Part shown: piece after piece, positions 1-20,000 of the stretch
Layout: each line of letters starts with the position of its first letter
Numbering within the stretch: the stretch's first letter is position 1
Origin: Lobosporangium transversale
Taxonomy: Eukaryota
Assembly (NCBI RefSeq): GCF_002105155.1
Contig: NW_019028996.1
Location: 726,915 to 746,914 of the forward strand
Direction: 5' to 3'
DNA: 20,000 nucleotides
The notes under the pieces: generated by a model
What the model was told of the DNA's origin: nothing
Databases searched by the model: none
What the model saw: the letters and a program-made list of their open reading frames with translations, nothing else
Program-made: the position numbers and the translations under genes

Positions 1-77
1 GTGCTTGATTAATTTGTTCCGCTCATTTCCTTCACTCATTCCTCCATGCATAGTTTGCCTGTCAAGCCAAGTCGCGT

Positions 78-272
78 TGCAAGCGAAATCACTATAATAA
101 TTTTGTGCAACATTGTATTTCGCCCATATTTCTAGAGCATTCCTTGCAACAGGATATTAACTAGTATAAATAGGTCTACTTTTCTATCTAGTTCTGTAGC
201 ATGGTTCCCCCTGAATAAAGATACCTTTATTGCACCCTTAGATCCCCCTAGAACACTACCTTGACTTTTGCA
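78..272 (+). repeat. 5' LTR (195 bp)
   Basis: TGCAAGCG...TTTTGCA with TATAAATA and AATAAA motifs; 5 substitutions versus the 3' LTR by manual comparison. Confidence 0.96.
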
Positions 273-273
273 T

Positions 274-286
274 TGGTAGCAAAGGA
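274..286 (+). promoter_or_regulatory. Primer binding site, probably tRNA-iMet
   Basis: TGGTAGCAAAGGA directly after the 5' LTR; complementary to the ...GCUACCA 3' end of eukaryotic initiator Met tRNA (Ty1/Ty3 PBS also begins TGGTAGC). Confidence 0.75.
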
Positions 287-339
287 AACCACGACCACCC
301 CCAGAGAACTACAATTACCATTGAATTTCACCCCTCGCC

Positions 340-1260
340 ATGGAACACTTGAATAACGCCCTTTCGTCCATCGATCTTCCTCTGAACATTCGCGAAGCCA
401 TAGCTACTGCTTTTAATCAGGCCCTCTCTACTGCTAAAGTCAACGAAGCCGCTGAGAATGACCTAGCCAGAACCCTCGCCACGGTCCTAAAGCCACAGAA
501 GCCTACGCCTTACGAAGGAGCTATTAACGCTGTTGCAGCCTTAAACTTTGTCGACAGCCTGGAGGAGTATTACACTATTGTCACACTCACGCCATCCAAA
601 TGGGTTCGATACGCTGTCCTCAGTCTCAATGGCGAAGCCAAGGCATGGTGGAGAGATTCCGGGTTGAATCTCGATACACCTTGGGCTGACTTCCGTAAAG
701 CATTCCTCCGTCAGTTCACCCCTCCAGATTCTGCGAATGCAGCTCGCCGAGCGTTGGATAAACTTCGTCAGGGAAGGATGAGTGTGGCAGAATATACGAG
801 CAAGTTTAGAAGCCACCTACGTCTGGCTACAAATCTCGACAAAGACTCTGCTTTGCAAAAATACATGCTAGGCCTTGAGCCCGAAACAAGCAAGCAGGTA
901 AGACTTAGACAGCCAGAGACGTTGGACGATGCCATTGAGCAGGCGACCATTGTCCACAGTATTCTACATCCCATCGATGCCACCCCTGTATCCGCTACCC
1001 CGAACGCCTTATCACCCCATCATGAGAATAATTCTGGCCCTACACCAATGGATCTCGATAACATGAGAATGTTGGTTGCCAACCTGTACACCTCTCTCCA
1101 TCAGCAACGACCAAACAGAAACCACTCCAAGCCAAGCTCGCTACCCAAGCTCACAGCAGCTGAACGAGAACGTTGCGTTCGTGAGGGGCGTTGTTTCAGA
1201 TGCCGGAACCGAGGTCATAGAGCCTTTGTGCACAAATATAACATCCATGCCCCTTTCTGA
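340..1260 (+). CDS. gag: Gag (retrotransposon gag domain plus zinc knuckle)
   Basis: LNGEAKAWW...LRQGRMSVAEYTSKF capsid-like motifs, GPTPMDLD, and CFRCRNRGH knuckle whose last Cys is in the next frame. Confidence 0.92.
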   Translation: MEHLNNALSSIDLPLNIREAIATAFNQALSTAKVNEAAENDLARTLATVLKPQKPTPYEGAINAVAALNFVDSLEEYYTIVTLTPSKWVRYAVLSLNGEAKAWWRDSGLNLDTPWADFRKAFLRQFTPPDSANAARRALDKLRQGRMSVAEYTSKFRSHLRLATNLDKDSALQKYMLGLEPETSKQVRLRQPETLDDAIEQATIVHSILHPIDATPVSATPNALSPHHENNSGPTPMDLDNMRMLVANLYTSLHQQRPNRNHSKPSSLPKLTAAERERCVREGRCFRCRNRGHRAFVHKYNIHAPF

Positions 1261-2226
1261 TCACTCTATTGCTCCCACTGCATCTACTTCCTTACATCTA
1301 CTCTCTAAGTATTCACCTCATCCTGATCCCCATTCCCCTACTCATTCCTCATTGCTAAAAAACAATCCCCTCTCCGACCCTATTTTCCCCTCCACTGATC
1401 CTTTCACTGTTTCCACTTCACTCACTTCCACTCATTCATCTACCCCTAGTTCATCCAATCGCCACTCCCATTGTCGTAACGAAATTCGCCTTCAATCCTT
1501 CAGCCTTACCTATGACAAACATAAAAACTCTCGCCGACTCCTTACTTTCATTGGAGCAGTGAATGGTCGACCTGCGCGCATTCTTGTAGATGGAGGGGCC
1601 GAAGGCAATGTCATAAGTTCCTCTTTCTGCGAGAACACACATGTTCCGCTAATTGAGGGTAGACCCATTCCTGTCATTCTTCCCAACGGTACCGAGACAA
1701 TTGCTCAGCACACAGCCACGTTCACCCTCGCCCGCAACGCGTATCAGGATAAAATCAACGCCATTGTTTATCCTCTATCCAAATACGACCTAATTTTGGG
1801 TAAACCATGGCTGACGGATATCAACCCTCGCATCAATTGGCGAACAAATGATCTGCATTTTGAATACCAAGGTACCCCGGTCTTGTGGCCTTGCACTGGC
1901 ATCGACAGGAAGCCTAGACAGCGATCTTCCGTCATATCTGCTCTTAACTTCCTTACCGTTGCCTCGGAACCTGATGCCTCTGTATTCCTCGCCCAAGTTC
2001 GAGTTCCAGTACCTGTCTCTAGCAGTAGTTCTGAACTACCGGACTCTATCAAGCAAATCGTTCAAGTCGAATTCCCTGATGTCTTTCCTACAACGCTTCC
2101 TGATGGCCTTCCCCCTGACAGAGGTGATAGCATGCGTATAGAGACTGACCCTTATGCTGACCCACCTGTCCGACCTGTCATCAGATTGTCGATCGCTGAG
2201 CTTGATGAACTGAAGAAGCAGCTAAC
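1229..2226 (+). CDS. pol: Pol N-terminal part: aspartic protease and linker
   Basis: RILVDGGAEGNVIS catalytic motif and YDLILGKPWL; reading ends at the solo-LTR insertion (ELKKQL|). Confidence 0.88.
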
Positions 2227-2420
2227 TGCAAAAGTCAAGGTAGTGTTCTAGGGGGATCTAAGGGTGCAATAAAGGTATCTTTATTCAGGGGGAACTATGC
2301 TACAGAACTAGATAGAAAGTAGACCTATTTATACTAGTTAATATCCTGTTGCAAGGAATGCTCTAGAAATATGGGCGAAATACTATGTTGCACATAATTA
2401 TTAGAGTGATTTCGCTTGCA
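2227..2420 (-). mobile_element. Solo LTR of the same Gypsy family, inserted antisense in pol
   Basis: Reverse complement of the LTR, flanked by 5-bp TSD CTAAC (2222-2226, 2421-2425). Removing it restores ...[12 protein letters not shown] in frame. Confidence 0.95.
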
Positions 2421-5144
2421 CTAACTGATCTTTTACAAAAAGGATTAATCTCACCGAGCACCTCACCATACGGTGCTCCAGTCCTCTTTGTGAAGAAAAA
2501 GGATGGCTCGCTTCGAATGTGTGTTGATTATCGGGGCCTGAACAAGATCACAAAGAAAAACAGGTACCCCTTACCACGGATCGATGAATTGATCGACAGA
2601 TTCAGAACAGCTAAATGTTTTACCAAGCTGGATCTACTCTCGGGCTATCATCAAATGCGTGTCCATCCTGATGATAAACACAAGACCGCGTTCCGAACTC
2701 GCTATGGCCACTACGAGTTTAACGTCGTACCTTTCGGTCTTACAAATGCACCTGCAGCGTTCTCGACTATGATGCGTAACGTACTTGATCCACTTCTTGA
2801 TAAATGTGTTGTTGTGTATCTCGATGATATTTTAATTTACTCCGATAACGAGAAAGATCACTTAGAGCACATCCGAAAAGTACTCTCCCTCTTGCGTCAA
2901 GCTGGGCTTTATTGTAAATTATCCAAGTATTCCTTCATGCAGGAAGAGACTGAGTTCCTAGGCCATGTCATATCCAAGGATGGACTCAAGACGAATGGCG
3001 GACTTGTCAAGGCAATAAGGGAATGGCCAGTACCAACAACCCAACGACATGTGATGCAATTCCTTGGTTTGACTAATTTTTACCATCAGTACATTTCTCA
3101 TTACGCTGATATTGCTCTTCCCCTCACACAATTGTTAGGCTGCAATAAGGAATTCCACTGGGGAAAATCTCAACAAGACGCCTTTGAGACTTTGAAAAGA
3201 GCAGTGAGCTCAGCACCAGTTCTTAGGATATTCGATCCTGCCCTCTCTACAGCAGTCGAAACAGACGCTTCAGGCTTTGCAATTGGTGCTGTCTTGTTCC
3301 AGACGGACCAAAATGGTGAATCACGACCAGTAGCTTTTACTTCACGCAAGCTCAACCCAGCGGAACGCAACTATCCTACACACGAACAAGAACTGCTGGC
3401 TGTGGTGCATGCTCTGAAGACATGGCGATACTACCTTGATGGTTCTCACTTTGTCGTTTATACCGACCATGCCACTCTACAACATTTTCCTAGCCAGCCG
3501 AACTTGACTCGCAGACAAGCAAGATGGATGGAGTTGCTTCAAGAGTATGATTTCGTATTCAAGTATAAACCTGGTAAAGATAACGTCGTCCCTGATGCTC
3601 TTTCACGAAGACCGGACCTCAAGGACTTGGAGGCTACACCTACTACTTTGAACTCCTTGGTTATCAATCTAGACCCTGGCATTCGAAAACAACTAGCCAG
3701 TTGCTACCTACACGATCCAATTCTAGGTCCCCTCGTGCATCAGTATAAGGATGCCTCTACCCCGGATCGTTACTTCGTGGTAGATGGTCTACTCTGGATC
3801 AACGCTGGACAAGGCCCTCGCCTCTGCATACCCAAGGACGACGGACTCCGTTCACAACTCTTGCATGACGCTCACGACGCTCCTATATCAGGCCACTTGG
3901 GACTCGATAAAACGTACAGTAGCATGCGACGAACATATTTTTGGCCACGCATGGCGAGGGATATAAAAAAATACATTGCTTCCTGTGAGCAATGCCAGCG
4001 TAACAAGCCTTCACTAAAGCCTCCTGCAGGGCTTTTCCAACCTTTGGCAATTCCAAGCCAACGATGGGATACTGTAACAATGGACTTCATTGTCAAGCTT
4101 CCGAAGACAGCCAGAGGTTTTGACGCGATTACGGTCTTTGTGGACAAACTGTCCAAGCAAGTTCATTTCTGCGCTAGCCGAACTACCGACACTGCCTCTG
4201 ATGTTGCACGACTCTTTTTCGACAATGTTTTTAGACTGCACGGCATGCCTCGGACAATTGTGTCAGATAGAGATTCACGTTTCACCGGCAAGTTCTGGAC
4301 AACGTTGATGAAGCTCATGGGCACCAAACTTAACATGTCTACTGCCTTCCTTCCACAATCAGACGGACAAACAGAGCGCGCCAACAGAACATTAGAAGAA
4401 ATGCTCCGCTCTTACATATCGTACAAGCAAAACGACTGGGATCTTTTACTGCCTATGATGGAGTTCGCATACAACAACTCTGTCAATCCTACGACAGGCT
4501 TCTCCCCATTCTTTCTGAACTATGGTCACCATCCACTAGTCCCTGGATCTCTTTTAAAGCCACCTGATACCAATGTTCCGGCTGTCAGTGATTTTGTTCG
4601 AACCCAGTCGATGAATTTGGCGCTAGCTCAGGATGCCATCATCGAAGCGCAGAATAGGCAAAAGGCCCAAGCGGACAAAACTCGCAGGCCTGCTACGTTT
4701 GCTGTGGGTGACATGGTGCTCTTAAGCTCGGAAAACATCTCTGTCGCGGGACATAAAAATAGGCCGTCGCAGAAACTGGAACCTGAGTACATAGGCCCTT
4801 ACAAGATCATTTCGAAGGTCAATGAAAATGCCTACAAGCTGGAACTACCGCCTGACATGCATCAACATCCAGTCTTTAATGCCGATCTGCTTCGCCCCTA
4901 TATTGAGTCACCTCGTGAATTCGGCGACCGCTTACCACCACGCCCTGCCCCCGAGCTTGTAGATGGAGAAGAGGAGTATGAAGTCGACAAAATCATTGAC
5001 TTCAAAATGTTTGGCAAAACTCCTAAGTGGCTCGTTCTTTGGAAAGGCTATCCATTAGATGAAGCCACTTGGGAAACAAAATCTTCGCTCGCAAACGCTA
5101 AAGAGGCGCTTGCCGTCTTTGAGGCTTCAAGAAAAACAAGATAA
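2421..5144 (+). CDS. pol: Pol C-terminal part: RT, RNase H, integrase, chromodomain
   Basis: YLDDILIYS (RT); [10 protein letters not shown] (RNase H); HDAPISGH...CEQC (HHCC); MDF/SDRD/TERAN (DDE); GPY motif; EYEVDKII...LVLWKGY...TWE chromodomain. Confidence 0.96.
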
Positions 5145-5157
5145 TAGGTTTCTTCAT

Positions 5158-5168
5158 GACGGGAAGGA
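5158..5168 (+). promoter_or_regulatory. Polypurine tract
   Basis: GACGGGAAGGA immediately before the 3' LTR. Confidence 0.7.
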
Positions 5169-5363
5169 TGCAAGCGAAATCACTATAATAATTTTGTGCA
5201 ACATAGTATTTCGCCCATATTTGTAGAGCATTCCTTGCAACAGGATATTAACTAGTATAAATAGGTCTACTTTTCTATCTAGTTCTGTAGCATGGTTCCC
5301 CCTGAATAAAGACACCTTTATTACACCCTTAGATCCCCCTAGAACACTACCTTGATTTTTGCA
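5169..5363 (+). repeat. 3' LTR (195 bp)
   Basis: Direct repeat of 78-272, followed by TSD CGCGT. Confidence 0.96.
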
Positions 5364-5816
5364 CGCGTCTCCTAGTTTTCTAGCTCCGTGAATAGCTCCA
5401 AGGATTCTAGAAGAGCTATAAACCAATAACCAAGACTTATAGTGCCAAGGAACCTTGCAATAAGATTGCACCAGATATCTTCCTCGGATCCTGTGTATTA
5501 AGTTAACTCAACACTTGAAGTTCCGCATATGGTAAAAGTCCTTAGGAAATATTTGAGTAAGCTTTATTTAGAGTTCTTGAAGCGCGTCTCCGCTTCAGTC
5601 AAACAAGTATAAATATGATAGATTTGTAACATAGTAAACCTCAGTCTGCAATAAAACTATTCTTGAATCTCCTAAGCTCATTTTTGTTCCTAAATCACTT
5701 ACCTTCTCTTGCAATTGTCCTGTCAGTCCTTGACGGTAATTGCACGCGAGGTTGATACGGGTATATTTAGATCCATTCTGGCAGTTCAAGAATACATCAG
5801 ATCGAGCAGTGCTCCT

Positions 5817-6086
5817 ATTCGAACCATTCGAATCGAATTCGAATAGATATCAGGATTCGAATGCTATTCGAACCGCTCGAATGATTCGAGCCATTCGAAC
5901 CGTTCGAATGATTCGAACCATTCGAACCATTCGACATTCGAACCATTCGACATTCGAACCGTTCGAATGATTCGAACCATTCGAACCATTCGACATTCGA
6001 ACCGTTCGAATGATTCGAACCATTCGACCCTCGAATCATTCGAACCATTCGAACCATTCGACACTCGAACCATTCGAACCATTCGA
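5817..6086. repeat. hAT left subterminal repeat array (CCATTCGAA-like units, TTCGAA palindromes)
   Basis: Many tandem and inverted TTCGAA-containing 7-9-mers; likely transposase binding sites by analogy to Ac/Hermes. Confidence 0.85.
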
Positions 6087-6269
6087 TACACGATAGGAAA
6101 TGGTAATTCTAAACTTGTGTTTGTAGTTTTCATTATGTTTCATCTCCTGCCTTATTTCTCTTTCCTTCTTTTTCCTCTTTTGCCTTTCTTCCTGTGGTTC
6201 CCCGAAATTTAATCAAATAAAAGACTACCCCTTTTAACTTATTCATGCATGATTTGGTTTGAACTTGTT

Positions 6270-6830
6270 GCTCTTTTTTTTTTTTTTTTCCTAATTTCCT
6301 AATTCCCACGCCAATTAGTAGTGTTATCTTAATCTTTTTCTTTCCGTTTTTTTTTTTTTCTTTCATTTACTGATTATTTTCTTCCATTTACTCATTCTTC
6401 TCTTCCATTTACTCATTCTTCTCTTCCATTTACTCATTCTTCTCTTCCATTTACTCATTCTTTTCTTTCATTTAATCCTTATTTTTATTCATCTACTCCT
6501 TATTTTCTTTTATTTACTCATTATATTCTTACATTTACTCATATTTTTACTCTTCATCTCATTCTATTTATTCTTATTCTGTTCTCTCTTCACTTTTCTT
6601 ATTCTTATTATTTTCTTTTTCTCATTCTTGTCTTTTTATTTTCTCACTCTTTTCTTGTCTTTTCTTTTTCTCACTCTTTCTTGTCTTTTCTTTTTCCTTT
6701 TCATTTCATTTCTTTTATTATTTTATTTATTTTGTTTCTCTCTCGTCTTTCTTGTCTTTCGTTACAGTTCCATCCCTCTCATCTGCTTTGTTTTTCGTGT
6801 CTTTTATTTTTCCTATTTCCCTTGCAATTA
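6270..6830. repeat. Pyrimidine-rich low-complexity tract including a 21-bp tandem repeat
   Basis: Poly-T runs; TTCCATTTACTCATTCTTCTC repeated about 4 times from 6382. Confidence 0.8.
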
Positions 6831-6842
6831 CTGTTTGAGAAA

Positions 6843-9517
6843 ATGACAAAGAGCAGCCGACGCCGTATTGCAACTTCTGAAAGCGAGGAGGAAGAGCATG
6901 AAGAAGAGGTAAATATTAACTACTTTGACAACATACTGTGACTGTTAAGAAAGATAGTTAACCTTAAAAACTTTTTAACGGTTCTATGACACTTTGATGG
7001 ATTTAAGGTTAATGATGTGAGTAATATGTCTATGTCGACCACTTTCGACATCACTGACGGTAGCATGGGTACGGAAAGCATGGGAAGTGTCAGTATCAGT
7101 AGCAAGAAAGGCACCCGAGTTTGGGGGTGGGCCATTAAAAACAAATGGGCTGAACGCGTTGAAACAAAAAAAGGCGCAGTCATACGCTGTCGTTTCCCTG
7201 GCTGCAAGATGGAATATACGTCAAGTACGATGACAACCAGTGGAATCAATTCACATTTGGCTAATAAGCACCATATTAGAAAAGATAGCCACGTGAATGA
7301 TGGTAGCCTCTCCCGGCAAGGCCCATTGGATGTAATGTTTTCTTCTTCTCCAAGGGTATTTGACCCTACAAGATTCGATGATTTGCTTGTGCGTTTTGTC
7401 GTTACGACGAAGGAGCCATTCGCTGTTGTAAAGAGTGCAGCTTTTCAAGAGCTTCTAAATCATGCAACAATGGCCGCAATGGCTCAAGTCAAGCTCCCCT
7501 CAGATGATACCATGGCAAACAAGGTAGCTCTCCTTTTTCTTCTACTCCACTTTTTTTGGCTTTATTTTTTTATTATTTATCTATTATTATCATCTTTATT
7601 TATTTCTACGTTATTACTTTCCCTCCACTGGAGCCTAACAAAGTTTACTAATTTGAAATAGACGAGACGAAAATATGATGATATGGAACAAGAAGCGATT
7701 GCCTTATTTGAAGGCATCAATAAGATTTCATTGACTGCTGATAGCTGGACAAGTCCTTTTCAGGACGACTTCTTAGGAGTCACGGCTCATTGGATCGACA
7801 AGGATTGGCGCCAAAAAGAGCTAGTGATAGGGTTTGAGCCTCTACTCGGAATGCACACAGGCGAGATGCAAACGTGTTATACAATACTGACTCAAACCTT
7901 TGAGGAGGGCTCAACTATCACGCGCACCCCAGGCGCCAAGACGCCAAGCCCAAGTGCCAAGACACCAAGCCCCAACCCTATCAATTATCAGTATAAATAG
8001 TCCACTACGTTATAGCCAAATAAAGTATCCTTTGACCTTCGATTCCACCTAAGATCACCTTTGATTGTTACTATTTACACGAGAACCTCGCCGAAGCTCT
8101 CGTCAGTGTTATTAAGCGCTTTAAAATTGGCGATAAGCTCCAAAGCATCACTACCGATAACGCATCAAACATGACCAAAATGGTGCGAGAAGTTGTGAAT
8201 CATCCCGAAGCAGTTGAATGGTAAACAATTGTACTACTGAACTAACTTTGGCTTCTATAATAGTTACATGTCTCTAACTTTGGTATTTAAAAAACTACGA
8301 TTAGGCCACTCATAGATAACCTGTACCATATACCATGCCTTGGTCATATTATAAACCTGGCTGTACAAGCAATGCTAGGTCCTAACGGCTTAAATGATCC
8401 AGCCCTTGAGAATGACAACGGCTACTCTGACGATAGTGGGGACGAAGACACAATTGGGTCGATGGAAGTAACGCTAAGCACATTGCAGAAGCTGAGGAAA
8501 GGCATCATGAAGATCAGGCAAGTATTTCGATATGATTATGATAGCAAATAACATGGGTGACAGGAAACTCAGCTAACCATCGGTTACATTTACCACTTGC
8601 TGTGTAGATCATCACCGCAAAGGATGTATCAGTTTGGCCGTGTTTGTGATATTGTGAAGAGCCCAAAGCTTGAGTTGATAAGGGACAACAGAACACGATG
8701 GAACTCTACTTCCACAATGGTTGAAAGAGCAATAACTCTAAAAGATGCTTACCAGTCTATGTGTAAGAACGAAGCTATCCTAGCGCCATACATTCTGAAG
8801 GATGAGGAATGGCTATATCTTCAAAAGCTCCAGTTGTTGCTTAGTCGATTCGTCGCTATCACTAACATCGTGTCTTCCAGCGTGGGTTATCCGACGATTA
8901 ACCGAGCAATGTCCGTATACAACTTAATGATCGATCATTTAGAAGAGTTTATTGAAGAAGAAAAAGACCCCTCACTTAACCAGGCGGCAAGTCAGGGATT
9001 ACAAAAGCTTCTGAACTATTATTCTAAAACAGATACCACCTCGGTTTATGCAGTAGCCACTGCCATGGATCCAAGAATGCGATTTAACTGGTGGGAGGTA
9101 AATGACTGGGGTGTATACATCGAAAGCAGCAAAAATATGGTGAAAGAGGTATGGGAAAAAGAATACAAAGGAAAAGAAGGCCCCGCCCAAGTGCCTGCTG
9201 ACCAAGAGTATGAAATGAAGCTCTATGGAATCAGTACGCAAGCTGGAGAGCTTGAAGAGTATGTCCGTGAAGGAAGTTCGCTAGTTGCCAGCAAGCAGGA
9301 GCCTCCAGAGTTGGTGCACTGGCGCTCGCAGAATGAACGCTGGCCCAATTTAGCAAATATGGCACGAGACTACCTCGCTATACCTGTGACATCGACCCCA
9401 GCTGAACGTTGTTTCTCCCAGGCTAAGTTCATTATGTCCGCTGAGAGAAATAGTCTTCTCCCTACAACGATCCAACGATTAGTAGTTTTGGATTCTTGGT
9501 TGAAAGAGATGTCTTGA
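6843..9517 (+). pseudogene. hAT transposase (BED finger, DDE, dimerisation domain), 4 predicted introns, interrupted by a solo LTR
   Basis: Predicted exons 6843-6908, 7008-7523, 7662-8220 (minus LTR 7867-8079 and one TSD), 8305-8517, 8608-9517 join in frame. Motifs: CRFPGC...HLANKH, TADSWTS, TTDNASN, CLGHIINL, TRWNST, TSTPAERCFS. Confidence 0.88.
7867..8079 (+). mobile_element. Solo LTR (213 bp) of a second LTR-retrotransposon family
   Basis: TGCAAA...TTTACA ends, 5-bp TSD CGAGA (7862-7866, 8080-8084), TATAAATA and AATAAA. Removal restores HTGENLAEAL. Confidence 0.88.
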
Positions 9518-9527
9518 TTGAGACATA

Positions 9528-11155
9528 CACTATCATGCAAAACTGATTCAATAATTCATTCCCATGTGCATTTCTTTTTTTCATTCCTAGAAACCGTATA
9601 TGCATACACCACTCATACTTTGGTTTAATAAAGCTCCCGTCTTCTTCTACGTCCTAGTGATGCGTTGTGACATTAGCTTGTCTCATTTGAATAGCTAATG
9701 ACTTTTTTGTTCATGCAGGTCATTGAATCAGTTTCACATGTGGTCTAAAATGTTGCCCATGGCAACTTTTGGACGTCATTTAATGCCAGTAAAAAAAGGA
9801 CTTTTCTCTCTTTCCTTTATGAACACTTGCTTAACTCTTAACTATACCTTCACAGAATATGAGACCCACTCCACAAAGGAAAGTCAACGAAGCCAGGAGG
9901 TTAATGATGGGAGGCATGTCTACTAGAGAAACTGCTGCTAGTGTTGGTATATCAATAGCGACGGCCACCAGGATCTATGCACATAATAAGGAGTACATGC
10001 CAGTCAATAAAGGCGGTCGACCAAGGAAAGTACCTAGAGGTATCATGCAGTATCTTAAGGTGAACATGAAACGAGGTACACTCAAGTCTGCAGTTGAGGC
10101 CACCGCCAGAGCCAACCAGCTCATACCAGCGGCTGTTTCTGAGACCACCGTTAGACGACGGCTCAAGGAGTTAGGATTGACAGCAAAGAGGCGTGTACAT
10201 AAGCCAGCTTTACGTCGACGACATATTAAAGCTCGTTTGCATTTTATCAAAAAGTATAAGGAATGGACTCTGGAAGATTGGAAAAAGGTTATTTGGTCAG
10301 ATGAATCGAAAATAAACCGAATCTGCTCTGATGGCGTGCAGTGGATCTGGGGCGACAATCCGGGACGCCTCACTCGCAGGTCGGTGCAAGGCACTGTCAA
10401 GTTTGGGGGTGGTAATGTTAAAGTGTGGTCATGCTTCTCATGGCACGGACCTGGATACATTGCAAAGATTGACAATAATATGGACGCACAACTTTACATC
10501 AAACTACTGCAGGAGGATCTACAGATGTCGCTTGGTGACTGGGGCCTAACTAAAAGCGATATCGTCTTTCAGCACGACAATGACTCGAAGCACACGGCGA
10601 AGATTGTTAGGAAGTATTTGGAGTCAGTACATCTGACAGAAGAGGAAGGTACACTTCTAGAGTGGCCAGCACAATCCCCTGACCTCAACCCTATTGAACA
10701 CATGTGGGCAGAATTGGATAGGCGGCTCTCTAGGTATCCGGAGCGAGCTAAGAGCTGTGATGAACTATGGGAGCGAATATCGGTTGAATGGTACAGGATC
10801 CCAGTGGACTTCTGCCGCAAACTCATCATAGATATCCATAAGAGACTCCAAGCTGTCAGTGATGCCCATGGTTGGAATACTATCTATTGATGTAAGGTTA
10901 TGGCTCACAAAAGAATAAAGATCTTTGGCCACCGAATGGGCACATGTGAAACTGATTCAATGACCTGAATGAACAAAAAAGCCATTAGCTATTCAAATGA
11001 GACAAGCTAATGTCACAACGCATCACTATGACGTAGAAGAAGACGGGAGCTTTATTAAACCAAAGTATGAGTGGTGTATGCATATACGGTTTCTAGGAAT
11101 GAAAAAAAGAAATGCACATGGGAATGAATTATTGAATCAGTTTTGCATGATAGTG
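9528..11155 (+). mobile_element. Tc1/mariner DNA transposon with 215-bp TIRs
   Basis: TIRs 9528-9742 and 10941-11155 (few mismatches); TA TSD at 9526-9527 and 11156-11157. Confidence 0.95.
9859..10890 (+). CDS. Tc1-like transposase (intact, 343 aa)
   Basis: N-terminal HTH, GRPRK, WSDESK, QHDNDSKH, WPAQSPDLNPIEHMW. Confidence 0.95.
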   Translation: MRPTPQRKVNEARRLMMGGMSTRETAASVGISIATATRIYAHNKEYMPVNKGGRPRKVPRGIMQYLKVNMKRGTLKSAVEATARANQLIPAAVSETTVRRRLKELGLTAKRRVHKPALRRRHIKARLHFIKKYKEWTLEDWKKVIWSDESKINRICSDGVQWIWGDNPGRLTRRSVQGTVKFGGGNVKVWSCFSWHGPGYIAKIDNNMDAQLYIKLLQEDLQMSLGDWGLTKSDIVFQHDNDSKHTAKIVRKYLESVHLTEEEGTLLEWPAQSPDLNPIEHMWAELDRRLSRYPERAKSCDELWERISVEWYRIPVDFCRKLIIDIHKRLQAVSDAHGWNTIY

Positions 11156-11159
11156 TATA

Positions 11160-11506
11160 CAGTGCTCCTATTCGAACCTTTCGAATCGAATTTCACTGAT
11201 ATCGAATTCGATTCGAATGAGGTAAGCTCAAATTCGATTCGAATTCGATTAGATAACAAAATTCGAATGCTATTCGAATGGTTCGAATGATTCGAGCGAA
11301 CTATTGGCACAATAGTAAATGATAATTTTAAACTTTTTTTTTTATTTTTTTTTGATTGGGTGTAAAGTACAAGGACCATACTTTCGCTACGCGTAACCAG
11401 AGGCCCTATTCGAACCATTCGAACCATTCGAATCGAACCAGGATATGGCTTATTTGAATCGATTCGAATTTATCACGATTCGAATTCGAATCGAATAGGA
11501 GCACTG
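11160..11506 (+). mobile_element. Non-autonomous hAT element (MITE-like, 347 bp), same TIRs as the host hAT
   Basis: CAGTGCTCCTATTCGA...TCGAATAGGAGCACTG. 8-bp TSD GACATATA: right copy 11507-11514, left copy split by the Tc1 (GACATA 9522-9527 plus TA 11158-11159). Confidence 0.9.
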
Positions 11507-11640
11507 GACATATATAGTTTTCTAAATAAGAGTAAAAGTATCTCTCAAAACTAGCAAATCAAATAAAACTTTTTACAATACAACTCTGAACCAGGGTTAT
11601 GAACTATATCACCCCTACCACTTCACAATTCAAACCACCA

Positions 11641-11807
11641 CGCTCCTATTCGAATCATTCGAACCATTCGACACTCGAACCATTCGAACCATTCGAACCA
11701 TTCGACACTCGAACTATTCGAACCATTCGAACCATTGGAATCGAACCAGGATATGGCTTATTCGAAGCTATTCGAATTCGAACCGTTCGATTCGAATAGG
11801 AGCACTG
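11641..11807. repeat. hAT right subterminal repeat array and TIR
   Basis: CCATTCGAA-type repeats ending in TTCGAATAGGAGCACTG; GAACCAGGATATGGCTTAT is shared with the MITE right end. Confidence 0.85.
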
Positions 11808-13694
11808 AGTAGGTGTAGCCTCCGAGTCCTTGAGGTCCGGTCTTCGTGAAAGAGCATCAGGGACGACGTTATCTTTACCAGGTTTATACTTGAATACGAA
11901 ATCATACTCTTGAAGCAACTCCATCCATCTTGCTTGTCTGCGAGTCAAGTTCGGCTGGCTAGGAAAATGTTGTAGAGTGGCATGGTCGGTATAAACGACA
12001 AAGTGAGAACCATCAAGGTAGTATCGCCATGTCTTCAGAGCATGCACCACAGCCAGCAGTTCTTGTTCGTGTGTAGGATAGTTGCGTTCCGCTGGGTTGA
12101 GCTTGCGTGAAGTAAAAGCTACTGGTCGTGATTCACCATTTTGGTCCGTCTGGAACAAGACAGCACCAATTGCAAAGCCTGAAGCGTCTGTTTCGACTGC
12201 TGTAGAGAGGGCAGGATCGAATATCCTAAGAACTGGTGCTGAGCTCACTGCTCTTTTCAAAGTCTCAAAGGCGTCTTGTTGAGATTTTCCCCAGTGGAAT
12301 TCCTTATTGCAGCCTAACAATTGTGTGAGGGGAAGAGCAATATCAGCGTAATGAGAAATGTACTGATGGTAAAAATTAGTCAAACCAAGGAATTGCATCA
12401 CATGTCGTTGGGTTGTTGGTACTGGCCATTCCCTTATTGCCTTGACAAGTCCGCCATTCGTCTTGAGTCCATCCTTGGATATGACATGGCCTAGGAACTC
12501 AGTCTCTTCCTGCATGAAGGAATACTTGGATAATTTACAATAAAGCCCAGCTTGACGCAAGAGGGAGAGTACTTTTCGGATGTGCTCTAAGTGATCTTTC
12601 TCGTTATCGGAGTAAATTAAAATATCATCGAGATACACAACAACACATTTATCAAGAAGTGGATCAAGTACGTTACGCATCATAGTCGAGAACGCTGCAG
12701 GTGCATTTGTAAGACCGAAAGGTACGACGTTAAACTCGTAGTGGCCATAGCGAGTTCGGAACGCGGTCTTGTGTTTATCATCAGGATGGACACGCATTTG
12801 ATGATAGCCCGAGAGTAGATCCAGCTTGGTAAAACATTTAGCTGTTCTGAATCTGTCGATCAATTCATCGATCCGTGGTAAGGGGTACCTGTTTTTCTTT
12901 GTGATCTTGTTCAGGCCCCGATAATCAACACACATTCGAAGCGAGCCATCCTTTTTCTTCACAAAGAGGACTGGAGCACCGTATGGTGAGGTGCTCGGTG
13001 AGATTAATCCTTTTTGTAAAAGATCAGTTAGTGCAAGCGAAATCACTCTAATAATTATGTGCAACATAGTATTTCGCCCATATTTCTAGAGCATTCCTTG
13101 CAACAGGATATTAACTAGTATAAATAGGTCTACTTTCTATCTAGTTCTGTAGCATAGTTCCCCTGAATAAAGATACCTTTATTGCACCCTTAGATCCCCC
13201 TAGAACACTACCTTGACTTTTGCAGTTAGCTGCTTCTTCAGTTCATCAAGCTCAGCGATCGACAATCTGATGACAGGTCGGACAGGTGGGTCAGCATAAG
13301 GGTCAGTCTCTATACGCATGCTATCACCTCTGTCAGGGGGAAGGCCATCAGGAAGCGTTGTAGGAAAGACATCAGGGAATTCGACTTGAACGATTTGCTT
13401 GATAGAGTCCGGTAGTTCAGAACTACTGCTAGAGACAGGTACTGGAACTCGAACTTGGGCGAGGAATACAGAGGCATCAGGTTCCGAGGCAACGGTAAGG
13501 AAGTTAAGAGCAGATATGACGGAAGATCGCTGTCTAGGCTTCCTGTCGATGCCAGTGCAAGGCCACAAGACCGGGGTACCTTGGTATTCAAAATGCAGAT
13601 CATTTGTTCGCCAATTGATGCGAGGGTTGATATCCGTCAGCCATGGTTTACCCAAAATTAGGTCGTATTTGGATAGAGGATAAACAATGGCGTT
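11808..13694 (-). pseudogene. pol: Inverted duplicate of Gypsy pol segment 1757-3644 (end of protease, RT, RNase H)
   Basis: Reverse complement of 1757-3644. Same protein apart from L>S near the end, and the same solo-LTR insertion with a 1-bp deletion. Confidence 0.95.
13032..13224 (+). mobile_element. Duplicated copy of the solo LTR (193 bp)
   Basis: TGCAAGCG...TTTTGCA flanked by GTTAG TSD, at the same site in pol as 2227-2420. Confidence 0.93.
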
Positions 13695-13695
13695 T

Positions 13696-14140
13696 GATAA
13701 GTAGGATGGGTTTTTTTGTGAAAAAGTGGAAAAAGTGACTGAGAGTGAGAAAGAAGACTGCGGGACAAGTGCTTGTTTCGATCTTTTCTCTTCAGCCTTG
13801 TCTTCTTTTTATACTTTTTTCACGCCTCTCGGACTCTCGGGAGAGAGGGTGAACGGTAACCCAAAAAGGAATCATTATCCAAATCGGGTCTCATCCGGAA
13901 ACTCCTAGATTGTTTCAGATTGAGTCAGTTATGACGTAAGATCTAAAATTAATCTAAGTATAGATTACAAATAATTTATCCGAACGGTTAGACTAAAAAA
14001 GGAAGGTCTAAGTCCGAAAAAATCCTAGGATATATGTATCATTTCCGTGGTACGCGTCGACCTAGCAAACAGGTTTATTTGGAGCCAGCAAACCAGTTAT
14101 TTGTGGCTTTCTACTCCTTAACTAGGGTCACGTGACAAAA
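13696..14140 (-). repeat. Penelope-like terminal repeat (pLTR) copy 1, 5'-truncated element
   Basis: About 445-bp unit essentially identical at 14284-14728, 17863-18307 and 18455-18900. Confidence 0.88.
13750..13808 (-). ncRNA. Type I hammerhead ribozyme, copy 1
   Basis: Minus strand: AAAGAAGAC-AA-GG-CUGAAGA-GAAAAGAUC-GAAA-CAAG-CA-CUUG-UC/CC-GCA-GUCUUCUUU. Complete core, three stems, GUC cleavage triplet (predicted cut between 13764 and 13763). Confidence 0.85.
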
Positions 14141-14283
14141 TTTATTTTTAGGTATCTATTTTTAGGGTCTATTTTTAGGGTTTTTTAGGGTTTTTTAGGG
14201 TTTTTTAGGGTTTTTAGGGTTTTTTAGGGTTTTTTAGGGTTTTTAGGGTTTTTTAGGGTTTTTTAGGGTTTTTTAGGGTTTTT
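14141..14283 (+). repeat. Telomere-like repeat tract, mostly pure T5-6AGGG
   Basis: About 10 tandem TTTTT(T)AGGG units after two degenerate units. Confidence 0.85.
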
Positions 14284-14337
14284 GATAAGTAGGATGGGTT
14301 TTTTTGTGAAAAAGTGGAAAAAGTGACTGAGAGTGAG

Positions 14338-14396
14338 AAAGAAGACTGCGGGACAAGTGCTTGTTTCGATCTTTTCTCTTCAGCCTTGTCTTCTTT
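14338..14396 (-). ncRNA. Type I hammerhead ribozyme, copy 2
   Basis: Identical to 13750-13808. Confidence 0.85.
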
Positions 14397-14728
14397 TTAT
14401 ACTTTTTTCACGCCTCTCGGACTCTCGGGAGAGAGGGTGAACGGTAACCCAAAAAGGAATCATTATCCAAATCGGGTCTCATCCGGAAACTCCTAGATTG
14501 TTTCAGATTGAGTCAGTTATGACGTAAGATCTAAAATTAATCTAAGTATAGATTACAAATAATTTATCCGAACGGTTAGACTAAAAAAGGAAGGTCTAAG
14601 TCCGAAAAAATCCTAGGATATATGTATCATTTCCGTGGTACGCGTCGACCTAGCAAACAGGTTTATTTGGAGCCAGCAAACCAGTTATTTGTGGCTTTCT
14701 ACTCCTTAACTAGGGTCACGTGACAAAA

Positions 14729-14837
14729 TTTATTTTTAGGTATCTATTTTTAGGGTCTATTTTTAGGGTTCTATTTTAGGGTTTTTTTAGGGTTATTTTT
14801 AGGGTTTTCTTTTAGGGTTATTTTTAGGGTTAGGGTC
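14729..14837 (+). repeat. Element-encoded degenerate telomere-like tract
   Basis: TTATTTTTAGGG/TCTATTTTTAGGG variants; same sequence at 18901-19009. Confidence 0.8.
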
Positions 14838-14991
14838 AAGGAGGGTCAGCTCTGGCCTATACCATGAACCTGAGAAAACTCCTAAAAAATCTAAAGAAAA
14901 CTTACTAAGTCTAAAAAACCGGACCTATTTTGTCGGGGATGAGGGCTAGTTATAATATAAGATACAGAAGAGATCTCATTGAACTAGTCAT

Positions 14992-16497
14992 CTACAATCG
15001 ACTCCTTATTGGGGCGGATTGGAGAATCTTTTTATTATAGGTGTTCAACTGGTTGCGCAGGTTGGAGCCTTTATAAATTATCCATGTGGTTTGTGTATTC
15101 TCATAACGGGCAGGTTTGAGGGTATGGATATCTCGTAGAATCATACGTCCAAACTGTTCAAGTTTGTCACGTCCAGGGATGTTATGGAGGAACATTTTTT
15201 TGATAATAGTATCATTTTTCTGAGACGAGGGTGCCGGGTACAAAAGAGTATTCCGTTCATCGTATGAGTGTAATCTGAGTTGATTGTTGATTACATGTGA
15301 GGGGTAGTTTCTATTAAGAAGATGTTGGGCAAATTGTGCTGTGGCATGGGTGTGGAAAGAAGACTGACTAGAGTTTCTAATTAGTCTTTGGTTTTCACCA
15401 TTAATCCAGTTAAAAACATATTTCCTAGGGTAGTATGTATCTGGATCAGTGTATAGGTGTTTATTAACGGGTTTGTCGAAAGGAGCAATAGTAAATCGGG
15501 TTGGACTAGTATTGTTATCGACAGAAATAAGAAGGTCGAGCATAACTACTTGTTGACCATTGTTACCATGGTCGATAGTGATATTAAGACTTTGACAAGA
15601 GGCATAAATCTGATGAAGTTTAATGTCAATGTATGGTTTCAAAAGATTGAATGTCTCTTTAGACCAGGGAAGGTTATCATGTTTGGTAGTTCTGATTATG
15701 GCAAAGCCATCATCTATATACCGGAACAGGGTGATGTCAAAGAAATCGAGTTTATAGAAAAACATTGGGGAATTAGTGTCAACTGGAAGGTTGTCAGGAA
15801 AAACTCCATGGAATTGTTGTTGTTTCTCTACGCAGCATGCAAAGAGGCGGGCTATGGTGGGTGCCATGGGAGTTCCCATAGCTAAGCCTTTGACTTGTCT
15901 GTAATTATTTGTAAGGTCAGAGACAAGGCAGTTCTTATTAACCCATTCTGCGAGTTTCAGACATATTTGGATTTCATAATTGTAAGAATGATTGCAGAAG
16001 TAGTGTAGTATGGTTTTTCTGGCTTCTTCAAAGTCGATGTTACCATACATGTTGATGACGTCGAAAGCTGCTAATGAGTAATGGCAGTAAGGATCAAAGT
16101 CAAAATTTTCTAGATAACGTATTAGTGTGGGGGTGTCGGGAAGATCTCTAGGGAACTCATTAAGTAGAGGGCGCAGGTTTCTATCGACAAACTGACTAAT
16201 AGTGTGTGTTATCCAAGGGAAAGAGGGGACTATAGGTCTAGCACCGGGTGGTGACTTATGTATTTTAGGTAAAAGATACATAACTGGGACAGTATAGAAG
16301 TTAGGATTGGTTCTAACATTATCTCTTATTAGTTTAGCTTCTGAGAGTAATTTATTTTTAATTCTAAGAGGACTAAGATTGACTATAGAAAAGAGTGAGT
16401 TTATCATATTGTCAATGGAGAACGAAGGGCACGGGACATAACAGGAAGTATCTGTTAGAAGTTTCGTAGTCTGGGATGTATACCAGTCTAGGTCCAT
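14992..16497 (-). CDS. Penelope-like reverse transcriptase, no endonuclease domain
   Basis: LPKIHK...ARPIV, AFDVINMYGNI, YRQVKGLAMGTPMAP, RYIDDGF, FDKPVN. Ends after NLRNQL with no GIY-YIG. Its N-terminus (LNKGVNF, ADK) lies upstream across frameshifts. Confidence 0.92.
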   Translation of the reverse strand: MDLDWYTSQTTKLLTDTSCYVPCPSFSIDNMINSLFSIVNLSPLRIKNKLLSEAKLIRDNVRTNPNFYTVPVMYLLPKIHKSPPGARPIVPSFPWITHTISQFVDRNLRPLLNEFPRDLPDTPTLIRYLENFDFDPYCHYSLAAFDVINMYGNIDFEEARKTILHYFCNHSYNYEIQICLKLAEWVNKNCLVSDLTNNYRQVKGLAMGTPMAPTIARLFACCVEKQQQFHGVFPDNLPVDTNSPMFFYKLDFFDITLFRYIDDGFAIIRTTKHDNLPWSKETFNLLKPYIDIKLHQIYASCQSLNITIDHGNNGQQVVMLDLLISVDNNTSPTRFTIAPFDKPVNKHLYTDPDTYYPRKYVFNWINGENQRLIRNSSQSSFHTHATAQFAQHLLNRNYPSHVINNQLRLHSYDERNTLLYPAPSSQKNDTIIKKMFLHNIPGRDKLEQFGRMILRDIHTLKPARYENTQTTWIIYKGSNLRNQLNTYNKKILQSAPIRSRL

Positions 16498-16811
16498 AAT
16501 AGTGAGTCCTAAGTTTTTTATCAGCAGGGAATGATAATTTATTCGAGGTCATTAGATTTCTGTAGGATTTTTTTTTTTTTTTTATTAATTATGGTTTGTA
16601 GCATCGAACAGAACATTAGCTAGATTAATATCTAGTTTATTAATATTCCTACAAAGTTGGTTACGCAATTTCTTTAGTTCTGAGCTCAGAACAACATAGT
16701 TGGGAGGTTTATGTATATTGAAATTGACTCCTTTATTTAAGACTTGAAGAATATCATGGGGGATGGATTGTACGGAAGACATATTGTTGACTCCGACAAA
16801 ATCATGTAAAT

Positions 16812-17838
16812 CTACTTTTTTTGTTTCTGAGGGGATGGGGCTTTTTTCACGGGGCCTTTTCCTTTCTTTACATGGGTGGTTTTCTTGGAGGACGTTGGGG
16901 GACCACCTTTCTTCTTGTCTTTCTTCGCCATCGATGGGCCTTTTGGTCCTTTGTATTTGTTGGTGTCGTTCTGTCGACGTGATGGCTTGGGTTTGCTTGG
17001 CTTCTTCTTCGAGGCGTCCTTCTTGGTATTCTAGAGGGAAAGTAGAGTTGATCTTAGAATAGATTATATTTAATCGTGGAGCAAACCAAAGGGAAACAAT
17101 TATCTTGAATACCTTTAATCCAAGATTTAATTGCTGGAATTCTGCAGTGGCTCGTAATACTTGCACTTGAGCAGAAAACTCAATAGCAGTGGCACGAATC
17201 AGCTTGTAGGTGAAGTCTTTACCCAGATTATTCAGATGAGAATTGTTTTCAACGGCCACAAGGGCAGATGAAAGGGTGTCCGCTAGCTGTCTGGGGAGGG
17301 TGTCATTGAGTTCACTTTGGCATTGTTGGATGATATTTGCTTTGTCAGCTTTAATGGCCGATACTAACAAATTGTCAAACGAAGTGCTAAGTGTAGCAAG
17401 GACGTCCTTTGACAGGGTAACACGGTTATTGTTGACAGTAAGATGTCCCCAATAGCCTAGTTGTGTCTTAGCGTTGACTTCACGCAGAATCTTCTGAGCC
17501 ATTCGGATTTTATCCAAAAGAATGGCCGCCTTATTGACAAATTTGCTTAAGATGTCTGCGGCAACCCTGTCAGTCATCGTTCCCTTTTTGAAAGAGGGAA
17601 GATAGGAACCAGGGTTCAGAGAGGTGTCACTATTCCCAATATGATTATTGAGACGAGCGACGAGCTGCTCGAGGGTGGGAAGGTCTGCCGGTGCAGTCCC
17701 TCCTCCCATCTCGGCATCGGCATCGATCATAGCCTGACCTGGAACTTGTTGACCTGGGGTGACTTGGAAGACATCCTGGTTTCCACGGGCAGAGCTTGAC
17801 GATGAGGAGGGGCCGGGGGCAGCGTGAGTATTGACCAT
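16812..17838 (-). CDS. PLE ORF1 (predicted spliced, 314 aa, helical with Lys-rich tail); unspliced frame continues to 16585
   Basis: ATG at 17838 just downstream of the pLTR. Predicted intron 17112-17031 (GTATTC...CTAAG...CTCTAG) gives NTKKDASKKKPSKPK...KQKK-stop. Confidence 0.7.
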
Positions 17839-17916
17839 CTTGAGAGGAACTTGAGGGTTTTTGATAAGTAGGATGGGTTTTTTTGTGAAAAAGTGGAAAA
17901 AGTGACTGAGAGTGAG

Positions 17917-17975
17917 AAAGAAGACTGCGGGACAAGTGCTTGTTTCGATCTTTTCTCTTCAGCCTTGTCTTCTTT
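17917..17975 (-). ncRNA. Type I hammerhead ribozyme, copy 3 (in the ORF1 leader)
   Basis: Identical to copy 1; predicted cut about 90 nt upstream of the ORF1 ATG. Confidence 0.85.
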
Positions 17976-18307
17976 TTATACTTTTTTCACGCCTCTCGGA
18001 CTCTCGGGAGAGAGGGTGAACGGTAACCCAAAAAGGAATCATTATCCAAATCGGGTCTCATCCGGAAACTCCTAGATTGTTTCAGATTGAGTCAGTTATG
18101 ACGTAAGATCTAAAATTAATCTAAGTATAGATTACAAATAATTTATCCGAACGGTTAGACTAAAAAAGGAAGGTCTAAGTCCGAAAAAATCCTAGGATAT
18201 ATGTATCATTTCCGTGGTACGCGTCGACCTAGCAAACAGGTTTATTTGGAGCCAGCAAACCAGTTATTTGTGGCTTTCTACTCCTTAACTAGGGTCACGT
18301 GACAAAA

Positions 18308-18454
18308 TTTATTTTTAGGTATCTATTTTTAGGGTCTATTTTTAGGGTTCTATTTTAGGGTTTTTTTTAGGGTTATTTTTTAGGGTTTTTTTTAGGGTTA
18401 TTTTTAGGGTATAGGGTTTTTTTATTTTTAGGGTTATTTTTAGGGTTATTTTAG
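18308..18454 (+). repeat. Telomere-like tract (TTATTTTTAGGG-rich) between tandem elements
   Basis: Starts like 14729-14837, then diverges into additional TTATTTTTAGGG units. Confidence 0.8.
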
Positions 18455-20000
18455 GATAAGTAGGATGGGTTTTTTTTGTGAAAAAGTGGAAAAAGTGACT
18501 GAGAGTGAGAAAGAAGACTGCGGGACAAGTGCTTGTTTCGATCTTTTCTCTTCAGCCTTGTCTTCTTTTTATACTTTTTTCACGCCTCTCGGACTCTCGG
18601 GAGAGAGGGTGAACGGTAACCCAAAAAGGAATCATTATCCAAATCGGGTCTCATCCGGAAACTCCTAGATTGTTTCAGATTGAGTCAGTTATGACGTAAG
18701 ATCTAAAATTAATCTAAGTATAGATTACAAATAATTTATCCGAACGGTTAGACTAAAAAAGGAAGGTCTAAGTCCGAAAAAATCCTAGGATATATGTATC
18801 ATTTCCGTGGTACGCGTCGACCTAGCAAACAGGTTTATTTGGAGCCAGCAAACCAGTTATTTGTGGCTTTCTACTCCTTAACTAGGGTCACGTGACAAAA
18901 TTTATTTTTAGGTATCTATTTTTAGGGTCTATTTTTAGGGTTCTATTTTAGGGTTTTTTTAGGGTTATTTTTAGGGTTTTCTTTTAGGGTTATTTTTAGG
19001 GTTAGGGTCAAGGAGGGTCAGCTCTGGCCTATACCATGAACCTGAGAAAACTCCTAAAAAATCTAAAGAAAACTTACTAAGTCTAAAAAACCGGACCTAT
19101 TTTGTCGGGGATGAGGGCTAGTTATAATATAAGATACAGAAGAGATCTCATTGAACTAGTCATCTACAATCGACTCCTTATTGGGGCGGATTGGAGAATC
19201 TTTTTATTATAGGTGTTCAACTGGTTGCGCAGGTTGGAGCCTTTATAAATTATCCATGTGGTTTGTGTATTCTCATAACGGGCAGGTTTGAGGGTATGGA
19301 TATCTCGTAGAATCATACGTCCAAACTGTTCAAGTTTGTCACGTCCAGGGATGTTATGGAGGAACATTTTTTTGATAATAGTATCATTTTTCTGAGACGA
19401 GGGTGCCGGGTACAAAAGAGTATTCCGTTCATCGTATGAGTGTAATCTGAGTTGATTGTTGATTACATGTGAGGGGTAGTTTCTATTAAGAAGATGTTGG
19501 GCAAATTGTGCTGTGGCATGGGTGTGGAAAGAAGACTGACTAGAGTTTCTAATTAGTCTTTGGTTTTCACCATTAATCCAGTTAAAAACATATTTCCTAG
19601 GGTAGTATGTATCTGGATCAGTGTATAGGTGTTTATTAACGGGTTTGTCGAAAGGAGCAATAGTAAATCGGGTTGGACTAGTATTGTTATCGACAGAAAT
19701 AAGAAGGTCGAGCATAACTACTTGTTGACCATTGTTACCATGGTCGATAGTGATATTAAGACTTTGACAAGAGGCATAAATCTGATGAAGTTTAATGTCA
19801 ATGTATGGTTTCAAAAGATTGAATGTCTCTTTAGACCAGGGAAGGTTATCATGTTTGGTAGTTCTGATTATGGCAAAGCCATCATCTATATACCGGAACA
19901 GGGTGATGTCAAAGAAATCGAGTTTATAGAAAAACATTGGGGAATTAGTGTCAACTGGAAGGTTGTCAGGAAAAACTCCATGGAATTGTTGTTGTTTCTC
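18455..20000 (-). mobile_element. Next tandem copy of the Penelope-like element (pLTR, 3' UTR, RT C-terminal half; runs off window)
   Basis: Repeats 14284-15828 at about +4172; RT C-terminus 19164-20000 encodes the same protein. Confidence 0.92.
18510..18568 (-). ncRNA. Type I hammerhead ribozyme, copy 4
   Basis: Identical to copy 1. Confidence 0.85.

Follow-up and report, generated by a model that had tools for sequence, protein, structure and literature searches.

Junctions at a putative hAT-induced chromosome break capped by PLE copies in Lobosporangium transversale

Analysis of a 20,000-nt stretch of Lobosporangium transversale DNA (NW_019028996.1, 726,915-746,914; hereafter the window) identified a hAT element that has lost its TSD and whose right TIR is bluntly joined to an inverted, nearly identical copy of part of a neighbouring Gypsy element. 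This copy ends, with a short microhomology, directly on the natural 3' end of a Penelope-like element (PLE), beyond which lies a polarised array of PLE copies and T5-6AGGG repeats. The likeliest single history, to which we assign somewhat better than an even chance, is the full chain of a hybrid hAT insertion, a dicentric chromosome, a break or resection, and healing by the PLE.

Layout of the window and the ends of the hAT

The window is nearly all mobile DNA. Its order from left to right is a Gypsy element, 443 bp of other DNA, the hAT, the inverted partial Gypsy copy and the PLE/T5-6AGGG array (Table 1). The Pfam content of the Gypsy comprises gag, protease, reverse transcriptase (RT), RNase H, integrase and a chromodomain, and the named closest relatives of its pol region are from Entomortierella.

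Table 1. Coordinates of the features identified in the window
Feature	Position	Strand	Basis or remark
Complete, decayed Ty3/Gypsy chromovirus	78..5363	+	LTRs 78-272 and 5169-5363; TSD CGCGT
Left (source) arm of the duplication, covering pol from protease to RNase H	1757..3644	+	Alignment of arms
Antisense solo LTR of the Gypsy's own family, within pol	2227..2420	-	TSD CTAAC; marker in both arms
Putative 8-bp hAT target CACCTACT	3637..3644	+	Its reverse complement follows the hAT right TIR
Orphan hAT left flank AGATCGAG, half of the presumed original TSD	5799..5806	+	Occurs once in the window
hAT: terminal repeats of 16 bp, subterminal repeats rich in TTCGAA, and a transposase that is interrupted and contains introns	5807..11807	+	Pfam, end comparison
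213-bp TG...CA insertion in the hAT transposase	7867..8079	.	TSD CGAGA, from flanks
Tc1/mariner element, at TA within the left TSD of the MITE	9528..11155	+	PF13358, PF01498
hAT MITE nested in the hAT, same orientation as host	11160..11506	+	8-bp TSD GACATATA, left copy split by Tc1
Junction 1, hAT right TIR bluntly joined to inverted copy	11807..11808	.	Flank comparison
Inverted copy of 3644 back to 1757	11808..13694	-	2 differences in 1888 nt
Junction 2, non-telomeric DNA to PLE 3' end	13693..13698	.	Shares TT, or TTGAT if an additional T is allowed
First PLE copy, 5'-truncated, 3' unit only	13696..14180	-	445/445 nt identical to next unit
Type I hammerhead-like motif in PLE 3' unit	13750..13808	-	CUGAAGA...GAAA...GUC
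Ten pure T5-6AGGG repeats (8 T6, 2 T5)	14181..14278	+	Differ from the element's degenerate tract (14730-14832)
Full-length endonuclease-less PLE	14284..18454	-	ORF1 17838-16585, RT about 16548-14992, 3' unit
Second PLE unit, 5' pseudo-LTR of the full-length PLE	17863-18454	-	Repeat comparison
Further PLE copy, continuing past the window	18455..20000	-	1100/1100 nt identical to previous copy

The hAT transposase, with its C-terminal dimerisation domain, was recognised by the Pfam profiles PF05699 (E 7.5e-16) and PF14372 (E 9.6e-7). Its closest named relatives are from Podila, Mortierella, Linnemannia and Lunasporangiospora (Mortierellaceae), at 61-72% identity. The element is likely non-autonomous. 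Because its transposase is broken by the 213-bp insertion, which is itself likely a solo LTR of another family, the enzyme that acted on it likely came from another copy, in trans.

A 16-bp end, CAGTGCTCCTATTCGA, is common to all four hAT-family ends in the window, two belonging to the host element and two to the nested MITE. The MITE serves as an internal control for the definition of the ends and also supplies a second left end. Since it keeps its TSD, the end of the element is known to the base and the family is seen to make 8-bp duplications. The flanks of the host element disagree, with AGATCGAG on the left and AGTAGGTG on the right (11808-11815), and thus do not form a TSD. Compared in direct orientation, the MITE and its host are 88% identical over 66 nt at their left ends and 94% identical over 65 nt at their right ends. 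A double-Ds structure was ruled out, as the MITE is co-oriented with the host; an inverted hAT copy may conceivably have been present in the lost distal DNA.

Metagenome contigs were scanned for the 16-nt TIR, and none of the 89 loci retrieved had the subterminal TTCGA density of a true end (at most 5, versus 34 and 51 at the real hAT ends). No target preference was drawn for the family, since all 89 loci look like chance matches.

The inverted duplication and its junction with the hAT

The arms of the duplication pair in two blocks (1757-2291 with 13160-13694, and 2289-3644 with 11808-13163) and are separated by a spacer of 8163 nt. When aligned globally (1888 versus 1887 nt), they differ by one substitution, at 3628/11824, and by the loss of one G from a G-run at 2288. 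The left arm was identified as the source because the element around it is complete and still flanked by its TSD. The right arm derives from this same Gypsy copy, and not from a sibling, since it shares both a private solo LTR and damage in pol. The solo LTR carries four variants that are absent from both flanking LTRs and present in the right-arm copy (13032-13224). For pol, 30 homologs were aligned out of 120 listed; the region as a whole has eight substitutions at residues with at least 90% agreement among the aligned homologs, and four substitutions of this kind are carried by both arms, including H>Y at 2565 (25/25 homologs agree) and C>Y at 2928 (29/29).

The divergence between the arms (1/1887 substitutions) is lower than that between the two flanking Gypsy LTRs, which differ at 5/195 positions (Fisher p=4e-5), and that between the Tc1 TIRs, which differ at 3/216 (p=0.004). 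Unless the arms have been made uniform by gene conversion, these fewer differences indicate that the duplication is far more recent than either the Gypsy or the Tc1. The substitution between the arms is a TCG/TTG transition at a CpG, in a linker position of pol where proline is the commonest residue (22/52 homologs), with leucine in five and serine in three. This gives a weak hint that TCG may be the older state; little weight is placed on this direction because none of the five LTR differences is a CpG transition.

Fungal subterminal regions often swap and duplicate sequence, according to the available portion of PMC8381367, and the inverted segment might instead represent a separate recent Gypsy copy, either a retrotransposed daughter or a subtelomeric duplication. 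Adjacent deletion, translocation or hAT-hAT recombination would then have brought the hAT end onto this copy, with the PLE truncation as an independent event. Such a copy must descend from the very element that lies 2 kb from the hAT, after that element had decayed, and must then have been struck by the end of that same hAT; a target within the locus is by far the simpler explanation, and we consider a separate copy very unlikely.

The inverted copy begins at the first base past the right TIR. No microhomology was found at this junction, where the hAT end reads ...GCACTG and the source strand ...CAAAGT. The chance of a join falling on the TIR base is of the order of 1 in 4000, by simple arithmetic with two right ends and the 8.2-kb spacer. 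Template switching and fold-back repair are expected to use microhomology and have no reason to choose the base at a TIR end; with no microhomology and a spacer of this length, both were ruled out at junction 1. The simple reading is that transposase strand transfer made the junction, and a transposase-made join to the locus's own DNA is well supported. The original prediction had noted a hAT without a TSD and a right TIR precisely fused to a near-identical inverted copy that includes the solo LTR. Both points are confirmed by the mismatched flanks, the single occurrence of AGATCGAG in the window, the exact TIR end and the two differences between the arms.

To identify the reactions that yield the observed order, single two-ended reactions were enumerated for either left end, either right end, both target chromatids and both orientations. 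The model assumes that the centromere lies to the left, and one-ended and two-step routes, as well as lost distal elements, lie outside it. Within this model, none of the eight one-chromatid two-ended reactions produced the order, and a one-chromatid inversion of this type was ruled out. The order was obtained in 4 of the 64 two-chromatid reactions, all of them hybrid and all predicted to give a dicentric plus an acentric product. In each of the four, the outer right end comes from one chromatid and its partner, the left end of the host or of the MITE, from the other; the modelled target is the chromatid that supplied the left end. In the accessible parts of the sources, hybrid element insertion is defined (PMC2775673) and credited to P elements (PMC3470690), and sister-chromatid fusion and breakage are known for Ac/Ds (PMC3239180). 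In standard Ac/Ds transposition, as set out in PMC3239180, the competent ends belong to a single chromatid, and transposition between sister chromatids requires directly oriented ends. The present locus is not a classical Ac/Ds case, since the MITE is co-oriented and no directly oriented pair is present. A reciprocal junction of a left end with the other copy of the 8-bp target is absent from the whole 20,000 nt of the window; this absence refutes nothing, because the junction is predicted on the acentric product, which would be expected to be lost.

Standard end pairing would suffice for a second route to the same structure. The hAT would make a normal inverted hop of about 2.2 kb into 3637-3644 and then recombine ectopically with an unmoved copy on the other chromatid or the homolog, producing a dicentric that is capped by the PLE. 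The sequence outcome is identical, and hybrid insertion and ectopic recombination are described as hard to separate in PMC2775673. However, neither an element nor a footprint was found at 3637-3644 of the left arm, across which the pol frame (2367-5144) is open, so two rare events would have to occur before the chromatids part. We regard this route as unlikely.

A bridge breaking at random would be expected to leave an arm longer than 1.9 kb, and a hybrid insertion would consequently need a mid-bridge cut or later erosion. A route with no bridge explains the short arm without such a cut: in a one-ended transfer of the right end to the same or the sister chromatid, or in short aborted copying, about 1.9 kb would be copied, released and capped by the PLE. 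One-ended reactions are, moreover, not covered by the enumeration. This route would presumably require unusual uncoupled chemistry, and replication after transfer of one strand in cis would again generate a dicentric; we judge this route to be as improbable as the hop followed by recombination.

The junction with the PLE and the terminal array

Past 13694 the inverted copy meets TGATAAGTAGG, which is the shared start of all four PLE 3' units. These units start at 13696, 14284, 17863 and 18455, in every case at GATAAG, and the preceding bases are AGGGTTTTT at 14284 and 17863, TTTTAG at 18455 and GGCGTTT at 13696. The source strand at the junction reads GGCGTTGATTT, so that its overlap with the PLE tail is TT, or TTGAT if an extra T is allowed. 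Attachment of the PLE to telomeric repeats is seen at 14284 and 18455 and is absent at 13696, and no TTAGGG-type repeats lie between the inverted copy and the PLE at 13694. The earlier proposal of an abrupt stop at 13694, with the PLE joined without intervening telomeric repeats, was confirmed and can be refined by the TT or TTGAT overlap.

That the PLE is attached through its natural 3' end to DNA that is not telomeric is well supported. Priming of reverse transcription on a broken or resected end is favoured because the join is at this natural end, and DNA-level microhomology capture is the lesser reading. In the latter, junction 1 would have formed as described above, and the cap would have been copied as DNA from another PLE-bearing end via TTGAT by break-induced replication, or the array would be internal. 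Five of the 271 TT sites on the source strand continue with GAT, which gives the TTGAT match a p of about 0.02 given TT, and break-induced replication builds MoTeR arrays according to the available text of 10.1101/845669. However, the join falls on the natural 3' end found in 4/4 units and contains one T in excess of a clean TTGAT join. The pure T5-6AGGG tract and the single polarity of the array fit a true chromosome end. We rate these DNA-level and internal alternatives slightly below the already very unlikely separate Gypsy copy.

Both junctions are known from one assembled sequence, which contains homopolymer-type indels, and both fall on the edges of repeats, places at which assembly graphs fork. 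A wrong repeat path or a chimeric read could have made one or both of them. However, fold-back chimeras lack an 8.2-kb spacer and would presumably not respect both the TIR end and the PLE end; a misassembled path would presuppose that a second copy of this decayed Gypsy, joined to a hAT end, really exists, and the arms differ by a transition at a CpG. Misassembly is the least probable of the explanations considered.

According to PMC8557442 and PMC5537684, telomeric overhangs are the sites to which endonuclease-less (EN-minus) PLEs attach, and in PMC13159263 telomeric repeats are present on the inner side of 12/13 copies of Coprina-1_Alen, whereas here the innermost PLE abuts Gypsy pol. The direct join is for this reason the most unusual feature of the locus. 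No fungal PLE joined directly to non-telomeric DNA was reported in the literature covered, which was mostly without subscription papers and supplements; Gladyshev and Arkhipova 2007 and Arkhipova et al. 2017 may describe non-telomeric attachments.

The PLE RT aligns with PLE-type RTs (LPKIHK, MGT and YIDD) and ends where its relatives P0027 and P0046 have GIY-YIG, which identifies the element as EN-minus. The region of the DKN motif is split over two frames at an A-run, and this reflects either an assembly error or damage. The Atlas neighbours of the RT are rotifer-rich RT/HTH_animal clusters (0.94-0.96). No Pfam match was obtained for ORF1 or the RT, and no Atlas match for ORF1. No relatives of the RT were found in viral contigs or, by sequence, in PDB, and there was no named Coprina or Athena sequence among the 57 matches.

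The PLE units show zero substitutions (445/445 nt twice, and 1100/1100 nt), which would be in line with their being as young as, or younger than, the duplication. The hammerhead-like motif of the 445-bp 3' unit is identical in 4/4 units, and cleavage is predicted after 13764, 68 nt from the element end. The sequence accommodates the core and helices I and III, with a helix II of only 2 bp; the fold differs from the minimum-energy fold (z -0.22), and there was no Rfam match within 13500-19200. Hammerheads whose helix III is long have been described from fungal PLEs (PMC4209133). A prokaryotic promoter/terminator scan, otherwise irrelevant, picked up the helix III hairpin.

The PLE ORFs face away from the G-rich end. 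The G-rich repeat strand and the polarity of the PLE copies suggest a telomere at the right, with the window stopping inside the array. The reported telomere repeat of Mortierella alpina is T6AG3. The T5-6AGGG tract is likely a telomerase addition to the truncated first PLE copy, and we read the full-length and further copies as having come after it. The host appears to keep telomerase.

Proposed history and related systems

In the favoured history, transposase acting in trans would have paired the right end of the hAT with a left end from the other chromatid, and the hybrid end pair would have entered this second chromatid at 3637-3644, with a dicentric and an acentric as products. The dicentric would have broken, or its end been resected, 1.9 kb beyond the hAT junction, and everything once distal to the hAT would have been lost. 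PLE RNA would then probably have been reverse-transcribed, primed on the non-telomeric end, to form a cap. Telomerase would have extended the truncated first PLE copy, to which more PLE copies would subsequently have been added.

The original prediction, in which the right end inserted into the sister chromatid, the resulting bridge broke about 1.9 kb away and the PLE capped the break, was supported in part, by the transposase-like hAT junction, by a target within the same Gypsy copy and by the use of the PLE natural 3' end. Its two-chromatid step agrees with the enumeration, in which only hybrid reactions fit and a dicentric results. The bridge and its breakage are less secure, as other routes lead to the same sequence, and the partner may have been a homolog. 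We infer the dicentric bridge, and do not read it from the DNA, because an identical structure would arise from a local hop with subsequent recombination or from the transfer of a single end.

Each step of the proposed history has precedent. The available parts of PMC2775673, PMC3239180 and PMC3470690, on hybrid insertion of P elements and on Ac/Ds breakage, describe a similar exact joining of an end to nearby DNA, loss of the TSD, and a predicted inverted duplication with a dicentric. In contrast to those systems, the L. transversale locus is a natural allele with ends in standard orientation and no double-Ds; here the transposon end forms the inner edge of the duplication, and a retroelement array replaces the distal arm.

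The PLE is similar to Athena and Coprina (PMC8557442, and PMC13159263 for Coprina-1_Alen). The likeness includes an RT without GIY-YIG, an upstream ORF, a pseudo-LTR, a candidate hammerhead-like motif, a telomere-complementary tract, and tandem, polarised, 5'-truncated copies among telomeric repeats. The ORFs of Coprina-1_Alen likewise face away from the G-rich end (PMC13159263, in part).

In the accessible part of 10.64898/2026.07.09.737500, HeT-A/TAHRE were added at 7/32 ends after dicentric breaks in Drosophila, and this addition of telomeric retrotransposons is the nearest functional precedent. Healing by HeT-A/TART/TAHRE resembles the present case in that a telomeric retroelement is placed on a non-telomeric end derived from a dicentric. 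The Drosophila case is, however, experimental and concerns non-LTR elements in a telomerase-less insect, whereas the present locus involves a PLE, an apparent telomerase and a break tied to a resident hAT (same source, in part). The MoTeRs of Pyricularia/Magnaporthe also form arrays of telomeric retroelements in fungi, next to duplications and healed breaks, but, unlike this PLE, insert into telomere repeats and cause the breaks (10.1101/845669 and PMC8381367, in the text available). The term 'inverted duplication' does not occur in the accessible text of either source, nor 'dicentric' in that of 10.1101/845669. The literature covered, mostly without subscription papers and supplements, contained no natural case of the whole combination and no report of a telomeric PLE in Mortierellaceae. 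The surprise is limited, since the locus is one allele in one assembly and every step is precedented.

Tentatively, and at a little less than an even chance, we interpret the locus as a natural, base-resolved fungal McClintock sequence, in which hybrid-end hAT breakage was followed by capping in which the PLE, and not telomerase, came first, on 2-5 nt of non-telomeric DNA, with telomerase and further copies building a new telomere afterwards. The locus suggests that hAT hybrid-end breakage occurs in nature and is not confined to alleles that are engineered or of double-Ds type, and that chromosome ends of early-diverging fungi may be lost and rebuilt in this way. EN-minus PLE RTs are the closest retroelement relatives of telomerase, according to the available portion of PMC8557442. 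A PLE joined to retrotransposon coding DNA suggests priming on ordinary broken ends, as with HeT-A, despite a seemingly active telomerase. If this interpretation is true, EN-minus PLEs would act as enzymes that heal breaks in general and, at newly formed ends, win out over telomerase.

Insertions nested in the hAT element

The hAT element contains a hAT MITE, and a Tc1/mariner element is integrated at a TA within the left target-site duplication (TSD) of that MITE. Read directly from this nesting, the order of insertion is hAT, then MITE, then Tc1/mariner. The hAT transposase is interrupted by a 213-bp TG...CA insertion, which probably represents a solo LTR from another family. Upstream of the transposase lies a low-complexity pyrimidine-rich tract (6270-6830), which contains a 21-bp tandem repeat of about nine copies.

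Features located in the window
Feature	Position	Strand	Remark
Left TSD of hAT MITE	9522-9527 + 11156-11159		Interrupted by Tc1/mariner
Right TSD copy of hAT MITE	11507-11514
213-bp insertion	7867-8079		TSD CGAGA
Hammerhead-like motif, one per PLE unit	13750-13808	minus
	14338-14396	minus
	17917-17975	minus
	18510-18568	minus

The Penelope-like element (PLE) array

The hammerhead-like motif was identical in sequence across all four PLE units in the window, with a helix II of 2 bp and a near-palindromic helix III; Rfam returned no match to it. The ORF1 end (16510-16600, minus strand) carries VLNKGVNF, which we take to resemble a PLE-like N-terminal motif. The frame changes at A-runs in the DKN region (minus strand). 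ORF1 and the reverse transcriptase may form a single frame or be joined through a frameshift, and assembly error is another possible source of the frame changes. The tract at 14181-14278 consists of T6AG3, with some T5AG3 units, and is likely a telomere repeat; TTAGGG is common among fungi, and T6AG3 is unusual by comparison.

The Gypsy source and the inverted arms

Within 1200-1260, the Gypsy gag ends shortly past a truncated zinc-knuckle-like motif, CFRCRNRGH, and overlaps the protease in a different frame, consistent with either decay or a frameshift site. The arms differ by a sole substitution (3628/11824, a TCG/TTG transition), 17 bp from the junction of the hAT right TIR with the inverted copy, which could reflect chance, a repair error or homolog polymorphism. 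As the arms (1757-3644 and 11808-13694) are inverted and near-identical, the 8.2-kb spacer should be able to flip through recombination, which would yield two isomers within a population.

Follow-up and report, generated by a model that had tools for sequence, protein, structure and literature searches.

The four type I hammerhead motifs found on the minus strand of the window, the 20-kb stretch of DNA analysed here, reside in the pseudo-LTRs of a Penelope-like retroelement (PLE) that, by its sequence features, can be classed as an endonuclease-less, telomere-type element of the Coprina/Athena kind, probably of fungal origin. The explanation that we prefer, at a probability of about one half, is that this hammerhead acts as a slow, partial cutter, the uncut RNA serving as the template that is copied onto the chromosome end and the cut RNA serving as messenger.

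The hammerhead motif

When both strands of the window were scanned with a descriptor, exactly four type I hammerheads were returned, at the minus-strand positions given in a preliminary description of this DNA and with an identical 59-nt sequence in all of them. The first (13750..13808, predicted cut 13764/13763) belongs to an insert made of a pseudo-LTR only, the second (14338..14396, cut 14352/14351) and the third (17917..17975, cut 17931/17930) to the 3' and 5' pseudo-LTRs of a full element, and the fourth (18510..18568, cut 18524/18523) to the 3' pseudo-LTR of the next element tipward. They represent one motif duplicated along with the pseudo-LTR, and not four independent observations. The features that define the class (CUGANGA...GAAA...UH, three helices and an open-ended helix I) are all present, and the individual parts listed in the preliminary description were recovered without exception. 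In the third copy, the outer part of helix I pairs 17975-17967 with 17925-17917, and its proximal part pairs the GG at 17964-17963 with the CC at 17930-17929; the core is formed by CUGAAGA (17962-17956) and GAAA (17946-17943); helix II consists of 2 bp, GA/UC, closing AAAGA; and the helix III region, CAAG-CA-CUUG, provides 4 bp and a 4-nt GCAC loop, with U16.1 at 17932, C17 at 17931 and a predicted 3' product starting CCGCAG at 17930. A distal helix surrounding the motif (17885..17990, minus strand, 17990-17980 with 17894-17885) is also predicted from two sequences, those of the window and of the related element L002.

Shuffle controls yielded 0.015 cores per 20-kb window under a loose descriptor (3 of 200 shuffles contained one) and none in 200 shuffles under a tight descriptor. 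The Rfam search suggested earlier as a check, run with a threshold of E<=1 for the window and E<=10 for 17850-18650, yielded no match to a hammerhead family; membership in an Rfam family does not define the hammerhead ribozyme class. Rfam microRNA matches at 5.8-6.1 kb were dismissed as artefacts of a TTCGAA repeat. In a pattern scan of viral contigs, the single core match lay in phage coding sequence and had no helix III, and was set aside as a chance match.

As anticipated, the core is conserved in homologous elements, namely L001 and L002, the two close relatives with the motif that were compared. Their RTs are about 52% identical and their hammerheads 90-93% identical (53/59, 55/61 and 57/61 for the three possible pairs), against 37/95 and 47/94 at four-fold RT sites (silent-site identity of 39-50%) and 179/341 in the upstream repeat, for which the shuffled control has a mean of 48%. 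All 17 base pairs and the core are invariant across the three elements, and the eight variable columns all fall among the 18 free columns of 61, in an alignment of three sequences whose columns are not independent events. Core N7 varies between A and U, and position 17 between C and A, and the hammerhead core tolerates both changes. Since none of the 17 pairs ever varies, the motif shows no covariation and its helices yield no compensatory changes, so that conservation supports a constraint on sequence and does not prove the fold. The pattern points to purifying selection on the hammerhead. In a broader scan, sense-strand motifs were found in 18 of 80 loci and antisense motifs in none of the 80, a count that includes a probably false motif inside the RT gene of locus L051 and was obtained with an automated procedure that missed the L002 motif, which was found by reading. 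A large helix III is seen in loci L005, L007, L009, L010, L020, L030 and L052; in seven loci with a long helix III, cut and CCCTAA-type stretch follow one another as in the window element, with an AUG next in six of them.

The host element

The pseudo-LTR-only insert (13693..14182, minus strand) meets a Ty3/gypsy fragment at its 3' end, with a 2-nt overlap, and has its 5' end in telomere-like repeats. Repeat analysis identifies there about 11.4 copies of a T-rich AGGG 10-nt repeat (14172..14283, plus strand), which are likely to be telomere repeats of the host, added between two insertions. The full element, with both pseudo-LTRs (14275..18367, minus strand), spans 4093 nt, or 1.14 times the 3579-nt cut-to-cut unit, and is separated by degenerate telomere-like repeats (18309..18452, plus strand) from the next element tipward (18455..20000, minus strand), which is cut off by the window end. 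The tandem hammerheads are spaced about 590 nt apart, and 18524-20000 shows 0 mismatches in 1477 nt against 14352-15828. A degenerate telomere-like repeat block of the element's own (14730..14832, plus strand), located between the 3' UTR and the pseudo-LTR, recurs at 18902-19004 and occupies the equivalent position in L001 and L002. The G-rich repeat strand points away from the element's 3' end, and from repeats and orientation we infer that the window lies near a chromosome end, with the tip to the right of 20000. Contig depth in X1-X3 is higher over the 3' than over the 5' part of the element, although depth does not equal copy number. The neighbouring Tc1 transposase has a Rhizopus protein, at 47%, as the sole named match among the 120 matches listed.

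The RT frame (14992..16548, minus strand) contains the YIDD motif and the thumb region and, in alignment with relatives, ends after the thumb/linker without a GIY-YIG endonuclease at the C terminus in the window element, L001 and L002. The PLE-type DKN motif is also present; in the window copy a single additional base, absent from public runs, disturbs it. A segment with in-frame stops and an A-run (16514..16601, minus strand), where public DNA runs differ in sequence, is damaged or mis-assembled. In the RT tree, built without reference Coprina or Athena sequences, the element falls in its own four-row clade (SH-aLRT 100), outside the clade of named Pyricularia, Pochonia, Podosphaera and Armillaria proteins. 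In Pfam, neither the RT nor ORF1 had a family match in the window element or L001, and L002 showed only a sub-threshold DUF; an Atlas search gave no usable match for ORF1 exon 1.

ORF1 (16812..17838, minus strand) encodes, when spliced, a protein of 314 aa with a lysine-rich tail, and its unspliced frame continues toward the RT. Its 82-nt GT-AG intron (17031..17112, minus strand), which has no stop in the retained frame, is skipped in one contig of X7, a probable RNA run, and retained in three DNA runs. Judging from these reading frames, the intron may switch the output between ORF1 alone (spliced) and an ORF1-RT fusion (unspliced). In two intact relatives, the intron when retained leaves the RT frame open throughout, making a frameshift unnecessary; a candidate -1 frameshift route to the RT, consisting of an A-run before the ORF1 stop and a hairpin after it, is seen in the window but occurs in neither L001 nor L002, and was rejected.

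Insert junctions and the copied RNA

The 3' ends of the three inserts in the window all fall past the predicted cut, by 68, 71 and 77 nt, and an extra join 77 nt past the cut occurs in a contig of X7. The contigs of X7 leave 17884-18335, with the cut site, uncovered. A short stretch, AAAAACCCU, complementary to the G-rich telomere-like strand, lies 69-77 nt past the cut (17854..17862, minus strand), at the same offset in L001 and at 78-86 nt in L002; it is mostly unpaired in the predicted fold, and is likely to be the priming site. The ORF1 AUG lies 93, 93 and 103 nt past the cut in the window element, L001 and L002, with no AUG between. Every insert continues through an intact hammerhead, and the first was joined to the gypsy fragment rather than to telomere repeats. 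Since the 3' ends lie past the cut, sequence from either side of the cut site was present in the template. The copied RNA was uncut or rejoined; with three out of three ends located 68-77 nt beyond the cut, the view that unit-length transcripts are the copied product is not supported in its original form. An RNA that had been rejoined or made circular would be indistinguishable from an uncut one in the DNA that it leaves.

In the slow-cutter explanation, the 3' overhang of a chromosome end would anneal to AAAAACCCU, single-stranded beside the folded hammerhead, and would prime reverse transcription by the element's own enzyme. A start in the 3' repeat would generate a full copy with two repeats, and a start in the 5' repeat would yield an insert consisting of the repeat alone, like 13693-14182. 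By analogy with published hammerheads, the 2-bp helix II would make monomer cleavage slow, and a tandem neighbour may help without being required. Cutting of read-in transcripts from the telomere side would release an uncapped RNA starting 92 nt before the ORF1 AUG. A similar division between cut messenger and uncut template has been proposed for fungal viruses (PMC13725137), and an architecture combining a hammerhead with a telomere stretch has been described for telomere-associated PLEs (PMC6431247, PMC8557442).

The constant and short distance from cut to AUG, free of intervening AUGs, would also be expected if translation were the main selected role of the motif, with cutting or the fold allowing ribosomes to start on uncapped RNA upstream of ORF1 and its presence in inserts being a by-product. 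A short helix II and a 5' UTR position are likewise shared with the chrysovirus and fusarivirus hammerheads, in which a core mutation is reported to have abolished reporter translation (PMC13725137). However, any promoter inside the repeat would give short leaders, and the spacing is already accounted for by the telomere-pairing stretch, which lies between ribozyme and AUG. We consider a primarily translational role quite unlikely.

Cleavage as monomer or dimer

The mechanism proposed in the preliminary description is only partly supported, and the proposal that cleavage needs two tandem copies, originally derived from the near-palindromic helix III, is not borne out as it stands. The palindrome argument fails for a 4-bp helix III with loop CA: any hairpin stem is an inverted repeat, so that only a self-complementary loop is diagnostic of a dimer, and CA is not self-complementary. 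The loop is self-complementary in neither the window element nor L001, whereas helix III is fully palindromic in the distant loci L021, L026, L031/L040 and L050. What speaks for a dimer is that the double hammerhead in cis scores 2.5 kcal/mol better than two monomers, that the GCAC letters of the loop are kept in all three elements (GCAC in the window element and L001, UGCAC in L002), and that the L002 loop contains the palindrome UGCA. Helix III scores -8.5 kcal/mol as a duplex and +0.4 kcal/mol as a hairpin, but short stems generally favour the duplex, and this is true of L011 also. In ViennaRNA predictions, which leave out tertiary and Mg2+ contributions, the active fold is less favourable than the minimum, by 3.3 kcal/mol in the 59-mer and by 12-13 kcal/mol within 751 nt of context. 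The idea that downstream sequence acts as an 'anti-ribozyme' switch was considered and rejected, since shuffling that sequence gave energy gaps to the active fold that were at least as large in 198, 78 and 300 of 300 shuffles.

Published activities provide a frame for these predictions. A helix III of 2 bp with a tetraloop, shorter than that of the window element, is described for invertebrate-type hammerheads (PMC7229834), most of which are reported to cleave well as monomers (PMC7761336), and monomer activity has been described for fungal PLE hammerheads (PMC4209133). The axolotl hammerhead, with a 2-bp helix III, showed 22% cleavage as a monomer and much better cleavage as a dimer (PMC7229834), and hammerheads with a 1-bp helix II are given rates of about 0.01 per min (PMC13725137). 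Helix III of the window element matches, in its length, published monomer-active hammerheads; the weak part appears to be the 2-bp helix II, which dimer formation does not lengthen.

The same data bear on a cut-and-rejoin route, in which two hammerheads, as a dimer or as monomers, would excise the 3579-nt unit, the ends held by helix I would ligate into a circle, and AAAAACCCU-primed RT would round the circle more than once, duplicating the end repeats. The full insert, at 1.14 units, does cross the cut site twice; helix I is long and has the predicted distal extension; the duplex and cis energies, the conserved GCAC letters and the axolotl precedent all fit; and circles have been proposed by Cervera and De la Pena (PMC4209133). 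The overlapping ends of the L002 contig fit a tandem or circular unit, although ordinary tandem copies also give such ends. The lack of a self-complementary loop, the general advantage of duplexes over hairpins in short stems and the unchanged helix II argue against this route, as do the window's two repeat-to-repeat joins, which differ from one another and thereby speak against copying of a small repeat circle. On balance, we consider it somewhat unlikely.

It has also to be asked whether the motif cuts at all in vivo, or is kept as a handle, by its fold or by protein binding, that brings AAAAACCCU to the RT, with negligible cutting. The catalytic core is invariant, with N7 and position 17 changing only within what cleavage tolerates, and structure alone would not require that. 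The intact site in all inserts, the prediction of an active fold that is not the minimum, and a review in which cleavage is called possibly auxiliary (PMC6431247) are compatible with a handle, a role that we nevertheless regard as very unlikely.

Comparison with known systems

Like the fungal, endonuclease-less, telomere-associated PLEs of the Coprina kind (Cervera and De la Pena, 2014; PMC4209133), the window element has type I hammerheads in both pseudo-LTRs and an RT without endonuclease, and its motif shares with theirs a real helix III and no evident canonical loop-loop contact, as far as these are described there. Theirs, however, have a large helix III, whereas that of the window is short (4 bp and a 4-nt loop), with 2 bp each in helix II and proximal helix I. 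As in the 3' end described for Athena and Terminon elements (PMC6431247, PMC8557442), a short stretch complementary to the telomere follows the hammerhead; further likenesses are the head-to-tail arrays, whose units are separated by telomere repeats, and an intron-bearing ORF1 before the RT, although the window unit is compact (3.6 kb), has no accessory genes and uses AAAAACCCU as its stretch. The element combines several features of the Coprina/Athena kind: pseudo-LTRs, partial tandem copies, and a hammerhead followed by a reverse-complement telomeric stretch.

Minimal dimer-dependent hammerheads, reportedly the subject of work by Lunse et al. in 2017, offer a second comparison. Those of animal PLEs and amphibian retrozymes (PMC4209133, PMC7229834) are likewise small type I motifs in tandem repeats with the potential to form a double hammerhead, but are described with helix III absent or reduced to 1-2 bp with a palindromic loop, and with a long helix II, proportions opposite to those of the window. 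Since 'minimal' denotes in that literature a hammerhead without helix III (PMC4209133), the label given to the motif in the preliminary description does not apply: helix III has 4 bp and a GCAC loop in the window element and L001, and a UGCAC loop in L002. Lastly, the hammerheads of chrysovirus and fusarivirus 5' UTRs (PMC13725137) resemble the window motif in their helix II of 1-2 bp, usable helix III, location just ahead of an ORF and predicted slow cleavage. The window motif resides in a nuclear DNA retroelement, however, and the likeness observed is one of form.

Significance

The pairing of hammerheads with PLEs has already been published, and the locus adds another case to it. Reviews call the role of hammerheads in Penelope-like elements still unknown (PMC7761336, PMC8557442), and the locus offers a clean test case, comprising a young family with identical copies and an RNA-supported intron. 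Its 59-nt motif has hardly changed, against silent sites that are close to saturation; its three junctions place the start of reverse transcription with respect to the cut; and its compact hammerhead form is one that Rfam misses. A more speculative and rather doubtful extension of the slow-cutter explanation is that hammerhead and frame-shifting intron operate as two switches in one 3.6-kb unit. Cut, capless messengers would translate ORF1 and uncut templates would attach to chromosome ends, while the RT would be made only from unspliced RNA and so would copy its own unspliced RNA; if true, this would account for elements keeping both introns and uncut ribozymes. Rather than in a new kind of system, the value of the locus lies in its testability.

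Conservation and predicted activity of the hammerhead motif

When the entire window was searched on both strands with a hammerhead descriptor, it yielded four identical hammerheads on the minus strand of 13000–20000 (13750–13808, 14338–14396, 17917–17975 and 18510–18568) and none further, with predicted cuts after 13764, 14352, 17931 and 18524. The preliminary description had their coordinates, helices and cut site right. The copies are identical because all lie inside one repeat of about 490–510 nt that occurs four times in the window, and they therefore amount to one observation. A loose descriptor gave 0.015 cores per dinucleotide-shuffled window (one core in 3 of 200 shuffles), and a tight descriptor found a core in 0 of 200. 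The Rfam search proposed in the same description returned no hammerhead family, at E ≤ 1 for the whole window or at E ≤ 10 for 17850–18650.

A scan of metagenome contigs confirmed 319 loci, of which 80 were kept for analysis. Two loci, L001 and L002, are close relatives of the element (RT amino-acid identity about 52%). A quick tree, built on 112 of 117 rows and excluding those of the proteins P0031–P0120 that were neither named nor GIY-YIG-bearing, places them in one clade with the element and the related RT protein P0001 (SH-aLRT 100). In both loci this hammerhead precedes ORF1. Across the window, L001 and L002, motif identity is 53/59, 55/61 and 57/61, whereas four-fold degenerate positions in the RT agree at 37/95 and 47/94; identity in the upstream repeat is 179/341, and shuffles give 48%. 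In hammerheads generally, N7 is free and position 17 can be any base except G. All 17 motif pairs are invariant, and there is therefore no covariation. Of the 61 columns, 18 belong to neither a pair nor the core, and every one of the eight variable columns is among these 18: they affect N7, one base of loop II, an insertion in loop III, the internal loop and position 17 (C or A). Conservation of the core in homologous elements, which the preliminary description had named as a test, thus holds in L001 and L002. The motif is genuine and strongly selected, and very probably represents a functional type I hammerhead, though with slow predicted cleavage. This kind of hammerhead and PLE is already published, and the window motif adds another member.

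The 2-nt loop first proposed cannot close, so the preferred reading of helix III is 4 bp (counting A15.1–U16.1) with a GCAC loop; an inserted U in L002 disrupts the fifth pair and confirms this reading. In both the window and L001 the loop lacks self-complementarity. A dimer-dependent axolotl motif is described as one pair with a palindromic tetraloop, and two pairs with a tetraloop as resembling invertebrate motifs (PMC7229834), most of which are reported to cleave efficiently as monomers (PMC7761336). A fungal PLE hammerhead is reported to cleave as a monomer at 0.16–1.97 per min (PMC4209133), whereas monomers of a 2-bp axolotl motif reached just 22% cleavage, and its dimers cleaved much better (PMC7229834). 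For helix III in isolation, the hairpin scores +0.4 kcal/mol and the duplex −8.5, and the 18600–17850 transcript scores −133.6 as a double hammerhead, −131.1 as two monomers, −140.9 or −142.5 with one monomer and −154.3 in the free fold, values that exclude tertiary and ion terms and do not decide between monomer and dimer. The 2-bp helix II is the clearer weakness, and is the same in a dimer. Because this helix is weak and viral hammerheads with a 1-bp helix II are reported to be slow (about 0.01 per min; PMC13725137), slow monomer cleavage would be expected by analogy, possibly with help from a tandem neighbour. The dimer requirement originally put forward is unproven, and more likely absent than present.

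Sense-strand hammerheads were detected in 18 of the 80 loci (L051 is probably false, and L002 was missed) and antisense hammerheads in none. Among the hammerhead-bearing loci, some in the clade that contains the named ascomycete proteins have a long helix III, and some outside it have a short, fully palindromic helix III. Five distant PLE-like loci (L021, at 19–53 and 4204–4238, L026, L031, L040 and L050) have a fully palindromic, 6-nt helix III and are good candidates for true dimer-dependent forms.

Element structure and genomic surroundings

On the minus strand, the element comprises the hammerhead repeat, a short leader, ORF1 (AUG at 17838), the RT frame (ending at 14992), a 3' UTR, a degenerate T(n)AGGG block and the repeat again. 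The RT has 240 relatives at E ≤ 0.001; among the best 120 of these, many carry RT-type Pfam domains and several of those named are fungal (24–28% identity), and a Pfam search returned no family for the element's RT itself. Alignment with these relatives extends over the DKN, QxxGxAMG and YIDD motifs and the thumb; the element's RT ends there and lacks a GIY-YIG domain in this alignment. Very long RT-containing frames (1638 and 1754 aa) occur in the related metagenome loci L056 (326–5239) and L060 (173–5434). A second copy toward 20000 is identical over 1477/1477 nt. The G-rich repeat strand reads left to right and the 3' end of the element faces left, an orientation that would be expected if a chromosome tip lay beyond 20000.

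The window copy is interrupted at 16514–16601 by an A-run and in-frame stops. Because contigs from three public DNA runs differ here (130 letters vs 82 in X1; one base short, then divergent, in X2 and X3), the family is probably intact and the window copy damaged or mis-assembled. Low-depth contigs of these runs, with 38 differences in 285 nt (15922–16206) and 29 in 313 nt (16216–16529), indicate a second, diverged element subfamily in the same organism.

The rest of the window holds a chromodomain Ty3/gypsy element (78–5363) with two similar LTRs, a hAT element and a Tc1 transposon. The gypsy pol frame is broken near 2251–2367, at the site of an LTR-like inverted piece that is also present in the internal gypsy fragment 11808–13694, an inverted copy of 1757–3644. 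The inverted repeats of the Tc1/mariner element (9525–11158) are 218 nt long and 99% complementary, and its 351-aa frame looks intact; among the 120 matches listed, the only named one is from Rhizopus (47%). Together with the named fungal RT relatives, this makes a fungal host likely. Arrays of TTCGAA-containing 7–9-nt units (5807–6095 and 11160–11807) lie at the ends of a hAT-like element and of short non-autonomous pieces starting with CAGTGCTCC; these arrays caused false microRNA matches in Rfam.

A probable frame-switching intron in ORF1

In a contig of X7, a run presumed to be RNA, 82 nt are skipped (17031–17112, minus strand; GT..AG on the sense strand), as seen in one contig of one study; the joint was not seen in the three DNA runs. 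Spliced ORF1 has 314 aa and a lysine-rich tail; without splicing, the frame stays open across the intron in the direction of the RT. In L001 and L002 the unspliced frames are uninterrupted (1018 and 992 aa), and both loci have predicted introns at the same place (897–990, 94 nt, and 1405–1504, 100 nt) and predicted spliced products of 338 and 328 aa with a tail of the same kind. All three intron lengths are a multiple of three plus one, and two frames are open in the stretch 3' of the intron. In 15 of 56 rows, several of them near-duplicates, a segment with at least 18% lysine that ends in a stop lies upstream of the RT, and 14 of the 15 are in the same shifted frame. The meaning of intron retention in PLEs is called unknown in a review (PMC8557442), and the literature searched, which did not extend to the primary Athena and Coprina papers, held nothing on such a switch in these elements. 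The predicted switch is one in which splicing would yield ORF1 with its lysine-rich tail, and retention ORF1 running into the RT.

Insert junctions and the template of reverse transcription

In the window, the repeat meets foreign sequence at three places. At 71 nt beyond the cut it adjoins a gypsy fragment, with a 2-nt overlap (13694–13693); at 77 nt, an array of about 11.4 units of a 10-nt T-rich AGGG repeat; and at about 68 nt, degenerate repeats. A fourth join, seen in an X7 contig, is with the element's own repeat block, again 77 nt beyond the cut. All four fall at or inside AAAAACCCU, which occupies 69–77 nt downstream of the cut in both the window and L001 and 78–86 nt in L002, is mostly unpaired in the predicted fold and precedes the ORF1 AUG (93, 93 and 103 nt after the cut, respectively). 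Telomere-attached PLEs are described with the same hammerhead-then-telomere-stretch arrangement, in which folding is said to make the stretch available to pair with the G-rich overhang (PMC6431247, PMC8557442). In seven long-helix-III loci the cut is followed by a CCCTAA-type stretch, as in the window, and in six of them then by an AUG; no clear stretch of this type was found in the other five loci inspected alongside. The repeats between copies (18309–18452) differ from the regular 10-nt array at 14172–14283 and resemble the element's own 12–13-nt degenerate units, but differently ordered; they possibly stem from repeated RT re-priming or from recombination.

Since the joins lie at or in AAAAACCCU, reverse transcription begins downstream of the cut and traverses the cut site. 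The full insert (14275–18367) crosses this site twice, and the repeat-only insert continues upstream of it for 419 nt. If the template were a linear, 3579-nt RNA running from cut to cut, a primer at AAAAACCCU would yield only about 70 nt of cDNA. Either the RT jumped, therefore, or its template was uncut, rejoined or circular, and the simple unit-length processing of read-through RNA first envisaged leaves the inserts unexplained. The main rival is a circular RNA, as proposed in PMC4209133, which would leave the same DNA footprint as uncut RNA. Uncut RNA is the simplest reading, and would also account for the repeat-only insert, through priming in the 5' repeat. Because the innermost insert joins the gypsy fragment (at 13693–13695) with a 2-nt overlap and without telomere repeats, this single case suggests that the element healed a chromosome break.
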